DNA from: Staphylococcus sp. CAG:324
GTDB lineage: Bacteria; Bacillota_I; Bacilli_A; ML615J-28; CAG-313
Assembly: GCA_000433035.1 (NCBI GenBank)
Contig: FR890808.1
Span: 525-64,524 of the forward strand
DNA: 64,000 nt
Reading direction: 5' to 3'
Of this stretch, positions 1 to 64,000 are shown piece by piece. Positions within the stretch are counted from its first letter, which is position 1; the number at the start of each line of letters is the position of its first letter. Made by a program: the position numbers and the translations under genes. The notes below the pieces were generated by a model. It made no database searches. It was not told the origin of the DNA and saw only the letters and a list, made by a program, of their open reading frames with translations.

Positions 1-502
1 TCGTGTCATTTGTAATAATGGAAGATACATATACATGAAGTTTTGAATCAATGATCATACTTTGTAAGAAACCAATATCTTTTTCCGTTAAAACATAATG
101 ATTTGTTAACATCTGATTGATTTTTTCAATTAATGGTTGCGTATGAAAATCTATTTGTCTATTTGTCTTCAGATCAAAATTATATGTTTTAATTATTTGA
201 TTATCTAAATAATAATAGTGAAAAATATAACTAACATATTGATCGTTTAAATGACTTTCATATGTAATATTTACTTCACTATTATAATTATCTTTGAGAA
301 CATCATAAGTGTTTTTTATATTCACCAATAATATTTGATCAATTTCATCATTCATACTTGGATATTTCACCTCTTTTGTTTCATCGATTATAAATTGCTT
401 TTCTATCAAATTATACTTGGGAATATCTTTATTTTTTTTCTTACAAGATGGAATAGATATAAATAATAATAAAGAAAATAGGAATATAAATATTTTTTTC
501 AT
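1..502 (-). CDS. Putative lipoprotein, N-terminal part only (ORF runs off the window start); possibly DUF3298-like
   Basis: Hand translation of the minus strand from the ATG at 500-502 gives MKKIFIFLFSLLLFISIPSCKKKNKD... It stays open for all 167 codons down to position 2. Signal peptide plus lipobox Cys. It is absent from the ORF track because no stop lies in the window. The RBS is weak. Confidence 0.5.
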   Translation of the reverse strand, partial: MKKIFIFLFSLLLFISIPSCKKKNKDIPKYNLIEKQFIIDETKEVKYPSMNDEIDQILLVNIKNTYDVLKDNYNSEVNITYESHLNDQYVSYIFHYYYLDNQIIKTYNFDLKTNRQIDFHTQPLIEKINQMLTNHYVLTEKDIGFLQSMIIDSKLHVYVSSIITNDT

Positions 503-1095
503 ATAAATATTTTTTACAATTTATTTTTAAATATAGCAAGTAAAATAAAGCAATCTGACATTTTATGTTAATTTTATTTAAATTTTCATATAAATTATAA
601 TTGGTAATTTTTGATATTTTAATTTACAAAATAAGTTTTCAATATAGTTCACTTGTAAACATCTATTATTTATTGATTTATAGACAGAAATTGTCTTATA
701 ACTTCTTGCAAGTGTTTATAGAAGAAAGGCAAAAAAGCATCAAACCGCAAAGCAAAAAATAAAGGCAGAAGATGATTTTTTTAAGATTAAAGATTCATCA
801 AACCTTGCAAGAAACGGCTTTATAGGCACTAAAACTAATAGAGTAAGATATTTATTCTTTTTCTTTTAAAAATTTTTTTAACTATGTAATATTTTAAAGA
901 AGAGTGCTATCCTTTTTAATTATCTTTTTCCTTTTGTTCCTTTGTGAAAAGTTTTATAACAAACATAGGAAAGGATATTCCTTTCCGTAAAATTACGTTT
1001 TTATATTTGCGACAAGCAGAGAAATTAGGTTTGTTAGAAATATCCTACTAAGTAAACAGGAATTTGTCTAATTATATATAAGCACTTATCAAATT

Positions 1096-1638
1096 TTATT
1101 TGAGCATAAAATCTGCCCATGTACCTTGATAGTCACATAGATGTTCATTCCAGTATCTTATCTTTTCTATATATTCTTGTTTTCGTTGCTCTACTACATC
1201 TTTACAATTTTCAATTCCATATTTATATATAAGTGCAGTAAGGTCATATAGAGCATAGCCTATTGCATGTCTAGCAGTATGCACTACTGCACATGCTTGA
1301 CCTATTGAATGACAGATTGCAATATCTTCTTTATTTTCCATTTCTTTTGTAACTGCATGACAATCTAGTATTTTTCGTTGTGCTAGGTGCATTTTGATTT
1401 TTCCAGATGCCCAATCTTTGGCTTTTTCCAAAGCTTCTCTTGGACGTTTTTCTTCTGGATATTTTTCTTCAAATTTTGCAATAGATTCAGACGCAAAATC
1501 AAATGCCCATAGTGCCATAACTCTATGGTTTTGAATTTCAAATAGCTTGATTAAATCCTGCATATATTCTGAACTCTTGGAAAACAAAACTTGATTTTTC
1601 TTTTTGAGTTTTAAAGATACTTCATCTATCCAATTCAT
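1096..1638 (-). CDS. Hypothetical protein resembling Imm-5-type putative immunity proteins
   Basis: The ORF-track frame is trimmed to the internal ATG at 1636-1638, preceded by GGAGGAG (tatGGAGGAGaaaaATG). The pattern ALWAFDFASESI..FE....RPREALEKAKDWASGKI..AQRKILDCHAV......SIGQACAVVHTARHAIGYALY matches my recollection of the Imm5 family. Confidence 0.55.
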   Translation of the reverse strand: MNWIDEVSLKLKKKNQVLFSKSSEYMQDLIKLFEIQNHRVMALWAFDFASESIAKFEEKYPEEKRPREALEKAKDWASGKIKMHLAQRKILDCHAVTKEMENKEDIAICHSIGQACAVVHTARHAIGYALYDLTALIYKYGIENCKDVVEQRKQEYIEKIRYWNEHLCDYQGTWADFMLK

Positions 1639-1744
1639 TTTTCTCCTCCATAAATTTAAATTTTCAATGTTGTTATAAACAATTATATCATACAAATATA
1701 CAATTTCTTCCCTTTTTCCTTCTTGAATAGCAGGGATAATTAAA

Positions 1745-1773
1745 AGAACGAAAGCAACGAGTACTTTCGTTCT
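1745..1773 (-). terminator. Intrinsic terminator about 185 nt downstream of the metallophosphoesterase gene
   Basis: 10-bp stem AGAACGAAAG/CTTTCGTTCT, 9-nt loop, then TTTTAATTAT on the minus strand. It lies inside the spurious N-terminal extension of ORF 1096-1776. Confidence 0.55.
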
Positions 1774-1960
1774 CACATAATATGATGCTATTTCCTTATA
1801 TTCTGTTTATATCATTTTATATGCTCTTATTGAGTTAGGACGACAACATGTTATATTGAGCCTTTGAAATTGTAGCTGTATATGCCAAAAAATCAAGTAC
1901 GTATATGGAATTAATACATGATACTCGTTGCGCCCATTAAAAAGTATCATACTTTTTTTA

Positions 1961-4426
1961 TTATTCAAGCGTCTTAAAATCAGTTTCAACTTCATACATC
2001 ACAACGCCACGATAATTTCTAGCTACTAATTTTATATGATAGTTGCTATTGGCTACTAAAGATGATAACTTGTAAGAAGTAATCGGTGTAAATGAATCAT
2101 CTAAATAACTAATAATATCAATCATTTCACCATTGACATAAATCACATAATCTTTAATCGTATAAGTTAAACTTACATCTGCTGCTTCAAACACTAAATC
2201 TGCTGTTGTAGATGTAATATTGGTTGCTTCAAGATGAATATCAGGTCCTAATTTTAAAGTTTTTGTAAGTTCATGGGTAGTACCATCGGTAAAAACAAGC
2301 GTAATTTTAAAATGATAATCGTAAAACTTATCAATATTTTTAATCACAAGCTTAGTATAAGAAGAAGTGGGGAAAACTACATTTGTATTAATTTGTCCTC
2401 TAATTGTTTCACTAACCTTTACTTCTTTTACATTTCCATAAAATTTATCTGAAAAATTTAAAACATATGTATGATTTTCTTCATTATATACTCCATTCAC
2501 TGCTTGAATTAAGTTTTCTTTGGTTTCTGTTGTAACTGGTTTATTTCTTTTAGATACAATTGTTCTAGTTGAAACAATTGCTCCCAACTCATTTACCCTT
2601 TTAATCGTGATTGTTCCCTCATGTGTTTCTACTAAATATCCTGTAGCAAGATTAAAATCACTTCTACTTTTAACTCCGCCAAAAGAAAGAGTCATATAAT
2701 TTACACCCAAACCAGCATCCGAAGAATCAGCTCCTTCATAATAATCCGGACGATAACGATCACCGTGATAGTGTCCAGCAATTACTAAATCAACACAATA
2801 TTTTTCAAAAATTCCTAGTAAGACTTCATCACGATCCTTATTTCCCGATTCACTATTTTCATAATAAACCGGTGTATGCATCATAACAAAACTATATCGA
2901 TATTCTACCGTTGATAAAACTTCCTCAAGCCATACAAGCATTTCATTTCTACCTTCTGATTTTTCATTATCAACCGTGATAAATAAAATATCATTATAAA
3001 CAAAATAAGCGCTAAGACCTAATTGTGTAGAAGGACCATTATTGACTGTTGCATAATGGGCTTTTTGGTATCTACCATCTGATTGTCCAGTACCCCTAAT
3101 ATAATATTCATGATTTCCAGCAACCCCAACTCGTGGTAAAAATTTTAAACTATTTGATTCTTTGAAAAAAACATCCCATGTTTTAGCACTACCACCAACA
3201 TCAATAATATCTCCGGCGGTTGCCACAAAACCAACATTCGGATTCATTTCAATCATTTTTTGCATAATTCCTTCACTAATTTCAGAACCATGTGATTCAT
3301 AACTGCCATCCTCATTGGTTTTATAATAGTAATGAATATCGGCCATCATGATAAAAGCAGAATCAGAACCATCATCTTTTGCTGTTTTAAAACGATAAAC
3401 CTCACTATATGTATCATTACCCAAATTAATACGATATATATATTCAGTATCAGGCTCTAGCCCTTTTATAGATACCCTTATTACATTTCTCGGTATAAAT
3501 GTACTTTCAACAATATCTGTTCCTTCTGTAAAATAATATCCACTACCAGTTATGGTTGTTACATTGGTGAAAGTAACATCACTAGCAAGTGTATATTCAA
3601 CCTCTGTCATAGTATTGAATGTGTGGTAATTAATTTCAATATCAGTTGATGCATCAGTACCATAACTTGTCATAATATTAAAAACATCATACCCTCCATC
3701 TTCTATTAATGGATGAAGGATTAAAACCTCCACAACACATGCAACATAGGTATTGTCAACTGAGCAAATCGTAATATATACTTTTCCCTCATGAAGAGCT
3801 TCAAATAAACCATTCTCATCAATTGTTGCCAAAGCTCCATCTTCTAATTTTAAACTATATGTCACATCTTGAATTGCTCCTACCGGATAAATAGTAGGAA
3901 TAAATTGCAAAGTGTCGCCAATATATATCTCCTCTTTGGTATAATTAGCCTCAATTGATTCTACCTCCGGTAAAGGATCTCCTTCGGTTTTCCCACATCT
4001 TGTACATGTTTTAGGGGTTGAAGATGTTGCTTCTTCCCACATATGTCCTAGAGCAATTCCATCCGTTTCCCCACAAATTTCACATGTCTTAGGGTGTGTA
4101 CAATCAGCCGCAATCCAACTATGACCATCTACATCACAAAAAGTATCATATCTAGCAACTAAATGATAATCTTTTTGAATTGATGTTGAAAAATCAAATA
4201 CATTATTTTCATCAAACCATCCTTTAAAATAATGATTGTCTTTAGTAGGTGCTTTTACTTCTTCAACTATATCACCTTTTTTAACTTCAATCGTTTTGTA
4301 CGTTTCGTCATCTACAATAAAAGTAACTTTATATTTTTTAGTACAACCACTAACAAAACTTAAAAAAGAAAGTAATATAATAATACTTGTAAATAAACAT
4401 AGTTTTCCACTTAATTTTTTATTCAT
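1961..4426 (-). CDS. Surface lipoprotein: Listeria-Bacteroides repeat, Cys-rich modules, Big_2-like domain, purple-acid-phosphatase-type N domain, calcineurin-like metallophosphoesterase, C-terminal Ig/FN3-like domains
   Basis: Signal peptide plus lipobox FVSGC. RBS AGGAGA. Metallophosphoesterase motifs ADIH, GDIIDVGG, GNHEYY, MMHTP and GHYHGD. Repeat motif YFKGWFDEN...HLVARY. Confidence 0.85.
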   Translation of the reverse strand: MNKKLSGKLCLFTSIIILLSFLSFVSGCTKKYKVTFIVDDETYKTIEVKKGDIVEEVKAPTKDNHYFKGWFDENNVFDFSTSIQKDYHLVARYDTFCDVDGHSWIAADCTHPKTCEICGETDGIALGHMWEEATSSTPKTCTRCGKTEGDPLPEVESIEANYTKEEIYIGDTLQFIPTIYPVGAIQDVTYSLKLEDGALATIDENGLFEALHEGKVYITICSVDNTYVACVVEVLILHPLIEDGGYDVFNIMTSYGTDASTDIEINYHTFNTMTEVEYTLASDVTFTNVTTITGSGYYFTEGTDIVESTFIPRNVIRVSIKGLEPDTEYIYRINLGNDTYSEVYRFKTAKDDGSDSAFIMMADIHYYYKTNEDGSYESHGSEISEGIMQKMIEMNPNVGFVATAGDIIDVGGSAKTWDVFFKESNSLKFLPRVGVAGNHEYYIRGTGQSDGRYQKAHYATVNNGPSTQLGLSAYFVYNDILFITVDNEKSEGRNEMLVWLEEVLSTVEYRYSFVMMHTPVYYENSESGNKDRDEVLLGIFEKYCVDLVIAGHYHGDRYRPDYYEGADSSDAGLGVNYMTLSFGGVKSRSDFNLATGYLVETHEGTITIKRVNELGAIVSTRTIVSKRNKPVTTETKENLIQAVNGVYNEENHTYVLNFSDKFYGNVKEVKVSETIRGQINTNVVFPTSSYTKLVIKNIDKFYDYHFKITLVFTDGTTHELTKTLKLGPDIHLEATNITSTTADLVFEAADVSLTYTIKDYVIYVNGEMIDIISYLDDSFTPITSYKLSSLVANSNYHIKLVARNYRGVVMYEVETDFKTLE

Positions 4427-4495
4427 CTTTTCATCTCCTTTAATATTTACAAATATATTATACTAAAAATAAATTATTTTTACAATAAAATAAAC

Positions 4496-4528
4496 AAAAA
4501 ACATCTTATTAAAATAAGATGTTTTTTA
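4496..4528 (-). terminator. Intrinsic terminator of rpsD
   Basis: ACATCTTATT / AATAAGATGT hairpin flanked by an A-run and a T-run. Confidence 0.7.
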
Positions 4529-4553
4529 TACTGCTTATCCTTTTCATAGATTA

Positions 4554-5153
4554 TTATCTATTATAGAATTCAACAATTAAATTCTCACGAATTTCTGGTA
4601 GGATTTCGCTACGTTGTGGTAAACGTACATAAGTACCTACACCCTTTGTTTCATCAAAACTAACAAAACCTAGACGAGCAACACAATTTTCTAAAGCCTC
4701 TTTAACAATTTGTAAATTTCTAGATGCTTCTTTCATTTCAACTGTTTGACCTGGTTTTACTATATATGATGGAATGTCTACTTTTTTACCATCAACAAGT
4801 ACATGTCCGTGGTTAACAAGTTGTCTTGCTTGGCGACGTGTTGTCGCAAATCCCATACGATAAACTAAATTATCTAATCTAGATTCTAATAAGAATAAGA
4901 AATTTTCACCATGTTTTCCTTCTAATTTACCAGCTTTAGTAAATAAATTTCTAAACTGTTTTTCACTAACGCCATAGGTAAAACGAACTTTTTGTTTTTC
5001 TTGTAATTGAAGAGCATATTCTGATAATTTTGCTCTTCTTTGACCATGTTGACCAGGAGCATAATTCCTTTTTTGTAATTCTTTACCATTTTCTAAAACG
5101 GAAAATTTTAATCTTCTTGATTGTTTCCAACTTGGGCCTGTATAACGTGCCAT
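4554..5153 (-). CDS. rpsD: 30S ribosomal protein S4
   Basis: [15 protein letters not shown]... S4 signature. Start trimmed to the ATG at 5151-5153 with RBS AAAGGAGAAA. Confidence 0.97.
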
Positions 5154-5329
5154 TTTTTTCTCCTTTTTATAGTCCATAGACTCTTATTTTGTGGATAAAA
5201 ATTCAAATCCAATTTCTAATTAGATTATCCAATTACTTTCACCTAAGCAGCGAGATTACTCATATCCATATTCCGTGATAATCTATTGGTTAAAAATCAA
5301 ATGAATGCTGCATTTATCGCACTTTATTT
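5154..5329 (-). promoter_or_regulatory. Long 5' leader of rpsD (candidate S4 autoregulatory leader)
   Basis: About 175 nt lie between a consensus sigma-A promoter and the rpsD start, with no ORF. S4 autoregulation through a structured leader is established in Bacillus. The structure was not verified here. Confidence 0.45.
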
Positions 5330-5358
5330 ATTATACTATATTTTGCCAACTTTGTCAA
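5330..5358 (-). promoter_or_regulatory. Sigma-A type promoter of rpsD
   Basis: Minus strand TTGACA (5353-5358), 17 nt spacer, TATAAT (5330-5335). Confidence 0.6.
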
Positions 5359-5380
5359 ATATTATGTCCTTATATCTCTA

Positions 5381-6046
5381 TCAATCAGGATAGTAAATAA
5401 TCACTATATCGGATGCTTTATATTCGTTTGTTGCCTCCGTTTTTATTTCAAATTTATACCTTTTGCCATCTTTATAGACAATATCAGTTTTAAAATATTG
5501 CTTGTTGGTATTGGTATCTACTTGTTTCTTGACATCAACTTCTTTTATTTTTTCATCATCTTCATATATAATTACATAATATCCATTTGTTGCCAGTTCA
5601 TTGTGATCCCATGTTAAATAAAAACAATTATTCTGATTTGGCATAACCGCAATATTTACATTTGTTGGTGCTGATAGGGGAACCTTTTTATTAAGATAAA
5701 AATTAGCAACAAAATAACCCACAAGTATCAATAAGAAAATCGTTACCGCAATAATTTCTTTAACCTTATACTTATTTGCAACCGCCTTTGATAAGTGCTG
5801 AACATGACTTTCAATATATATTGACATATTAGGGATTGCTAAATGAACATCTATATGTTTTTCATCAAAATTGCTTAATTCTTCTAATACCTTTTTTATT
5901 TTCACTTCTGTATCAAGACTTTTAATTGCATAACCTCTTGCTTTTTTAATATACGTATAAGCAATACTTTGATAGGAATTGCTTAAATATTTTATTGTTT
6001 CATTATTTTCTTTTATTAGTTCTTTATATCGTTCTTTAGAATTCAT
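5381..6046 (-). CDS. Hypothetical single-pass membrane protein
   Basis: ORF trimmed to MNSKERYKEL (ATG at 6046, RBS GGTGA). One central TM segment (IIAVTIFLLILVGYFVANFYL) and a beta-rich C-terminal domain. Confidence 0.6.
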   Translation of the reverse strand: MNSKERYKELIKENNETIKYLSNSYQSIAYTYIKKARGYAIKSLDTEVKIKKVLEELSNFDEKHIDVHLAIPNMSIYIESHVQHLSKAVANKYKVKEIIAVTIFLLILVGYFVANFYLNKKVPLSAPTNVNIAVMPNQNNCFYLTWDHNELATNGYYVIIYEDDEKIKEVDVKKQVDTNTNKQYFKTDIVYKDGKRYKFEIKTEATNEYKASDIVIIYYPD

Positions 6047-6120
6047 ATTATTTTCACCAACATATTTTTTTAATATTATAACACAAAAGAAATGATTTAT
6101 CAAAACATATATTTTTATTT

Positions 6121-6154
6121 TAAAAAAGGTATATAAGAAAAACTCTTATATACC
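6121..6154 (-). terminator. Intrinsic terminator of pgk-tpiA
   Basis: AGGTATATAAG / CTTATATACCT stem with a T-run on the minus strand. Confidence 0.7.
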
Positions 6155-6170
6155 TTACTTTTTCTTTTAT

Positions 6171-6932
6171 CTATTTTAAATTTGATGCTACATTTGCAAA
6201 GTAAATAAAATCTTCTGCTACTAAACTTGCACCACCAATTAAAGCTCCATCAATATTAGGTTTAGACATTAATTCTTCGATATTATTCACCTTAACGCTA
6301 CCACCATATTGAATTCTAATCGCTGCTCCAGTTTCTTCATCATAAAGTTTACTAATTACTTTTCTAATAAAGCCACAAGTTTCATCAGCTACATCTGCTG
6401 TAGCGGTCCTACCTGTGCCAATCGCCCAAATAGGTTCATAAGCAATAACCAATTCTTTTACTTCATCTTTAGTTAATCCTTCTAAATCTTTAATAAGTTG
6501 TTCTTTAATAATATTTTCCGTTAGATTATTTTCTCTTTCTTCTAAATGTTCGCCAACACAAAGAATAGGAATTAAATTATGCTTAAAAGCAGCATGTAAT
6601 TTTTTATTTACAGTTTCATCCGTTTCATTGAACATTGCTCTTCTTTCTGAATGTCCAATAATTACATATGTCACACCAAGTGAAGTAAGCATTTCTGGAG
6701 CAACCTCACCTGTATAAGCACCTTTTTCTTCAAAGTGCATATTTTGAGCACCAATTCTTAAATTTTCTCCTTGTCGCTTTACAAGACAACGAAGTACTAC
6801 AAAAGGGGCACAAATTACTGTATCAACATCATCAATAGATGGGAGTGACTCATTTACCGCATATATAAATGCTAAAGCCTCATCCCTTGTTTTAAACATC
6901 TTCCAGTTTCCAGCAATTATCGGTTTTCTCAT
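6171..6932 (-). CDS. tpiA: Triosephosphate isomerase
   Basis: MRKPIIAGNWKM..., IIGHSERR and AYEPIWAIGTG motifs. Start at 6932, just after the pgk stop. Confidence 0.96.
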   Translation of the reverse strand: MRKPIIAGNWKMFKTRDEALAFIYAVNESLPSIDDVDTVICAPFVVLRCLVKRQGENLRIGAQNMHFEEKGAYTGEVAPEMLTSLGVTYVIIGHSERRAMFNETDETVNKKLHAAFKHNLIPILCVGEHLEERENNLTENIIKEQLIKDLEGLTKDEVKELVIAYEPIWAIGTGRTATADVADETCGFIRKVISKLYDEETGAAIRIQYGGSVKVNNIEELMSKPNIDGALIGGASLVAEDFIYFANVASNLK

Positions 6933-6942
6933 ATTTGCACCC

Positions 6943-8175
6943 TTATTTAACATCGCTTAAACAAGTAACACCAGGAAGAGCTTTTCCTTCTAAGTATTCT
7001 AAACTTGCACCGCCACCTGTAGAAATATGAGTAAATTTAGTTTCATATCCCATTGAAATTGCGGCCGCCGCAGAATCACCACCACCAATAATAGTGGTTG
7101 CTCCATCAAGATTTGCTAATGCTTCACAAATAGCTTTTGTGCCTTTAGCAAATTTTTCAACTTCAAATACTCCAGCAGGTCCATTCCATACAACTGTTTT
7201 AGCACCAACCAATTCCTTTTTAAATAACTCAATTGTCTTTGGTCCACAATCAAGTCCTTGTGCATCTTTATCTATATGATTTACATCAACAACCTTTGTA
7301 TCCGCTTTAGCAATAGCACCAAAGAAGTCTGCTGCAACATCTTCATCAGAAACTTGAACACTTACAACATCCACAGGTAAAATAATTTTACCATTAGCTT
7401 TCTTGAGTAATCCTTTCGCATACTCAACAAAATCAAGTTCACATTTTGATTTACCAACCTCTAACCCTTGTGCTTTGAAAAAAGTATAGGCCATTGCACC
7501 ACAAATCATCACTTTGTCCGCTTTATTCAGTAAGTTTTCAATAACGGAAATTTTATCACTAACCTTTGCGCCACCAAGGATAGCAACAAATGGTCTTACA
7601 GGATTATCAACTGCACCACCAATAAATTTAATTTCTTTTTCAAGTAAGAAACCTGCTGCTGAATCATTAGGGAAATGACTTGCAATTCCTTGATTAGAAG
7701 CATGAGCTCTATGAGCAGTACCAAAAGCATCATTGACAAAAACATCCCCAAGACTTGCCCAATATGCACCAAGTTCAGGATCATTTTTAGATTCTTTTTT
7801 GCCATCTAAATCTTCATAACGCGTATTTTCAAACATCAATACTTCGCCTTCTTTAAGAGCCGCAACTGCATCCTCTAAAACTTTACCACGAGTAACAGGG
7901 ACAAATTCAACATGTTTTCCAAGCAACTCTTCTAAACGTTTAGCAACCAAAGCCAAACTATTTTTTGCAAGGTCTTCCTCTGTTTTAATACGACCAAGAT
8001 GAGAAAAAAGAATAACTTTACCACCTTGTTCTAATGCATATCGAATTGTTGGTAAAGCTTGAACAATTCTATTATCATCAGTAATAACGCCACCTTTCAT
8101 AGGTACATTAAAATCTACACGCATTAAAACCTTCTTACCTTTTAAATTTAAATCTTTAATATTTTTCTTTGCCAT
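6943..8175 (-). CDS. pgk: Phosphoglycerate kinase
   Basis: RVDFNVP, FSHLGR and GGGDSAAA motifs. RBS AAAGGAAA. Confidence 0.97.
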
Positions 8176-8199
8176 TTTAATTTTCCTTTCTAATATTCA

Positions 8200-8607
8200 T
8201 TAGAGTTTTTTGATTTTTAAACTTAAATCATAATATTTTTTCATCAAATGATAAGGCTTATCTATTTTTAAAAAACTATGATCAATAAAAATTATGATTG
8301 TTTGTTTCTTATCCTTAACCATCTCAACAATATTATAACTATTGATATAAATATTATCAATCTCTTTCTTATTACTTGTTTGAATCAATATGATATTTTC
8401 TTTTAAGTATATTGGAACGTGTTTAAAGATACGGTATACCTTAGAAGTTGCCTCTAATCTTCCCTTTAAAGTCGTTAAATCTTCTCGTAAAGCAAAGTCT
8501 AATAACTTTTCTAATAACAAGTTTATAACGATTTCATCTTGATTTTTATATTTGATAATTGTAGACCTATTGGCTTTTTTGAGGTATAAAACATCTTTAT
8601 TTATCAC
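8200..8607 (-). CDS. Short ComK-family-like protein (tentative)
   Basis: GTG start. The segment LKGRLEATSKVYRIFKHVPIYL...ILIQTSN....NIYINSYNIVEM parallels the ComK core (GxKAE...KPPIL...FPT....IWLN..I). It is shorter than canonical ComK. Confidence 0.45.
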   Translation of the reverse strand: MINKDVLYLKKANRSTIIKYKNQDEIVINLLLEKLLDFALREDLTTLKGRLEATSKVYRIFKHVPIYLKENIILIQTSNKKEIDNIYINSYNIVEMVKDKKQTIIIFIDHSFLKIDKPYHLMKKYYDLSLKIKKL

Positions 8608-8614
8608 TTAATCA

Positions 8615-9751
8615 TTAATCTCTTTTAATTCTATTTTCAGTTTCAGGATTAAAGAAATGACACTTATTCATATTAAGCATTAATTTAATATTGTCATTAG
8701 TATGAATATCAATACGAGCAGGAACTTTTGCGGTAATCGCTTGACCTGTTACATCTTTACCAGGAAGTTTGACTCTAATTTGTGATTCAGCACCTAAAAG
8801 TTCTGAAATATCAACTTTGAATTCATGAGTCCATTCAGGATGTTTTGCAAAATCTTCTTCTTGATCAGAAATATCTTCTGGTCTAATACCCATAATAATA
8901 TCCTTTTCAAGATAATTTTGTTCTTTTAAAACTTCAAGTTGTTCTTCTGGAATAGGAATTCTAACAACACCAAAACGATGACTTCCACATTCAAAAATAC
9001 CATCTTTACCAACAACACCATTTACAAAGTTCATTGGTGGAGTACCAATAAAACCACCTACGAAAATATTATTTGGCTTATCATAAATTTCCTTTGGTGC
9101 TCCAATTTGTTGAATCCAACCATCTTTCATAACAACAATTCTAGATGCCATTGTCATCGCTTCAATTTGGTCATGAGTAACATAAATTGTTGTTGTTCCT
9201 AAACTTTCATGAATTTTAATCAACTCTGAACGCATTTGTACACGAAGTTTAGCATCTAGATTAGATAGAGGTTCATCCATTAAGAAAACTTTTGCGTCAC
9301 GAACAATAGCACGGCCAAGGGCAACACGTTGACGTTGTCCACCTGATAATGCAGCCGGTTTACGATCCAAATATGGTTTTAAACCAAGTTTTTCAGCCGC
9401 ATTTTGCACACGACGATCAATCTCATTACGAGAGAATTTTCTAAGTTTTAGACCAAATGCCATATTGTCATATACAGTAAAGTGTGGATATAGTGCATAA
9501 GATTGGAATACCATCGCAATATTACGATCTCTTGGTGCTACATCATTCATTACCTCACCATCAATTAGAAGCTGTCCACTTGTAATTTCTTCAAGTCCTG
9601 CAACCATTCTAAGTGTTGTAGTTTTTCCACATCCTGATGGTCCAACGAATACTATAAATTCACGATCTTTAATTTTTAGATTAAAATCGAAAACCGCTTG
9701 AACATTATTATTATAAATTTTGTTGATATTTTTAAGTTCAACAGTTGCCAT
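8615..9751 (-). CDS. Sugar ABC transporter ATP-binding protein (MsmK/MalK/UgpC family)
   Basis: Walker A GPSGCGKTT, signature LSGGQRQR, Walker B FLMDEPLS, C-terminal TOBE-like domain. RBS AGGAGGAA. Confidence 0.93.
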   Translation of the reverse strand: MATVELKNINKIYNNNVQAVFDFNLKIKDREFIVFVGPSGCGKTTTLRMVAGLEEITSGQLLIDGEVMNDVAPRDRNIAMVFQSYALYPHFTVYDNMAFGLKLRKFSRNEIDRRVQNAAEKLGLKPYLDRKPAALSGGQRQRVALGRAIVRDAKVFLMDEPLSNLDAKLRVQMRSELIKIHESLGTTTIYVTHDQIEAMTMASRIVVMKDGWIQQIGAPKEIYDKPNNIFVGGFIGTPPMNFVNGVVGKDGIFECGSHRFGVVRIPIPEEQLEVLKEQNYLEKDIIMGIRPEDISDQEEDFAKHPEWTHEFKVDISELLGAESQIRVKLPGKDVTGQAITAKVPARIDIHTNDNIKLMLNMNKCHFFNPETENRIKRD

Positions 9752-9800
9752 AAAAATTTCCTCCTATTTTTTATTTTTTTATGATACGAGAATATTATAC

Positions 9801-9848
9801 CAAAAAAGCAACAAAATTACTATAGGCAATATGTTGCTTAATTTTTTT
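9801..9848 (-). terminator. Intrinsic terminator of the PucR-like gene
   Basis: AAGCAACA...TGTTGCTT stem with a T-run on the minus strand, followed by TGGTATAAT (an extended -10 for the ABC ATPase gene). Confidence 0.55.
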
Positions 9849-9869
9849 ATTTTTTAAACAATTTTTATT

Positions 9870-10706
9870 TTAGGCTAAATAAATCATTTGATATATTGCA
9901 CAGGCATGGGTAAATTTTTGTAAATTTAACCCAGTTTCTTTAAAGATACTATCTAATTTATTGATAAGACTATTGCGATTCATATAAAGTAGTTTCGATG
10001 TTTGGGAGACATTTAAATCATTTTTAAACATTACACTGATGATTTCTCTTGTAGTAGCATCTTGGAATAAGGGGATAAGTAAATTATTTTTAAGTGCTTT
10101 TTTTAAATTTACATATTCACTCCTACCTAAACTTAAAATGATATCTGCTAAATCAGTATATGCCTTTTTATAAATACTCTCATTATCGTGATATGCTTTG
10201 ATATATTCTAAAATTTCTTCACCCCTATACCTATGATTGAAAATTAAACCCTCATGTAAAATAATATCATATCCCAAATCAACACTTAAAGTTTCAAATA
10301 AATCCTTAATTTTAGTTTGATTTTCTTCAAAAAAGCAAATATTTAAATGATAAAGCTCTAAAAAATAACAATTTTGATAAATATCAAATAACAGCTTTTG
10401 TGCAATATCCATATCTTCTTTATTGAGATGAAATACAATCATTCTAATTTTTTTAACTTTAAATGGATATTCTTTATTTTCTAAAAGGTATTCATAAATC
10501 TTTTGTAAATCATAATCATAAGTATACATTTTTTTCTCATTATAAAGTTCTTTTAATAAATAATATTCGTTTTGAGAAATTGTTTTAGAAATTGCAAAGA
10601 TGTCACAATTTGTTTTATCTTTATAAAAATAATAATAGTCATCCGTTATTTGTGTAACCTCTTCTTGCAATTTATCTTGATAAATATCTTTTAATCTTGA
10701 AAGCAT
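9870..10706 (-). CDS. PucR/CdaR-like transcriptional regulator (C-terminal HTH)
   Basis: C-terminal LNVSQTSKLLYMNRNSLINKLDSIFKETGLNL resembles the PucR HTH_30 domain. The start is ambiguous (ATG at 10706 or 10718; the ORF track extends to 10793). Confidence 0.55.
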   Translation of the reverse strand: MLSRLKDIYQDKLQEEVTQITDDYYYFYKDKTNCDIFAISKTISQNEYYLLKELYNEKKMYTYDYDLQKIYEYLLENKEYPFKVKKIRMIVFHLNKEDMDIAQKLLFDIYQNCYFLELYHLNICFFEENQTKIKDLFETLSVDLGYDIILHEGLIFNHRYRGEEILEYIKAYHDNESIYKKAYTDLADIILSLGRSEYVNLKKALKNNLLIPLFQDATTREIISVMFKNDLNVSQTSKLLYMNRNSLINKLDSIFKETGLNLQKFTHACAIYQMIYLA

Positions 10707-10873
10707 CTTAATCACCATATTCCTAACATATATATTATACAATAAATTTCTACCTTTTTCAAGCAAACCAATTATGTTAACTTTTGAATTCATTATTTTA
10801 CTTCCATAATATGACTTTATTTGCTACTTTCATTTGTTAAAATACTCATACCATACTAAAAGGGGGCATATAT

Positions 10874-11185
10874 ATGGACGAAATATCACCAATTAAATTT
10901 TTTAAATATTATCAAAAAAACATCAATTTCAAAATTATTGATATTAGAGATACAAGAGATTTTGAACTTTATCATATTGTTGATTCTATTAATATACCAT
11001 ATAGTATTTTAATTGAAAAACATCATTTATTTTTAAATTGTAATCATACTTATTTTATTATTTGTAAAAATGGAAATACTAGTTATCATGCTTGTAAGTT
11101 CTTATCCAGACTTGGTTATCATGTTATCAATGTAATTGGCGGAATTGATCATTTTATGGGAGCTGTTGTCACCAAATATGCTTAA
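10874..11185 (+). CDS. Rhodanese-like domain protein
   Basis: IIDIRDTRDFELYHI..SINIP and active-site loop CKNGNTS. RBS AAAGGGGG. Confidence 0.85.
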   Translation: MDEISPIKFFKYYQKNINFKIIDIRDTRDFELYHIVDSINIPYSILIEKHHLFLNCNHTYFIICKNGNTSYHACKFLSRLGYHVINVIGGIDHFMGAVVTKYA

Positions 11186-14100
11186 CACGTAACTTTTTTA
11201 AATTCTTGTTTATAAATGGAATATAAATAAGTATCAATCTTTTTGTTTGAAACCCTCATCATATAATTTTTATAAACAGAAAGTTGTTTGGTATAGGCAA
11301 TATCATCTAAACTGCTAAGTTTATAATCAATAATGTAAATGCAATCTTTCGTTTCAATGATTAAATCTATGATTCCCTCTATTCTGTTTGCTCCTTCCTC
11401 ATAAGAAAACGCATACTCGTGATAGTGCTGAAGGATTTGTTTTTCTTTGATGAAAGAACTTTCTAAAAAAGCAATAATAAGATGTTTTACCTTTTCACTG
11501 ATATGAAGATGCTGAACATTCACACTTGACATATTTGATAATTCTAAAGCTTTATGAAAATAATTACCAAGTTGTATTATTTCTAATTCTTCTTTATCTC
11601 TAAAGAAAATAGATTCTTTAGAAGCCTGAATTTTATGAAGGCTTCTTTTTTTAAGACTCGTATCAAAAAAAGAAAATTCTTTATAATCTATCCTATCAAT
11701 AGGCTCATCTATTGTATCCTTACTTATAGAATGATATTCTTTTACCATATTGATAAATTGTAAATCTACTTCTTCTTCTAAAGACTGTAATTGAGGAGCA
11801 ATCAAATTGAGTAAATCATAAAAAGAACGAATTTGTAATTTTTTTTCTTCTATTTCATCTTTTGAATAAACGATATCGTTACGAAATTTTGGCAATACTA
11901 AGATTGCTTCTTCTTTTGGTCTTGTCAATGCTACATACAATAATCGAATTCTTTCACTAATTTCTTCTTTTAAATAATCATTTTGTTCTAAAAATTTAAG
12001 TGGATTGGTTAAAAATAATCCATTAAGATAAATGGGCATAATAATTTGATAATTTTTACTATACAAAAAGTTACCTTTCAAATCTTGTAAATTAAATTTT
12101 TTATATAATTCTGGAAAAAAACAAATAGGAAATTCTAATCCTTTTGAAGCATGGATAGACATCATTTTTACTGCTTGATTATCAAGTGATTCTTTTTTAG
12201 TCATTTTGATAGCAAATTTCTCTTCTTCATTCACTAAAAGAGCAAAATAATTGATAACATCTATGAAACTATATTCTAGTAATGATAGACTATCTATAAT
12301 GTTATACATATATAAAAGACACGATTCAGCTTTTTCTACATGATATAAATGTATCATTTTAATATATATATCAAATTGTTGATAAACTAACTGCATACAT
12401 TGCTTAAGCGTGCATACATCAAGTTGCATCGCAATTGTTTCAAATTGATTAAATAATGCTAGATTGTATTCTTTTAATGAAGCTAAAATATGATTTGATG
12501 TTATAATTTTAGTAATATCATCATCATTCATCTCTACTAAATAACTACGCAAAACCGAAGTGAGTGCTCTTTTTAAATGATGACTAGCATAATTTTGATC
12601 ATAAAAAGAATAAATAACTTTCAAAAGATTATATATAGCATATATCTCTCCGCCAGCTGTAAAGTCTTGATCTTTATAAATCTGAAGAGGAATTCCTTGA
12701 TATTCAAAAATTTTTTTATACAAATCATACTTATCTTTAGAACTAGTTAAGATTGCAAAATCTTGGTAAGTTACAAGACGATTGTCTTTGATATTTTTAT
12801 CAAAGATTTTTTTTTGATTGACCATTTGTTTGATTTTTTCAGCAATAAGAAACGCTTCTATTTCTGCTTTGGAATAAGGATTCTTTTCATCTACATCGTA
12901 TGTATATATCTTTGTTTGATAATCAGATGCCTGAAATGTATCATAGGTTTTAAAACCATAGTTTAAATAATGTGCATCATTATAATCTACTCCACCTAAA
13001 TCTAGGCTCATTACATTTTGAAAAACCAAATTAACAAAATCTAAAACTTCTTTTCGTGAACGAAAGTTTTGCGTTAAATCAATTACACCGGTTTCTTTTA
13101 ATTTTTGATATTTATTTTTAAAAATATCGGGATTAGCATTTCTAAATCGATAAATAGATTGTTTGACATCACCTACCATATAAACGTTGTTATCGGCAAT
13201 TAACTCTACAAGTCTTTCTTGAATATCGGAAGTATCTTGATATTCATCAATTAAAATTTCTTTTGTATGCTTCTTTATACTATTTCGAAGTTCTTCATTT
13301 TCTTCTAATAATTGGATGGCCATTTGAGCAATATCATTAAAATCATACGCATGATGTTCATATTTATATTGATTTAAAGCTTGATCTAATTTTAACAAAA
13401 TTTGAACTACCATACTAACACAAGGTTTTGTCGTCAAATACAGCTGCCTTAAATTTTTAGAACTTTCATAAACAAATAACTCTTTCATACTTGCTATTTG
13501 CGTTTTTATTTCTTCATAAATTGTCCGATATGGTTCTTTTTCTTCTTCATACTCTACTTTAGAAGGTAATTTGGCAAATTGATATGTTGTCAAAAAGAAA
13601 TAATCATCATAACTAGTTGCACTTTTTAATCTTTGACCTAATTCTACCAATCCTTCATAATGGGTTTTCAGACTAATAGATGCCGTATAATTATGTAATG
13701 ATTGGATTTTATTTTCAATCTGTGCTGTTTTTTCTTGCAAAAGTTTGTATAATTCATTTAAGATTTTAATAATAAATTTTTCACTAAAATATTCTTCATT
13801 GTTCATTAAGATCTTTTGATAATTAGGAACTAAAACTATTTTATGGTACAGTTCTATTAAATTATGTTTTAAGACTTCATCATCTTTAGTTGTATATTGA
13901 TAAAGTAACGTCAAAAAGGAAGGATTTTCTTCTTGATACAATTGATTAAAAATCTCATTTAATAAATCTAAGGAAATCATTTTAAAAGTAATTTGATCAA
14001 CTACATTGATTTGGCTATTTATATTAAGCAGATAATGATACTTTCTAACCAATTCATTCACAAAGGCATCAAATGTTTGAATATTGGCTTGATCAATATA

Positions 14101-14355
14101 TAACAATGCTTCTTGTGAGAAAGGACTTTTGCTTTCTTTTAGCTTTGTTCTTAATCTTTCTTTCATTTCGCTAGCCGCAAGAGTCGTAAATGTTAAAACA
14201 ATGAGTTCATTGAGTTTCACCCCTGCTTCAATTTTTTGTAACAATCGCTGTGTTAAAACTGCCGTTTTGCCACTTCCCGCTCCTGCATTTACTAAAATAT
14301 CTTTGCCTTCATCATAAATCGCTTTGAATTGTTCAGCACTCCAATTGATCATCAT
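11182..14355 (-). CDS. addA: ATP-dependent helicase/nuclease subunit A
   Basis: UvrD-type helicase with Walker A GAGSGKT, DEYQDT and C-terminal RecB nuclease motif GIIDLI...IIDYK. The start ATG at 14355, with RBS GGAGG, lies inside the addB 3' end. Confidence 0.9.
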   Translation of the reverse strand: MMINWSAEQFKAIYDEGKDILVNAGAGSGKTAVLTQRLLQKIEAGVKLNELIVLTFTTLAASEMKERLRTKLKESKSPFSQEALLYIDQANIQTFDAFVNELVRKYHYLLNINSQINVVDQITFKMISLDLLNEIFNQLYQEENPSFLTLLYQYTTKDDEVLKHNLIELYHKIVLVPNYQKILMNNEEYFSEKFIIKILNELYKLLQEKTAQIENKIQSLHNYTASISLKTHYEGLVELGQRLKSATSYDDYFFLTTYQFAKLPSKVEYEEEKEPYRTIYEEIKTQIASMKELFVYESSKNLRQLYLTTKPCVSMVVQILLKLDQALNQYKYEHHAYDFNDIAQMAIQLLEENEELRNSIKKHTKEILIDEYQDTSDIQERLVELIADNNVYMVGDVKQSIYRFRNANPDIFKNKYQKLKETGVIDLTQNFRSRKEVLDFVNLVFQNVMSLDLGGVDYNDAHYLNYGFKTYDTFQASDYQTKIYTYDVDEKNPYSKAEIEAFLIAEKIKQMVNQKKIFDKNIKDNRLVTYQDFAILTSSKDKYDLYKKIFEYQGIPLQIYKDQDFTAGGEIYAIYNLLKVIYSFYDQNYASHHLKRALTSVLRSYLVEMNDDDITKIITSNHILASLKEYNLALFNQFETIAMQLDVCTLKQCMQLVYQQFDIYIKMIHLYHVEKAESCLLYMYNIIDSLSLLEYSFIDVINYFALLVNEEEKFAIKMTKKESLDNQAVKMMSIHASKGLEFPICFFPELYKKFNLQDLKGNFLYSKNYQIIMPIYLNGLFLTNPLKFLEQNDYLKEEISERIRLLYVALTRPKEEAILVLPKFRNDIVYSKDEIEEKKLQIRSFYDLLNLIAPQLQSLEEEVDLQFINMVKEYHSISKDTIDEPIDRIDYKEFSFFDTSLKKRSLHKIQASKESIFFRDKEELEIIQLGNYFHKALELSNMSSVNVQHLHISEKVKHLIIAFLESSFIKEKQILQHYHEYAFSYEEGANRIEGIIDLIIETKDCIYIIDYKLSSLDDIAYTKQLSVYKNYMMRVSNKKIDTYLYSIYKQEFKKVTC

Positions 14356-16762
14356 CGCTTCCTCCTTCAAAAAGGTATGAAAAATCATCATGTTTTTTAT
14401 AAACTTTTTTCATTGTTTCATTTCTATAACAAAGATCTTTTAACCTACAATATCGACAAACAGACTCATTTTTTTCATCTGTCAGTGGTAAAATGGGAAA
14501 AAGCCCTTTTCTAATTTTCTTATTTGCTTCAAAAATCAACTTTTCGACATATAAAATGATAGCATCAAATTGAGTTTGAGTAAAAGATTTCTTTAAAAAG
14601 TTTTTATAAAAACCTTTATTAGACACAATTTGTTTAGGCAAACTACCACTCCCATTTAAAGCATTGGTATCAATTGCTAAAATAACATCCCTATCTTGTA
14701 AAGTATATCCTACATATTTTAATTGTTCTAACATTACTTTTGATAAAGGTTTATCCTCATATTTTAAAAGGCTGGTGCGAAAAACGCTTTGTAAATAGCT
14801 TCCAGCAATCTTTGCGTTAGGATCATTTGCTTTGATTAAATATAGATATAGTGGCAATTGCAAATCGAGACCTACATCAAGAGCATACCAATTCGGATGA
14901 ACTGGATTTGTTTTATAATCAATGACCAAGTAATACTCTTGATATTTTAGGATTTTATCAATCAACCCAACTACTACCGTGTAATCATCGAGTTGCTTTT
15001 CTAATTTTTGTTCAAGACCTAAGACTTCAAAAGAAGAATGATCCATAAAATCCATTATAATTTCTACAATGAGTTTTAACTCTTCACTAAATTTATTTAA
15101 ATAAAATTTTAATTTATCTTTTATTTCATATGTTTGATTTTTCACAAAATCACAAATATACACACTGATATTTTCTAAAACTTCTTCTTTTGTTCTACGA
15201 TCAATATATCTTTTTGCCACAACTTTTTCTAAAACAAAATGATACATCCTACCAACAAATGTGCTATTATTATCTTCCATCTTTTCTTCAATGTTCAAAA
15301 TATATTTAAGATAGAAACGAAAAGGACAACTAAAATAATCGTTTAATTTTGTATAGGATAGCTCCATAAATAAAGTTGGTAAAGCCAAGTAATCTAAAGT
15401 CGCATTAAAATCACTTTGATAACGTTTTGTTAAATCATCACAAAAATAAGTATAGCCATAAAGATAGTCAAAAGTTTTCTTTTGGTATAATCGATATAAC
15501 GCATAAGCTTTAAAAAATCTCATCTTTGCCATATCTTCATTGACAATATGATAAATATGAATCGATGCATCGCAAATATTAACAATCCTTTTTTTGGCAA
15601 GTTCCTTAATCAAATTGCTAGGCATATAAATTTTAGAAGAACAATATGTGGAATAACTTAAATGGATAGATTCATAACTATGAATACAATCAAGTATTTT
15701 CTTTTCCTCAATTTGCGTTTTATCAAAACTCGTTAATAATTTTAAGTTTTTTCTTATCTTATCGTTTAAATACGTATCATCTTTATAAATATGGGCAATT
15801 TCACCATGACTAAAATTCATAATAAAAATATGTGTATCATCATCATAGATGTGATTCAAAACATTTTCAATTTTGATTGCATTGGTAACTTCTTCTTGAT
15901 AAATTGTATGGATAAAAACATCTTTGATTAAATCTAGAGTAATGGAATTGATTGTTAAATCTAACATAATAAGGGGTTCTAACACTTTACCTATCTTGGA
16001 AAAAATTTTGTTATCTTTTTTATCTATAAGATAATCTTTTAACACTTTATTTAGTCGCATTGCTTCATAATTTTTTAAATCATGAAAAAAATTTTTAACA
16101 ATATCTACGTCAAAAAAAGAACCTTCCCCCTCAACAATATAATCAATTTTATATATCATCAAATATTCTTCTAACTTATTTAAGTAATCTTTATTTACTT
16201 TATGAATAACAATTTTAGCAGGATCCACTTTCTTATTTAACAAAATAGCAATATGATTGACCACCTCTAATATCTCATCATCATAATTTTCAAAATGAAA
16301 AATGGTCAATTCTTTGTCTATACTATTTGTTGTAAAACATCGTTCATAGTGTTTTAAAAATGGCAACATTTGATTAATTAAATCATCATCCCCATAATAA
16401 TTAACAAAATAAACTTTTTTACTTTTATAATAGGACAAATGATTTTCATCTAAGATCAAATGGTTGTTTTGATGATAAAGATATAACTCATGAAGAAAGG
16501 GCTCATTACTATCTTGTTGAATAAAATAACTATTTGCAAGTTTGATTCGCAATACTTCTAAATTTGTATCTTCCTTCATATTATGAAATAACATTTGATA
16601 ATCAATTGTGGTATAAATATCATCTTTTACTTCATCAAAACTCTTAAATGTAATTTTTCGCATTTGATTAGAAAACTTCTGAATTAAGATTGGTTTGATA
16701 TATTTATTTGATACAATAATGATATCTTCTTCTTGTCCAATATGTTCTATTAACTTTTCCAT
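14333..16762 (-). CDS. addB: Helicase-nuclease subunit B (AddB type with Fe-S nuclease domain)
   Basis: FSCPFRFYL ... LIDKI..YLVIDYKT ... CRYCRLKDLC, i.e. a RecB nuclease motif plus a 1+3 Cys cluster typical of AddB. Immediately upstream of addA and overlapping it. Confidence 0.85.
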   Translation of the reverse strand: MEKLIEHIGQEEDIIIVSNKYIKPILIQKFSNQMRKITFKSFDEVKDDIYTTIDYQMLFHNMKEDTNLEVLRIKLANSYFIQQDSNEPFLHELYLYHQNNHLILDENHLSYYKSKKVYFVNYYGDDDLINQMLPFLKHYERCFTTNSIDKELTIFHFENYDDEILEVVNHIAILLNKKVDPAKIVIHKVNKDYLNKLEEYLMIYKIDYIVEGEGSFFDVDIVKNFFHDLKNYEAMRLNKVLKDYLIDKKDNKIFSKIGKVLEPLIMLDLTINSITLDLIKDVFIHTIYQEEVTNAIKIENVLNHIYDDDTHIFIMNFSHGEIAHIYKDDTYLNDKIRKNLKLLTSFDKTQIEEKKILDCIHSYESIHLSYSTYCSSKIYMPSNLIKELAKKRIVNICDASIHIYHIVNEDMAKMRFFKAYALYRLYQKKTFDYLYGYTYFCDDLTKRYQSDFNATLDYLALPTLFMELSYTKLNDYFSCPFRFYLKYILNIEEKMEDNNSTFVGRMYHFVLEKVVAKRYIDRRTKEEVLENISVYICDFVKNQTYEIKDKLKFYLNKFSEELKLIVEIIMDFMDHSSFEVLGLEQKLEKQLDDYTVVVGLIDKILKYQEYYLVIDYKTNPVHPNWYALDVGLDLQLPLYLYLIKANDPNAKIAGSYLQSVFRTSLLKYEDKPLSKVMLEQLKYVGYTLQDRDVILAIDTNALNGSGSLPKQIVSNKGFYKNFLKKSFTQTQFDAIILYVEKLIFEANKKIRKGLFPILPLTDEKNESVCRYCRLKDLCYRNETMKKVYKKHDDFSYLFEGGSDDDQLEC

Positions 16763-16825
16763 ATACATTCCTTTTACTTTGCTTCTTTACATCATTATAA
16801 CACAATTGTTGAGGAAAGTCCAAAT

Positions 16826-16857
16826 ATAAAAAACCTTTTTATTCTCTAAAAAGGTTA
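16826..16857 (-). terminator. Intrinsic terminator of spoIIE
   Basis: AACCTTTTT-agagaat-AAAAAGGTT followed by TTTTTAT on the minus strand. Confidence 0.65.
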
Positions 16858-16869
16858 AAAGATTTGTCT

Positions 16870-19104
16870 TTATTTTTGTTTTTGAATTTTTAAAACAATA
16901 ATTGTCATATCATCTTTGGCTTTCATATCATGAGTCGTTGTGTAATTCAAAATTTCATAGACTAGTTGTTGAGGAAGTAGATTACTAGATGATTGAATAA
17001 AACTTTCTAATTGGTCATTGTCAATTAAATTTTCTAATACGCCATCACTACTCATAATAATTAAATCGCCATCTTCTAAATTATACGTTTTTTGATCAAC
17101 TTCCTCATCAATACCAAGTGGTAAACTTTTATTAATAATTTTTTCAACATTTCCGTTTTGTTTAAAAATATAGGTAGTATTCGCCCCCATTTTGTAAAAA
17201 GTAGCCAATCCACTGTGGCGATTAATATCTAAAAAATCAAGTGTAGCATAACGTTCTAAATAATCTTGAACAGTATAAAAAGTATTTAAGATTTCTAACG
17301 CAGTTGATGATTCAATATTCAAATGAACAATATCTTCTACTAAATGAAGGGTCATATCACTTTCATAAAAAGCACTGTAACCTTTGCCCATACCATCTGA
17401 AATAGCAAATAGAATATGACCATTATCTTGTTCTTTAACTAAATAATTATCCCCACTAATTGTTTGACTATCTGCAGGAATATTACCATAAGCATAGATG
17501 ACATCTATGATTAATTTAGGCATAATATGAATATACAAAGTTGTATTTTCTTCAGATATTAGTTCTACACTAACTTCTTCCTCAACAATGGTTTCAAATA
17601 AAGTGGTTAAAATAGTTTTAATTTTATCAAAACTAGTATTTTTAATACCAATTTTTATCAAAAAATCATGTTCATAACATCTTGCAATTTCATAGTAAGT
17701 AACATAATATTCTAATTCTATTAAATAACTTTTGGCTTTATATAAATTTTGATAATTGAGTTCTGTTTTACTAGTTGTGTCAACAACATAATTTTTAAGT
17801 GCATTAGACACACCGCTAATTTGTGCTAACAATATGTAATTATTTGCATCTTTTTCATCACTATTTGGATCTTTATAATTGATTCGTTCATTTAATAATT
17901 TTGATGTATTTAAAATGGATGGATATTTATAACAGGTTTTGGCAAAATCTTCATAATTATAAATAGCATCTTCATCCATCATTAAGATATCTTTAAAAAT
18001 AGGATAGAGTGAGGATTTATTTTGACTAAAACAGACTTTTTGATTTGTACAATTTTTACAATGTTTATCAACAATTGTTTTAATTCCACTGCTTAATTTT
18101 TCATTAAAACCTTTAGGATTTTGGAAACCAATAACAAAGCGATCTAAGAAGCCCGCAAATTTCAAAATTTCTTCGTTGACACTTTTTTGAGCAGTTTGAT
18201 GAATTTCTTTATATTCATCAATATCTTCAGGTTGCACTTTGATAAATATATATGACAAAACCTCAAATATAATGCTTAGCCCCATAATAGAGATATATAC
18301 TGCTTGATTTTGAGTGGCATTACTGAAAATGATAATTGCCAAAAAAGCATTTAAAATGCCAATAGTGTAAACACTTCTAACCGAATATACGCCAGATACT
18401 ACAATAATAATTAAACTTTCATCAATTTTAAAGAAAACATATTCGAGAAAAACAATAACAAGACTATACAATAAACTATAAATATTTTTAAATTTTCGGC
18501 TCAAATACATTGCAAAATAACAACCCACAATAATGGATAAGTTTACATTGAACACCTCAATATAGGTTGCACCAATCGTTGTTAAGATACATATTAAAAT
18601 TTCTAAATAAATATATGAGTGAAAACTTTTATTATCATTAATAAAAAATCTTTCTTTAATGTTTTTAATATCTTTTAAAAGTTTATATAAATAAACATCT
18701 AAAAATAGGTAAATTAAAATACTTAACAAAGTAAAGATAAGTTTACCAAAAATGTTAATGTTAGATTTAGGATACAAAAAAAAGCTAACTACATTTATAA
18801 CTAAAATAAAAGCCGATATAATTATATTAGGTTTTGTAACTAATATATTATCTTTATTCACACCCATTTTAAATAAAAATAAGAAGATAGTTACAAGCAC
18901 AATTAAAACCAAATAACCAATAATAAATTCTTTTGAAAAAAGTAAAATACTTAACAAAGAAACTGGATATATATAATACATATTTCTTTTATCTTTAAAT
19001 AGATAAAATAACATAACAGGTAAATATAAAGAAAATAGATAACCTCCATGAATAGTCAATATTAAAAAGAAGGCTACAATAATCATATTCATTTTTTTTA
19101 GCAC
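16870..19104 (-). CDS. spoIIE: Stage II sporulation protein E-like PP2C phosphatase with about 10 N-terminal TM segments
   Basis: Polytopic N-terminus. C-terminal PP2C motifs FAISDGMGKG, IIMSSDGV and DDMTIIVLK. GTG start with RBS AAGGGGGGAAG. Confidence 0.85.
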   Translation of the reverse strand: MLKKMNMIIVAFFLILTIHGGYLFSLYLPVMLFYLFKDKRNMYYIYPVSLLSILLFSKEFIIGYLVLIVLVTIFLFLFKMGVNKDNILVTKPNIIISAFILVINVVSFFLYPKSNINIFGKLIFTLLSILIYLFLDVYLYKLLKDIKNIKERFFINDNKSFHSYIYLEILICILTTIGATYIEVFNVNLSIIVGCYFAMYLSRKFKNIYSLLYSLVIVFLEYVFFKIDESLIIIVVSGVYSVRSVYTIGILNAFLAIIIFSNATQNQAVYISIMGLSIIFEVLSYIFIKVQPEDIDEYKEIHQTAQKSVNEEILKFAGFLDRFVIGFQNPKGFNEKLSSGIKTIVDKHCKNCTNQKVCFSQNKSSLYPIFKDILMMDEDAIYNYEDFAKTCYKYPSILNTSKLLNERINYKDPNSDEKDANNYILLAQISGVSNALKNYVVDTTSKTELNYQNLYKAKSYLIELEYYVTYYEIARCYEHDFLIKIGIKNTSFDKIKTILTTLFETIVEEEVSVELISEENTTLYIHIMPKLIIDVIYAYGNIPADSQTISGDNYLVKEQDNGHILFAISDGMGKGYSAFYESDMTLHLVEDIVHLNIESSTALEILNTFYTVQDYLERYATLDFLDINRHSGLATFYKMGANTTYIFKQNGNVEKIINKSLPLGIDEEVDQKTYNLEDGDLIIMSSDGVLENLIDNDQLESFIQSSSNLLPQQLVYEILNYTTTHDMKAKDDMTIIVLKIQKQK

Positions 19105-19141
19105 TTTAAACTTCCCCCCTTTTTTAAAGCGTGTGTCATCT

Positions 19142-19174
19142 ATTATATAATATTGTTTTGTCAGAAAAAGCCAA
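19142..19174 (-). promoter_or_regulatory. Candidate spoIIE promoter with an over-long spacer
   Basis: Minus strand TTGGCT (19169-19174), 21 nt spacer, TATAAT (19142-19147), about 35 nt upstream of the GTG start. Confidence 0.3.
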
Positions 19175-19215
19175 AAAAAGTTTTATAAAAGAAATTCAAC
19201 AATGTTTAAAAAGAA

Positions 19216-19253
19216 AACATGAAAAATAAAGGTAACCTTTTACTTTTCATGTT
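19216..19253. terminator. Long imperfect hairpin with flanking A and T runs (bidirectional terminator shape)
   Basis: AACATGAAAA..AAAGGT a ACCTTT..TTTTCATGTT. It lies about 290 nt downstream of the DUF951 stop on the minus strand. Confidence 0.5.
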
Positions 19254-19542
19254 CTTTATTTTAATTTACAAACCGTAAAATAAGACTTACTAACAACGAT
19301 ACAACTACGACTTATAATTGTTTGAATTGTTTTTTCATTGTATTTATTTGGATAGTATAAAACTATCCTACAAAGGAGGTGGCAAAAAACTTCTAATCAA
19401 AACATCGACAAAATACATTCCTTCATTGACATCTTTCGTTATTCGTTTTATTGAGCACTTTTTACTTTACCAATGCATTGCAACATTTCATAACGATCTT
19501 CTTTTAATCATAGGCAAATGAGAAAAGAAAGATGCATCTTTT

Positions 19543-19770
19543 CTATGTATCTTTTTTATTCTCTTTTATTACAGATTGGCTATGTTGAATCACTTCTTTT
19601 GCCTTTTTAATAACTTCTAATCTTGGAATCATAATCACTCTACCACATGTGGTACATTCTAATTTAAAGTCAATTCCAATTCTTAATACCTTCCATGTAT
19701 TTGATCCACATGGATGATTTTTTTTAAATTTTAAAAAATCACCAATTTCAATTGTAGTTGCATCAACCAT
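19543..19770 (-). CDS. DUF951 family protein (YyzM-like)
   Basis: FKKNHPCGSNTWKVLRIGIDFKLECTTCGRVIMIPR closely parallels B. subtilis YyzM as I recall it. Start trimmed to the ATG at 19770. Confidence 0.8.
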   Translation of the reverse strand: MVDATTIEIGDFLKFKKNHPCGSNTWKVLRIGIDFKLECTTCGRVIMIPRLEVIKKAKEVIQHSQSVIKENKKDT

Positions 19771-19775
19771 ATCTC

Positions 19776-20552
19776 TCATTCCTTTATTATTTTTATTAAA
19801 TTATTTTCTAAAATTTCTTTTGCAAGATTACGATATTCTTTAGAGCCTCTTGAATTAAAAGAAAAATTTAAAACGCTTTGTCCATGAAGAGGAGCTTCTT
19901 GAATATGTGACGATCTTGTAATAATGGTTTTGAAAATTTTCTCAGGAAATAAAAATTTAACTTTTTCCACAATTTCATAACCAAGCGTATTTTTATTATC
20001 TAGTTTAGTTAATAAAATTCCTTCGATATCAATGTTTTTATTATTTTGAATTTTGTCAATTTTATTGATCATTTGGGTAAGAGCATCATATGCATAAAAG
20101 CCACATTCAACCGGTATAATAACAGAATCACTAGCAAAAAGTGCATTATCCACAATTAATCCTAAAGATGGCGGGCAATCAATTAAAATAAAATCATATT
20201 CATTTTTAATCATATCTAGTTTTCTTTTTAAAAGAAATTCTTTATCTGGTATCATATAAAGACTTTCTTCAATATTAGCAAGTTTAATGGATGAGGCAAT
20301 TAAATCAAGTCTTTCAATTTTAGTTTTTACAATCGCTCTTCTAAGAAGACCAATATGCGTAAAGAAATCACTAACATCAAATAAAATATCTTCACGATTA
20401 ATTCCTAGTCCAATGGTAGCATTTGCTTGTTGGTCATAATCAATAATCAATACTTTTTGTTTAAACATCGCTAGTGCCGCTCCTAAATTAATGGCTGTAG
20501 TTGTCTTCCCAACGCCTCCTTTTTGATTCACAATGGAAATGATTTTGCCCAT
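19776..20552 (-). CDS. parA: ParA/Soj family chromosome-partitioning ATPase
   Basis: Deviant Walker A NQKGGVGKTT and IIDCPPSLG. RBS AGGAG. Confidence 0.92.
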   Translation of the reverse strand: MGKIISIVNQKGGVGKTTTAINLGAALAMFKQKVLIIDYDQQANATIGLGINREDILFDVSDFFTHIGLLRRAIVKTKIERLDLIASSIKLANIEESLYMIPDKEFLLKRKLDMIKNEYDFILIDCPPSLGLIVDNALFASDSVIIPVECGFYAYDALTQMINKIDKIQNNKNIDIEGILLTKLDNKNTLGYEIVEKVKFLFPEKIFKTIITRSSHIQEAPLHGQSVLNFSFNSRGSKEYRNLAKEILENNLIKIIKE

Positions 20553-20564
20553 AATAGCTCCTTT

Positions 20565-21260
20565 CTATAGAGGTTTCTTTTTCATTTTAGCATAACTTCT
20601 AGGATAAAAATGAGGGGTTGTTCGTACTTTTTTTATCTTAATCAAACAACGCATTCCCCTTTCTTGAGGTAGATTATACAAAATTTTATCCTTAACTGTC
20701 CCTCCTAAAATTGCAATTGCCTCTTTAGAATCGTCTACTTCCTTTTGATAATTTTGCCCTTTCATTGCAATAAAAACACCATTTAATTTAACAAAAGGCA
20801 AGGAAAGTTCCACAAGCATATTGAGATTTGCAACTGCTCTAGCTACTACAAAATCAAAGGATGCCCTTTGTTGATTACAAAAGTTTTCAGCCCGTTCACA
20901 AACCACATTGATAGAATCTAGTTGTAATTCTTCAATCACACGATGTAAAAATTGACATCTTTTTTGCGTTGCCTCAAGTAGCGTTACTTTTATTTTAGGA
21001 TATACTATTTTTAAAACGATTCCTGGTAGTCCTGCTCCGGTCCCAATATCTAATATTTCTATTCCATCTTGAAGTTTTTCATCTTTCAATACCATTATAC
21101 TATCATAAAAATGTTTAATATAAACCTCTTCTTCCTCAAGAATGGTTGTTAGATTCATCGTTTTAGCCCCTTCATTTAGAAGTTTATAATATGCATACAA
21201 TTGCCTTTTTTGTTTATCATCAAGGATAACGAGTTCATCTAAATAAGGATTATATTTCAT
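20565..21260 (-). CDS. rsmG: 16S rRNA (guanine527-N7)-methyltransferase
   Basis: GidB-family SAM motif DIGTGAGLPG. The start overlaps the mnmG stop. Confidence 0.93.
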   Translation of the reverse strand: MKYNPYLDELVILDDKQKRQLYAYYKLLNEGAKTMNLTTILEEEEVYIKHFYDSIMVLKDEKLQDGIEILDIGTGAGLPGIVLKIVYPKIKVTLLEATQKRCQFLHRVIEELQLDSINVVCERAENFCNQQRASFDFVVARAVANLNMLVELSLPFVKLNGVFIAMKGQNYQKEVDDSKEAIAILGGTVKDKILYNLPQERGMRCLIKIKKVRTTPHFYPRSYAKMKKKPL

Positions 21261-23181
21261 GATCTTTCTTCCTTCTTAAACTTTCAATATAAACAATCAA
21301 AATAGAGATATCTGATGGGTTAACACCACTAATTCTAGAAGCTTGCGCAATTGTTAGGGGTTTAATTTTAATCAATTTTTCTCTTGCTTCACTGGCTAAA
21401 TTGGAAATTTGTTGATAATCAATATCGATAGGGATTAAAATACTTTCTAATTTTAAAACCCTTTGTGCTTCTTTAAAAGCTTTGTCAATATATCCTTGAT
21501 ATTTAACTAAAGTATTCAAACATTCACCATACTCATATGGTAAGGGATTTTCTAAAGAGGTCATTTTAACAATATCAAAATAACTAATTTCAGGTCTTTT
21601 CATTAAATCTTTTGCGCTTATCCCATCATGCAAACGAGGTGATACTATCTTATCTAAATACGCATTGATTTCTTTTTTAGGTGTCAATTTTAAATTTTTT
21701 AGTCTTTCAATTTCTTTTTCAATCGCCAACTTTTTCTCAAGATACAATTGATATCTTTCCTTACTAACAAGACCTATTTGGTATCCATATGCTATTAGTC
21801 TAGCATCTGCATTATCATGACGAAGCAAAAGTCGATATTCAGCCCTTGATGTTAGCATTCGATAAGGATCATTTACTCCTTTAGTTACTAAATCATCAAT
21901 TAAAACTCCAATATAAGCTTCATCTCTTTTTAAAACTAACGGTTCTGTTTTCCTTAAATAACAACTGGCATTGATACCAGCCATCAAGCCTTGTGCGGCT
22001 GCTTCTTCATATCCACTTGTTCCATTTACTTGTCCACCAAAAAACAATCCTTTTATTTTTTTAGATTCCAAAGTAGGTTTTAATTCTAAAGGATTGATTG
22101 CATCATATTCAATCGCATAAGCATATTTCGCAATTTTAGCCTTCTCAAATCCAGGAAGTGAATGCACCATTTGTTCTTGAACATCATGTGGCATACTAGT
22201 TGAAAAACCTTGAATATATGTTTCATTGATTTCCAAACTTTCCGGTTCTAAAAAGAGTTGATGTTGTTTTTTGTCCGCAAACCTTACTAATTTATCTTCA
22301 ATAGAAGGACAATATCTAGGTCCAATTCCTTCAACAATACCTGAATACATACTTGATTCTTTTAAATGTTCTCTAATAATTTCATGGGTTTTTGGCGTAG
22401 TCCAAATTAAGTAACAAGGTACTTGCTTATCAAAGGGAATCATATCACTTGGATTGGTTTGATAACTAAAGGTAAGTGGCATATCAGTTCCTAATTCTAA
22501 TTGGCCATAAGAAAAATCAATTGAATCCGTATATACTCTAGGAGGTGTTCCCGTCTTTAATCTGATTAACTGAAATCCTAAACTCTTTAAAGACTTTGAT
22601 AAACCATAATTTGTATCCTCACCATCAGGACCAAGAGGTTCAGCACATTTACCACATAAAACTTTAGATGACAAATATGTACCTGTTGTTATAATTACTG
22701 TCTGTGAAAAAATCTGTGTACCATCTTCTAATTGGACTCCTTGAATGATTCGCTCTTTTGTCAATAAAGCATCTACCAAAGCAATATATATATCTAGATT
22801 ATCTTGGTCTAATACGACCTGTTGCATATATCTAGCATATGCTAGTTTATCTGATTGCACCCTCATAGCCCGAACAGCGGGACCCTTAGAACTATTGAGC
22901 ATTTTTACTTGTAAACAAGTTTTATCAGCAGAAATTGCCATTTGCCCACCTAGGGCATCAATTTCCCTGACTAGTATTCCTTTAGCAGGACCACCAATCG
23001 AAGGATTGCATGGCATATTACCGATTCTTTTAAAATTTCCACATACCATCAAAGTTTTAAATCCCAATCTTGCAAGGGCAAGAGCGGCCTCGATTCCCGC
23101 ATGCCCACCTCCAACTACAATGCTATCATAGAACGTAGTGAGTTTTTGTTGTAATTGTTCCTTTGTTAAAACAGCACTCAT
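21250..23181 (-). CDS. mnmG: tRNA uridine 5-carboxymethylaminomethyl modification enzyme
   Basis: GidA family: VVGGGHAGIEAA, PCNPSIGGPAKG and other motifs along the full length. Confidence 0.97.
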   Translation of the reverse strand: MSAVLTKEQLQQKLTTFYDSIVVGGGHAGIEAALALARLGFKTLMVCGNFKRIGNMPCNPSIGGPAKGILVREIDALGGQMAISADKTCLQVKMLNSSKGPAVRAMRVQSDKLAYARYMQQVVLDQDNLDIYIALVDALLTKERIIQGVQLEDGTQIFSQTVIITTGTYLSSKVLCGKCAEPLGPDGEDTNYGLSKSLKSLGFQLIRLKTGTPPRVYTDSIDFSYGQLELGTDMPLTFSYQTNPSDMIPFDKQVPCYLIWTTPKTHEIIREHLKESSMYSGIVEGIGPRYCPSIEDKLVRFADKKQHQLFLEPESLEINETYIQGFSTSMPHDVQEQMVHSLPGFEKAKIAKYAYAIEYDAINPLELKPTLESKKIKGLFFGGQVNGTSGYEEAAAQGLMAGINASCYLRKTEPLVLKRDEAYIGVLIDDLVTKGVNDPYRMLTSRAEYRLLLRHDNADARLIAYGYQIGLVSKERYQLYLEKKLAIEKEIERLKNLKLTPKKEINAYLDKIVSPRLHDGISAKDLMKRPEISYFDIVKMTSLENPLPYEYGECLNTLVKYQGYIDKAFKEAQRVLKLESILIPIDIDYQQISNLASEAREKLIKIKPLTIAQASRISGVNPSDISILIVYIESLRRKKDHEI

Positions 23182-23185
23182 AAAA

Positions 23186-23413
23186 TTACTTCCTAATCAG
23201 ATAGACAATAACTACAATTCCAATGAGTAAAAAAAGTCCCATCAATAAGCCCACTAGTTTAGTTATTGATTTATTTAGTTTAGCTTTTTTTTCTATTTTT
23301 TGTTTTCTTTTGATTTCTTCTTCTCTTGCTTTTGTCATTGGTAGCCTAGCCATACAAAAATCGCAAGTTAAAGCATCATATTTATTTTCATTATGACATT
23401 TTGGACAAATCAT
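23186..23413 (-). CDS. Zinc-ribbon membrane-anchored small protein
   Basis: MICPKCHNE...CDFC zinc ribbon plus a C-terminal TM segment. Start trimmed to the ATG at 23413 (RBS AAGGTGA). A TATAAT lies just upstream. Confidence 0.6.
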   Translation of the reverse strand: MICPKCHNENKYDALTCDFCMARLPMTKAREEEIKRKQKIEKKAKLNKSITKLVGLLMGLFLLIGIVVIVYLIRK

Positions 23414-23518
23414 TTTCATCACCTTTTTCTTCATGTATACATATTATACACTATTTTTTGTTTTTTTGCTAATATAAAGAAAAGGAAAGCCAAAATTTTT
23501 GACTTTCTTTTTCAATTT

Positions 23519-24097
23519 TTATAATTTAACAATTTCTCCCATTACCCCTAAAACCATTCCTGATGCGTTTGCTTCATCTGTATCAATATGCATAGCAAGT
23601 GCATAGGAATCACTTACTCTTACCACAACATCACCAAAAATAAGTGATCTTTCAGGAGTGTTAATTTTAACACTAACTATATCTTTATCCTTTACACCAA
23701 GTTTTTTCGCATCTTCACTTGTGGCATGGATATGACGTTTGGCCACTATTACACCCTCTTGAAGTTCTAAAGACCCTTTAGGCCCAACAATTTTACATCC
23801 AGGAGTCCCTCTTAAATCCCCTGATTCTTTAATTACAATAGGTAAACCAATACTTCTAGCATCGGTTGCGGAAAGCTCTACTTGAGATGCACTTCTAAAA
23901 GGACCAAGAATAGAAACACCTGAAATTTCCTTTTTAGGTCCAACAATGCTCACTCTTTCTTCACATGCATATTGACCTGGTTGTGATAAATTTTTCTTAA
24001 CTGTAAGTGTTGCCTCATTGCCAAATAATATTTTAAAGTCACTTTCAGTCAAATGCACATGACGAGCAGAGGTTTCAACGATAAATTGTTTTGACAT
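23519..24097 (-). CDS. pduL: Phosphate propanoyltransferase / phosphotransacylase PduL
   Basis: Duplicated PduL motifs: SARHVHLTESDF..., AKRHIHATSEDA... and MHIDTDEANA. Confidence 0.85.
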   Translation of the reverse strand: MSKQFIVETSARHVHLTESDFKILFGNEATLTVKKNLSQPGQYACEERVSIVGPKKEISGVSILGPFRSASQVELSATDARSIGLPIVIKESGDLRGTPGCKIVGPKGSLELQEGVIVAKRHIHATSEDAKKLGVKDKDIVSVKINTPERSLIFGDVVVRVSDSYALAMHIDTDEANASGMVLGVMGEIVKL

Positions 24098-24251
24098 ATC
24101 TATTTCCTTCTTTCATTTAATAAACTTTATATATATTATAACAAAAAAAAACCTTTAGGTCAAAAATTAAACCTAATAAATTTGAAAAAAATTTTATTTT
24201 GTTATATAATATTATAAATATAAAACGAAACATAAAACGAGGAATGATAAT

Positions 24252-25565
24252 ATGAAACTTGGGATGATTTCACTTGGTTGTGCTAAAAACTTAATTGACT
24301 CTGAACTTTTTCTTGGTGTGGCACAAAAATATAATTTAGAAATTACCAATAATATTAAAGAAGCAAACATTATTGTTGTGAATACTTGTGGCTTTATTGA
24401 AAGTGCCAAAAAGGAAGCTATTGATACTCTTTTAGATGTTACTGAAAATAAAAAAGGTAAAATCATTATTGCTATGGGCTGTTTAGTTGAACGATATCTA
24501 TCTGATTTACGACAAAGTATCCCCGAAGTAGACATCTATTTTCCAATTCGAGATTATGATCATATTGATAAACTTTTCCAAAAAATTCTTCTTACTGGTA
24601 AATCCTATCAAATGGATTATCAAAATAGAGTACTTTCTACCCTTCCCCATAGTGCTTATTTAAGAATTTCGGAAGGATGTAATAATCACTGTAGTTATTG
24701 TGCAATTCCACTAATTAGAGGATCTTTTAGGAGTAGAGATTTTAATAGTCTAATTGAGGAGGCTAAATATTTAGCAAGTCGCGGTGTAAAAGAAATTACA
24801 CTTATTGGTCAAGATACCACTCGATATGGTACCGATCAAAAAGATAATCTTTTTTTGCATGATTTAATTCATCAAATCTCTTTAATTGATGAAATCAAAA
24901 TAATTAGAGTTTTATATCTTTACCCAGATGAAATTACTAGTGAACTCATTGATGAAATTAAAAATAACGATAAAGTTGCCAAATATTTTGATATTCCCAT
25001 TCAACATGCATCCAATCGAATTTTAAATAAAATGAACCGAAGAGGTGGAAAGTTTTTTTTAGAAAATCTTTTTGAAACCATTAGAAAAAGAATAAATGAT
25101 GCAATTATTAGAACGACTCTGATTGTTGGATTTCCTTCAGAAACGGAAGAAGACTTTAATATTTTATTCGATTTTGTCAAAAAGCAACGTTTTAACCGTC
25201 TAGGAGTTTTTACCTATTCTGATGAAGAAGATACCAAAAGTGCGCAAATGCAACCTAAAGTTCCTCAAGATGTGATGGAAAGACGCAAAGACCAAATTAT
25301 GAGTTTTCAAAATAGACTTTCTAAAATTTTAAACCGAACTTTTATTGGTAAGATCTATATTGCAATTGTAGACTTTTATGATAAAGAAAACTCCCGTTAT
25401 TGTGTGAGAAACTACGCTTATGCCCCAGATGATGTGGACGGATATATCTATATTTATTCTGAAAAACTAGACTATATCCATGCGGGTGACATAATAGAAA
25501 TTGAAATAACAAAAGCGGATAGTTATGATCTATATGCTCGATTAAAAAATAAAGTAACCAATTAA
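24252..25565 (+). CDS. rimO: Ribosomal protein S12 methylthiotransferase
   Basis: SLGCAKNLIDSE N-terminal domain, radical-SAM CNNHCSYCAIP, C-terminal TRAM-like domain. Confidence 0.9.
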   Translation: MKLGMISLGCAKNLIDSELFLGVAQKYNLEITNNIKEANIIVVNTCGFIESAKKEAIDTLLDVTENKKGKIIIAMGCLVERYLSDLRQSIPEVDIYFPIRDYDHIDKLFQKILLTGKSYQMDYQNRVLSTLPHSAYLRISEGCNNHCSYCAIPLIRGSFRSRDFNSLIEEAKYLASRGVKEITLIGQDTTRYGTDQKDNLFLHDLIHQISLIDEIKIIRVLYLYPDEITSELIDEIKNNDKVAKYFDIPIQHASNRILNKMNRRGGKFFLENLFETIRKRINDAIIRTTLIVGFPSETEEDFNILFDFVKKQRFNRLGVFTYSDEEDTKSAQMQPKVPQDVMERRKDQIMSFQNRLSKILNRTFIGKIYIAIVDFYDKENSRYCVRNYAYAPDDVDGYIYIYSEKLDYIHAGDIIEIEITKADSYDLYARLKNKVTN

Positions 25566-27481
25566 GTTACTTTATTTTTCATTTGTTCCCTTATTCCTTT
25601 TAAAATTTCAACCATTGCCCATGTATCTTGTCTACAATATATGCGAAGTGCTACATATTTTTCTTGATATTCTTTTGTAGTCAAGAAAGGAAGCATCCCA
25701 TATGTAAGGATTGCTTCAGTACCATTTTTCACATCTAAATTTGTATATGTTAAATTGGTAAAAAGAGGCAATACTTTTTTGATTGAAAAAGAACCATGCA
25801 TTAAATTATTGTAATATGTAAAACTTGGCTTATCCCTACTTGTATTTGGAAATAACTCTTTCGATCCTCTTAATACCTCTAACAAATCAAAAATATGATC
25901 ATTTATTTTATCTAATTGATCTTTTTTATCTTTAAAAATGAAACTTAATTCTTTTAATCTAGTTTTCTCAAAAGACTTATTATAAACAATAACGGTGCCA
26001 CCATTTGTTAAATCAATATGCGCAATCAGACTCTCAATTAACTCTAATCTATGATCTTGATGATCTTTGGCTAAATATTCAAAATGATCTTGAATACAAT
26101 CACAATGACCTAATGCTTTTTCCACATGTAGGGAATATTGAAATAAGGATTGTGTATATGGATGTTCCCCTTTAAAACGAGGAAGAGGACAATTATAACT
26201 TTCGAAATCCAAATAATATACTGGATATTTAATTTTTTTAATTGCTTCTTTCATTCTTGCTTTATCAATATATATCTCATTATTTATATAACAATCATAT
26301 TGAATAAGATTTTCTTTTTTGTTTAAATAGGTTTTAACATCATCTATTTTATAAAATCCTTGATTAATTAATTCAAAAACATCATAATATTTTTTCTTAT
26401 TATCCTTAGTGGGCTTACTAAAAGCATATTGTTTTTTTAAATATTCTAAAATTGAACCATCTTGTAATACTTCTTTCATACATACTTTACAAAATTTACA
26501 CATCGTGGTTTTTTTATATTCACAATGCTTGCCTAAACATTTAGGACCAATTGTTAAGTATTTTTCTCTTTTTAAAATTTGTTGTTTTTCTTCTTCAATT
26601 TGTGTTAAATATAATTTCGATAAATCATTCATGTCGTAAATTTTAAATAAAGCCTCGCCATTTTCATCTAAATCATATAATGGCTTGTTATCACAATCAT
26701 ATTTACCATTAAAAGTATAATTGGCATTGAGAACGACTAAATAATATTCTATCTTTTTATCTAAAAAAGAATTTTTTTGTTTCAAACTATTTTCAATAAT
26801 ATGTCGTTGAACGGAAATATCATATATATATTTTCCCACATCGGAATATCGATCGAGTAGTATTTTTTGCTTTTTATCCAATCGCATCTTTTCTTTTTCA
26901 TCAAAAACATGACTCATATCTTGATATCTAATAATATTGTCTTTATCTTTTACAAAAAAGTAGTAGGGTTTTTTGTTGATCATAACACAAAAATCATCAT
27001 ACTTTTTAGATGTAGTTGCTTTAACCTCAAAAATTTTAATCGTTTTTTCATCTTCAAAATAAGCATCTAGATAACAATAAAAAAGGTTTCCTTCTTCTTT
27101 ATATGAATATTTTTTTTGTTTATATGTATTGACAGAAGCAACTACTTGATGTTGAAACACCTTTTCAATATAACAAGTAGCTAGTCTTTCAACTTCTGTA
27201 AAGGTTTTTGCAAAAGCCTCCATTTGAGCATTGGTAATATTTAATAAATCATCCCCCGTTTTTTCGTCAAACATTTCTTGAAATATTTCTTCAATTTTTT
27301 CGTTTTTAACATCAAATAAATTGTCCTTTAATGTGAATATAGTCTTTTCTATATCTTGTTCTATTTTATTTCCCTCAATTTCTTTTATGTTGTGTAATCC
27401 CCTATTTATATATAAATCATATAGAGAAATAAAATTATGACATCGTGATAAATTTTTGAATATCGTTTTAGAAATATGCAT
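25562..27481 (-). CDS. DUF2779 family protein: predicted PD-(D/E)XK nuclease with Cys cluster fused to a DEDDy-like exonuclease domain
   Basis: Motifs CYLDAYFED...IFEVKATT, CLGKHCEYKKTTMCKFCKVC, YYLDFES...FQYSLH, VYNKSFEKTRL and YCRQDTWAM. The ATG at 27479-27481 overlaps the upstream TGA, with AGGAGA 5 nt upstream. Confidence 0.8.
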   Translation of the reverse strand: MHISKTIFKNLSRCHNFISLYDLYINRGLHNIKEIEGNKIEQDIEKTIFTLKDNLFDVKNEKIEEIFQEMFDEKTGDDLLNITNAQMEAFAKTFTEVERLATCYIEKVFQHQVVASVNTYKQKKYSYKEEGNLFYCYLDAYFEDEKTIKIFEVKATTSKKYDDFCVMINKKPYYFFVKDKDNIIRYQDMSHVFDEKEKMRLDKKQKILLDRYSDVGKYIYDISVQRHIIENSLKQKNSFLDKKIEYYLVVLNANYTFNGKYDCDNKPLYDLDENGEALFKIYDMNDLSKLYLTQIEEEKQQILKREKYLTIGPKCLGKHCEYKKTTMCKFCKVCMKEVLQDGSILEYLKKQYAFSKPTKDNKKKYYDVFELINQGFYKIDDVKTYLNKKENLIQYDCYINNEIYIDKARMKEAIKKIKYPVYYLDFESYNCPLPRFKGEHPYTQSLFQYSLHVEKALGHCDCIQDHFEYLAKDHQDHRLELIESLIAHIDLTNGGTVIVYNKSFEKTRLKELSFIFKDKKDQLDKINDHIFDLLEVLRGSKELFPNTSRDKPSFTYYNNLMHGSFSIKKVLPLFTNLTYTNLDVKNGTEAILTYGMLPFLTTKEYQEKYVALRIYCRQDTWAMVEILKGIREQMKNKVT

Positions 27482-28611
27482 CAATATCTCCTAAATAAAT
27501 TAGAATATCCTGGATAAACTAAAACATTTTTATAAAGACGATTTAAATTATATTCGCCAAGAAAACCTTCTTCGTTATTGATATGCATTGAAAAATCTTT
27601 ATAGGTAATCCAAATTAAGTCATAAGATAATTCTTTTATTTCTTCTTTTGTTAAAAATAATTCAGTAAATAAAATAGTTAATTTAAAGCCATGATAGGTA
27701 AGTACAATTTCTTTACCTAATTTATTTGTAAATACTTCTAAAGATTCCTCTTTTAATCCCATTTGTCTTAGATTTTTGAATATCGTTGTATAGTCACAAG
27801 AAACATTTAAAAATTCAGGTATTTTTTTATATATTTCCCTACTCATATTTCCATCAAAACATTGCCAATCTGCCCTAACCTCTAGATGATCAAAACAAGC
27901 AATATCATCTATCATAGATATATATAAATTACTTTTAGAATGATGACATATCACTTCTTTGATATTGGTTGTAACATACAAAATATTGATATTAGTATCA
28001 ATTTTAAGCATCTCCTTATAATACGTTTTTATCAATTGAGCCGCAATTTCTTCTGCTGGTTTTAAATTTAATGACATTTTTTTAAAAGGAGCTATTATTT
28101 GTGGTTCAACAACTAGTAATTTATCATTTTTATTTTGATCTAATTTATTCGCAATCCTTTTGATAAATTCGTGAGTAAGTTCGGTAAATTCAACCATTTG
28201 AAATAGTTTTAAACTAATAATATCGTTAAACCCTTTTTCTTTATATCTATTAAGACAACTATCATAACATTCAGGACTACATAAAAGAATATTATAATCA
28301 CTTTGCTTTAAATCAATTATATGATTCAATTTTTCTTTTAAATGATCACTTCTTACCTTTAAGAAGTCATGTAAGTAACTATATACTTTTTTAGAATTCG
28401 TTAGTATATGCATTTCATCTAAAACCATAGTCTCTTTTGCATTAACCAATTGTGATTGTTCTTCTATTTCAACATAACACAACTCTTCTTTATCATACTC
28501 ATCTAATTTTTCATCAAGTGATGGTAAAAAAATTTGATACTGTCTAATATATTCAAAAATGCTCATTTCTTCAATAAATTCATATTCTTTATGATTTATA
28601 TAAACGGCCAT
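27481..28611 (-). CDS. [FeFe]-hydrogenase-like protein lacking cluster-binding cysteines (function unknown)
   Basis: RBS AGAGGTGA. The N-terminus follows the Fer2_4 pattern of HydA/NuoG. The centre (KEKGFNDII, EFTELTHEFIKRI, LIKTYYKEMLKIDTNINILYV) follows the H-domain pattern, with TSCCPGW, MPCT and MACHGGC replaced. Confidence 0.7.
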   Translation of the reverse strand: MAVYINHKEYEFIEEMSIFEYIRQYQIFLPSLDEKLDEYDKEELCYVEIEEQSQLVNAKETMVLDEMHILTNSKKVYSYLHDFLKVRSDHLKEKLNHIIDLKQSDYNILLCSPECYDSCLNRYKEKGFNDIISLKLFQMVEFTELTHEFIKRIANKLDQNKNDKLLVVEPQIIAPFKKMSLNLKPAEEIAAQLIKTYYKEMLKIDTNINILYVTTNIKEVICHHSKSNLYISMIDDIACFDHLEVRADWQCFDGNMSREIYKKIPEFLNVSCDYTTIFKNLRQMGLKEESLEVFTNKLGKEIVLTYHGFKLTILFTELFLTKEEIKELSYDLIWITYKDFSMHINNEEGFLGEYNLNRLYKNVLVYPGYSNLFRRY

Positions 28612-28711
28612 TTTATCACCTCTTTATTATTATACCATATCAGTATTTTTTTTTATTTTTTTTACATATCTTTTTCAAACTTGGTTATACTAACTTTAGA
28701 GGTGGAATATT

Positions 28712-28846
28712 ATGGAAATTAAATTGACAAAAACAACTAAAAAAATTACTAGAGAAAAATGTGGTGATTGTTATTACAATGGAGACTGTAGCATCAATTT
28801 AAAAACATGTCCATATTTGAAAAAACCTAAAGTAATGGAAGAATAA
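28712..28846 (+). CDS. Small Cys-rich protein (44 aa), not in the ORF track
   Basis: AGAGGTGGA RBS 6 nt before the ATG. Sequence MEIKLTKTTKKITREKCGDCYYNGDCSINLKTCPYLKKPKVMEE. Its own terminator hairpin lies at 28857-28890. Confidence 0.45.
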   Translation: MEIKLTKTTKKITREKCGDCYYNGDCSINLKTCPYLKKPKVMEE

Positions 28847-28856
28847 TATTACTATA

Positions 28857-28890
28857 AATGAATATATATGATATATTCATTTTTTATTTT
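28857..28890 (+). terminator. Intrinsic terminator after the 44-aa ORF
   Basis: AATGAATATAT-atg-ATATATTCATT followed by TTTTTATTTT. Confidence 0.55.
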
Positions 28891-28929
28891 CTTTACAATT
28901 TCTCATAAAGAATGTAGGCTCATTTTTTT

Positions 28930-28970
28930 TCAAAAAAAGAACTAAGTTTTGAAACTTAGTTCTTCATTTT
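28930..28970 (-). terminator. Terminator of the tRNA operon (bidirectional shape)
   Basis: 12-bp stem AGAACTAAGTTT/AAACTTAGTTCT flanked by an A-run and a T-run, directly after the tRNA-Phe 3' end. Confidence 0.7.
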
Positions 28971-28976
28971 TCATTA

Positions 28977-29052
28977 TGGTGGCTTGGGCCGGGATCGAAC
29001 CGGCGACACATGGATTTTCAGTCCATTGCTCTACCGACTGAGCTACCTAGCC
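28977..29052 (-). tRNA. tRNA-Phe (GAA), CCA encoded
   Basis: Reverse complement GGCTAGGTAGCTCAGTCGGTAGAGCAATGGACTGAAAATCCATGTGTCGCCGGTTCGATCCCGGCCCAAGCCACCA. Cloverleaf folded by hand. One A:A mismatch at acceptor pair 5:68. Confidence 0.92.
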
Positions 29053-29059
29053 AAAATAA

Positions 29060-29135
29060 TGGCGGTTCCAACGGGACTTGAACCCGCGATCTCCAGTGTG
29101 ACAGACTGGCATGTTAACCACTACACCATGGAACC
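29060..29135 (-). tRNA. tRNA-Asp (GTC), CCA encoded
   Basis: Reverse complement GGTTCCATGGTGTAGTGGTTAACATGCCAGTCTGTCACACTGGAGATCGCGGGTTCAAGTCCCGTTGGAACCGCCA. Anticodon loop CUGUCAC. Confidence 0.93.
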
Positions 29136-29137
29136 AT

Positions 29138-29220
29138 TGGTGCGGGCGACAGGAATCGAACCTGCACTCGTGAGAACTAGAGCCTAAATCTAGCGCGTCT
29201 GCCAGTTCCGCCACGCCCGC
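29138..29220 (-). tRNA. tRNA-Leu (TAG), long variable arm, CCA encoded
   Basis: Reverse complement GCGGGCGTGGCGGAACTGGCAGACGCGCTAGATTTAGGCTCTAGTTCTCACGAGTGCAGGTTCGATTCCTGTCGCCCGCACCA. Perfect acceptor stem. Confidence 0.93.
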
Positions 29221-29242
29221 ATATCAATAACAATGCTTTAAT

Positions 29243-29271
29243 ATTATAGCATAATTTAAACTTTGTTGCAA
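29243..29271 (-). promoter_or_regulatory. Sigma-A type promoter of the tRNA operon
   Basis: Minus strand TTGCAA (29266-29271), 17 nt spacer, TATAAT (29243-29248), about 20 nt upstream of tRNA-Leu. Confidence 0.6.
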
Positions 29272-29284
29272 GTAATTTGAAATA

Positions 29285-29319
29285 TAAAAATGAATAAGGG
29301 AATTTCCCCCTTATTCATT
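29285..29319 (-). terminator. Intrinsic terminator overlapping the stop of the 62-aa ORF
   Basis: AATGAATAAGGG / CCCTTATTCATT stem followed by TTTTTAT on the minus strand. Confidence 0.65.
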
Positions 29320-29499
29320 ACTACAACTTGTTGTGTCACATACACATAATTCACAATGACACTCATCTGCCAATTTTTGGCCTGCTTTAACACAAGCATC
29401 TTTTGTTTTATAATGCTTTTCTAAAACAACACCAAATTCATTTTCAATTTCCCAATTGTTTTTTTCTTTACATGGTCTACAAGTTATTTTTTTGTCCAT
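29311..29499 (-). CDS. Small Cys-rich protein (62 aa), DUF2188-like core
   Basis: ORF trimmed to MDKKITCRPC (ATG at 29499, RBS GAGGTGA). NNWEIENEFGVVLEKHYKTKDACVKAGQKLADE resembles DUF2188. C-terminal CHCELCVCDTTSC. Confidence 0.5.
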   Translation of the reverse strand: MDKKITCRPCKEKNNWEIENEFGVVLEKHYKTKDACVKAGQKLADECHCELCVCDTTSCSNE

Positions 29500-29658
29500 T
29501 ACTATCACCTCATCTTTCACAATCTTATTATGTGTTAATGTTGTTATTTTAATAGTGGTATTTTTCACTAATTTTTTTAATGATTTATAACATATTAATA
29601 TTATTATAAACTTATTTTGAATAATTATACAATTTCCATTTTTTATCTTAAAAATTAT

Positions 29659-29688
29659 AAAAAGTGAATTACTGATAATTCACTTTTT
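29659..29688 (-). terminator. Intrinsic terminator of the phosphodiester glycosidase gene
   Basis: AAAAGTGAATTA-ctga-TAATTCACTTTT hairpin directly after the stop at 29694. Confidence 0.65.
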
Positions 29689-29693
29689 TATTA

Positions 29694-31991
29694 TTAATAT
29701 TTTTTTAATAAAATTTTAATTGCTATCAATGATGAACATAAAGCAAATAATAATGCTGAGGTATTTGAATTGCAACCTTTTGTTTTTATTTCATTTATTT
29801 CATCAATTGCGTTTTGAAAAATTTCATCTATTTCCTCTAAACTATCGCTATTATCTATATTATTATTTGTTTTCTCTATTATTTCATCTATTAATTTTTG
29901 ATTTTTTTTGTTATATTTTTTATTTACTAAACTAGCTAATAACTGATTTTTCTTTGTTTCTTTATATTCATTAAGAATAACAGTTTTAGTTTTAATTTTT
30001 GCCATTTCTTCTTTGGCATTTGATATCAATCCTACTTGTTCTTCTAAAGAAACAGTTTTCAATTTATGATTTACTTCATCAATAATTACGTCCAAACTAT
30101 TTTTTTCTGCTTCATAATAGTTAGATAAATCTAATTGACTTGGAAACCACAAAACATCAACAATTAATCTGTTATTTCGATTAGGATTTGATCCTACTGT
30201 ATAATCAATAGAAATATTTATATTCAAATTCTTAAACTTAGAAAGGGTGATGCTTGTTTGCTCCAATGAAAAATCATCGATAAAATCAATTCCTCCATTA
30301 TAATTTATAGTTCCAAAACTAGCCAAAGAATTAACATCTGTTATTTTATGTTGTATTATTACATTATCATCTACTATATCAAAAATAGCATTTTCAACTT
30401 TAGGTGGAATTTTACCAGTTGTGAACACCTGTTTTTTTCCAACATTACTTGCCTTAACACCATTATATATGATATCATATGAATAATTTAATTCACAAAT
30501 TGTATTAGGAGTAAGACCATCAAAAATAAATTCATTCGTTTTCATTTCTTTTGTTACTCCATTGATTGTTACCATTACATTTTCAATTTCAATTCCTTTA
30601 GATAGATTACCATAGGAAAGTTTTACACTATCATCTTCTAATTCTGAAAAATTAAGTTTTAATTCTGGAACTACAATTAATAAAGCATTGCTATTTGTTC
30701 TTTCTTCACCATCAGATGGAGAATTCATAATTACAAATTCTCCATTTTCATTTCGAACACCAAATGTTGAAGATCCACCACCATCATTATTAAATCCTTG
30801 ATAACAATCATAATACTTCATCATTGCACCTTGTTCATCTTGAGTCATTCCATACATATTATTATCTTGTTGACGACCATCAACAACAAAAAACATTAAA
30901 GTGCCATCTTCTTTTACACCAATGCAAGTCCTAGGATGACGATCCTGACGCATACCATCGGAATTATCTGTAGATACCTCTCCGTTTTGAACCAAGGTTG
31001 AACCAACAGCCATTATTTGATCACAAGCAGCCATATCACCTATGACTTCTTTTTGAACACGAATTGTCCTACCAATTTCTAGATAATTTTTTATTTCTTG
31101 ATTATCTGTTACTATTGCAAATTGTCCAAAAACTAATGTTGTGGCTTCATTTATTTTACTGATTTCCCCTTTTGCATATATTTGTGGCATATCTGTTGGT
31201 AAACATCTTTGCGGTCTTTCTATAATATAACTATTTGTATTTGGAACATCAATATTTGTTTGAACATAATCATCAGGAATTCCATCATCATCTTTATGTA
31301 TATTCGTACGATAGGTATATAGGACTGCAAGTTCATCCGCCTTTGGAGTTTCATTTATTTTATCTATATTAAACGTTTTAATAACTTCACCATTTTCATC
31401 ATAAATTGTAAGTACATGATAATCAGTAAATGTCATTGCATCCGTAGTCATAAACGAATTAGTAGTACCATTATTTGTATATCCTATACTTTTTGATTCA
31501 ATTGCTCTTAGGACTTCACCATCTGAAACTGTTGTTCCAGTTGTATGGTAAGGCAATGCTTTATCATGAGCCTTCCAATCATAAAAATCACCATTTACAC
31601 CTGCAATTACAACCCATCCTGGGTTGGTAGCTTCAAAATATTGTACAAATTTAGTAAGTGTTTGTTTAGACCAGCCGTTAGAAGTAGGATAAGTATAATT
31701 CACAACTCTTACATTTTTTGTGCTAGGTACACTTAAAACATTAACAACTTGAGGACTATTGATAGAATTAGAATCATTATTACAACGCTTCGCAGTGGAA
31801 ATTGCGGTTGTTTTGATATGTTCAATACCATAACCCAAGTCTTGATTAATTAACCTTTCGTTTTCTTGATAAGTGGCATATTCAGTATCAATGATTTTAA
31901 TTTCATCAGCATTACTATTTATACCAAATAAACCAATTGAACATATTAAAAAAACAAAAATAAAATGTAATCTAATTAATCCTTTTCTCAT
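29694..31991 (-). CDS. Secreted phosphodiester glycosidase (NAGPA/DUF2233) family protein with C-terminal coiled coil and TM anchor
   Basis: Signal peptide. VIAGVNGDFYD, RTCIGVKEDGTLMFFVVDGRQ and GFNNDGGGSST motifs. C-terminal hydrophobic tail ALLFALCSSLIAIKILL. Confidence 0.8.
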   Translation of the reverse strand: MRKGLIRLHFIFVFLICSIGLFGINSNADEIKIIDTEYATYQENERLINQDLGYGIEHIKTTAISTAKRCNNDSNSINSPQVVNVLSVPSTKNVRVVNYTYPTSNGWSKQTLTKFVQYFEATNPGWVVIAGVNGDFYDWKAHDKALPYHTTGTTVSDGEVLRAIESKSIGYTNNGTTNSFMTTDAMTFTDYHVLTIYDENGEVIKTFNIDKINETPKADELAVLYTYRTNIHKDDDGIPDDYVQTNIDVPNTNSYIIERPQRCLPTDMPQIYAKGEISKINEATTLVFGQFAIVTDNQEIKNYLEIGRTIRVQKEVIGDMAACDQIMAVGSTLVQNGEVSTDNSDGMRQDRHPRTCIGVKEDGTLMFFVVDGRQQDNNMYGMTQDEQGAMMKYYDCYQGFNNDGGGSSTFGVRNENGEFVIMNSPSDGEERTNSNALLIVVPELKLNFSELEDDSVKLSYGNLSKGIEIENVMVTINGVTKEMKTNEFIFDGLTPNTICELNYSYDIIYNGVKASNVGKKQVFTTGKIPPKVENAIFDIVDDNVIIQHKITDVNSLASFGTINYNGGIDFIDDFSLEQTSITLSKFKNLNINISIDYTVGSNPNRNNRLIVDVLWFPSQLDLSNYYEAEKNSLDVIIDEVNHKLKTVSLEEQVGLISNAKEEMAKIKTKTVILNEYKETKKNQLLASLVNKKYNKKNQKLIDEIIEKTNNNIDNSDSLEEIDEIFQNAIDEINEIKTKGCNSNTSALLFALCSSLIAIKILLKKY

Positions 31992-32030
31992 TAATCATCT
32001 CTCCTTTTGATATATTATATCACAATAAAA

Positions 32031-32065
32031 TTAAAAAAGTGTGAAAAAGCAAATTATTCACACTT
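32031..32065 (-). terminator. Intrinsic terminator of efp
   Basis: AAGTGTGAA / TTCACACTT stem followed by TTTTAATTTT on the minus strand. Confidence 0.7.
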
Positions 32066-32073
32066 AAATTTTT

Positions 32074-32631
32074 CTATCCTCTTGAATTATATTTTCCATC
32101 CCATGTAGAAACAACGACTCTATCACCTTGTTCTATAAACATTGGAACTTTTACAACAAGACCAGTTTCTAATTTTACTTCTTTTAAAGCATTAGTTGCT
32201 GTATTCCCCGCAACAGCTGGTGATGCTTCAGTTACCTCTAAAGAAACTTTTTCTGGCAAATTTACCCCTAAAATTTCATCACCATAAAAAACAATTTCAA
32301 TATTCATTCCCTCAAGTAAAAACTTAGATTCCCATTCCAATCTTTCTGCTGGAATTTCTACTTGTTCATATGTTTCCATATCCATAAAACAATATTCAGA
32401 ACCACCATATAAATATTGCATTTTTCTTTTTTCAATCATTGCTTGCTCTAACTTTTCACCAGCATTGAATGAATATTCTGTAGTTGTACCTGTTCTTAAA
32501 TTACGTAATTTAGTACGTACAAAAGCTTGACCTTTACCTGGTTTTACATGCTGAAAATCCACAATTGTAAAAATTTGATTATTATAAAGTATTGTCATAC
32601 CAGTTTTAAAATCAGCAGTAGTTATAGACAT
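32074..32631 (-). CDS. efp: Elongation factor P
   Basis: Full-length EF-P pattern (FQHVKPGKGQAFVRTKLRNL). RBS AGGAGGAA. Confidence 0.97.
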   Translation of the reverse strand: MSITTADFKTGMTILYNNQIFTIVDFQHVKPGKGQAFVRTKLRNLRTGTTTEYSFNAGEKLEQAMIEKRKMQYLYGGSEYCFMDMETYEQVEIPAERLEWESKFLLEGMNIEIVFYGDEILGVNLPEKVSLEVTEASPAVAGNTATNALKEVKLETGLVVKVPMFIEQGDRVVVSTWDGKYNSRG

Positions 32632-32717
32632 AATTTCCTCCTAATATTTTATTATTCATTTTTTACTTGTTTATTATACCAAAATATAATTTCTTTTTCA
32701 ACTTATTAACTAATGAT

Positions 32718-32746
32718 TTGCAAAAAGAATGTTTTTTATTTATAAT
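32718..32746 (+). promoter_or_regulatory. Sigma-A type promoter of ispH
   Basis: TTGCAA (32718-32723), 17 nt spacer, TATAAT (32741-32746). Confidence 0.55.
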
Positions 32747-32771
32747 GGTATTATATATGGGAGTGAATTTT

Positions 32772-33692
32772 ATGCGAATTATTACAAAAGCAAAAGAAAT
32801 CGGTTTTTGTTATGGTGTAAAAAATGCTATTTATATTGTACAAGATCTTGTTAAAAATAAAAATGTCCCTAGACCAATTTATTTACTAGGTGATTTAGTA
32901 CATAATCATCATATTAATGAATATTTGACATCTTTAGGTATTATCATTCTAAGGGGAGAGAAAAGAATTGATATGCTAGATAGAATTGAAAGTGGTACCG
33001 TTATTTTTACTGCTCATGGTGTTAGTCAGGAAGTAAGACATAAAGCCCAAAAGATGGGACTTACTATTATTGATGCTACTTGTCCTTACGTTAAACTAAC
33101 TTTCAACAAAATGCAAAAAGCAATTGATAACGGCTATGAAATTCTATTTGTTGGTAAACCTAACCACCCTGAAACCGAAACGGCTCTCTCATTATCTGAA
33201 AATGTTTATCTCGTTAACCATGATATAACTCAATTGACATTTAAGAAACCTCTTTTATGTCACCAAACTACTATGTCATCCTATGATATTGAAAATATAT
33301 TTCATAATTTAAAATCAAACTTTTCAAATCTAGAAAAAATGGATATGATTTGTAAAGTTAGTGAAAAAAGACAAAAATCACTTTTAGAACTGAAACATCA
33401 TTGTTTTTTATCGCCTGCACTTATTATTGTAATTGGTGATAAATCTAGCAATAATTCAAATAAACTATATGAAATGGCAAAAAGAATAAACAAAAGCGAT
33501 GTCTTATTTATTGATAGCATTTCTGAACTTGATTTTCAAAATATAAAAAAGTATAAAGAAATCATATTATATAGTGGAACGTCAACTCCTGAGGCTATAA
33601 CTAACGAATTATATCATTTATTACTAAATTTAGATAATATAAAAGAAAAAAGAATATCATCAAAACTTATTCTAAAAGACTATCCCAAATAA
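32772..33692 (+). CDS. ispH: 4-hydroxy-3-methylbut-2-enyl diphosphate reductase
   Basis: GFCYGVKNAI, TAHGVS and DATCPYV motifs. Start trimmed to the ATG at 32772 with RBS GGGAGTGA. Confidence 0.92.
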   Translation: MRIITKAKEIGFCYGVKNAIYIVQDLVKNKNVPRPIYLLGDLVHNHHINEYLTSLGIIILRGEKRIDMLDRIESGTVIFTAHGVSQEVRHKAQKMGLTIIDATCPYVKLTFNKMQKAIDNGYEILFVGKPNHPETETALSLSENVYLVNHDITQLTFKKPLLCHQTTMSSYDIENIFHNLKSNFSNLEKMDMICKVSEKRQKSLLELKHHCFLSPALIIVIGDKSSNNSNKLYEMAKRINKSDVLFIDSISELDFQNIKKYKEIILYSGTSTPEAITNELYHLLLNLDNIKEKRISSKLILKDYPK

Positions 33693-33741
33693 AAAAGGTA
33701 TCATAAAATGAAATTTTATTTTCAAATTATGATACCTTTTT
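33693..33741. terminator. Bidirectional terminator between the convergent ispH and small membrane protein genes
   Basis: 13-bp stem AAAGGTATCATAA / TTATGATACCTTT flanked by an A-run and a T-run. Confidence 0.7.
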
Positions 33742-33742
33742 A

Positions 33743-33976
33743 TTAATCAATCCACCAAACTGTACCTTTTACAACAATCATTACAAGATCAATAATCCAA
33801 AGAATTAAAAATCCACCTGTTAAAAGTAATAATACCGCAAGTATAATGCCAAGTACATTGTTTTTAGCAATTGATCGGCATAGACGATAAACATTAGCAA
33901 ATAAATCTCCAATTAAAACTAAAATAAATTTTACTATTCTTGGAAGATCATCTAAAGTTTTTACAAAATCTTTCAT
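33743..33976 (-). CDS. Small membrane protein (2 TM), unknown function
   Basis: RBS AGGAGTG 6 nt upstream of the ATG at 33976. Two hydrophobic segments. Confidence 0.55.
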   Translation of the reverse strand: MKDFVKTLDDLPRIVKFILVLIGDLFANVYRLCRSIAKNNVLGIILAVLLLLTGGFLILWIIDLVMIVVKGTVWWID

Positions 33977-34062
33977 ATATGACACTCCTTTTTGATGTTA
34001 ATGTTTTCCATTAACTACATCTATATTATAATCCTTTTTATTTTTTTGTCAATAAAAATTTA

Positions 34063-34368
34063 TTATTTTAAATCTAAACCTACAATATCATCAACTGGTA
34101 AAGATATTGTTACAGTATGTGATTTCGTACCAATCCCATGATTCTTGGAAATGGCTTGCATTATAGGAGCTTTAGAATTATCATCTACAATAATCATTAT
34201 TACATCTTTTTCAGGTTGAATAGTAATTCCTAAAAAATGTTCTGCATCTTTTTGGGCAGATCCTCTCGCATGAATTATCGTACCCCCACGAGCACCAGCT
34301 TCTTTTGCGGTACTCATTACATCATCAGCATTTCCACTATTGCAAATTGCAAGTATTAAATGACGCAT
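34063..34368 (-). CDS. P-II-like signal-transduction protein
   Basis: About 100 aa with a ferredoxin-like beta-alpha-beta pattern (ILAICNSGNADDVMSTAKEAGARGGTIIHARG). The RBS GGAGGAG lies in the end of the upstream gene. Confidence 0.75.
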   Translation of the reverse strand: MRHLILAICNSGNADDVMSTAKEAGARGGTIIHARGSAQKDAEHFLGITIQPEKDVIMIIVDDNSKAPIMQAISKNHGIGTKSHTVTISLPVDDIVGLDLK

Positions 34369-34369
34369 T

Positions 34370-34756
34370 CTATTTCTCCTCCTTAATATTATTCATTATA
34401 CTATCTTCTGTTAATTTATTTTCCCTAAGTATTTCATCTAAAACACTTTTCCCCGCAACGCTATCAAGCGGAATTGTACAAGCAACACCATGACCAGGCT
34501 GATCAAAATGCAACTCTGTTCTTAAAACATCGATCATAAAAGGAACTAAATCGGTTGGAGCAAGTGATAAAACTACTTCTTTTTCAATAACACCAAAACC
34601 TAAATAATCATATATTTCTTTTGGTGCTGTTCCTTTACCATATATAATCTGATGATAATGCGAGCCCACTTCTTCAAATAATTTGACAACTCGATTTCCC
34701 ATATTACGATCTACAATAGTTACAAAAAGTCGCATCCCTGTAATTTTTCTATTCAT
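34370..34756 (-). CDS. P-II-like signal-transduction protein
   Basis: Trimmed to MNRKITGMRLFVTIVDRNMGNRVVKLFEE. The start overlaps the stop of the DUF1538 gene. Confidence 0.7.
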   Translation of the reverse strand: MNRKITGMRLFVTIVDRNMGNRVVKLFEEVGSHYHQIIYGKGTAPKEIYDYLGFGVIEKEVVLSLAPTDLVPFMIDVLRTELHFDQPGHGVACTIPLDSVAGKSVLDEILRENKLTEDSIMNNIKEEK

Positions 34757-36302
34757 TGGCTTTTTCCTCCATTTCTTGATAATCAATATCAAATTCAATG
34801 ATTGGTTCAAGTTCTAATACGATACTTCTTGCCATAATCTTTGTCTTAATCTTATAAACAAGACCAACAATTTGAATAACAATAAGAGGAGTCATTGCTA
34901 CTAATGCTACTACACCAAAACCATTTTGTAACATTTTAGTAGCATAATTGGGAGAAGACTCATAAATAGCCATACAAGCACCACTAGCAAGTGGTAATAA
35001 AAAGGTTGCGGTCATTGGTCCACTAGCCACTCCACCCGAATCAAAAGCAATGGCTGTAAAAATTTTCGGCACAAAAAACATCAATCCAATTGCAATTGCA
35101 TATCCTGGCACTAAGATATACCAAATACTATAATCAAAAATAACTCTTGACATCGATAATCCTACTGAAATTGCTACTCCAATTGCTAAACTAAAAAGCA
35201 TTGTCTTTCTTGAAATTGCTCCACTTGTTAATTCCTCTACTTGTTTGTTCAAGACACTCACTGCTGGTTCTGCCATAACAACAAAGAAACCCATAAGCAT
35301 TCCTAATGGTATCAAAATCCATCTAATATTTCTAGACCCAATAATTTCACCTAACATATTTGCCACAGGCATAAAACCTATATGAGCCCCTGTTAGAAAA
35401 ACAACTAATCCAACATATGTATATGCTAACCCTATTAACATCTTTAAAATATTTTTCTTATTATCTTTCATTAAAATACATTTGAATAAAATAACACATG
35501 CTAATATCGGTAAAATTGCTAGTCCTATTTCTCCCATCATCTTTAATAATTGTTTACCAAAATAACTTGAAAATTCAGAAAAAGTATGAAATGAAATTAC
35601 ATCACTACTATCAACATTCGGATTTTTAAAAAATAATCCTAAAATTAAAACCATTAAAACAGGACCAATTGAACAAAAGGAAACTAAGCCAAAAGAATCA
35701 TCTTTAGAAGCATTAGAACCTCGAGCACCAGCTACCCCAAGACCTAAAGCAAGTATAAATGGTACCGTCATTGGCCCTGTAGTAACACCACCTGAATCAA
35801 AGGCTACCGCAATAAACTCATTAGGAACAAAAATAGCAATAATAAATACTATGGCATATAGAATAATTAACATTACATTTAATTTAATTTGCAATACAAT
35901 TCGAACTAAAGCAAGTGCTAAAAAAACTCCAACGCCAAGAGCAACCATAATAATCAATAATCCTTTTGGTATTGTATGTTGCATTTGTTCGGCAAGAACC
36001 ATCAAATCAGGTTCAGCAATCGTAATTATTAGCCCAATTGCAGCAGTAACACCGATGAGAATCCAAATATTTTTCTTTTTGGTGACAAATTGTCCTATTT
36101 GTTCACCCAATTTCATCATAGAAGAATCTGCACCAAGATTAAAAAAACTTAACCCAAAGATAAGCATAATAGCACCAATCAAAAAAGCAAATATCGTCCA
36201 GCCAGAAACGGGAAAAATGCAACATAATATTAAAACAACTACTGTTATTGGAACAACTGCCAGTAAAGACTCTTTTATTTTTTCGAGTAATGCTTTTATC
36301 AC
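34749..36302 (-). CDS. DUF1538 family polytopic membrane protein (internally duplicated)
   Basis: Two homologous halves, each with AFDSGGV(T/A)(T/S)GPMT. GTG start with RBS AAGGAGGAA. Confidence 0.85.
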   Translation of the reverse strand: MIKALLEKIKESLLAVVPITVVVLILCCIFPVSGWTIFAFLIGAIMLIFGLSFFNLGADSSMMKLGEQIGQFVTKKKNIWILIGVTAAIGLIITIAEPDLMVLAEQMQHTIPKGLLIIMVALGVGVFLALALVRIVLQIKLNVMLIILYAIVFIIAIFVPNEFIAVAFDSGGVTTGPMTVPFILALGLGVAGARGSNASKDDSFGLVSFCSIGPVLMVLILGLFFKNPNVDSSDVISFHTFSEFSSYFGKQLLKMMGEIGLAILPILACVILFKCILMKDNKKNILKMLIGLAYTYVGLVVFLTGAHIGFMPVANMLGEIIGSRNIRWILIPLGMLMGFFVVMAEPAVSVLNKQVEELTSGAISRKTMLFSLAIGVAISVGLSMSRVIFDYSIWYILVPGYAIAIGLMFFVPKIFTAIAFDSGGVASGPMTATFLLPLASGACMAIYESSPNYATKMLQNGFGVVALVAMTPLIVIQIVGLVYKIKTKIMARSIVLELEPIIEFDIDYQEMEEKANE

Positions 36303-36330
36303 TATTTCTTTCCTCCTTGATTTTCAATTC

Positions 36331-36360
36331 AAATAAAAGGGGCTCTTGGCCCCTCCTTTG
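36331..36360 (-). terminator. Intrinsic terminator, 29 nt upstream of the DUF1538 start and 70 nt after the XRE-family gene stop
   Basis: Minus strand AGGGGC-caaga-GCCCCT followed by TTTATTT. Confidence 0.65.
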
Positions 36361-36381
36361 TGACAGACCACTTATTTATTA

Positions 36382-36410
36382 ATTTTAACATTTTTTTTCA
36401 AATCTGTCTA
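36382..36410 (-). promoter_or_regulatory. Candidate extended -10 promoter upstream of the leader terminator
   Basis: Minus strand TAGACA (36405-36410), 17 nt spacer, TGtTAAAAT (-10 at 36382-36387). Confidence 0.4.
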
Positions 36411-36429
36411 TAAATATATTTTTCATATT

Positions 36430-38013
36430 TTACTCACTGAGAACTAAACATGTAAACTCAACTGCTAATAAATAGTTACTACTATCATAATATGAAAGTA
36501 TTACATATTTATCACCATTTTCATAATCTAAATTACCAATCTTATTTTGATTTAAATTTAATACTAAAAAATAATCAGCATTTTCCACAAATTCATATCC
36601 CAAATTAGTTAGCATCTTTTTAGCATCTTCATAAATAGGAAAAATATTTTTATAATTTATATCATCATTTTTACTTTTCCAATTGAAATTATTTTTAATT
36701 GAATTTTCTAATTCTTCAATTTCAGTTTTTTTATTAAAAGTCCATATTTGATATGTTTCAATATTGTAATGAATATCATCATTTGTTATACTGTCTAATT
36801 CATTTTCAAAATAAATTGTATAATAATCCCTAGGCATCTGCGTTTGTGTAGTATTCTTGATTGTTTCAATTAATTGATTATTATTCTTGCTTGTTAATAT
36901 TTTATGATTCATTAGAACCAATCCAATATTAAAAAGACAAATGATGCCTACGATTGCTCCAACAATAATATTTTTGCTACTTTTAAATTGATATTTTTTA
37001 TAAGCAACAATCCCCATTATTATGGAAACAATAGGAAAAATAAGAGCTACTAAATAAACAATAATCTGATTCATTAAAGTATTATCACTATTGGTTAAAT
37101 TAAAAATAAATTTAATAATAAATAAAACTAGAACTGAAAGAATGGTCAAACTCCATAAAATACCATTCAAAATTCTTGTTTTTTTATTTACATTTTGTTT
37201 TTGTAATTGCATTTGTTCAATATTAATGTAATTCGGACAATTTTTTTGAATTGAAGTTCTAACTTTAATTAGACTCTCATCATCTAATGTATTTTTATCA
37301 ATTGTGACAATCGCTTTTTGTTCGCTATTTACCATACAAACAATAAGTCCCTCTTTTTCAATTGCTCTAATTATATCTTTATAATTAAAGGTGATTTCTG
37401 GATATCTTATATCATCGGATGTAATTTTAATATATTCATTATAATATTGATATTCTTTTTTTACATTATTATATTGTTCTAACCATTCTTTTTTGCCATT
37501 TTTAAATCTGATTAATGTAAAAATAATTTTAATAACTGCGTATGCCGCAAAACCGAAGCATATGTAAGCAATTATATTAAATTTAGATACAATAGCATAT
37601 ACACCAACTAATAAATAACCAAAAAACGATATCATAAACTGAATAAAATAACGTTGATAATCTTTTTTAAAAATTTTATTAAAAATATTTTCAGAATAGA
37701 TTATATTTGAACTTGCAAAAGGAATTTCTTCTAAATCTACTTTTTTCAAAGTTTCTTCTAAAACAGATCCTTCAGTTTGATCTAATACATTATCATTAAC
37801 ATTTGCAACTTTTTGTTCAATACTATAACTTAAATCACTAAGAGTTACACCAAGAGCAATGGATAGAGCTAGTTTTTTATCAAGAGTTGGTTCTAATTCG
37901 TTATTTTCGTACTTCAGAAGATTTTCTACACTATCATTTATTTTTTTTGCTAACTCTTCTATTGATATGTTATTGTTTTCTCTAAGAGTTTTTATTTTTT
38001 GACCAATATTCAT
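36430..38013 (-). CDS. Membrane-embedded XRE-family HTH protein with YcxB-like domain
   Basis: N-terminal HTH IGQKIKTLRENNNISIEELAKKINDSVENLLKYENN, then two TM pairs flanking a YcxB-like region and a C-terminal soluble domain. RBS AGGAGG. Confidence 0.75.
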   Translation of the reverse strand: MNIGQKIKTLRENNNISIEELAKKINDSVENLLKYENNELEPTLDKKLALSIALGVTLSDLSYSIEQKVANVNDNVLDQTEGSVLEETLKKVDLEEIPFASSNIIYSENIFNKIFKKDYQRYFIQFMISFFGYLLVGVYAIVSKFNIIAYICFGFAAYAVIKIIFTLIRFKNGKKEWLEQYNNVKKEYQYYNEYIKITSDDIRYPEITFNYKDIIRAIEKEGLIVCMVNSEQKAIVTIDKNTLDDESLIKVRTSIQKNCPNYINIEQMQLQKQNVNKKTRILNGILWSLTILSVLVLFIIKFIFNLTNSDNTLMNQIIVYLVALIFPIVSIIMGIVAYKKYQFKSSKNIIVGAIVGIICLFNIGLVLMNHKILTSKNNNQLIETIKNTTQTQMPRDYYTIYFENELDSITNDDIHYNIETYQIWTFNKKTEIEELENSIKNNFNWKSKNDDINYKNIFPIYEDAKKMLTNLGYEFVENADYFLVLNLNQNKIGNLDYENGDKYVILSYYDSSNYLLAVEFTCLVLSE

Positions 38014-38118
38014 ATGTACCTCCTTAGTTATTTTCCTTCCTTATATCTATTATATCAAAAAAAAATATTTTATATATCTTTTTTGATTAAATACTTTTAT
38101 TTTTTATATTGTAATATG

Positions 38119-38168
38119 AAAAAAACCTCTTTCTTGATTTTATATTATTATCAAGATAGAGGTTTTTT
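38119..38168 (-). terminator. Intrinsic terminator of the GH18 lipoprotein gene
   Basis: Long hairpin AACCTCTttCTTGAT...ATCAAGatAGAGGTT with a T-run on the minus strand. Confidence 0.65.
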
Positions 38169-40337
38169 CTATTTTAAAGATTCATACATTGCATTAACTA
38201 AAATGGCTACACCATTACTATCAATATAATCTTGCGTAAGTTCCCAGCACATTAATCCTCCAAGATTATTTTCTTTTACATATTGACATTTATCTTTTAT
38301 ACTCTTTACATTATCATAACTATAAAATACATTATTACAAATTATATAAGCTGCTTTAGCACTTTCATCATATTGTTCTATATATTGATCATTATTTTCT
38401 ATTAAATTCATTAAATTTGCAAACGTCATTGAACCAGAACCCATTGAAGTTTTTAATGAACTACCCAGTTGTTGACTAACACCATCACTAAAAGTACCTT
38501 TTCTAACATAAAATGCAGCACCGGGAATAATTTTATCCTTATCAACATATTTACTAACAAAACTAACACTTGCATCTAAAGAACTAGGTGAAACACTAGT
38601 TGTATAAAGAGCAGAATCATGCTGTGCTTTAGTGCCCATTGCAAAATCATATGTCATAACATTGAAAATATCAACATAATTATTTAAAGCTACTAAATCA
38701 TAATATTTAGTACTAGCTGTAATTGCAATCGAAAGAATTAAATCATCTCGGTATTCTATCATTCTTTCTTTTAATTCTTGACAAAATAAGGTTAAATTCG
38801 CTCGATCACTTGGATCCGATTCAATACCAGCCACACTACTAGTTGGGTATTCCCAATCAATATCAATTCCATCAAATTGGTATTCATCTATTACTCTCAT
38901 AATTGAATCAATTAGTTTTGTTCTCCCCTCTTCGGTTTTCATAGCAGGACTAAAGCCACCAGAACCCCAACCACCGATTGCAAGACCAATTCTAATTCCC
39001 TTATTCCGATATTCTAATACCTTTTCTACTTTCATATTGCTAGATAGATGAACCTCACCATTGGAAATGGTTGCAAACGAGTAATTTATATAATCTAATT
39101 GTTCTAATGCTTTATCTGATAATCCCGAGAATCCTCCATAATCATATAAATAACCACTAACAATTTTCCCTTTCATTAAAGGTTTTAAAATAAGTTTAGG
39201 CACTAAGATATCAAAAGAAAGGGAATATTCTTTATCACTATATAATATTTGTACGCTTAGTTTTAAATTTGTATCGGTTGTAAATCTTTTTACCACTCCT
39301 GTATCGGTTAACACTTTTTTATTAGAAGAACTCCAAATAAAAGTAGCACTACAAAATTTTAAAGATTCAATTAAATTTAAATTTGTCGTCACAACAGTTG
39401 GTATCAAACTACTTAAATAATTATCTAATACTTCTTTTTTCATTTCCCATCCAGCTGCTAAAGTTACATTACCTGTAACAGGTTGATTGAAATCATATTT
39501 TATACCATATCTATTCCATCCAGTAAAATCATATCCTTCTTTAACAGGTTGAATTGGTTCTTCAATTTTATCGCCATATAAAACCTGAATCGACTCAATT
39601 GTACTATCACTATAGGTTGTAAAATCAACTGTATACATAACTTTTTCCCACTTGGCATAAATTTTTAGATGTTTGTTAATTGGTAGTTGATTATCAAAGA
39701 TTTCTCCTTCTAAAACCCATCCTTTAAAAATATGACCTTCTTTAGTAGGTACACTTGGTAAATCAACTGTTTCATTCATTTCAACAACAATTGATGAAAA
39801 CAAATCATCATCATCTTTCATAAAATCAACTCGACATTTTGTTTGTTCCCATTTTGCAACCAATTTATAATTTTTATTAGTAATACATTCTATCTTTTCA
39901 TCATTTTCATACCAACCTAAAAAACGATAATATTCTTTAGTTGGAATGGGTAATTCAACATATTCATCCGTTAAAAAACCTGTTGGATAAGATGTTGGCA
40001 TTTGACCACCATCAAGATGATAAACTATTGTATATTCCAATTTTTCCCATTTTGCATAAAGAACAAAATGGTTGATAACAGGATCATTAAAATTATACTT
40101 ATTTCCTTCTGTAACAGATTCAGTTGTATACCAACCAGCAAACCGGTATCCATCTTTAATGGGATCATTAGGTTGATTAACAAGATCTTTTTTATTTATT
40201 TCTTGAGACTCAATATAAGAGCCACCAAGTGTATTAAAACTGACTATAAATTTTTCCTTTTTACAAGAACAAAGTACCATCAATCCAACACTTATAATAG
40301 TTAAAAATAAATATCTATATTTTTTCATTATTATCAT
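38169..40337 (-). CDS. Surface lipoprotein: four Listeria-Bacteroides repeats plus a GH18 chitinase/endo-beta-N-acetylglucosaminidase-like domain
   Basis: Lipobox VLCSC. Four repeats ending (Y/L)AKWE. GH18 catalytic motif FDGIDIDWEYP. Start ambiguous (40328, 40337 or 40340). Confidence 0.85.
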   Translation of the reverse strand: MIIMKKYRYLFLTIISVGLMVLCSCKKEKFIVSFNTLGGSYIESQEINKKDLVNQPNDPIKDGYRFAGWYTTESVTEGNKYNFNDPVINHFVLYAKWEKLEYTIVYHLDGGQMPTSYPTGFLTDEYVELPIPTKEYYRFLGWYENDEKIECITNKNYKLVAKWEQTKCRVDFMKDDDDLFSSIVVEMNETVDLPSVPTKEGHIFKGWVLEGEIFDNQLPINKHLKIYAKWEKVMYTVDFTTYSDSTIESIQVLYGDKIEEPIQPVKEGYDFTGWNRYGIKYDFNQPVTGNVTLAAGWEMKKEVLDNYLSSLIPTVVTTNLNLIESLKFCSATFIWSSSNKKVLTDTGVVKRFTTDTNLKLSVQILYSDKEYSLSFDILVPKLILKPLMKGKIVSGYLYDYGGFSGLSDKALEQLDYINYSFATISNGEVHLSSNMKVEKVLEYRNKGIRIGLAIGGWGSGGFSPAMKTEEGRTKLIDSIMRVIDEYQFDGIDIDWEYPTSSVAGIESDPSDRANLTLFCQELKERMIEYRDDLILSIAITASTKYYDLVALNNYVDIFNVMTYDFAMGTKAQHDSALYTTSVSPSSLDASVSFVSKYVDKDKIIPGAAFYVRKGTFSDGVSQQLGSSLKTSMGSGSMTFANLMNLIENNDQYIEQYDESAKAAYIICNNVFYSYDNVKSIKDKCQYVKENNLGGLMCWELTQDYIDSNGVAILVNAMYESLK

Positions 40338-40866
40338 CAAGTATCCCTTCTACAAATTTTCTTGCACTTTTTCTAGTTTTAAATATTTTCAAATCAATAT
40401 GAGGATATTTCATCCATATATTGATCAATTGGGGAAAATAATCTTTTTTAAATACTTTCACCCAATCAATAAATTCATAATATGCCTGATTGAATTGTTC
40501 ATTACATCCACTACCTAAATCTACTCTTTTTACAAAAAAGCCTTTAACTGTTCTAAAAAAGATACTTTTCACACAAATTGAAGTTTTGATATCAAGCATT
40601 ATTACTAAATCAGCATTAGATAAACGAATATCTAAAGTATCAATATAATTTCCATCCATAATCCAATTGTCTTGTTTGGTTAAGTTTTCAATCTTACTCT
40701 CCCATTGTTTATAATCAGGCTTTTGCCAATTTGGTAGCCAATATTCTTTATCTAAATGATAAACTTTGATACCACTTTTTTTTGCTAATTTCTTTGCTAA
40801 AGTAGTTTTACCAGAACCGCCTGCACCCAAAACAACTATTTTTTTATATTTTTTATTACTTATCAT
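40315..40866 (-). CDS. P-loop NTPase/kinase (FlaR/topology-modulation-like AAA family)
   Basis: VVLGAGGSGKTTLAKKLA Walker A at the N-terminus, about 180 aa. RBS GAAGGGA. Confidence 0.8.
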   Translation of the reverse strand: MISNKKYKKIVVLGAGGSGKTTLAKKLAKKSGIKVYHLDKEYWLPNWQKPDYKQWESKIENLTKQDNWIMDGNYIDTLDIRLSNADLVIMLDIKTSICVKSIFFRTVKGFFVKRVDLGSGCNEQFNQAYYEFIDWVKVFKKDYFPQLINIWMKYPHIDLKIFKTRKSARKFVEGILDDNNEKI

Positions 40867-40940
40867 ACTATCCCTTCATATATCACTCTTATCTAAATTT
40901 ATTATACTATACAATACTCCTTTTTGCAATAAATAGGCAA

Positions 40941-40967
40941 AAATAAAAATCCCAAAATTGGGATTTT
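40941..40967 (-). terminator. Intrinsic terminator of pheST
   Basis: AAAATCCCAA/TTGGGATTTT immediately after the TAA, followed by TTTTTATTTTT on the minus strand. Confidence 0.7.
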
Positions 40968-43356
40968 ATGATCTTAACGTTATACCAAACCGATATGCTA
41001 AAGACTTCAAAATTTTATTAATTTTGGTAGAAATAATTTCCTCTGTTAAAGTTTCATTTGATTCTAAAGTTATTCTAAGTGCTACACTTTTTTGATTATT
41101 TGCTATTTTTTCACCAATGTAAACGTCAAATATTTTTACATTAGAAATCATTTTATCACTTTTCTTAATGGCTTCAATTATTTCACCCATATTTTGATTA
41201 AGATTCATAACCAAAGCTAAATCACGCTCTACTGAGGGAACTTTTGATATTGGCGTAAACGAAATAATAGGCTTTTCTTCACTAAGCATTGTGTCTAAAA
41301 ATAATTCAAAAACATAGCTTTCATCAATATCTTGTTTTTTAACATATTTTGGATGCAACTCACCAATAAAACCAATTGTTTTTTGATTTAATACAATTTT
41401 TGCAACCCTATTGGGGTGAAGTTCTTTTGGTGGATTTTCGACAGTCTCATATTTAACTTCCAACCTTAATTTCCTAAATAATAAATCTAATATTCCTTTT
41501 ACATAGAAAAAATCAATATTTTTATGATTGCTATGCCATGGATTATCAGGGATCATCCCTGTTACTATTCCAGAAAGTAACGTTTCTTCATAGGTTTCTT
41601 CACCATCTTGATAATATTTTTTCCCCATTTCAAAAAACATATTGTCCTTCATTTTTCTTGCTTGATGATATTTTAAAACTTCAACAAGTGATGGCAACAA
41701 ACTTTTTCTTAAAACCATATGATCTTCACTCATTGGATGACTCAATGTTATCACATCATCATTTTGATATTCACTAAATGAAAATTCGTTAACACTTTGA
41801 GGATTAACAAGAGAATATGTAATAGTTTCATTAAAACCCAAAGTAGAAAGTGTATGTCTAATCAATCTACGAATTTTTTGTTTTTTTGTTAGACCACCAT
41901 TGACATTTGTTAAGGGGAGAGTCTCCTCTAATTTATCATAGCCATTTATTCTAGCAATTTCTTCTACTAAGTCTTCTTTAATTGTAATATCTAGTCTTCG
42001 ATTTGGAACATAAACTAAAATATTATGTTGATCTTCTTCAACTTTGAATGATAAAGAAGTTAAAATTTCTATCATTCTTTTCTTAGTAATTTTAACACCT
42101 AAACAAGACTCAACGTATTTTTCGTCTAATACTAATAATTTATCATCAATATGATTCATACCTTGATGAACATAACCCTTTAAAATTTTTCCATCTGCAT
42201 ATTTTTCTAATAAATAACAAGCATAATTAACTGCATCAAGTGATTGATTTAAATCTACACCTCTTTCATAACGAACACTTGATTCACTTCTAAGCGATAA
42301 TTTAGATGATGTTTTTCTAATACTAAGAGGTCTAAAAACTGCTGATTCTAAAACAATATTTTTTGTTAAAGGGGTAACCTCCGTATTTTGAGATCCCATA
42401 ACGCCCGCAATACATACTGGTTTTTCCCCATCTGTAATGACAATATCACTATTGTTAAGCGTTCTTTCAATACCATCAAGAGTAACTGTTTTTTCTCCAT
42501 CTTTTGCTCTTCTAACAACAATATTATGACCAAGTTTATCTTTATCAAACGAATGAAGTGGTTGACCAAAAAGCATTAAAACATAATTCGTTATATCAAC
42601 GACATTGTTTATTGGTCTAATACCACTTGCTATTAATCTTGCCTTAATAAAATTGGGTGATTCTTTAATTGTTACATCTTCAATAACTCTAGCATAATAT
42701 GAATAACAATTTTTCGTATTGAGAGTTACTTGAATTTGATCTGATGTTAATTTATCAATTTCGTGAAATTCATATTTTAAGGGAATGCATTCACTATGAT
42801 ACATTGCCTTTACATCATTAGCAACTCCTAACATTGAAAGCAAATCCATTCTATTGGGAGTTAAACCTAGTTCAATTGCATAATCATCCAAACATAAATA
42901 TTCTAATGCATTACTTCCTACTTTGGCATCATCTTTTAAAACATATATTCCATGAGCATATTCACTAGGAATATACTTTGATTCTAATCCTAATTCTTGT
43001 AATGAACAGATCATTCCATTTGATTCAATTCCTCGAATAGTTGATTTTTTGATTATACCACCAGGTAATACGGCATCAGGTAAGGCTACAATAACTTTTT
43101 GTCCAACCTCTACATTTGGAGCTCCACAAACGATTTGTAACTCGTAATCACCAAAATTGACCATACATACATTTAAATGATCGGAATTTTCATGTTTTTT
43201 CTTACTTGTAACAAGTCCAACAACTAAATTAGTCGCATCAATCAATTTCTTAAATGATTCTACCTCTACACTATATAATGACATTTCTTCAGCTAATTTT
43301 TCAGCTGAAACATTTAGTTTTACCAGTTCTTTTAACCAATTATAAGATACTATCAT
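40966..43356 (-). CDS. pheT: Phenylalanine--tRNA ligase beta subunit
   Basis: MIVSYNWLKELV... with tRNA-binding, B3/4, B5 and FDX-ACB regions. The start lies 1 nt after the pheS stop. Confidence 0.96.
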   Translation of the reverse strand: MIVSYNWLKELVKLNVSAEKLAEEMSLYSVEVESFKKLIDATNLVVGLVTSKKKHENSDHLNVCMVNFGDYELQIVCGAPNVEVGQKVIVALPDAVLPGGIIKKSTIRGIESNGMICSLQELGLESKYIPSEYAHGIYVLKDDAKVGSNALEYLCLDDYAIELGLTPNRMDLLSMLGVANDVKAMYHSECIPLKYEFHEIDKLTSDQIQVTLNTKNCYSYYARVIEDVTIKESPNFIKARLIASGIRPINNVVDITNYVLMLFGQPLHSFDKDKLGHNIVVRRAKDGEKTVTLDGIERTLNNSDIVITDGEKPVCIAGVMGSQNTEVTPLTKNIVLESAVFRPLSIRKTSSKLSLRSESSVRYERGVDLNQSLDAVNYACYLLEKYADGKILKGYVHQGMNHIDDKLLVLDEKYVESCLGVKITKKRMIEILTSLSFKVEEDQHNILVYVPNRRLDITIKEDLVEEIARINGYDKLEETLPLTNVNGGLTKKQKIRRLIRHTLSTLGFNETITYSLVNPQSVNEFSFSEYQNDDVITLSHPMSEDHMVLRKSLLPSLVEVLKYHQARKMKDNMFFEMGKKYYQDGEETYEETLLSGIVTGMIPDNPWHSNHKNIDFFYVKGILDLLFRKLRLEVKYETVENPPKELHPNRVAKIVLNQKTIGFIGELHPKYVKKQDIDESYVFELFLDTMLSEEKPIISFTPISKVPSVERDLALVMNLNQNMGEIIEAIKKSDKMISNVKIFDVYIGEKIANNQKSVALRITLESNETLTEEIISTKINKILKSLAYRFGITLRS

Positions 43357-43357
43357 A

Positions 43358-44392
43358 TTATCTTTCTCCTTCAAATTGTTTCAAAAAGCGAAAATCATTT
43401 ACATAAAAATTTCTAATATCATCAATATTATGTCTTAACATTGTTAATCTTTCAATACCAGCCCCAAAAGCAAATCCTTTCCAAACCTTAGGATCATATC
43501 CTGCGCCCTCTAAAACATGAGGATGTACCATACCAGCTCCTAAAACTTCAATCCAACCTGTATGTTTACACATTGGACAACCCTTTCCCCCACATTTAAA
43601 GCAGCTCACATCCACTTCCACACTTGGTTCGGTAAAAGGAAAATAGGATGGTTTAAAACGAATTTTACGATTTTCACCGAACATCTTTTTCATAAGTAAA
43701 CTTAATGTTCCTTTTAAATCTGACATTGTAATATTTTTGTCTACCACCAATCCTTCGAGTTGCATAAATTGATGCGAATGGGTAGCATCATCATCATCAC
43801 GTCGATATACTTTACCTGGACAAACTATTTTTACAGGTTTTCCTTGCGCTTCTAGTAATGTCCTTACTTGAACTGGAGATGTTTGTGTACGCATAAGAAG
43901 GTTATCATTTATATAAAAAGAATCTTGCATATCACGAGCAGGATGACCTTTGGGAACATTTAGCATTTCAAAATTAAATACATCTATTTCAACTTCCGGT
44001 CCTTCTGCAATACTATACCCCATACCAGTAAAAATATCTTCTAATTCTTCAATCACCTTATTTAAAGGATGAATAGAACCCTGTCTAGTTTCATATCCCG
44101 GCATTGTCACATCAATTGTTTCAGCTTTTAATTTTTCATTAATTTCAGTTTCTTCAAGTTGAATTTTTTTATTGCATAAAGCCTTTTCTATTTGTTGTTT
44201 CACGTTATTTGATGCTGCACCAATTCTTTTTTTATCCTCAATTGTTGCATTAGAAAGCGTCTTCATAATTTCAGCCAGAGGACTTTTTTTACCCGTATAA
44301 AACGCTCTTATCTCATTTAATTTAAGAAAAGTTGTGGCATTATCAATTTCTAATAATGCTTGTGTTAAAATTTCATCTAATTTAGTATTCAT
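43358..44392 (-). CDS. pheS: Phenylalanine--tRNA ligase alpha subunit
   Basis: Class II motifs ([30 protein letters not shown]). RBS GGAGGAA. Confidence 0.97.
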
Positions 44393-44404
44393 AAATTCCT
44401 CCAA

Positions 44405-44647
44405 AATAAAAAAGTTTCATCCAACAAAGGACGAAACATTCGTGGTACCACCTTTTTTCAAGACAAATTAAAACGATTCGTTTTAATCATTATCTCCTCT
44501 TATTCTTTAACGCAGAAATACGAGCTTTTTTACAGCCACTCATGGGTGAACTTCAATAATATCTTTTATAGATAAGTTTTCAGTCTATGACTTATCCTCC
44601 CTAAATAAAATTATATTATTTACTCTTCCAATCAAAGATTTTATTAT
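44405..44647 (-). promoter_or_regulatory. T-box leader (Phe, specifier UUC) controlling pheST
   Basis: T-box sequence GGTGGTACCACG (plus coordinates 44441-44452), then terminator GTTTCGTCC...GGATGAAAC plus a T-run. Specifier context GAAG-UUC-A at 44548-44550. Confidence 0.9.
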
Positions 44648-44653
44648 GTTTAT

Positions 44654-44682
44654 ATTATACTATAATTTATTTAACTTTGCAA
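44654..44682 (-). promoter_or_regulatory. Sigma-A type promoter of the pheS T-box leader
   Basis: TTGCAA (44677-44682), 17 nt spacer, TATAAT (44654-44659) on the minus strand. Confidence 0.6.
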
Positions 44683-44708
44683 AAAAAAAGCCTACTTAAA
44701 TGTAGGCC
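44681..44708 (-). terminator. Intrinsic terminator of the CotD-like gene
   Basis: GCCTAC-atttaa-GTAGGC followed by a run of 9 T on the minus strand. Confidence 0.6.
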
Positions 44709-44726
44709 TATAGCTAAACATTGCTA

Positions 44727-45104
44727 TTATCTTGGAAACATAGAGTTATTAGGTTCGTTAACATGTACTTCACTACATGTATAATTAGGTATAAATTCGT
44801 TTTGTGTTACATGATGATGAACCACTTCTGTATGATAATTGTGAACATATGGTTGTTTTGTTACATGATATTGATCAATTACTTGCTTTGAACAAGTTAC
44901 AATTGGAGGACAACATTTGTAAGTAGTTGGACATTTTGGTCTTTGGCAACAATTAAAATTAGGTTGTTCTACATTCACATTATTGCAACCACATCCACAT
45001 GTTTGTTGATTATCCATTTGAAAATTTTCATTGTTTTGTTGATTATTAGTCATATTCATACCAGGAAAATTATTATTCATAAATGGATTATTAAATCTTT
45101 GCAT
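44727..45104 (-). CDS. Cys/His/Asn-rich protein, CotD-like spore coat protein (tentative)
   Basis: RBS AGAGGTGA. N/Q-rich N-terminus, CGCGC/CC clusters, then YHVTKQPYVHNYHTEVVHHHVTQNEF, which resembles His-rich CotD repeats. Confidence 0.45.
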   Translation of the reverse strand: MQRFNNPFMNNNFPGMNMTNNQQNNENFQMDNQQTCGCGCNNVNVEQPNFNCCQRPKCPTTYKCCPPIVTCSKQVIDQYHVTKQPYVHNYHTEVVHHHVTQNEFIPNYTCSEVHVNEPNNSMFPR

Positions 45105-45223
45105 AGCAATTTCACCTCTTTCTATTATAGTATATTTTATTTTATCTTTTTTGTATAGGCTACTTACATCTTTTTTGTTTTTTTGACAATCAAAATGATT
45201 ATAATATATTTGAGGTGAAAAAT

Positions 45224-45814
45224 ATGTACTTAACTCCCGTTGTCATTGAACAAACATCACGAGGTGAAAGAAGTTTTGATATTTATTCAAGACTTTTAAA
45301 AGATCGCATTATATTAATTTTTGGAGAAATTAATGATGCAATGAGTGCAAGTGTAATTGCACAATTATTATTTTTGTCTAGTGTTGATAAAGATAAAGAC
45401 ATTTATCTTTATATCAACTCTCCTGGCGGATCAGTTACGGCTGGCCTTGCTATATATGATACTATGAACTATATACCCAACGAATGTGTCACAATAGGAA
45501 TGGGTATTTGTGCTAGCATGGCTGCTTTTTTGCTTTCTAGTGGCCAAAAAGAGAAACGTTTTGCTTTAAAATATACTAAAATTATGATACATCAACCACT
45601 TGGTGGAGCTCAAGGGCAAGCTAGTGATATTAAAATTATGGCAGAAGAAATAATTAAAACCAAAAAAATTTTAAATACCATTTTGTCTGAACAAACCAAT
45701 AAAGATTTATCAGTCATTGAAAAGGATACGGATAGAGATTTTTATATGGATACAAATGAAGCCAAAGAATATGGTTTAATTGATAACATTCTAGAAAAAA
45801 ATATTCAATTATAA
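45224..45814 (+). CDS. clpP: ATP-dependent Clp protease proteolytic subunit
   Basis: Ser-His-Asp catalytic context ([20 protein letters not shown]). Start trimmed to the ATG at 45224, after GAGGTGA. Confidence 0.97.
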
Positions 45815-45829
45815 AAAAGATTTACACTT

Positions 45830-46672
45830 TTAAGGTGTAAACCATTTAGGAGTTGAAATAATTTTAATTATTTTTTGATTAACGGGATGTTTAAATTCTA
45901 AATAATGACTATGAAGATGTAAAATATTATCGTTTGTTTTGTTTCCATATAACTCATCGCCAATAATTGGATGTTCCATACTTGCAAAATGTAATCTTAA
46001 TTGATGGGTTTTACCCGTATGAAGGGTTGCTAAAACCTGTGTTTTATCACCACTTCTTTTTAAAACTTTATATGTAGTCTTACTATTCATAAAATTATGA
46101 CTTAATTTTCTTTTAATTATGCTTTCTTCATCCTTTTCGATCCCCCCCTCTATTATACCTTCATTTGCTTGAATGATACCTTCTACTTCTAAAAGGTATT
46201 GTTTTACTATTGGGGTTTGTTTCATTAGGGCTAAAATATATGGATTTTTGGCAATGGCAATGATTCCCGATGTTGCATAATCTAATCTACCGATAAAATG
46301 AACATTGGCAATAATACCTCTTATTTTATAGTATGACATCACATAATTAGCTAATGACTTATCGTAATGCTTTCTTGTTGGAATAGAAGCAATATTACTT
46401 TCTTTATTGATAATTAAAAAATAAGCATCTTCATATAAAATTTCAAAGTCTTTCTTTATTGATTTAATATTAGGACCTTGAACAGAGGCAGGAAAAACAA
46501 TTTCTAATTTGTCACCTTTAGTTAATTGATACCAATTATCAACCGTCTGATCGTTTACTAAATATTGACCATTCAATTTTTTTATTTCTTTTTGAATATT
46601 TGAAAAAATACCTATTTTTTTCAAATATTCCTTCAAAATCAAATCTTCATCAACAATATATCTTTTAATCAT
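45830..46672 (-). CDS. RluA-family pseudouridine synthase with S4-like N-terminus
   Basis: HFIGRLDYATSGIIAIAKN catalytic Asp motif and HTGKTHQLRLH. Confidence 0.9.
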   Translation of the reverse strand: MIKRYIVDEDLILKEYLKKIGIFSNIQKEIKKLNGQYLVNDQTVDNWYQLTKGDKLEIVFPASVQGPNIKSIKKDFEILYEDAYFLIINKESNIASIPTRKHYDKSLANYVMSYYKIRGIIANVHFIGRLDYATSGIIAIAKNPYILALMKQTPIVKQYLLEVEGIIQANEGIIEGGIEKDEESIIKRKLSHNFMNSKTTYKVLKRSGDKTQVLATLHTGKTHQLRLHFASMEHPIIGDELYGNKTNDNILHLHSHYLEFKHPVNQKIIKIISTPKWFTP

Positions 46673-46675
46673 TCT

Positions 46676-47350
46676 TTACCATTTTTTTAAGTCAAACATT
46701 GAAATTTCATTTTCTAATGGATCTTGACTAGAAGTAAATTCCGTTCCTTCTAATTCTTGAATTAACTTATGGATGGAAGACATTTCTTCATCTAATTTAG
46801 ATGCGGCAACACTAGCACTCTTTAATCGCTCTTTCAAAGAATCTGGAATTTGTTTTTGATATTTATACTTTAATGAATGTTCAATACTAGCCCAAAAATG
46901 CATCGCATGAGTTCGAATTTGAAATTCTAAAATTATTGGAACTTGTCCATCAATTGTCTCAACATTATATCTCATTATTAAGTGTAATGATCTATATCCA
47001 CTAGCTTTAATATTTTTAATATAGTCTCTTTCTTCTACTAATTTTACATCTTTTCTGCTTTTTAAAAGATCTGCAACTTTATAAACATCTTCAATGTATT
47101 TACAAGTAATCCTAACCCCACCAATATCATATACTTCTTTAGAAATATTTTCAAATTTGACATTCATCCTTTTGGCTTTGTCTAAAATACTATCTGGTGA
47201 TTTAACTCTACCAGTCACAATTTCAATTGGACAATAACTTCTTCTCAATTGATATTGTTTTTTTATGCCTTCAATTTTTAAAATGAAACCTTCTACCGCA
47301 AGTTCATATGGTTGTAAAAAATGATTCCAATTAAATTCCCTTTTATTCAT
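46676..47350 (-). CDS. relQ: Small alarmone synthetase (GTP pyrophosphokinase, RelQ/YjbM type)
   Basis: RelA/SpoT synthetase motifs: GRVKSPDSILDK, YRSLHLIM, EFQIRTHAMHFWASIEH. Divergent from a YjbK-like CYTH gene, as in Bacillus. Confidence 0.85.
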   Translation of the reverse strand: MNKREFNWNHFLQPYELAVEGFILKIEGIKKQYQLRRSYCPIEIVTGRVKSPDSILDKAKRMNVKFENISKEVYDIGGVRITCKYIEDVYKVADLLKSRKDVKLVEERDYIKNIKASGYRSLHLIMRYNVETIDGQVPIILEFQIRTHAMHFWASIEHSLKYKYQKQIPDSLKERLKSASVAASKLDEEMSSIHKLIQELEGTEFTSSQDPLENEISMFDLKKW

Positions 47351-47501
47351 AAACACCATCCTCTTATTAAAAATATTATATCACATTTTTTGTTTTTTCT
47401 CAAAGATTTTAATTCATTTAAATTAATTAGTTTTTTAGTTGATATTTTATTTTTTTTATGTATAATAATTTAGTATAAAAATTAATAATGAGGTAATATT
47501 T

Positions 47502-48077
47502 ATGTCTAAAGAATTAGAAATTGAATTTAAAACATTATTAACCAAAGATGAATATATTAAACTTTGTGAAAAATTCAAAGATTGCAAAAGAAATCTTCAA
47601 ATCAACTATTATTTTGACACATCTCGATTCACTCTTAAAGCCTCCGATATAGGTCTTAGAGTTAGAATGCTTGATAAAGATAAATATATTGTAACTTTGA
47701 AAAGAAAAAAAGGATATGTTTTACAAGAAATTAATGAAAATATTAACAAAGAAACTTTTGATCAATTTTTATCAACAGGTATTGTACCTGTTGAAGAAAT
47801 TCAAAAAGATTTAGAGGATGTTATTAAGGGACAATTGTTAGTCAATTATATGTCACTTTCAACCTATCGAATAGGTTTCCCCTATAAAAAAGGACAACTT
47901 GCAATTGATAAGTGTAAATATGTCGATACCGTTGACTATGAACTTGAATATGAAGCAACATCATATGAAGCAGGAAAACGTGAATTTGTTGAAATTGTTC
48001 GTGAATTTGGTATTACATATAAAAAAAGTCAACCCAAGATTAAACGAGCATATGATGCTTTGCGAAAAAAAATATAA
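47502..48077 (+). CDS. CYTH domain protein (YjbK-like triphosphate tunnel metalloenzyme)
   Basis: N-terminal EIEFK (ExExK) motif. About 190 aa. RBS GAGGT. Confidence 0.85.
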   Translation: MSKELEIEFKTLLTKDEYIKLCEKFKDCKRNLQINYYFDTSRFTLKASDIGLRVRMLDKDKYIVTLKRKKGYVLQEINENINKETFDQFLSTGIVPVEEIQKDLEDVIKGQLLVNYMSLSTYRIGFPYKKGQLAIDKCKYVDTVDYELEYEATSYEAGKREFVEIVREFGITYKKSQPKIKRAYDALRKKI

Positions 48078-48231
48078 TTATTCATCATTATTCTAACATA
48101 AATAAAAACCTATAAAGTTAGTTAAGAAATTCTTAATAAACTTTATAGGCAATTCAAATACAAAATAAAATATATAATATAATTATATTAAAGTAATAAA
48201 CGAAAATAGAGAGATTTTTTCTTTCTATTTT

Positions 48232-48657
48232 TTATTTATTTTTAGAATACTTTATATTTAATGCATCATCACTATCAAAGCCACTAAAGGCTTCAATATT
48301 TCGCAATTCTTTTGGTAAAAAGATTGTTATATCCTCATTATTATAACCAACCTGAAGTTCATTTTCATTTATAATAATGGGACGTTTTAATACACTAGGA
48401 TATTCAATAATAAATTCAACTAACTCTTTAACACTCATACTATCGGGATCTAATTTTTTTTCCTTAAATATTTTAGATCTAGTTGATATAATATCTTCAA
48501 ATCCATTTTCACTATTGGCTAACATCTTAAAGATATCATCTTTGCTAAGTTTTATGCTAAAAATATTTTTTTCAGAATATGGTATCTTATATTGATCGAA
48601 CCATTTTTTTGCTTTACGGCATGATGCGCAACTTGGAGTAGTATATATTTGTATCAC
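48232..48657 (-). CDS. spx: Spx/ArsC-family redox-sensing transcriptional regulator
   Basis: IQIYTTPSCASCRKAKKWF CxxC N-terminus. Start set to the GTG at 48657, 5 nt after GAGGTGA. Confidence 0.85.
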   Translation of the reverse strand: MIQIYTTPSCASCRKAKKWFDQYKIPYSEKNIFSIKLSKDDIFKMLANSENGFEDIISTRSKIFKEKKLDPDSMSVKELVEFIIEYPSVLKRPIIINENELQVGYNNEDITIFLPKELRNIEAFSGFDSDDALNIKYSKNK

Positions 48658-48729
48658 TATTGTCACCTCTATTCTAATTATATCATATTTTTATGTCTTT
48701 TTCAATACTTTTTTAGGATTTTTTTCATT

Positions 48730-49989
48730 TTATTCCAGTTCAATTAGCGTAGGATCTGGTTCAACTTCTTCTCCTTTAAGTTCCTTTTCATATCTAGCTA
48801 ATTCATCTTTACTAGCATATACAAAATGTCCTTCTCTAATTTCAGTCATCATCGGTTTATCTTCTGTATATTTTCTTAATTTAGGATTATAAAAAATTCT
48901 TTTTCGATTTTTCTCATAATCCGGATCTGGTAAAGGAACAGCTGATAACAATGATTTAGTATATGGGTGCAATGGATGAGCAAAAAGTTCATCTGGTGTT
49001 GCAATTTCTACAATTCTACCATAATACATTACCCCAATTCTATCACAGAAAAATTTTACAACTGACAAATTATGAGCAATAAATAATATTGATAAGCCAA
49101 TTTCATTCCTAATATCATTCAAAAGATTTATTATTTGAGCTTGAATTGAAACATCTAAGGCACTAATCGGTTCATCTGCTATAATAAGTTCAGGATTGAC
49201 TACTAATGCTCTTGCAATTCCAATTCTTTGACGTTGTCCACCACTAAATTCATGAGGATAACGACTTGCATGGTCTGGTAATAGACCAACTAATTCTAAT
49301 GCTTCATTCACCTTTTTATTAATATATTCCGGATTTTTAATTCCATTTATATACATTCCCTCAGCAATTATTTCCTTAACTGTCAGTCTTGGATCCAAAG
49401 AATCAATCGGATCTTGAAATATCATTTGCATTTTATCCATCAAGTCTCTTTTCCGCTTATTGATCTCTTTTGACTCTCTAATGCGTTCATAATTGTAATT
49501 GATTTCATTTTTTAGCTGAGCGATTTTTTCACTGCTTTCTTTTTTGACTAACTCAATTTTATTATTAGTAGCAATTGTCGCATTCGTATCATTTTCTTGT
49601 AAAGATAAATCACCCTTCAATTCAGCAATTGCCTCTTCTTCGGCTTTTTTAACTTCATTAATTTTAGAACGTAATTCTTTTATTTTTATCTTAAAACTAC
49701 GATTTCCTTGAGAAATCGGCACTCCCTTAAATATAATTGTACCATCTGTAATGTTATATAGTTTTATAATTGATCTTCCTGTGGTTGTTTTACCACATCC
49801 TGATTCGCCAACTAACCCAAAAACTTCACCTTTTTTGACATCAAAGCTAACATTATGAACAGCTTTCACAACTACTTTGCCTCTACCCCAACCAGATTGG
49901 AAGTATTGACGTACATTTTTTAATTCAAGAATAGGTCCATTATATTTTGTTCGTAACACTTGATTTTCCGTTTTTAATTCTTTATTCAT
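48730..49989 (-). CDS. oppF: Oligopeptide ABC transporter ATP-binding protein OppF with an insertion of about 85 aa
   Basis: Walker A GESGCGKTT, FQDPIDSLDPR, signature FSGGQRQR, Walker B IADEPISALD. A Lys/Glu-rich segment lies between Walker A and the Q-loop. Confidence 0.9.
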   Translation of the reverse strand: MNKELKTENQVLRTKYNGPILELKNVRQYFQSGWGRGKVVVKAVHNVSFDVKKGEVFGLVGESGCGKTTTGRSIIKLYNITDGTIIFKGVPISQGNRSFKIKIKELRSKINEVKKAEEEAIAELKGDLSLQENDTNATIATNNKIELVKKESSEKIAQLKNEINYNYERIRESKEINKRKRDLMDKMQMIFQDPIDSLDPRLTVKEIIAEGMYINGIKNPEYINKKVNEALELVGLLPDHASRYPHEFSGGQRQRIGIARALVVNPELIIADEPISALDVSIQAQIINLLNDIRNEIGLSILFIAHNLSVVKFFCDRIGVMYYGRIVEIATPDELFAHPLHPYTKSLLSAVPLPDPDYEKNRKRIFYNPKLRKYTEDKPMMTEIREGHFVYASKDELARYEKELKGEEVEPDPTLIELE

Positions 49990-51241
49990 TTGAACCATCC
50001 TCCTGTATATGATGAAGTTTTCTTTGACTTTCGTAGCGATTTTTCAATGGATTTTCAATTTTAGGAGCATCTGGATGTAATAACCAGGTTGCAGCATAAT
50101 GATTATCATTAACTTTAAAAAATGGGGGTTGACGTTCAAAATCTATTTTCATTGCATAATGATTTCTTGCTGCAAAAGCATCACCTTTAGGTGGATAAAT
50201 CATATTAGGTGGAGTACCAGGAATTGCTGACAACCTTTTAGAAGTAGCCAAAGATGGCATTGATTCTAGTAAAGCCCAAGTATATGGATGTCTTGGATCA
50301 TAAAAAACATCTGAAGCATCACCATATTCTACAATTTTACCAGCATACATTACCGCAATCCGATCTGCCATATTAGCAACAACGCCTAAATCATGGGTTA
50401 TAAATATGATCGTTAACTCTTTTTCCTTTTTTAACTTTTTAATTAAATCCAAAATTTGAGCTTGAATTGTAACATCTAGTGCAGTGGTTGGTTCATCACA
50501 AATTAAAATCTCCGGTTCCATCGCAAGTGCTATTGCAATAACAATCCTTTGTCTCATCCCTCCAGAAAATTGAAATGGATATTGTTTAAATCTTTTTTCC
50601 GGTTGAGGAATTCCAACCTCACCCATTAATTCAATTGCCCGTTTTTTGGCTTCATCTTTCTTTAATCCCTTTTTTAGCATCAAAGCTTCGGTTAGTTGTT
50701 TACCAATTTTCATGATTGGATTTAAACTAGAAAGCGGATCTTGGAAAATCATTCCAATTTTTGAACCTCTTAAAGCATAAAAATCTTTTTCCTTACATTT
50801 GACTAAATCTTTACCATCATAGTAAATGTGTCCTGCATCAATAATTGAATTACCTGCAAGAATACCCATAATAGCCCGACTTGTAACAGACTTACCAGAA
50901 CCTGATTCACCAACGATACATAGTGTCTCACCCTTTTTAAGATCAAAGTTAACTCCTCTTACTGCCCTTACAATCCCATTAGGTGTTCTAAATGAAATAT
51001 GTAAATTTTCAACTCTTAAAATTGTATCTTCACTTTGTGTAGAAGGTAAATATTCAGGAATTTCTAACTCAGTATCCGGATTAGGAAATTTTTCTTGTAA
51101 AGTTTTTTTTGTAAAAATTTTTTTCAAATTTTCTTTCAATTTTTGTCCTTTACTATTGGTATTTACATCTTCGTCATTAACCAATTCAAAGTCATTTTGA
51201 ATATTTTCTTCAACAGTATACTTTTTATTGTCTTTATCCAT
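49982..51241 (-). CDS. oppD: Oligopeptide ABC transporter ATP-binding protein OppD with an N-terminal extension of about 70 aa
   Basis: GESGSGKS Walker A, FSGGMRQR and ICDEPTTALD. The start overlaps the oppC stop (TAATG). Confidence 0.9.
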   Translation of the reverse strand: MDKDNKKYTVEENIQNDFELVNDEDVNTNSKGQKLKENLKKIFTKKTLQEKFPNPDTELEIPEYLPSTQSEDTILRVENLHISFRTPNGIVRAVRGVNFDLKKGETLCIVGESGSGKSVTSRAIMGILAGNSIIDAGHIYYDGKDLVKCKEKDFYALRGSKIGMIFQDPLSSLNPIMKIGKQLTEALMLKKGLKKDEAKKRAIELMGEVGIPQPEKRFKQYPFQFSGGMRQRIVIAIALAMEPEILICDEPTTALDVTIQAQILDLIKKLKKEKELTIIFITHDLGVVANMADRIAVMYAGKIVEYGDASDVFYDPRHPYTWALLESMPSLATSKRLSAIPGTPPNMIYPPKGDAFAARNHYAMKIDFERQPPFFKVNDNHYAATWLLHPDAPKIENPLKNRYESQRKLHHIQEDGSNE

Positions 51242-52752
51242 TACTCAGACCCCCTTAATGAAGGATTTAAAGCATCTCTTAAACCATTTCCAAACATATT
51301 AAATGAAATCATCAATACTGAAATAAGTAGTGCAGGGAATAAAGTCAAATATGGATATTGAACAATTCCTAAATCCCTACCAAGATTAAGTAAATTACCT
51401 ATTGATACAGTTGAAGCATCAACGCCAAGCCCTAAATATGCAACTGATGATTCAAAGAAAATAGCACTTGGTATTACTAATACACAACTTGTAACAATAG
51501 TTCCAAGAGCGTTAGGTAAAATATGTTTAAATATTAATCTCATATCTTTTGCACCAAGCGTTCTAGATGATAAAACATATTCACGATTTTTATAACGATA
51601 CATTTGTGAACGTACCATACTAGCAGTACCTGTCCAACTTGTCAAAACTAGTGAAATAGCAACAATAAAAATATTATTTATATGACCAAACAATAACATT
51701 TTAGTAATGGTCATTATAACAATCCATGGAATACCCGTTAAAATTTCTGTAAATCTTTCCATAACTAAATCAACCATTCCACCATAGTATCCTGAAATTG
51801 ATCCCCAAACTACACCAACAGTAATGGATACAATAGCAACAAATAAACCAATTAATAATGATAATCTTGTACCTTGCCATAATCTAACCCACATATCTCT
51901 TCCAGAATTATCTGTTCCAAAATAATGATACACTTCTTTATAATTAGGATTTAAGAGTGGATCAATTAATATTTCATAATTATATAGTTCTTCTATTCGT
52001 TTTCCCATTGTTTGAAAATATATTTCTTCTAAATTAGGAGTATTTAGTGTATAGCCATATTTGATACAAAATTTTTTCAATTCATTGATACCTGCTTCTT
52101 TTTTAACAACTACCAATTCTTCTCCCTCTTCATTATGTTTAATGATTCCTTCATTTTGATATTTAACATATTCCTCATAACTTTGACTTCGAAGCCATCT
52201 TGGTCTTGTTAAAGCTTTGTATACATTATATTTAAAATCTACTCTATAAGTTACGACACCTGAAAATATTGTTTCATATTTAGTAGCTTTTAAATCTTCA
52301 ATACTGTCATATCCAACAATATATTCAAAGAAATAGTAATTTTTGATATCTTTTTTCGGATCTGTATTCTGTGGATCATCCACAAGAGTATCCACGATAG
52401 GATCATTGACACTAATGATGTATTCAACATTGATACCAGTAATTTTTTTAGTTCCATCTGCGATTCCTAATTTTTCTAATATTGGAATTCTAGGTGGTAA
52501 ATATTGTTCAGAAATATTTATTGTCGTTGCGTCATATTTACTAAATATTGGCACAAAAATAGCCATTAAAATAATTATTATTAAAAGAATAAACGCAACT
52601 AAACTACTTTTATTTTTACAAAATCGACGAAGAGCATCACCAAAATAGCCAACTGCTTTTGTTTCAAATTTTTTATCAAAAATTTTTTCATTCATTTGAA
52701 CAAATTGAAAATCTTCTTTACTTAAATTAAAATCTTGTTTATTTTCATTCAT
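51241..52752 (-). CDS. oppC: Oligopeptide ABC transporter permease OppC with a large extracytoplasmic insertion
   Basis: BPD_transp_1 C-terminal core preceded by an insert of about 200 aa after TM1. Start trimmed to the ATG at 52752, 1 nt after the oppB stop. Confidence 0.88.
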   Translation of the reverse strand: MNENKQDFNLSKEDFQFVQMNEKIFDKKFETKAVGYFGDALRRFCKNKSSLVAFILLIIIILMAIFVPIFSKYDATTINISEQYLPPRIPILEKLGIADGTKKITGINVEYIISVNDPIVDTLVDDPQNTDPKKDIKNYYFFEYIVGYDSIEDLKATKYETIFSGVVTYRVDFKYNVYKALTRPRWLRSQSYEEYVKYQNEGIIKHNEEGEELVVVKKEAGINELKKFCIKYGYTLNTPNLEEIYFQTMGKRIEELYNYEILIDPLLNPNYKEVYHYFGTDNSGRDMWVRLWQGTRLSLLIGLFVAIVSITVGVVWGSISGYYGGMVDLVMERFTEILTGIPWIVIMTITKMLLFGHINNIFIVAISLVLTSWTGTASMVRSQMYRYKNREYVLSSRTLGAKDMRLIFKHILPNALGTIVTSCVLVIPSAIFFESSVAYLGLGVDASTVSIGNLLNLGRDLGIVQYPYLTLFPALLISVLMISFNMFGNGLRDALNPSLRGSE

Positions 52753-52753
52753 A

Positions 52754-53710
52754 TTATCTTGCCCCCATTCTAATTCTTGGGTCAACAATTCCATATGCCA
52801 AATCGACAATTAAAATTGTTACTAAATCAATAATTGTATAAAAGGATAACGCTGCCATAGCCAAATCATGATCTGGTTGAGTTTCAGAAATTGCCGTAAG
52901 CAATATTCCTCCTACACCTTTTATTCCATAAATTTGTTCAATTACCAAAGAACCAAACATAATACCTACGAAACTTCCAATAATTGATGGCACTAATGGT
53001 AATAAAGAATTACGCAAGGCATGTCTAATAGTTGCTTGAAATCTATTTAAGCCTTTGGTTCTTGCTAATAATAGATATTCACTTGTTAAAACTTCTGTCA
53101 ATTCTGCTCTTGTTATTCTTGTTAAACTAGCAATTGGTCCTACTGAAAGAGCAATTACAGGTATGATATAATCCTTCCAGTTTGCCTGATCTGCTGCTCT
53201 AAACTGAATGGGTAATCCCATATTAGAAGCATTGATCATCAGCAATGTAACGAAAACAAAAGAGGGTACCGATATACAAATCATTACTAATAAACTAATG
53301 ATATAATCCGTTGGTTTATTTTTTCTAAGGGCCGCAATGATACCAAATAAGAAACCTAGAGGTGTTGCAATTAATAACGGCCATATATTAATACTTATTG
53401 TAAAAGGTATAAACCTAGTTAAGATTGTCCAAGGATTTTGTCCTACTTCATAAACAACTGATACACCCCAATTGCCTGTAAATACACCTTTAATCCAATT
53501 AAAATATTTTATTAATATCGGATCATCCCATCCTGCTTTTTTACCATATATAACTGCTTCTTCATATGATATTTTAGGATCACTCATTTGATAAAACTTA
53601 ACTCTTTCTTCAAACGAAGTAGTCAGCTGTATCAAAATATATGCAAGGGTAAGTATAATGAACATTGTGAAAAATATTAGTACTATACGTTTTAAAGTAT
53701 ATTTTAACAT
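52754..53710 (-). CDS. oppB: Oligopeptide ABC transporter permease OppB
   Basis: Typical OppB/DppB N-terminus LKYTLKRIV and EAA-like region LARTKGL. RBS AAAGGAGGAAA. The start is 53710 or 53713. Confidence 0.9.
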   Translation of the reverse strand: MLKYTLKRIVLIFFTMFIILTLAYILIQLTTSFEERVKFYQMSDPKISYEEAVIYGKKAGWDDPILIKYFNWIKGVFTGNWGVSVVYEVGQNPWTILTRFIPFTISINIWPLLIATPLGFLFGIIAALRKNKPTDYIISLLVMICISVPSFVFVTLLMINASNMGLPIQFRAADQANWKDYIIPVIALSVGPIASLTRITRAELTEVLTSEYLLLARTKGLNRFQATIRHALRNSLLPLVPSIIGSFVGIMFGSLVIEQIYGIKGVGGILLTAISETQPDHDLAMAALSFYTIIDLVTILIVDLAYGIVDPRIRMGAR

Positions 53711-53805
53711 CATTTTCCTCCTTTTCATTAAAATTGCGCCAATATTTCATGGCGCAATTAGTTTTTCTATTTAATATTAAATAGTAAATTTAGTAAAACA
53801 TTACT

Positions 53806-56775
53806 TTATTCAGCTGGTTCTTCAGCTTCCATACCATTTTTCACAAATACATCACCCATTAGAGCAGAGTATAATGCATCAAATGACCAGTATTTTTCAC
53901 CATCTAATACACCATCACCATCTAAATCCAAATTGATTAAAATATTAGCATTATGTGAATCAAATCCTAAACTTAATAATAATCCTGAACGATTATCATC
54001 ACAGAAACATTCCATAAATCCAGCAGGATCCATTTCACCACCACTAATACCCGCTATTGCTAAGTCATATTGACCTGTCATTTGTTTTACATAATATACA
54101 TCCATACCAGGTTGTGGAGAGTATACTGCTTCAAATGTTACATTTGGATATTTAGCCTTAACTTCAGCACTATTAAATAAAGTATTGTAATTTTGTACAA
54201 CATATGCAAAAATAGCCTCATGTGTAGCACCATCAAAGGAAGCAATTTCAATATCTACTTTATATGGTTTTGAAGGATCAAATACGCCTTTTTCTACCAT
54301 ACTATCTAATGCTGAAATATAGAAACTAGTTGCAAGACTAGGTGCATATCCTAATTCATCATATAATAAGTCATAATCTAAATCTGTAAGTCCTTCATAT
54401 ACTTTTTGTCCCCATTCACTTTCACGATATGTAGTACTATCTACACCATCTTCTGTTGGAGTAACCATAAAATATGCATTTGTAAAATATGATGCCCAAG
54501 CAGTTGAAGTCTTTGTGATTTCTTGTACACCAAGACGATCCATACCAAAATATAGAGCCCATGTGAAATCATCTTCTTGTAAAATTGGTTTTGCTTCCCA
54601 TGATCCAGTACCAAATTTAGCATCTAATTCAGCTTGTGTAAATCTATTTACTGAAAGTCTAAATGATGTAGCACCTGGAGAGAATTTTTGACTTGGCCAA
54701 TTCTTATATTCATCATATGCACTTGAAGGAACTGAAGTTACATCAAGTTGTCCATTTTTGAATAATTCTAACGCAGCATTTGAGTCTTTAACAATTGTGT
54801 AACTATAATTTTCATAACCACTACGACGTACTTCTACATTTTCAGCTGCATCATTCCATACAAAGTAATTTTCATTCTTTGTGAAACGATATTCTTTACC
54901 TTTTTCCCAATAACTAATCTTATATGCACCAGATGCCATGTAAGTATCTTTAGAAGTACCATATCTAGGAGTACCATCTGCATTTAAACTTGCTTCCCAA
55001 GTTGCTTTATGAACTGGTGAATGTAAGAATCCTGCAAGACCATATTCAACATCCCATAATTTTAAACCAAGTGCAAATGTAATTGTGAAAGAATAATCAT
55101 CAACTTGTTTAATTCCTACAGTGTCCCACTCTGCATTACCATCAAAATAAGCTTTTGCACCTTGGATTGGAGTACTTCCACCATAGAAATAGTTTGCTCT
55201 TTTCATATTTAATTCAGGATCTAATACTAATTTATATGTATAAATAAAGTCATTAGCATCCATCTTATCACCATTTTCCCATTTTAAATCATGACGTAAA
55301 TCAAATTTCCATGTTGTATATTCATTTAAACCACTAAAATCTGCAATTGCATCACCATTTTCATCAACAGGATATGGCAATACTGAAAGCATTTCAGGTT
55401 TTACTTCCCATCCAATACCTTTACCATTATCATCTAATTTCCATTCAAATGACATCAATTGTCCTGCTGTTAAACTTAAGAAATCACTTTCAACACTATC
55501 AGCATAATTTAAATGATTAAGTGTTGCAGGATCAGCAGAAGTCCACATTCTATATGCTGGATCGCTTGCAGTACCTGCACCTGTACCAGTTGAAGGGGCA
55601 ACAGCTGTAGGACCATAACCCATTAGTGGAACATATTCATCAGCAATAAAGTTAACACGTTCTGTATAAATAACTAAACCTGAATTATTGAAAATTGGAA
55701 TAGATGCACCAGCATTAATTAATGCTCTTTCCATATATGCTAAAATCTTAGTTTGTGTTTCAAGTGGAGCATATTTAAAGTTATAAGTTGCACCTTCTTC
55801 ACCACCTGCTAATGTACTTGAATCTCTGTGCTCAAGAACAGTTACAGATACTAATTTTGTACGAGTATCATCACTATCATTTGCTTTTACAGTAACTGTT
55901 ATTGTTGCAGTACCTTTAGCAACAGCAGTAATTAATCCAGTAGCACTTACAGTTGCAACACTATCATCACTAGATGCATATGCTGTAGCAGTGAAACCAT
56001 CACTAACTTTAAGTTGAGCAGTAGCTGTAGTTTCAAGTTCAACAATAGAATTGAAATCATCACCAACACCAACATTCACACCTTCAACAACATCTATTTC
56101 AAATAATATACCATAAAGTTGACCCTGTGCAACTGCAGCTGCTGAATAACTTCCATCTACATTTCCATCTTCATCTGTTACATCTTCAGCAAAAACAGCA
56201 CTAACAGCATATAAACCTTTTAATGTTGGACGAACACTATTTCCATTAATAGTTAGACCAGAGTTATAATCAAAAGTATCCTCCCAAATATAGTCTAATA
56301 CTACGTCATCTTTATTTAGTTCAAATTCTTCAGATGTAAAAGTAGGCTCATCGGCACCTTCTGGTGTATATGTATAAACTAATGCAACATTAAGATTATA
56401 AGTTGTACCAGTTTCAGCTGTATAAACACCTGTTGCATCTGCCTCACCAAATAATTCATCTAAATTTGTAAATACTAACTCTTTTTTACAAACTTTTTCA
56501 AGAGTATCCATATATTTATCCTTTAGAGCATCCAACTCATTTTTCGCCGCTGCTTCATTATCTTCAGCTGCTTTTAGAGCTGTTTGGGCATCTGCCAATT
56601 GCTTTGCAATAGAATCTTTATTAGCATTTGCTTCTTCTAATTGTTTTTCTAATTCAGCAATTTTATCATTTGCTGCTGCAAGTTCATCTTTTACTTTATT
56701 ATTACAACCTGCTAAAGCAACAGAACAAAATACTACTAAAAGACAAATTAATAAATTTCTTTTAATATTCTTCAT
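53806..56775 (-). CDS. oppA: Oligopeptide-binding lipoprotein OppA with an extended N-terminal coiled coil and Big_2-like domain
   Basis: Lipobox LAGC. Ala/Glu-rich coiled coil. Big_2-like segment (SVATVSATGLITAVAKGTATITVTV). A family-5 SBP fills the C-terminal ~650 aa. RBS GAAGGAGAA. Confidence 0.85.
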   Translation of the reverse strand: MKNIKRNLLICLLVVFCSVALAGCNNKVKDELAAANDKIAELEKQLEEANANKDSIAKQLADAQTALKAAEDNEAAAKNELDALKDKYMDTLEKVCKKELVFTNLDELFGEADATGVYTAETGTTYNLNVALVYTYTPEGADEPTFTSEEFELNKDDVVLDYIWEDTFDYNSGLTINGNSVRPTLKGLYAVSAVFAEDVTDEDGNVDGSYSAAAVAQGQLYGILFEIDVVEGVNVGVGDDFNSIVELETTATAQLKVSDGFTATAYASSDDSVATVSATGLITAVAKGTATITVTVKANDSDDTRTKLVSVTVLEHRDSSTLAGGEEGATYNFKYAPLETQTKILAYMERALINAGASIPIFNNSGLVIYTERVNFIADEYVPLMGYGPTAVAPSTGTGAGTASDPAYRMWTSADPATLNHLNYADSVESDFLSLTAGQLMSFEWKLDDNGKGIGWEVKPEMLSVLPYPVDENGDAIADFSGLNEYTTWKFDLRHDLKWENGDKMDANDFIYTYKLVLDPELNMKRANYFYGGSTPIQGAKAYFDGNAEWDTVGIKQVDDYSFTITFALGLKLWDVEYGLAGFLHSPVHKATWEASLNADGTPRYGTSKDTYMASGAYKISYWEKGKEYRFTKNENYFVWNDAAENVEVRRSGYENYSYTIVKDSNAALELFKNGQLDVTSVPSSAYDEYKNWPSQKFSPGATSFRLSVNRFTQAELDAKFGTGSWEAKPILQEDDFTWALYFGMDRLGVQEITKTSTAWASYFTNAYFMVTPTEDGVDSTTYRESEWGQKVYEGLTDLDYDLLYDELGYAPSLATSFYISALDSMVEKGVFDPSKPYKVDIEIASFDGATHEAIFAYVVQNYNTLFNSAEVKAKYPNVTFEAVYSPQPGMDVYYVKQMTGQYDLAIAGISGGEMDPAGFMECFCDDNRSGLLLSLGFDSHNANILINLDLDGDGVLDGEKYWSFDALYSALMGDVFVKNGMEAEEPAE

Positions 56776-56828
56776 TAATATTTCTCCTTCATTAATAATT
56801 TTTCTAGGTTTCATACCAAGATGTTAAT

Positions 56829-56857
56829 ATTATATTATAATTATCAAAAAAAGTAAA
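56829..56857 (-). promoter_or_regulatory. Candidate promoter of the opp operon
   Basis: Minus strand TTTACT (56852-56857), 17 nt spacer, TATAAT (56829-56834). Confidence 0.45.
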
Positions 56858-56942
56858 TACCTTTTTAATAGAAAACGTTTACATCTTAATTTTTTTAATT
56901 TTTTATCCTACATTTTTTTACTATTTTTACAATTTTTAGTTA

Positions 56943-56976
56943 TAAAAAAAGAATTTATATACTAGTATATAAACTC
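56943..56976 (-). terminator. Intrinsic terminator after the DUF3899 gene
   Basis: TTTATATAC-ta-GTATATAAA hairpin followed by a T-run on the minus strand. Confidence 0.6.
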
Positions 56977-57351
56977 CTACATTGTAACTATAATCATAAT
57001 GATACCTACAACAAAATAAATACAACCAATACCAAAGGTTGGCCATAATAATGGTTTCTCACTTTCTTTTTTCATCTCTATGTAATCATAATATTTAAAA
57101 TTATATTTAGGTGTTCTTCTAAAAAAATCTGTAAACTTTTTAAACCAAAACCCTAATACATTAAAAGCCCCAGCACTGATAACAAATTTCATCCCTGCAT
57201 ACAATAACATTACAATACCTGTTATGGAAAAAGCGTCAATTACAAAATGATCTATTTTAAATCTCGCAAAAAAGATACTCAAAAAAATGATAATAGAAAC
57301 AATGAAATTGATAATCAAACTAATTATTGTTTTTTTATTTATTTTTTTCAT
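56977..57351 (-). CDS. DUF3899-like membrane protein
   Basis: Three to four TM segments plus the AGAFNVLGFWFKKF...YYDYIEMKKE pattern that I associate with DUF3899. Overlaps the upstream gene by 17 nt. Confidence 0.65.
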   Translation of the reverse strand: MKKINKKTIISLIINFIVSIIIFLSIFFARFKIDHFVIDAFSITGIVMLLYAGMKFVISAGAFNVLGFWFKKFTDFFRRTPKYNFKYYDYIEMKKESEKPLLWPTFGIGCIYFVVGIIMIIVTM

Positions 57352-58006
57352 TGCCTTTTTCCAATTCCTTGATACCTTTTTTTACAAAACCAGTGTATAT
57401 ACAAATGATACTAGATATAATCATATATGCACAACTAATAGCAGGTACAGGAGAGATTTCAACAAATATTCGAGAAGGGTAATTCGTATCAGTAATTGAG
57501 GTTATATTTTCATTGATATCTTTGAGAGGTTCGATTGCTTGATCAAACATGACTTGTAAATCATTGCTATAACTAGCCATAAATGATATTGTTGAAATAG
57601 CAACAACCAACAAAACTACAGATGACAAAATACTCATAATAAAACTTACCTTTGCATTATTAACTAGTTTAAACAATACTAATCCATATGCAAGTACTTG
57701 GGCTAAATAAAGAAATAAAAAACGAATATCTTTACTAACAGGAACAAAATTAGTACTTTCATTATTCTCCCCTATACCAAAGGCCATATTTGCAAATGTA
57801 ATCTTTGAATTAATTTCAATCAATTGATTGATTGACTCTTCACCATTTTCAGTGATTCTCTCATATATTTTTCCTCTACAAACATAAGTTGAAGAAAAAA
57901 TTAATAAAATCGTAATAATCGCACATATTACAATAACAAAATCTAAAATCTTTATTCTTGATTTTGCTTTATTAATTGTATGTAATTTTTCTAAATTCTT
58001 TTTCAT
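57335..58006 (-). CDS. Polytopic membrane protein, unknown function
   Basis: RBS AGGTGA. About four hydrophobic segments. Confidence 0.6.
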   Translation of the reverse strand: MKKNLEKLHTINKAKSRIKILDFVIVICAIITILLIFSSTYVCRGKIYERITENGEESINQLIEINSKITFANMAFGIGENNESTNFVPVSKDIRFLFLYLAQVLAYGLVLFKLVNNAKVSFIMSILSSVVLLVVAISTISFMASYSNDLQVMFDQAIEPLKDINENITSITDTNYPSRIFVEISPVPAISCAYMIISSIICIYTGFVKKGIKELEKGNEKNK

Positions 58007-58073
58007 ATTATCACCTTTATAAAATATATAACATTATAACACTAATTTTTGCTCTTGTCAAATTTTAAATATA

Positions 58074-58101
58074 TTGACATTTTATTAAAGATGAGTATAA
58101 T
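58074..58101 (+). promoter_or_regulatory. Sigma-A type promoter of the 120-aa membrane protein gene
   Basis: TTGACA (58074-58079), 16 nt spacer, TATAAT (58096-58101). Confidence 0.55.
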
Positions 58102-58125
58102 ATAAGAAAGGAGAAAACTAAAATA

Positions 58126-58488
58126 ATGAATGAAGATAAAATAATTATCGATGAAAATAAAGAAAATATCCGTTATCACCATCGAAAAAAGCGTAGTAAA
58201 ATAGCAAAAAAAATTTCATCCGTAACACCATTACTTGCTATTGTTTCCTTTTTAGCATTAGGTTTCTGTTTAAATGCTTGGCATCCTGGATGGGTTGTTT
58301 TCTTAGCTATTCCTCTTGTTGAATTAATCTTGGGAGTTTTTACCAAGGAAGGCAAAGCCAAATATGTTACAATATCTATTGTTATAAGCATTATCGGCTA
58401 TTTAATATTAGGTTTTTGTTTAGATGCTTGGCATCCTGGATGGTTGATTTTCTTTATTGTACCAATTGTTGGCGTTTTAGTAGAATAA
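58126..58488 (+). CDS. Small membrane protein with an internal duplication (LGFCL-x-AWHPGW motif twice)
   Basis: RBS AAAGGAGAA. Two homologous two-TM halves. Confidence 0.65.
   Translation: MNEDKIIIDENKENIRYHHRKKRSKIAKKISSVTPLLAIVSFLALGFCLNAWHPGWVVFLAIPLVELILGVFTKEGKAKYVTISIVISIIGYLILGFCLDAWHPGWLIFFIVPIVGVLVE
58258..58293 (+). repeat. Intragenic direct repeat, copy 1
   Basis: ttaggtttctgtttaaatgcttggcatcctggatgg is 34/36 identical to copy 2, which lies 150 nt downstream. Confidence 0.9.
58408..58443 (+). repeat. Intragenic direct repeat, copy 2
   Basis: ttaggtttttgtttagatgcttggcatcctggatgg. Confidence 0.9.
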
Positions 58489-58494
58489 AAAACA

Positions 58495-58716
58495 TTTGAT
58501 ATGGATTAGTAACACCAAAATTTCTAGTTAAGTGAACGATAGATAGTGTAAACATCGTCTAGAAATTGTGTGAATGGACCATTGATGTGAAAAGAGGAAA
58601 TGCTTTTCCGATTCAGCCGCGTTAAGGCTATCGAGGATATAAAATGATATTTTATATTAAAAAAAGGTGGTACCACGAAACTTCGTCCTTTACTTTGGAT
58701 GAAGTTTTTTATTTTT
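58495..58716 (+). promoter_or_regulatory. T-box leader (Trp, specifier UGG) controlling trpS
   Basis: Stem I base AATTTCTAG/CTAGAAATT. Specifier GAA-UGG-A at 58575-58577. T-box GGTGGTACCACG at 58666-58677. Terminator ACTTCGTCC...GGATGAAGT plus a T-run. Confidence 0.9.
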
Positions 58717-58739
58717 ATATATAATAAGGAGGATTTTTT

Positions 58740-59738
58740 ATGAAAACAATTATATCTGGTGTTCAACCATCTGGACGCCTCACTTTAGGAAATTATCTTG
58801 GTGCTATTAAAAATTTTGTTACAATTCAAGAAAATGAAAAATATGATGAATTTTTCGTTTTTATTGCAGACTTGCATGCAATAACAATTGCTAAAGAACC
58901 AATTACACTAAAACAGAGTATTCGAAAACTTGCAGCATTATATTTGGCTTGTGGACTAAATCCTGAAAAAGTAACCCTTTTTATCCAATCGGAAGTTCAT
59001 GAACATGCAGAAATCGGTTATTTATTGCAAACTATCTCATATATAGGTGAACTTGAGAGAATGACACAATATAAAGACAAAAAAATAAAACAAATCGAAG
59101 GCGTTTCTAGTGCCCTATTGACCTATCCTGTTTTAATGGCTGGCGATATTCTTTTATATAATGCAAGTGATGTGCCCGTAGGACAAGATCAAAAACAACA
59201 TCTAGAACTAACCAGAGTAATAGCCGAAAGATTTAATAATCGATTTGGAGAAACTTTTCCTATTCCTAAACCTATTATTACAAAAATTGGTGCTAAAATT
59301 ATGTCATTGCAAGATCCAACTAAAAAAATGTCAAAATCTGATCCACTTGAAAAATCATCAATTTATTTAGATGATTCGGAAAAGATAATTCGGAAAAAAA
59401 TTGCTAGTGCAGTGACGGATAGTGATGGTATTATAAAATTTGATCCAATTCATAAACCAGGTATTTCAAATTTATTATCTATTATGTCTTGTTGTACAGG
59501 AAGAACAATAGAAACTTTAGAACAAGATTTTAAAGGCATTGGCTATGGTGAATTTAAACAAGCAGTTGCCGATAGTGTTGTAAACTTAATTATCCCTATC
59601 CAACAAAAATATGAATACTTCTTAAATAATAAAGAATTACTAGATAAAATTTTAGATGATGGTGCGCTAAAAGCTTCCTCTTATGCTAGAAAAACCATTT
59701 CTAAAGTGAAAAGAAAAATGGGTCTTATAAGAAAATAA
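58740..59738 (+). CDS. trpS: Tryptophan--tRNA ligase
   Basis: Class I motifs: GVQPSG..TLGNYLG (HIGH region) and KMSKS. RBS AAGGAGGA. Confidence 0.97.
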   Translation: MKTIISGVQPSGRLTLGNYLGAIKNFVTIQENEKYDEFFVFIADLHAITIAKEPITLKQSIRKLAALYLACGLNPEKVTLFIQSEVHEHAEIGYLLQTISYIGELERMTQYKDKKIKQIEGVSSALLTYPVLMAGDILLYNASDVPVGQDQKQHLELTRVIAERFNNRFGETFPIPKPIITKIGAKIMSLQDPTKKMSKSDPLEKSSIYLDDSEKIIRKKIASAVTDSDGIIKFDPIHKPGISNLLSIMSCCTGRTIETLEQDFKGIGYGEFKQAVADSVVNLIIPIQQKYEYFLNNKELLDKILDDGALKASSYARKTISKVKRKMGLIRK

Positions 59739-59795
59739 ATGAAAAGACATTAGTTCTAAACTTTTCTTTTGAAAATGTTTAGCTAATGTCTTTTT

Positions 59796-61205
59796 TTAAT
59801 CAATAATTTTTCCAGGATTTAAAATATGATGAGGATCAAAAACATCCTTAATACCTTGCATTAATTTAACTTGATTTGTACCTAAAAGTTCTTTCATATA
59901 AACTTTTTTGGCAAAACCAATTCCATGTTCACCAGAAACAAGACCACCTACTTCTTTAGCTTTTTGATACATATCATTAAATATATCATTTAATTTTTCA
60001 GCAAATACCTCATCTGAATAATTATCTTTACAAATATAGATGTGTAAATTTCCATCTCCTGCATGACCAAATGATGGAATCCTTATTTGGTATGTTTTTG
60101 CCAACTCATATGTAAATTTTATATAATTAGCAATTTCACTGCGAGGAACCACAACATCACATTCATCCATTTGAGTTGTAGAGGCTTTAATTGCTTCTAA
60201 AAAAGCTCCTCGTGCTTTCCAAACTGATTCTTTTCTTTCTTCTGTATCAACAATAAATACATCTGTTGCTCCCAATTTTTCTAAACATATATCTGCCGCA
60301 ACTTGATAATTATATTTTAATTCTTCCTTATTTTTACCTTCAAAAGTAAGTAAAATATAAGAATCACTTTTAGTATCAGGAAATTTTTTCCCTAAAAATT
60401 CTTCCGCAAATAATATTGTATTTCTTTCAAAAAATTCAATTGCAGTTGGTGATACTTTGGCTTTAATTATTTCAGGAACAGCATCTAATCCCTCTTGTTC
60501 AGTTTTAAAAGGAACTAATAAACTAATACTTTCAACTGGTTTCGGTTCTAATTTCAAAATCGCTTTTGTGATAATTCCTAATGTCCCCTCACTACCAATC
60601 ATAAGCTGTTTTAGAGGATATCCTGTTGAATCTTTTACAACCTTTCGTCCAAACCATTCAATATCACCATTAGGTAAAACGACTTCTATAGCCCTAACCC
60701 AATCTCTTGTAACACCATATTTAACAGCACGCATACCACCAGCATTAGTTGCAATATTTCCTCCAATTGTTGCACTTTTTTCTCCAGGATCTGGTGCATA
60801 AAAATATCCTTTGGGTTCTACATAATCATATATTTCCATTAAAAGTACCCCAGGCTCTACCGTTAGAGTCAAATTTGCTTCATCTAGTTCAAGAATTTTA
60901 TTCATTTTTGAAGTATTAATAATGATACCACCATATAAAGGAACACAAGCCCCAACAAGACCTGTACCGCTACCTCGTACTACTACTGGAATATAATGTT
61001 CATTGGCATATTTCATTATTTTTGATATTTCTTGTGTATTTTTAACATAAAGCATTACTTCTGGTTTTCCCGTAACTGTACCTAACTCATCTTTTGTAAA
61101 ATCTTCAGAAATATTTGTTCCCCAAATCAAATCTTCTTCACTAACAATTGTTTTCAAATAGTCTAAATCTTCTTGATTGATTTTATTATATTTTATGTTT
61201 TTCAT
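59796..61205 (-). CDS. FAD-linked oxidase (GlcD/LctD-like lactate or glycolate dehydrogenase)
   Basis: FAD_binding_4 N-terminus ([12 protein letters not shown]) and C-terminal GEHGIG motif. RBS AGGAGGA. Immediately downstream of etfBA. Confidence 0.88.
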
Positions 61206-61213
61206 AAATCCTC

Positions 61214-62425
61214 CTATATTAAACCCTTATCCTTTTTTATATTGGAAATTAAACAAGGAACAACTTTATAAATATCACCTACAATACCATAGTGTGATAC
61301 ATCAAAAATAGCTGCTGAAGGATTATCATTCACCGAAATAATCAACTCACTACCATTCATACCAGCAGTATACTGAACAGCCCCACTTATTCCTAAATTG
61401 ATGATTAATTTAGGTGCAACGGTTCTACCACTTAATCCGATTTGAAATTTGGCATCTTTCCATCCTGCCTCAATTAAAGGTCTTGTTACAGCGACCACGC
61501 CACCAAGAAGATCTGCCAGTTCTTCAGCCATTTGTAAATCTTCTTTAGATTTAAAAGCCCTTCCACATGCTATGATAATATCTGCTTCAGAAATATCTGT
61601 TACCTTCTCTTTTTCTTTAATATCAATTGTTTTAATATTACTACTCATATCTAGTTTATCAACGTCCATATAAACTTTTTCACCAAAAGGCGTAACTTTA
61701 TTAGGTTTTTTAAAAATCTTATAGCGAACTGTAGCCATTTGAGGACGGTTATTCGGACAAATAATTTGAGCCATGACATTTCCACCAAAAGCTGGTCGAA
61801 CCTGAATCAAATCTGTATTTTCTTTGATTCCAAGCATTGTACAATCAGCAGTTAAACCAGTTCTAAAATGTGCTGCTATTCTTGGGGCAAGACTTCTACC
61901 AAGTGAAGTTCCGCCATATAAAACAACGGTCGGATGAATTTTATTGATAAAATCTTCAAGACACCTAGCATATCGTTCCATATTGAATTTTTCATATTCT
62001 GGACTCTCATAAATAAATACTTTGTCTACTCCATACTCTAAAATTTCCATCAGATATGCATCATTCTTTTTCTTAGAACCAATTAAAATAGCATAAACGG
62101 GGTGCTTGATTACCTCCGCAAGTTCTTTCGCTTTTCCAATTAGTTCAAATGATACAGGATGAACACCATCTAAATCCGTTTCAATGAAGACACTAATACC
62201 CCGCCATAAGTTTTTATCAATCTTAGGAGTTGAATCTTTTTCAATACTTTCTGTTACTAATCCATTTGGTCCTTTTTTTACACACAAACCACAATTTTTA
62301 CATCCAGCTGTAAAATTTAGTTTCCCATCAACATACTCAAGCCCACCAAAAGGACACACTTTCATCACTGCCTCAGCAGTTTGATGATTAACCTTTTCTT
62401 GATTTATTACTAACTTTTTAGCCAT
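61214..62425 (-). CDS. etfA: Electron transfer flavoprotein alpha subunit with an N-terminal ferredoxin-like domain
   Basis: N-terminal CPFGG...CKNCGLC. C-terminal ETF-alpha FAD-binding motif ([13 protein letters not shown]). Confidence 0.9.
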
Positions 62426-62433
62426 TCTATCAC

Positions 62434-63222
62434 CTATATATATTTTTTATCCTTCAATATTTTTGTAAGACAATCTACTTGCTCATCTAATGAACCTTTA
62501 ATAACAATTTTGTCCGTATTTTTTGCTGGTGGAAACATCTTTTCAACTTGTGTTGGAGAACCTTTTAAACCATAGTGAGATTCATCTTGATCAATTACAT
62601 CTAAAAAAGTTACAACAGGAATCTCAATGTTTTGGAAATCCTTTCCCCTTTTATAAGACGGCAATCTAGGCGTAATATGGCCTTTATCAACAGTAATTAG
62701 ACAAGGGAATTTTACCTCATATGTTTCAATCGTTTTATCCATTTGGGCTCTTACTACAATGGAGTTTTCCTTTATTTCTAATACTTTTTCAACATAAGCA
62801 ATATGCGGAATCTGAAGATATTCAGCCATCTCCGCTCCTACTTGAGCAGTATCGCCATCTGTTGTTTGTTTACCACATATAATTAAATCAAAATCACCTA
62901 ATTTTTTAATTCCCTGACTAATAGTATATGCAGTAGCAACCACATCTGCTCCGCCAAATTTTCTATCACTGATTAGCAATGCCTCATCACATCCCATCCA
63001 AAGAGATTCTTCTAAAACGGCTTTTGCAGGACCTGGTCCCATTGAAATAGTTTTAATAGTAGCACCATTTTGTTCTTTAATTCTGAGAGCTGTTTCAATT
63101 CCATATAAATCATATGGATTCATCTTTGTATTGTTTCCATCTCTAATCAGTACTCCTGTTACAGGATCAATTTTTACATCTGAAGATGCAGGAACCTGCT
63201 TTATACATACAACAATATTCAT
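62434..63222 (-). CDS. etfB: Electron transfer flavoprotein beta subunit
   Basis: MNIVVCIKQVP...MNPYD and ICGKQTTDGDTAQVG. Confidence 0.92.
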   Translation of the reverse strand: MNIVVCIKQVPASSDVKIDPVTGVLIRDGNNTKMNPYDLYGIETALRIKEQNGATIKTISMGPGPAKAVLEESLWMGCDEALLISDRKFGGADVVATAYTISQGIKKLGDFDLIICGKQTTDGDTAQVGAEMAEYLQIPHIAYVEKVLEIKENSIVVRAQMDKTIETYEVKFPCLITVDKGHITPRLPSYKRGKDFQNIEIPVVTFLDVIDQDESHYGLKGSPTQVEKMFPPAKNTDKIVIKGSLDEQVDCLTKILKDKKYI

Positions 63223-63236
63223 TTTATCACCTATCC

Positions 63237-63980
63237 TTATTTTTTATTAATAAACTCCATTACTTTTTCATTTAATATTTTTCGATAACTTACTTTAGTA
63301 TAGCAATGCTCTGATCCATCAATTAATACATATTCACTATTCGGATATAATTCATCATATTTTTTACTATACATTGGAGGTACTGATTGATCAGCCCCAC
63401 CTTGAACAATTAATACCGGAAGTTCAAAAGTTTCTATATCTTTATATATATCATACCCTTCAAAAGCTTTATCCATTTTTATATTCATATAATAACCACC
63501 CATATCAATATTGCCATTCTCATCAATAAAATGATTTTCAAAACGACCATGTATCAATTTAGCAATATTTCCAGCTGGTGATAATAGAATTAGCTTAGTG
63601 ATATACTCCTTCATTTCAAGCGAAATACGACTTGCAACAGCCCCTCCCATAGAAAAACCCAATAATATTATCTTTCTGTTATTATTTAATCTAAATGCCT
63701 CTTCGATAATATGTTTAGCGTCTTCTAATTCCGTAAAAAAGGTAAAATCTTCAAAATTTCCATCACTTTCTCCACTACCCATAAAATCATATCTTAAAGT
63801 AGCAATTTGATTATCCGTTAATGTCTGAGTAAGTTGCTTAAATAAATACCCATTTTCATTTTTGTGACCAGTAAATCCATGCAACATGACAACAAGATCT
63901 TTATACTCTGATTCTGGTTTGGAAAATAACCCTCTTAAGGTATATCCATTTGAAATTAATTCACGAAATTCAATTTTCAT
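63237..63980 (-). CDS. Alpha/beta hydrolase
   Basis: Nucleophile elbow GFSMGG, HGFTG oxyanion region and C-terminal His (GSEHCY). Confidence 0.85.
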   Translation of the reverse strand: MKIEFRELISNGYTLRGLFSKPESEYKDLVVMLHGFTGHKNENGYLFKQLTQTLTDNQIATLRYDFMGSGESDGNFEDFTFFTELEDAKHIIEEAFRLNNNRKIILLGFSMGGAVASRISLEMKEYITKLILLSPAGNIAKLIHGRFENHFIDENGNIDMGGYYMNIKMDKAFEGYDIYKDIETFELPVLIVQGGADQSVPPMYSKKYDELYPNSEYVLIDGSEHCYTKVSYRKILNEKVMEFINKK

Positions 63981-64000
63981 TTTTATTCCCCATATTTTCT

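What the first reader, a model, noticed from the sequence alone, without database searches (positions are those of the whole stretch)
25562..28611. Two-gene module: pseudo-hydrogenase translationally coupled to the DUF2779 nuclease (candidate undescribed system)
**Coupling.** The stop of the hydrogenase-like gene (TGA, 27481-27483) overlaps the ATG of the DUF2779 gene (27479-27481). An AGGAGA RBS sits inside the upstream coding sequence. This implies co-transcription and probably a stoichiometric complex.

**Genomic context.**
- The pair sits between convergent rimO and a tRNA operon.
- Neither neighbour suggests a function.
- Two short Cys-rich ORFs lie nearby.

**Why it stands out.** I do not recognise the pairing of a cluster-less hydrogenase fold with a predicted Fe-S dual nuclease from any described repair, defence or metabolic system.

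**Possible roles (speculative).** A sensor or adaptor subunit regulating a nuclease, for example in defence or DNA-end processing.
Basis: inference. Interest (0 to 1): 0.72.

Follow-up and report, generated by a model that had tools for sequence, protein, structure and literature searches.

The report
Dead hydrogenase relic beside nuclease gene
A gene that was once a hydrogen-producing enzyme has lost its catalytic metal sites but is still kept, joined end-to-end to a DNA-cutting enzyme gene, in one clade of gut Mollicutes-like bacteria. The pairing arose by deletion of the genes in between, so it is an interesting case of an enzyme's afterlife rather than a proven new system.

Summary
Gene A (27481-28611, minus strand, 376 aa) ends in a TGA that shares one base with the ATG of gene B (25562-27481, minus strand, 639 aa, DUF2779). 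An AGGAGA sits 5 nt upstream of that ATG.

- **Gene A** is derived from an [FeFe]-hydrogenase (HydA). This is supported by profile comparison, by fold search and by full-length collinearity. All three H-cluster motifs and the accessory Fe-S domains are gone.
- **Gene B** is the predicted dual nuclease already in the literature: Cas4-like with four invariant Cys, plus a DEDD exonuclease domain.
- **Conservation.** A and B are 0-5 nt apart or overlap by one base in all 22 informative loci. These form a single clade that includes 19 GTDB species. A is under purifying selection (dN/dS 0.06-0.2).
- **Origin.** Related genomes show the ancestral order: tRNA cluster | small 4-Cys ORF | hydC…hydB-hydA | crp-SBP-permease | DUF2779 | rimO. 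The window's lineage deleted everything between hydA and DUF2779, so the adjacency is historical.
- **Outside the clade**, DUF2779 has unrelated upstream neighbours. Neither protein matches PADLOC, PHROGs or viral contigs.

An accessory role for A with the nuclease is the single most likely function (about 0.35-0.4) but is untested. A dedicated or defence "system" is not supported.

The parts
27481..28611 (-). Gene A: HydA-derived pseudo-hydrogenase, 376 aa. It has a Cys-less N-terminal 2Fe-2S-ferredoxin-like domain (residues ~2-85) and an H-domain remnant (~100-376). The F-cluster domains and all H-cluster motifs are absent.
   Evidence: Sequence and fold:
- A profile of the family matches the CpI hydrogenase N-terminus at E 2.5e-8.
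- hhalign against a HydA alignment gives probability 98.5%, E 1.5e-15.
- Foldseek top hits are all [FeFe]-hydrogenases, best E 4e-11.
- A MAFFT alignment is collinear with HydA to the C-terminus, and motifs L1, L2 and L3 are lost.

Selection and distribution:
- dN/dS is 0.05-0.30 along the whole ORF.
- Only about 11 full-length 50%-identity clusters exist among 1.84 billion representative proteins.
27487..27492 (-). Shine-Dalgarno-like AGGAGA for gene B. It lies inside the last codons of A, 5 nt upstream of the ATG.
   Evidence: Read directly from the sequence. An equivalent GGAG-type motif is present at the junction in most related loci.
25562..27481 (-). Gene B: DUF2779 dual nuclease, 639 aa. 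The N-terminal half is Cas4/RecB-like PD-(D/E)XK, with D139, E152-x-K154 and invariant Cys 14, 320, 328 and 334. The C-terminal domain (~420-625) is DEDD(y)-type, with D425-x-E427 and Y615-x3-D619.
   Evidence: - Pfam PF11074, E 4.9e-37.
- Invariant columns in a 57-sequence alignment; Cys positions in the window protein.
- AlphaFold2 model with pLDDT 90.7.
- Weak Foldseek hits to RecE, Exo5, Cas4 SSO0001, MGME1 and RecB, and to ExoI, RNase T and WRN exonuclease.
- The two-nuclease architecture is described for this family in PMC13621843 and PMC3985635.
28612..28711 (.). 100-bp divergent intergenic region between gene A and the small Cys ORF. It is the presumed site of the promoter for the A-B transcript.
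   Evidence: This is inference from gene layout. The promoter scan is uninformative in this AT-rich DNA (37 sites found against 30 expected). No Rfam element was found.
28712..28846 (+). Small basic 4-Cys ORF 'S' (44 aa, core EKCGDC[FY]YNGxCx6C), transcribed divergently from A. It marks the ancestral upstream edge of the hydrogenase operon.
   Evidence: - Present upstream of A in every A-containing locus and absent from all A-lacking DUF2779 loci.
- About 90 database clusters, all 35-67 aa.
- Also found divergently upstream of genuine hydC…hydB-hydA operons.
- Found alone beside rimO where A and B are both missing.
- No Pfam or NCBIfam match.
28977..29220 (-). tRNA-Phe/Asp/Leu cluster, one flank of the conserved backbone.
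   Evidence: ARAGORN and Rfam. The same tRNA cluster, ending in Asp-Phe, flanks S or the crp-SBP-permease-DUF2779 block in relatives.
24252..25565 (+). rimO, convergent with B. Its stop codon overlaps B's stop codon by 2 nt. It forms the other flank of the backbone (rimO-PTAC-small ORF-mnmG).
   Evidence: ORF list and sequence. The synteny is conserved in all close loci, including those that lack A.

Best explanation
**Origin (shown).** Gene A is the surviving, cofactor-less remnant of hydA, the catalytic subunit of an ancestral electron-bifurcating HydABC hydrogenase operon. In the ancestor the locus read: tRNA cluster | small Cys ORF S (divergent) | hydC…hydB-hydA | crp-SBP-permease | DUF2779 | rimO (convergent) | PTAC | small ORF | mnmG. 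In the lineage of this window, deletions removed hydC…hydB and crp-SBP-permease. hydA also lost its H-cluster ligands and, in the window type, its F-cluster domains and 2Fe-2S cysteines.

**Expression (inferred from layout).** What is left is a bicistronic unit. It is presumably transcribed from the S/A divergent intergenic region. Ribosomes terminating A at the TGATG junction would re-initiate on B with the help of the AGGAGA inside A, so B output would be tied to A translation.

**Protein-level constraint (shown).** A is not a decaying pseudogene. It is under purifying selection along its whole length and is retained in every sampled descendant.

**Function (inferred, about 0.35-0.4).** The most likely role is a non-catalytic accessory or scaffold partner of the DUF2779 nuclease. 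That nuclease is a housekeeping-type enzyme for processing nucleic-acid ends.

A purpose-built two-gene system, or a defence function, is not what the evidence shows.
For: **A derives from hydrogenase**
- The family profile matches CpI residues 4-88 at E 2.5e-8.
- hhalign gives 98.5% probability.
- Foldseek returns only [FeFe]-hydrogenases at the top.
- The intermediate homologue in L031 passes the Pfam Fe_hyd_lg_C threshold (29 bits against 22.1).
- The HydA HMM hits only the A ORFs and the true HydA genes (L036, L055) among all ORFs of at least 50 aa in the loci held at that point (L001-L084) and the window.

**Loss of cofactor sites**
- TSCxP has become VVEPQ, MPCxxK has become VTTNIK, and the CxxGCxxGGG segment is deleted.

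**Ancestral order**
- L090-L094 carry tRNAs | S | hydC…hydB-hydA | crp | SBP | permease.
- L036 and L055 carry hydB-hydA-crp-SBP-permease-DUF2779, collinear with L092 by tblastx.
- L019, L025 and L030 carry tRNA-Phe…crp-SBP-permease-DUF2779 with no hyd genes and no S.
- The downstream block rimO-PTAC-mnmG is conserved throughout.

**Single origin and full retention**
- All S+A+B loci form one clade in a neighbour-joining tree of B.

**Selection**
- dN/dS is 0.12 for window against L005 (dS 0.56), 0.056 for L012 against L013, and 0.05-0.30 in every quarter of the ORF.

**Coupling**
- The A-B gap is -1 to +5 nt in 22 of 22 loci. Most other upstream neighbours of DUF2779 are 44-150 nt away.

**Hints of a link to B**
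- The region upstream of B is fixed in the A+ clade: one neighbour type in 22 loci. The sister clade has four types in nine loci.
- hydA is absent from the sequence held upstream of B (about 5 kb) in L019, L025 and L030, where it would not have abutted B.
- A and B are both absent from L089.
Against: - No interaction evidence of any kind.
- B occurs without A in most lineages sampled here, including the sister clade. Its family is quasi-essential in minimal Mycoplasma mycoides (PMC13621843); whether that homologue has an A-like partner was not checked.
- In L031 an A-like gene persists although two ABC-transporter genes separate it from B.
- A evolves 1.5-2 times faster than B at long range and has shed different domains in different sublineages.
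- Close spacing to the upstream gene is also seen where that gene is an ABC transporter: 6 of 9 loci are within 14 nt.
- The whole block, including functionally unrelated rimO, PTAC and mnmG, is equally syntenic. Conserved adjacency alone therefore says little.
- The tree is neighbour-joining on one protein, without support values.
Confidence: 0.45

Rival explanations
1. A and B form a dedicated two-subunit system: a stoichiometric complex in which the pseudo-hydrogenase senses or adapts and the Fe-S dual nuclease executes, for defence or DNA-end processing.
For: - Tight, conserved translational coupling.
- A is retained in all 22 loci of the clade under purifying selection.
- A and B are both absent from L089.
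- Some A variants (L017, L018, L023, L087) keep two intact CxxCxxCxxxC motifs, so they could still carry clusters next to an Fe-S nuclease.
Against: - No PADLOC, PHROGs or viral-contig hit.
- The pair lies in a core syntenic block with ordinary composition, not a variable island.
- It has a single evolutionary origin by deletion.
- DUF2779 elsewhere has unrelated neighbours.
- The window-type A has no conserved metal or ligand site left that could sense anything.
Confidence: 0.2
2. A has a non-catalytic function unrelated to B, for example a structural or moonlighting role inherited from HydA. Sharing an operon with B would then be only the by-product of genome reduction in a compact genome.
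For: - Purifying selection shows that the protein matters.
- L031 keeps an A-like gene that is not adjacent to B.
- Adjacency is explained by deletions.
- B is often closely spaced with unrelated ABC-transporter genes.
Against: - hydA or A is absent from the sequence held upstream of B in the loci where it would not have abutted B (L019, L025, L030).
- No A-family gene was found away from a DUF2779 gene in any context examined.
Confidence: 0.25
3. A encodes no useful protein. The ORF is kept open only because its transcription and translation drive expression of B (promoter, RBS and coupling), or it is a pseudogene caught in decay.
For: - The RBS and start of B are embedded in A.
- A has lost domains repeatedly.
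- In one metagenomic contig (L088) A is split into 202-aa and 81-aa ORFs.
Against: - dN/dS is 0.05-0.30 in every quarter of the ORF, not only at the 3' end, and is as low as 0.056 between L012 and L013.
- The AlphaFold2 model is reasonably confident (pLDDT 74.5 from only 12 sequences).
- 56 columns are invariant across sequences 35-85% identical to the window protein.
Confidence: 0.07

Closest known systems
[FeFe]-hydrogenase catalytic subunit HydA of HydABC-type (group A) enzymes, e.g. Clostridium pasteurianum CpI and Thermotoga maritima HydA
   Same: - N-terminal beta-grasp 2Fe-2S-ferredoxin-like domain, H-domain fold and the C-terminal small-subunit-like segment, all collinear with HydA.
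- A occupies the genomic position of hydA in the syntenic backbone.
   Different: - All three H-cluster motifs are lost or deleted.
- The His-ligated 4Fe-4S domain and the two-[4Fe-4S] domain are deleted in the window type.
- The N-terminal 2Fe-2S cysteines are replaced.
- hydB and hydC are gone.

A therefore cannot be a hydrogenase.
Eukaryotic hydrogenase-like proteins Nar1 / NARFL (CIAO3, IOP1)
   Same: Both are HydA-derived proteins without hydrogenase activity that were recruited to another job. Nar1 serves Fe-S proteins of genome maintenance (abstracts of PMC12621388 and PMC13451876). Here the neighbour is a predicted Fe-S nuclease.
   Different: Nar1 keeps two [4Fe-4S] sites, and its proposed function depends on them. 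The window's A has no conserved cluster ligands. It is bacterial, clade-restricted and of independent origin. Any analogy of function is speculation.
DUF2779 / PF11074 family (RNase H-like family F.17; MMSYN1_0389 of JCVI-syn3.0; UU173 family)
   Same: B has the family's architecture: a Cas4-like PD-(D/E)XK domain followed by a DEDD(h/y) exonuclease domain. Its Pfam match is strong.
   Different: - B keeps all four Cas4-type cysteines, whereas MMSYN1_0389 has only two.
- B scores far below the NCBIfam UU173 cut-off (51.7 bits against 225).
- No hydrogenase-derived upstream partner has been described for this family.
Cas4 (CRISPR adaptation nuclease) and solo-Cas4
   Same: The N-terminal half of B resembles a PD-(D/E)XK nuclease with a 4-Cys 'iron staple'. 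Foldseek lists SSO0001 and Exo5 among its weak hits.
   Different: - No cas1, cas2 or CRISPR array among the genes flanking the pair: rimO and the PTAC-mnmG block on one side, S and the tRNAs on the other. The ORFs beyond the tRNAs were not classified.
- B carries an extra DEDD domain.
- The gene lies in a core-genome position.

Membership tests
[FeFe]-hydrogenase (HydA) | H-domain (Fe_hyd_lg_C) fold and sequence homology | tested here: met
   - hhalign 98.5%, E 1.5e-15.
- Foldseek E 4e-11 to TmHydA and CpI, and E 2e-5 to DdH over 289 columns.
- The window protein itself is below Pfam detection, but its homologue in L031 passes the threshold.
[FeFe]-hydrogenase (HydA) | H-cluster ligand motifs L1 TSC(C/S)P, L2 MPCxxKxxE and L3 ExMxCxxGCxxGGGQP | tested here: not met
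   The aligned positions read VVEPQ and VTTNIKE, and the L3 segment is deleted in every A-type sequence.
[FeFe]-hydrogenase (HydA) | Accessory Fe-S domains with their cysteines (2Fe-2S, His-ligated 4Fe-4S, 2x[4Fe-4S]) | tested here: not met
   In the window type the N-terminal domain is present but lacks its Cys ligands, and the other domains are deleted. Only the L017/L018/L023/L087 variants keep the two CxxCxxCxxxC motifs.
[FeFe]-hydrogenase (HydA) | Maturases HydE, HydF and HydG, and partner subunits HydB and HydC, in the genome | not testable with these tools
   Only 64 kb of the genome is available. The HydA profile matched only gene A in the window. hydB, hydC and hydE/F/G were not searched for. 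hydB and hydC are absent from the syntenic position where relatives have them.
Nar1/NARFL hydrogenase-like proteins | Two conserved 4-Cys [4Fe-4S] sites (N-terminal and H-domain) | tested here: not met
   The window protein has 8 Cys. Only C111 and C119 are invariant among its 11 closest homologues, and they are not conserved in the other A types.
DUF2779 (PF11074) | Match to the Pfam domain above the gathering score | tested here: met
   127.4 bits against a cut-off of 23.3, residues 422-566.
DUF2779 (PF11074) | Cas4-like PD-(D/E)XK catalytic residues plus DEDD acidic residues, as described for the family | tested here: inconclusive
   D139, E152-x-K154, D425-x-E427 and Y615-x3-D619 are invariant and the fold hits are consistent. 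Equivalence to the residues named in PMC13621843 was inferred, not aligned to solved structures. A PDB profile search found nothing.
NCBIfam UU173 family (NF045869) | Score above the curated cut-off | tested here: not met
   51.7 bits against a cut-off of 225. B is a distant relative, not a member of that subfamily.
Known anti-phage defence systems (PADLOC-DB 2.0) | Either protein matches a defence-system model | tested here: not met
   No family at E up to 1 for either protein. There are also no PHROGs matches of note and no viral contigs.
   The pair is conserved only within one clade of RF39/Anaeroplasma-like Bacilli, and always inside the same syntenic block. In the other roughly 55 species loci DUF2779 has other neighbours.

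The most novel reading that the evidence does not exclude
After hydrogen metabolism was lost, the hydA remnant was exapted as a non-catalytic subunit of the Cas4-DEDD dual nuclease, controlling its stability, its substrate choice or the maturation of its Fe-S cluster. This would be a bacterial, independently evolved parallel to eukaryotic Nar1, in which a hydrogenase fold is re-used in the service of Fe-S enzymes of genome maintenance.
Probability: 0.3. Interest if true: 0.65.

Novelty: new variant of a known kind. Interest (0 to 1): 0.42.

Why it matters
**If A has a real function.** It would be, as far as I could find, the first bacterial case of an [FeFe]-hydrogenase catalytic subunit surviving as a cofactor-less pseudoenzyme. 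It comes with a readable series of intermediates in related genomes:
- the full HydABC operon;
- an H-cluster-less form that keeps two [4Fe-4S] motifs;
- a form with only the Cys-less ferredoxin-like domain;
- the bare H-domain remnant.

This gives pseudoenzyme and hydrogenase researchers a natural experiment on which parts of the fold are kept when catalysis is gone.

**A handle on DUF2779.** This nuclease family is widespread, quasi-essential in the minimal Mycoplasma and uncharacterised. A co-expressed partner in a cultivable relative (Anaeroplasma bactoclasticum) could help pull out its substrate.

**A caution for annotation.** One source (JGI) already labels this protein 'NADH dehydrogenase/NADH:ubiquinone…'. 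Such labels could lead to H2 metabolism being inferred wrongly for these gut lineages.

**If A is only a co-expressed relic**, the finding is a tidy example of reductive genome evolution and nothing more.

Tried and rejected
- **Fused A-linker-B AlphaFold2 run** on a 14-row paired alignment, to look for an interface. The second structure job went to B alone.
- **Defence or mobile-element reading.** PADLOC, PHROGs and two viral-contig scans were all negative, and composition is unremarkable.
- **Are the other unknown ORFs upstream of DUF2779 very diverged A proteins?** hhalign probability for clusters 0, 3, 6, 8 and 10 was 0.5% or less against both the A-family and HydA profiles. Rejected.
- **Conserved Cys triplet C111/C115/C119 as a new metal site.** It is not conserved outside the window-type subfamily. 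Rejected.
- **Promoter and terminator scan.** No better than shuffled sequence in this AT-rich DNA.
- **Rfam scan of the region.** Only the tRNAs were found.
- **PDB sequence searches for B.** Both the single-sequence and the profile search were empty.
- **First PDB sequence hit for A (pentatricopeptide repeats).** This was a low-complexity artefact with no significant domain.
- **Mirror-tree or co-evolution statistics on A against B.** Considered but not run. About 22 phylogenetically nested pairs in a fully syntenic block cannot separate co-evolution from shared history.

Full report
**1. The observation**

Both genes lie on the minus strand.
- Gene A runs from the ATG at 28611 to the TGA at 27481-27483 (376 aa).
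- Gene B starts at the ATG at 27479-27481 and stops at 25562-25564 (639 aa).
- The junction reads AGGAGA-tattg-ATG. The A of the TGA is also the A of the ATG.
- rimO is convergent, and its stop codon overlaps B's stop codon by 2 nt.
- A tRNA-Phe/Asp/Leu cluster lies beyond a small Cys-rich ORF on the other side.

The description is accurate in every particular.

**2. What gene A is**

- *Database searches.* Pfam finds nothing in A. NCBIfam gives only weak N-terminal matches to hydrogenase models. A has only 12 relatives in the 5.8-billion-protein index, and about 11 full-length clusters among 1.84 billion representatives.
- *Homology to hydrogenase.* A profile of these relatives matches residues 4-88 of Clostridium pasteurianum hydrogenase I at E 2.5e-8. 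Profile-profile comparison with a HydA alignment gives 98.5% probability, E 1.5e-15.
- *Fold.* An AlphaFold2 model (pLDDT 74.5) retrieves only [FeFe]-hydrogenases at the top of the PDB search, best E 4e-11. These include the Desulfovibrio enzyme, which lacks the N-terminal domain, so the H-domain itself is matched.
- *Collinearity.* An alignment of all A variants with true HydA proteins is collinear to the C-terminal small-subunit-like segment.
- *Lost cofactor sites.* The H-cluster motifs are gone: TSCxP reads VVEPQ, MPCxxK reads VTTNIK, and the CxxGCxxGGG segment is deleted. The two central Fe-S domains are deleted, and the N-terminal ferredoxin-like domain has lost its cysteines.

'Pseudo-hydrogenase' is therefore a fair name.

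**3. What gene B is**

- B matches PF11074 (DUF2779) at E 4.9e-37.
- The literature places this domain among DEDD-type 3'-5' exonucleases fused to a PD-(D/E)XK module (PMC3985635).
- It describes the Mycoplasma mycoides homologue MMSYN1_0389 as a quasi-essential Cas4-like plus DEDDh/y double nuclease (PMC13621843).
- In 57 homologues, D139, E152-x-K154, D425-x-E427, Y615-x3-D619 and Cys 14, 320, 328 and 334 are invariant.
- A confident model (pLDDT 90.7) gives weak but coherent fold hits to RecE, Exo5, SSO0001 Cas4, MGME1 and RecB, and to ExoI, RNase T and WRN exonuclease.

The 'Fe-S dual nuclease' label is reasonable, but it remains a prediction.

**4. Is the pairing conserved?**

A scan of one genome per GTDB species with a DUF2779 alignment returned 80 loci.
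- The A profile, iterated to convergence, hits 27 ORFs. Apart from the window's own A, two true HydA genes and one non-adjacent A-like gene, every hit is the ORF immediately upstream of DUF2779.
- These adjacent A genes fall into subtypes:
  - the window type (about 375 aa);
  - a related form in L016 and L021;
  - a form that keeps two intact CxxCxxCxxxC ferredoxin motifs (L017, L018, L023);
  - a short form that is only the H-domain remnant (L011-L014, L020, L024).
- Homology of the short type rests on the iterated profile and on collinearity. Direct hhalign support is modest (probability 33%).
- In all 22 informative loci the A stop and B start overlap by 1 nt or are 0-5 nt apart.
- A is under purifying selection: dN/dS is 0.12 against the 85%-identical L005 at dS 0.56, and 0.056-0.2 in other unsaturated pairs. 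It is 0.05-0.30 in every quarter of the ORF.
- At long range A diverges 1.5-2 times faster than B.

**5. Where the pairing comes from**

Three further observations change the picture.
- *Shared synteny.* The downstream block rimO-PTAC-small ORF-mnmG is just as conserved, including in close relatives that lack A.
- *Single clade.* In a neighbour-joining tree of B, all A-containing loci form one clade. The sister clade has four different upstream neighbours in nine loci, and more distant clades have still others: ABC transporters, a permease, a lipase and unknown proteins that are not A-like.
- *The small ORF S.* The small Cys-rich ORF at 28712-28846 is conserved divergently upstream of A in every A-containing locus and absent from all others. 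When its family was searched, some members lay divergently upstream of complete hydC…hydB-hydA operons, themselves followed by crp, an NMT1-type binding protein and a permease (L090-L094).

The same crp-SBP-permease trio, preceded by hydB-hydA, sits directly upstream of DUF2779 in L036 and L055. The arrangements are collinear by tblastx. The same tRNA cluster, ending in Asp-Phe, bounds the region in all of them.

The ancestral order was therefore: tRNAs | S | hydC…hydB-hydA | crp-SBP-permease | DUF2779 | rimO…
- The window's clade lost hydC…hydB and crp-SBP-permease.
- L019, L025 and L030 lost S and the whole hyd operon.
- L089 lost A and B but kept S.
- L031 keeps an H-cluster-less A-like gene separated from B by two ABC-transporter genes.

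A is the orthologous remnant of hydA, and its adjacency to B is a product of deletion.

**6. How it most likely works**

*Shown:*
- A is a hydrogenase-derived protein with no catalytic or, in this lineage, cluster-binding residues.
- It is kept by selection.
- It forms a tight same-strand pair with B.

*Inferred:*
- There is one transcript from the S/A intergenic region, with termination-reinitiation at TGATG.
- B expression is therefore tied to A translation.

*Function of A: unknown.* I rate an accessory, non-catalytic role with the nuclease as the single most likely option (about 0.35-0.4).
- For this role:
  - The junction has been frozen in every descendant, while the position upstream of B is otherwise fluid.
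  - hydA is not seen in the loci where it would not have abutted B.
  - A and B are missing together in L089.
- Against this role:
  - B manages without A in most lineages sampled.
  - L031 shows that A can persist away from B.
  - B is also closely spaced with unrelated transporter genes.
  - There is no interaction evidence.

*Other options.* An independent function for A (about 0.25) and a purely expression-related role (about 0.07, disfavoured by dN/dS) remain open. A defence system is unlikely, given no PADLOC, PHROGs or viral matches and a core-genome setting.

**7. Comparison with what is known**

- A works like no hydrogenase. It fails the defining H-cluster test while meeting the fold test.
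- The nearest conceptual relative is eukaryotic Nar1/NARFL, a hydrogenase-like protein re-used in Fe-S protein biogenesis. Nar1 keeps its clusters, and A does not.
- B is an ordinary member of the DUF2779 family, with the full Cas4-type cysteine set.
- I found no paper describing a cluster-less bacterial HydA remnant or a hydrogenase-derived neighbour of DUF2779. A study of RF39/RFN20 genomes reports only hydrogenases with intact motifs (PMC7301438).

**8. Verdict**

- The 'undescribed two-gene system' interpretation is only partly supported. The module is real and clade-conserved, but it is explained historically.
- The interesting residue is a selected, cofactor-less hydrogenase fossil with a visible series of intermediates. 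It is also a possible handle on an uncharacterised nuclease family.
- Novelty: a new variant of a known kind (hydrogenase-like non-enzymes). Interest: moderate (0.42).

Noticed in passing
window 28712-28846 (+); also L090-L094 at ~6001-6108 or 10001-10108, and L089 6001-6183: A 35-67 aa basic mini-protein with four invariant Cys (K-C-x2-C-x-Y-x3-C-x6-C) and no Pfam or NCBIfam family. It has about 90 database clusters. It sits divergently upstream of genuine HydABC operons, upstream of the hydA remnant, and alone beside rimO where A and B are deleted. It may be a small metal-binding or nucleic-acid-binding regulator that was originally tied to the hydrogenase operon.
   Followed up: partly
L017 ~1520-2491, L018 ~1737-2714, L023 ~1391-2356, L087 4938-5885: In these species the hydA remnant upstream of DUF2779 has lost the H-cluster motifs but keeps two complete CxxCxxCxxxC ferredoxin motifs (weak Pfam Fer4 hits). 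It is probably still a 2x[4Fe-4S] protein. This is an intermediate stage, or an alternative solution, relative to the window's Cys-less form.
   Followed up: partly
L088 4930-5885: In one metagenomic contig the A gene is called as two ORFs (202 aa and 81 aa), where the near-identical contig L087 has one of 315 aa. This is either a frameshift or pseudogenisation in a strain, or an assembly error.
   Followed up: no
window 25562-25565: The stop codons of the convergent genes rimO (TAA, 25563-25565) and DUF2779 (TAA on the minus strand, 25562-25564) overlap by 2 nt, and no terminator-like hairpin lies between them. The two transcripts must overlap at their 3' ends.
   Followed up: no
L090-L094, e.g. 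L092 6627-9392: The intact HydABC operons of the relatives carry, between hydC and hydB, a run of small ORFs. Two have HATPase_c (histidine-kinase-like ATPase) domains, one has a weak PHP hit, and several have no annotation.
   Followed up: no
window 29311-29568 (-): A second Cys-rich ORF (85 aa, ending CHCELCVCDTTSCSNE) lies just beyond the tRNA cluster. It has only a sub-threshold DUF2188 match (E 0.011). No homologue was found in the related loci by tblastn.
   Followed up: partly
L010 (JAMPDF010000008.1), L042, L076 and L082: Contigs that carry this Mollicutes-type DUF2779 gene (with the A gene and rimO-mnmG synteny in L010) are deposited under Prevotella sp., Muribaculaceae or Bacteroidales MAG names. 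This is probably mis-binning in the source assemblies.
   Followed up: no
cluster P0001: One source (JGI) names the window's gene A 'NADH dehydrogenase/NADH:ubiquinon…', presumably from the N-terminal ferredoxin-like similarity. The annotation is misleading for a cluster-less protein.
   Followed up: no

Follow-up and report, generated by a model that had tools for sequence, protein, structure and literature searches.

A hydrogenase-like protein of uncultured gut Bacilli that lacks the canonical cluster ligands and is encoded next to a DUF2779 nuclease gene

The H-domain of [FeFe]-hydrogenases is regarded as a fold organised around its cluster. Three motifs carry the H-cluster residues: L1 (TSCCPxW), in which C299 is the proton relay and C300 a [4Fe-4S] ligand; L2 (MPCxxKxxE), with the ligand C355 and the conserved lysine K358; and L3 (ExMxCxxGCxxGGGQP), with C499 and with C503, which bridges to the [2Fe] subcluster. 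The non-catalytic H-domain relatives described to date, Nar1/CIAO3, have to our knowledge kept the ability to bind Fe-S clusters; Nar1 is eukaryotic and has no Fer2_4 domain. Complex I offers a precedent for a redox-enzyme fold that persists as a structural module once its cofactor is gone, the molybdopterin-oxidoreductase-like domain of NuoG/Nqo3, and NuoG shares its Fer2_4 N-terminus with HydA-type proteins.

In the window, that is, the whole 64-kb stretch of DNA analysed, an earlier note had described a 376-aa relative of [FeFe]-hydrogenases, hereafter the hyd-like protein, encoded at 27481-28611 on the minus strand. The coordinates and the sequence quoted agree with the ORF list, the stop codon TGA occupying 27481-27483. 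In the region upstream (28616-28637, minus strand), a putative Shine-Dalgarno (SD) sequence, AAGAGGTGA (28616-28624), precedes the ATG at 28611, and a putative extended -10 promoter, TGgTATAAT, is located at 28629-28637, both being consensus matches only. No -35 match was found when the sequence upstream of the ATG was read for promoter consensus. The gene looks expressed, since a -10 box and an SD precede it. Comparison with the 86%-identical orthologue in L006 gave an overall dN/dS of 0.12, with 0.18 in the N-domain and 0.10 in the H-like part, and a value of 0.118 was obtained for the neighbouring DUF2779 gene. The hyd-like gene is a real gene under purifying selection.

The N-terminal 85 residues (28357-28611, minus strand) form a beta-grasp domain homologous to the Fer2_4 / FS2 2Fe-2S domain of HydA, NuoG and HoxU. 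This likeness, claimed in the earlier note, proved to be real: residues 2-85 matched NCBIfam FeFe_hydrog_A6 (E 6.6e-8), and the same residues also matched Hydr_FeFe_Clost (E 1.4e-6) and HoxU (E 1.9e-6), all as partial matches of full-length models, far below the whole-protein cut-offs. The family profile matched the PDB chains of Clostridium pasteurianum CpI over the N-terminal 85 residues with E 2.5e-8; matches to NuoG-type proteins were weak, with phmmer against PDB and with the family profile. The pLDDT of this domain in the AlphaFold model was 64-92. A single one of the four 2Fe-2S Cys positions is kept, as had been noted: C45, aligned with C49 of CpI, in a column that holds Cys in just 8 of the 18 family members. 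The remaining columns hold a gap (Cys1), E, D, Y or I (Cys2) and K in 16/18 members (Cys4). Judged from the alignment, the family would not provide the four-Cys [2Fe-2S] ligand set.

The linker that follows (aa 86-100; 28312-28356, minus strand) lies opposite a large gap in the hhalign alignment, at the ferredoxin-like domains. The gap spans ~130 residues, in agreement with the proposal that the F-cluster ferredoxin domains are missing. A helix at aa 74-94, assigned by DSSP on the model, and the linker replace the F-cluster region (FS4C, FS4A, FS4B) of M3-type HydA.

A direct Pfam scan of the window protein yielded no match above threshold. Pfam had been suggested as a check on the homology, and in this respect the outcome was divided: neither Fer2_4 nor Fe_hyd_lg_C was matched by the window protein, whereas homology was significant by hhalign and profiles. 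Among 12 family members, two gave a weak Fer2_4 match (E 0.0038) and two a Fe_hyd_lg_C match with an E of only 0.066, outside the curated threshold. A sub-threshold match of the window protein to AAA_22 was dismissed. Designed pentatricopeptide repeat proteins, the top phmmer matches in PDB, were rejected because single repeats were insignificant (i-Evalue >300 for each) and the total was only a sum over identical repeats.

Profile-profile comparison placed the alpha/beta region at aa 101-376 (27484-28311, minus strand), in which the H-cluster ligands are missing, opposite the H-domain. Against hydrogenase, hhalign gave a probability of 98.5% (E 1.5e-15) for the full length and of 97.9% (E 3e-12) for the H-domain only, covering the C-terminal ~280 residues. 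The real profile reached a local score of 70.4; the reversed profile scored 15.4 and column-shuffled ones 12.5-18.1, with E values of 0.16-0.7 for these controls. A hydrogenase profile (A3) aligned with the window ORF as two segments in collinear order, second stretches being sub-threshold by HMMER alone. At least five motifs correspond collinearly with HydA, among them LIKTYY and, towards the C-terminus, (I/L)Y..(F/I)L..PG. Two pairings put forward in the earlier note were recovered in the profile-profile alignment: GFNDII...TELTHEFIKRI with GFD.VFD...E..ELI.RI, and LIKTYYKEMLKID..INILYV with LIKTYYA.K.NIDPK.IV.VS. The best-conserved stretch common to both families is KPAEEIAAQLIKTYYK (aa 184-199; 28015-28062, minus strand), which hhalign aligned with SPQQM.GSLIKTYYA of HydA.

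The AlphaFold model of the window protein is of medium confidence (pLDDT 74.5, pTM 0.74), with pLDDT <50 in the C-terminal 37 residues. When it was searched against PDB with Foldseek, a check also suggested beforehand, the top 46 matches were all [FeFe]-hydrogenases, with CpI/HydA on top (E down to 4e-11); the Fer2_4-less large subunit of the Desulfovibrio enzyme from D. desulfuricans (DdH, 8bj8_A) was also found (E 2.4e-5, TMq 0.41). The profile-profile and structural comparisons point to remote H-domain homology. As the sequence profiles, the controlled profile-profile comparison and the fold search with the model agree, the protein is a HydA-type [FeFe]-hydrogenase homologue, with a Fer2_4-like N-terminus and an H-domain-like C-terminus.

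The counterparts of the three H-cluster motifs were located on the minus strand at LLVVEPQ (aa 165-171; 28099-28119) for L1, at TTNIKEV (aa 214-220; 27952-27972) for L2 (MPCxxKK) and at IWITYKDFSMH (aa 333-343; 27583-27615), where L3 (E.M.CPGGC..GGGQP) is deleted. The claim that all three motifs had lost their ligands was upheld. TSCCPSW of L1 pairs with LVVE-PQI, so that E169 stands for C299 and a gap for C300; MPCLSKK of L2 pairs with TTNIKEV, C355 being replaced by N216 and K358 by E219; and the segment MSCPGGCVGG falls inside an 8-residue deletion after ...WITY. Across the family, the C299 column holds E, L, I, P, Q, D, K or N, followed by a gap, the C355 column N, D, S, E or K, and the K358 column is variable; the C499 and C503 positions are both inside the deletion in all aligned members. 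In the ligand-column table, 0/4 H-cluster cysteines are kept, two being substituted or gapped and two lying within the deletion. No hydrogenase or maturase-like ORF (HydE/HydF/HydG) was present among the ORFs examined within the window. From these residues we infer that the canonical clusters cannot be assembled and that H2 would be neither made nor consumed by the protein. Since a dN/dS of 0.12 implies that selection maintains the protein, the earlier suggestion of a fold repurposed as a non-redox protein is supported as the best reading.

The description of the protein as cysteine-less was wrong: it has eight Cys (positions 45, 111, 115, 119, 222, 239, 251 and 272), and 4-9 Cys were counted per family member. 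C111 never varies and C119 is shared by 17/18 members, neither of them at a hydrogenase cluster-ligand position; C115 is variable and present in about half of the members. The C-x3-C-x3-C stretch, LLCSPECYDSC (28255-28281, minus strand), is conserved in the family according to two alignments and the Cys census. In the model it runs from the end of a strand (106-111) into the start of the helix that follows (113-123). This strand may be the first of the H-domain, and the stretch may sit roughly at VAPSIR of HydA, an equivalence taken from secondary-structure order, the hhalign placement being ambiguous. The pairing of NILLCSPE by hhalign with the final ferredoxin CP motif in the F-domain was judged an alignment artefact, because in the model a beta-alpha-beta unit opens with this segment as its first strand. 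No set of three or four Cys/His is conserved in the family alignment; C111 and C119 are the only conserved Cys, and both are absent from the truncated subfamily (P0040 and the L021 ORF). The most conserved polar residues (C111, D130, E144, T214, D331, N355 and N357) are located at or just after predicted strand ends and, by secondary-structure order only, may correspond to the cluster cleft of hydrogenases.

DUF2779 is quasi-essential in the minimal cell JCVI-syn3.0. The co-oriented gene downstream of the hyd-like gene (25562-27481, minus strand) belongs to this family (Pfam DUF2779, E 4.9e-37; NCBIfam UU173_fam match), which is read as a Cas4-like PD-(D/E)XK domain plus a DEDD exonuclease (PMC13621843, PMC3985635). 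Its probable start codon, ATG at 27479-27481, shares 1 nt with the stop codon of the hyd-like gene (TGATG), and its SD, AGGAGA (27488-27493), lies within the closing Arg-Arg codons of that gene; the overlap and the embedded SD indicate co-translation of the two genes. The same arrangement prevails in most lineages, namely L001, L003, L010, L011, L012, L016, L017, L019, L020 and L021, and the adjacency persists at 29-30% hyd-like identity and in the N-terminally truncated subfamily. In L018 DUF2779 is present and the hyd-like gene absent; in L008/L009 the hyd-like gene is intact and DUF2779 cleanly deleted. The upstream neighbours of more distant DUF2779 genes are unrelated. Synteny extends clade-wide over a small Cys ORF, hyd-like, DUF2779, rimO-like, PTAC, gidA, gidB and parA, so the adjacency may reflect common descent, not function. 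The hyd-like protein is acidic (pI 4.7-6.0, about 5), and nucleic-acid binding was judged unlikely for this reason. A role in anti-phage defence was set aside, there being no PADLOC match for the hyd-like protein, DUF2779 or the small Cys ORF.

At 50% identity, the family falls into about 11 full-length clusters among 1.84 billion representatives; 2 of 185,579 species genomes carry the gene, and all carriers are uncultured gut Mollicutes-like Bacilli. It is without an existing name. Literature searches found no described Cys-less bacterial hydrogenase homologue, and the RF39/RFN20 paper reports canonical hydrogenases with intact motifs only. Most of the members listed reach full length (349-378 aa), while shorter ones have 51-185 aa; the reading frame remains intact even in lineages with as little as 29% identity. 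Compared across identical pairs of genomes, the hyd-like protein shows 29-52% identity and DUF2779 55-67%, and one subfamily has lost the N-terminal domain; this faster divergence and domain loss could mean a weakly constrained relic. An exhaustive profile search found no intermediates between the family and true hydrogenases, the nearest of which (P0029 and P0046) are in ordinary HydABC operons, away from DUF2779.

Compared with M3-type HydA (CpI; HydA of HydABC, NCBIfam 'Clost' and A6), the protein shares the Fer2_4 beta-grasp, the H-domain fold and the collinear GF(D/N)..., LIKTYY and C-terminal ...Y..FL..PG..., but it is about 200 residues shorter, without FS4C, FS4A and FS4B, and lacks the H-cluster Cys, the K358 equivalent, the L3 loop and the 2Fe-2S ligands; its gene adjoins a nuclease gene and has no hydABC or hydEFG context. 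P0046, a HydA paralogue in a HydABC/Rnf operon (GCA_013332095.1, L014), has a damaged L1, with TSDSPAL for TSCCPxW. This is partial and not complete loss, because, unlike the hyd-like family, P0046 keeps the F-cluster domains, the L2 Cys, an intact L3, a Pfam Fe_hyd_lg_C match and a redox operon. NuoG keeps N-terminal Fe-S clusters inside an electron-transfer complex, whereas the hyd-like protein has no cluster site and no redox partner nearby. Nar1/CIAO3 (NARFL, IOP1) are likewise H-domain homologues with a non-catalytic role and no hydrogenase activity, a functional analogy only: Nar1 keeps conserved Cys and Fe-S clusters central to its proposed function, whereas the hyd-like family is without those ligands, and our Cys census of this family found no Nar1-type conserved Cys sets in it. 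Fe-S enzymes of DNA metabolism are reported among the clients of Nar1 (PMC13451876, PMC12621388).

That the hyd-like protein is a cluster-less HydA homologue under selection is highly probable. As the best explanation overall we favour, with some reserve, a degenerate HydA descendant, now a cofactor-less pseudoenzyme, with the DUF2779 nuclease as its likeliest partner. The ancestor would be a bacterial multi-domain HydA-type [FeFe]-hydrogenase. The protein has kept both the beta-grasp (Fer2_4) domain at its N-terminus and the H-domain fold with its two lobes, and it has lost the whole F-cluster region, the four H-cluster cysteines, the L2 lysine and three of the four 2Fe-2S cysteines. The product, with its pI of about 5, would act by protein or ligand binding, possibly as an accessory, regulatory or inhibitory subunit of the translationally coupled downstream DUF2779, the best candidate partner. 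A tie between its role and the nuclease is tentative and, since some sister lineages carry only one gene of the pair, the partnership cannot be obligatory; a metal-stripped H-domain exapted as a dedicated accessory subunit of the Cas4-DEDD dual nuclease (regulator, inhibitor or scaffold) is unlikely. Intact hyd-like genes where DUF2779 is deleted, DUF2779 kept where the hyd-like gene is missing, the synteny of the entire region and the conserved polar residues at strand ends could also be due to a stand-alone non-redox binding or regulatory protein, whose former H-cluster cleft now accommodates some small molecule, or another protein with no relation to the nuclease; the two genes would then be neighbours only through inherited gene order. 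This is not likely either: the overlap and embedded SD point to co-translation, the adjacency survives in the strongly diverged truncated subfamily, and the data suggest no ligand or other partner.

A metal or Fe-S cluster bound via non-canonical ligands (C111/C119 with C115 or Asp/His, or a dimer interface), with a redox or sensing role kept, would draw on the conserved Cys, in a motif that may lie near the first H-domain strand lining the HydA cluster pocket, and on the precedent of yeast Nar1, a hydrogenase-like protein reported to carry unexpected clusters (PMC12621388). It is improbable, as just two Cys are conserved, both are missing in the truncated subfamily, no conserved His/Cys set of three or four is seen and the L3 loop closing the cluster site is deleted. 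Quite improbable is a decaying relic without specific function, heading for loss; very narrow distribution, divergence faster than that of the neighbouring gene, the loss of the N-terminal domain from one subfamily and the absence of the gene from L018 would fit it, but dN/dS equals that of the nuclease, the frame is intact down to 29% identity, most listed members are full length, and the gene has its own promoter-like and SD signals. The missing Pfam Fe_hyd_lg_C match and the sub-threshold HMMER stretches would suit a protein related to hydrogenase only in its N-terminal domain, the C-terminal alpha/beta domain being alike by chance or AT-rich composition; the H-domain-only hhalign result against its controls, the Foldseek match to a hydrogenase without the N-terminal domain and the collinear motifs make this very improbable.

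A bacterial homologue that keeps the fold under purifying selection, with all canonical ligands gone, would show that the H-domain fold is stable without its cluster and usable for a non-redox role, and studies of folding and design would gain a natural apo-scaffold. The distribution of the family is very narrow, and there are signs of erosion. The protein is best read as a non-redox pseudo-hydrogenase, possibly accessory to a nuclease. If the nuclease link is true, it would open a way into the uncharacterised DUF2779 nuclease family and tie the hydrogenase fold to bacterial DNA metabolism, a loose parallel to Nar1 serving Fe-S DNA enzymes. For metagenome annotation, hyd-like genes in gut Mollicutes-like lineages should not be taken as capacity for H2 metabolism; IMG annotates one hyd-like cluster as NuoG-like, and the cluster 100% identical to the window protein (P0001) occurs on at least 1000 contigs.

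The hydrogenase-like (hyd-like) gene is located at 27481-28611 on the minus strand, and the 376-aa protein sequence quoted in the earlier note was an exact match to this ORF. Read from the sequence, a Shine-Dalgarno (AAGAGGTGA, 28616-28624, -) and a putative extended -10 element (TGgTATAAT, 28629-28637, -) lie upstream; a tRNA-Leu/Asp/Phe cluster is found farther upstream (28977-29220). The G+C content of the window is about 25-34% and code 11 reads well. The identical protein (cluster P0001) was present on at least 1000 public contigs. NCBI lists it as 'hypothetical protein [Bacilli bacterium]', and it carries an IMG label starting 'NADH dehydrogenase/NADH:ubiquinon...', which reads as a NuoG-type name; none of its relatives was found to carry a functional name.

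Residues 2-85 were matched by the NCBIfam models of HoxU and of two [FeFe]-hydrogenase types, group A6 and clostridial (E 6.6e-8 to 1.9e-6), and a 12-member family profile matched residues 4-88 of the Clostridium pasteurianum hydrogenase CpI (E 2.5e-8), in agreement with the N-terminal HydA/NuoG-type likeness noticed earlier. For the C-terminal part, HMMER alone yielded sub-threshold yet collinear pieces. The suggested Pfam check found no match for this part in the window protein, and gave a weak Fe_hyd_lg_C match (E 0.066) in two of the 12 family members. Profile-profile comparison of an 18-member family alignment with five true hydrogenases, taken from the exhaustive search described below, gave 98.5% and E 1.5e-15 over 326 columns for the full length, and still 97.9% and E 3e-12 when the N-terminal domains were cut from both sides. 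The hydrogenase profile, reversed or column-shuffled, served as control for common AT-rich composition: the local score was 70.4 for the real profile vs 15.4 (reversed) and 12.5-18.1 (shuffled). At the sequence level this comparison is decisive for C-terminal homology, and it bears out the H-domain likeness proposed earlier.

The family alignment served as input for an AlphaFold2 model (mean pLDDT 74.5, pTM 0.74; last 37 residues below 50), which was searched with Foldseek against the PDB, as had been proposed. The best 46 matches were all [FeFe]-hydrogenases (E 4e-11 to 1e-8), with T. maritima, T. kivui and A. woodii HydA and CpI among them; the D. desulfuricans large subunit, which is without a Fer2_4 domain, was also matched (E 2.4e-5, TMq 0.41). 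Because of the N-terminal matches, the controlled profile-profile comparison and the Foldseek result, the homology of both halves to hydrogenase stands. That the C-terminal part, sub-threshold by HMMER alone, is non-homologous to hydrogenase is extremely improbable.

The proposed motif pairings were recovered: LLVVEPQ, TTNIKEV and ITYKDFSMH are paired with TSCCPGW, MPCTSKK and the MACHGGC region. In the ligand-column alignment (CpI numbering), the 2Fe-2S ligand C34 falls in a gap, C46 is E/D/Y/I, C49 is Cys in 8 of 18 members (C45 of the window protein) and C62 is Lys in 16 of 18. Among the H-cluster positions, C299 is E/L/I/P/Q/D/K/N, C300 is a gap, C355 is N/D/S/E/K, and C499 and C503 lie within an 8-residue deletion; K358 is variable. 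The F-cluster region is wholly missing, replaced by a region around a predicted helix (74-94), and the absence of the ferredoxin domains noted earlier was seen as a gap in the ligand-column and profile alignments. The description 'cysteine-less' had to be abandoned: the window protein has 8 Cys and family members have 4-9.

A word-indexed search returned 12 hyd-like clusters at 90% identity, and exhaustive profile searching across 1.84 billion representatives gave 13 matches below 1e-30, of which some 11 are full length. These were followed by fragments, Fer2_4 domains (free-standing or hydrogenase-borne) and P0040, a 268-aa protein matching the H-like part only. With one genome per species for 185,579 species, the gene occurred in two only ('uncultured Mollicutes bacterium UMGS116' and 'uncultured Bacilli bacterium BRZ_BF bin145'). 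This distribution is consistent with gut lineages of the RF39/RFN20 type, in which TGA is reported to be a stop codon and canonical [FeFe]-hydrogenases to be present (PMC7301438). A hydrogenase profile search found no canonical hydrogenase within the 64-kb window.

The hyd-like stop codon TGA (27481-27483) shares one base with the ATG of the downstream gene, the overlap reading TGATG, and the final pair of Arg codons in the hyd-like gene makes up the AGGAGA Shine-Dalgarno of the downstream gene; overlap and Shine-Dalgarno together span 27479-27493 (-). The downstream product (640 aa) matched DUF2779 (E 4.9e-37) and also the UU173 family. DUF2779 proteins have been read as Cas4-like PD-(D/E)XK and DEDD 3'-5' exonuclease fusions, and the JCVI-syn3.0 member is quasi-essential (PMC13621843, PMC3985635). 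Since AGGAGA is formed by Arg codons and P0019, the hyd-like protein of locus L008 from a lineage without DUF2779, ends in ...LIKK and not ...RR(Y/F), the C-terminal 'RR' may owe some of its conservation to a constraint at the nucleotide level.

Among the loci compared with the window, the hyd-like gene is followed by an abutting or overlapping DUF2779 gene in L001/L007, L003, L010, L011, L016, L017, L019 and L020. The same order is kept in a truncated, strongly diverged subfamily (268-269 aa) that is without the N-terminal Fer2_4-like domain: P0040 in L012 (409-1215) leaves a 1-nt gap before DUF2779, and a 269-aa ORF in L021 (3192-4001; E 2e-19 vs P0040) overlaps it by 1 nt. Synteny extends over the whole region: a small Cys ORF, hyd-like, DUF2779, a rimO/miaB-like radical-SAM gene, PTAC, gidA, gidB and parA. 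In L018 (1-2745) the small ORF is followed directly by DUF2779 and the hyd-like gene is absent, and in L008 (700-2410) and L009 a 115-aa membrane ORF comes right after the hyd-like gene. Because the homologue of this ORF in L011 (45% identity, E 5e-30) sits past DUF2779, the nuclease gene is cleanly deleted in L008/L009. Both L018 and L008/L009 keep a 112-118-aa multi-pass membrane ORF downstream. The neighbour survey called for earlier thus found the adjacency in most loci, with reciprocal losses of one gene in these sister lineages; the losses and the synteny of the region limit the inference of a link to the nuclease. In a set of 80 metagenomic DUF2779 loci, a hyd-like gene was present only where DUF2779 was at least about 53% identical to that of the window, and unrelated genes (polA, SpoU-type methyltransferase, pilin-like ORFs) lay upstream of more distant ones. 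PADLOC gave no match for the hyd-like or DUF2779 proteins.

In a distant DUF2779 locus, L043 (1449-4004), the stop of an upstream full-length DNA polymerase I gene overlaps the DUF2779 start by 4 nt, a hint that these nucleases act in DNA replication or repair. The small Cys ORF (39-61 aa) is conserved and lies some 100 nt ahead of the hyd-like gene in divergent orientation, at 28712-28846 (+) in the window and, on '-' in locus orientation, at L001 103-243, L003 88-213, L006 272-406, L008 704-829, L010 154-285, L011 135-266, L018 216-335 (directly upstream of DUF2779) and L021 2954-3139. It has an invariant four-Cys motif, KCGDC(Y/F)YNGxCx6-7C(P)YLK, and had no Pfam, NCBIfam or PADLOC match; its small product could bind zinc or an Fe-S cluster.

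In a comparison with its 86%-identical L006 orthologue, the hyd-like gene had a dN/dS of 0.12 overall (N-terminal domain 0.18, H-like part 0.10), and that of the DUF2779 neighbour in the same kind of pair was 0.118. The reading frame is intact down to 29% identity; in deep comparisons the hyd-like protein has diverged more quickly than the neighbouring one (29-52% vs 55-67% identity). The family is a genuine, narrowly distributed curiosity with some signs of erosion. The analysis shows a hydrogenase fold kept without its ligands, under selection, and encoded by a gene that in the window is coupled to that of a nuclease. We infer that the protein is unable to carry canonical clusters and is a pseudoenzyme of non-redox type, in line with the earlier reading of a repurposed hydrogenase fold.

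Tentatively, and at rather less than even chance, the protein might be an accessory subunit of the DUF2779 nuclease. The family is acidic (pI 4.7-6.0), which argues against direct nucleic-acid binding and would suit a partner that binds the nuclease as a protein or inhibits it. In the model and alignment, invariant polar residues lie at or after strand ends, hypothetically those where Rossmann-like lobes bind ligands and HydA holds its cluster. Next in likelihood, though improbable, comes a stand-alone binding protein, with L008/L009 keeping the gene after DUF2779 loss. In family alignments C111 never varies and 17 of 18 members have C119, within an LLCxPECYxxC stretch that by secondary-structure order would correspond to the strand and helix that open the H-domain; both Cys are absent from the truncated subfamily, and metal binding via non-canonical ligands is unlikely. 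A neutral relic, set beside the erosion signs and the dN/dS values, is unlikelier still.

The hyd-like protein is homologous to HydA but fails every cofactor-defining feature and therefore should not be filed as a hydrogenase; it was classified as a hydrogenase-like non-catalytic protein. The nearest functional analogy is eukaryotic Nar1/CIAO3, likewise non-catalytic yet cluster-binding (PMC13451876, PMC12621388). Literature searches turned up no account of a bacterial H-domain protein devoid of ligands. The nearest bacterial partial analogue seen was P0046, a HydA paralogue with a damaged first H-cluster motif (L1) which, unlike the hyd-like protein, has intact L2 and L3 motifs and F-domains. 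P0046 (547 aa; L014 6001-7644, GCA_013332095.1) lies within a HydABC/Rnf-type operon and adjoins a second HydA-like gene. It reads TSDSPAL for TSCCPxW and TQCLSAK for MPCxxKK, with L3 intact, and is possibly a sensory hydrogenase or one that has been inactivated in part.

Elsewhere in the window, an 85-aa ORF (29311-29568, -) with a Cys-rich C-terminus (CHCELCVCDTTSC) showed a weak DUF2188 match (E 0.011); after it comes a strong hairpin resembling a terminator (29289-29319). The region 11182-19104 (-) carries AddA-like (UvrD helicase plus PD-(D/E)XK) and AddB-like genes, after which comes the gene for a 744-aa protein that has a PP2C phosphatase domain of the SpoIIE type; these AddAB-like and PP2C genes are notable for a Mollicutes-like, small-genome gut lineage.
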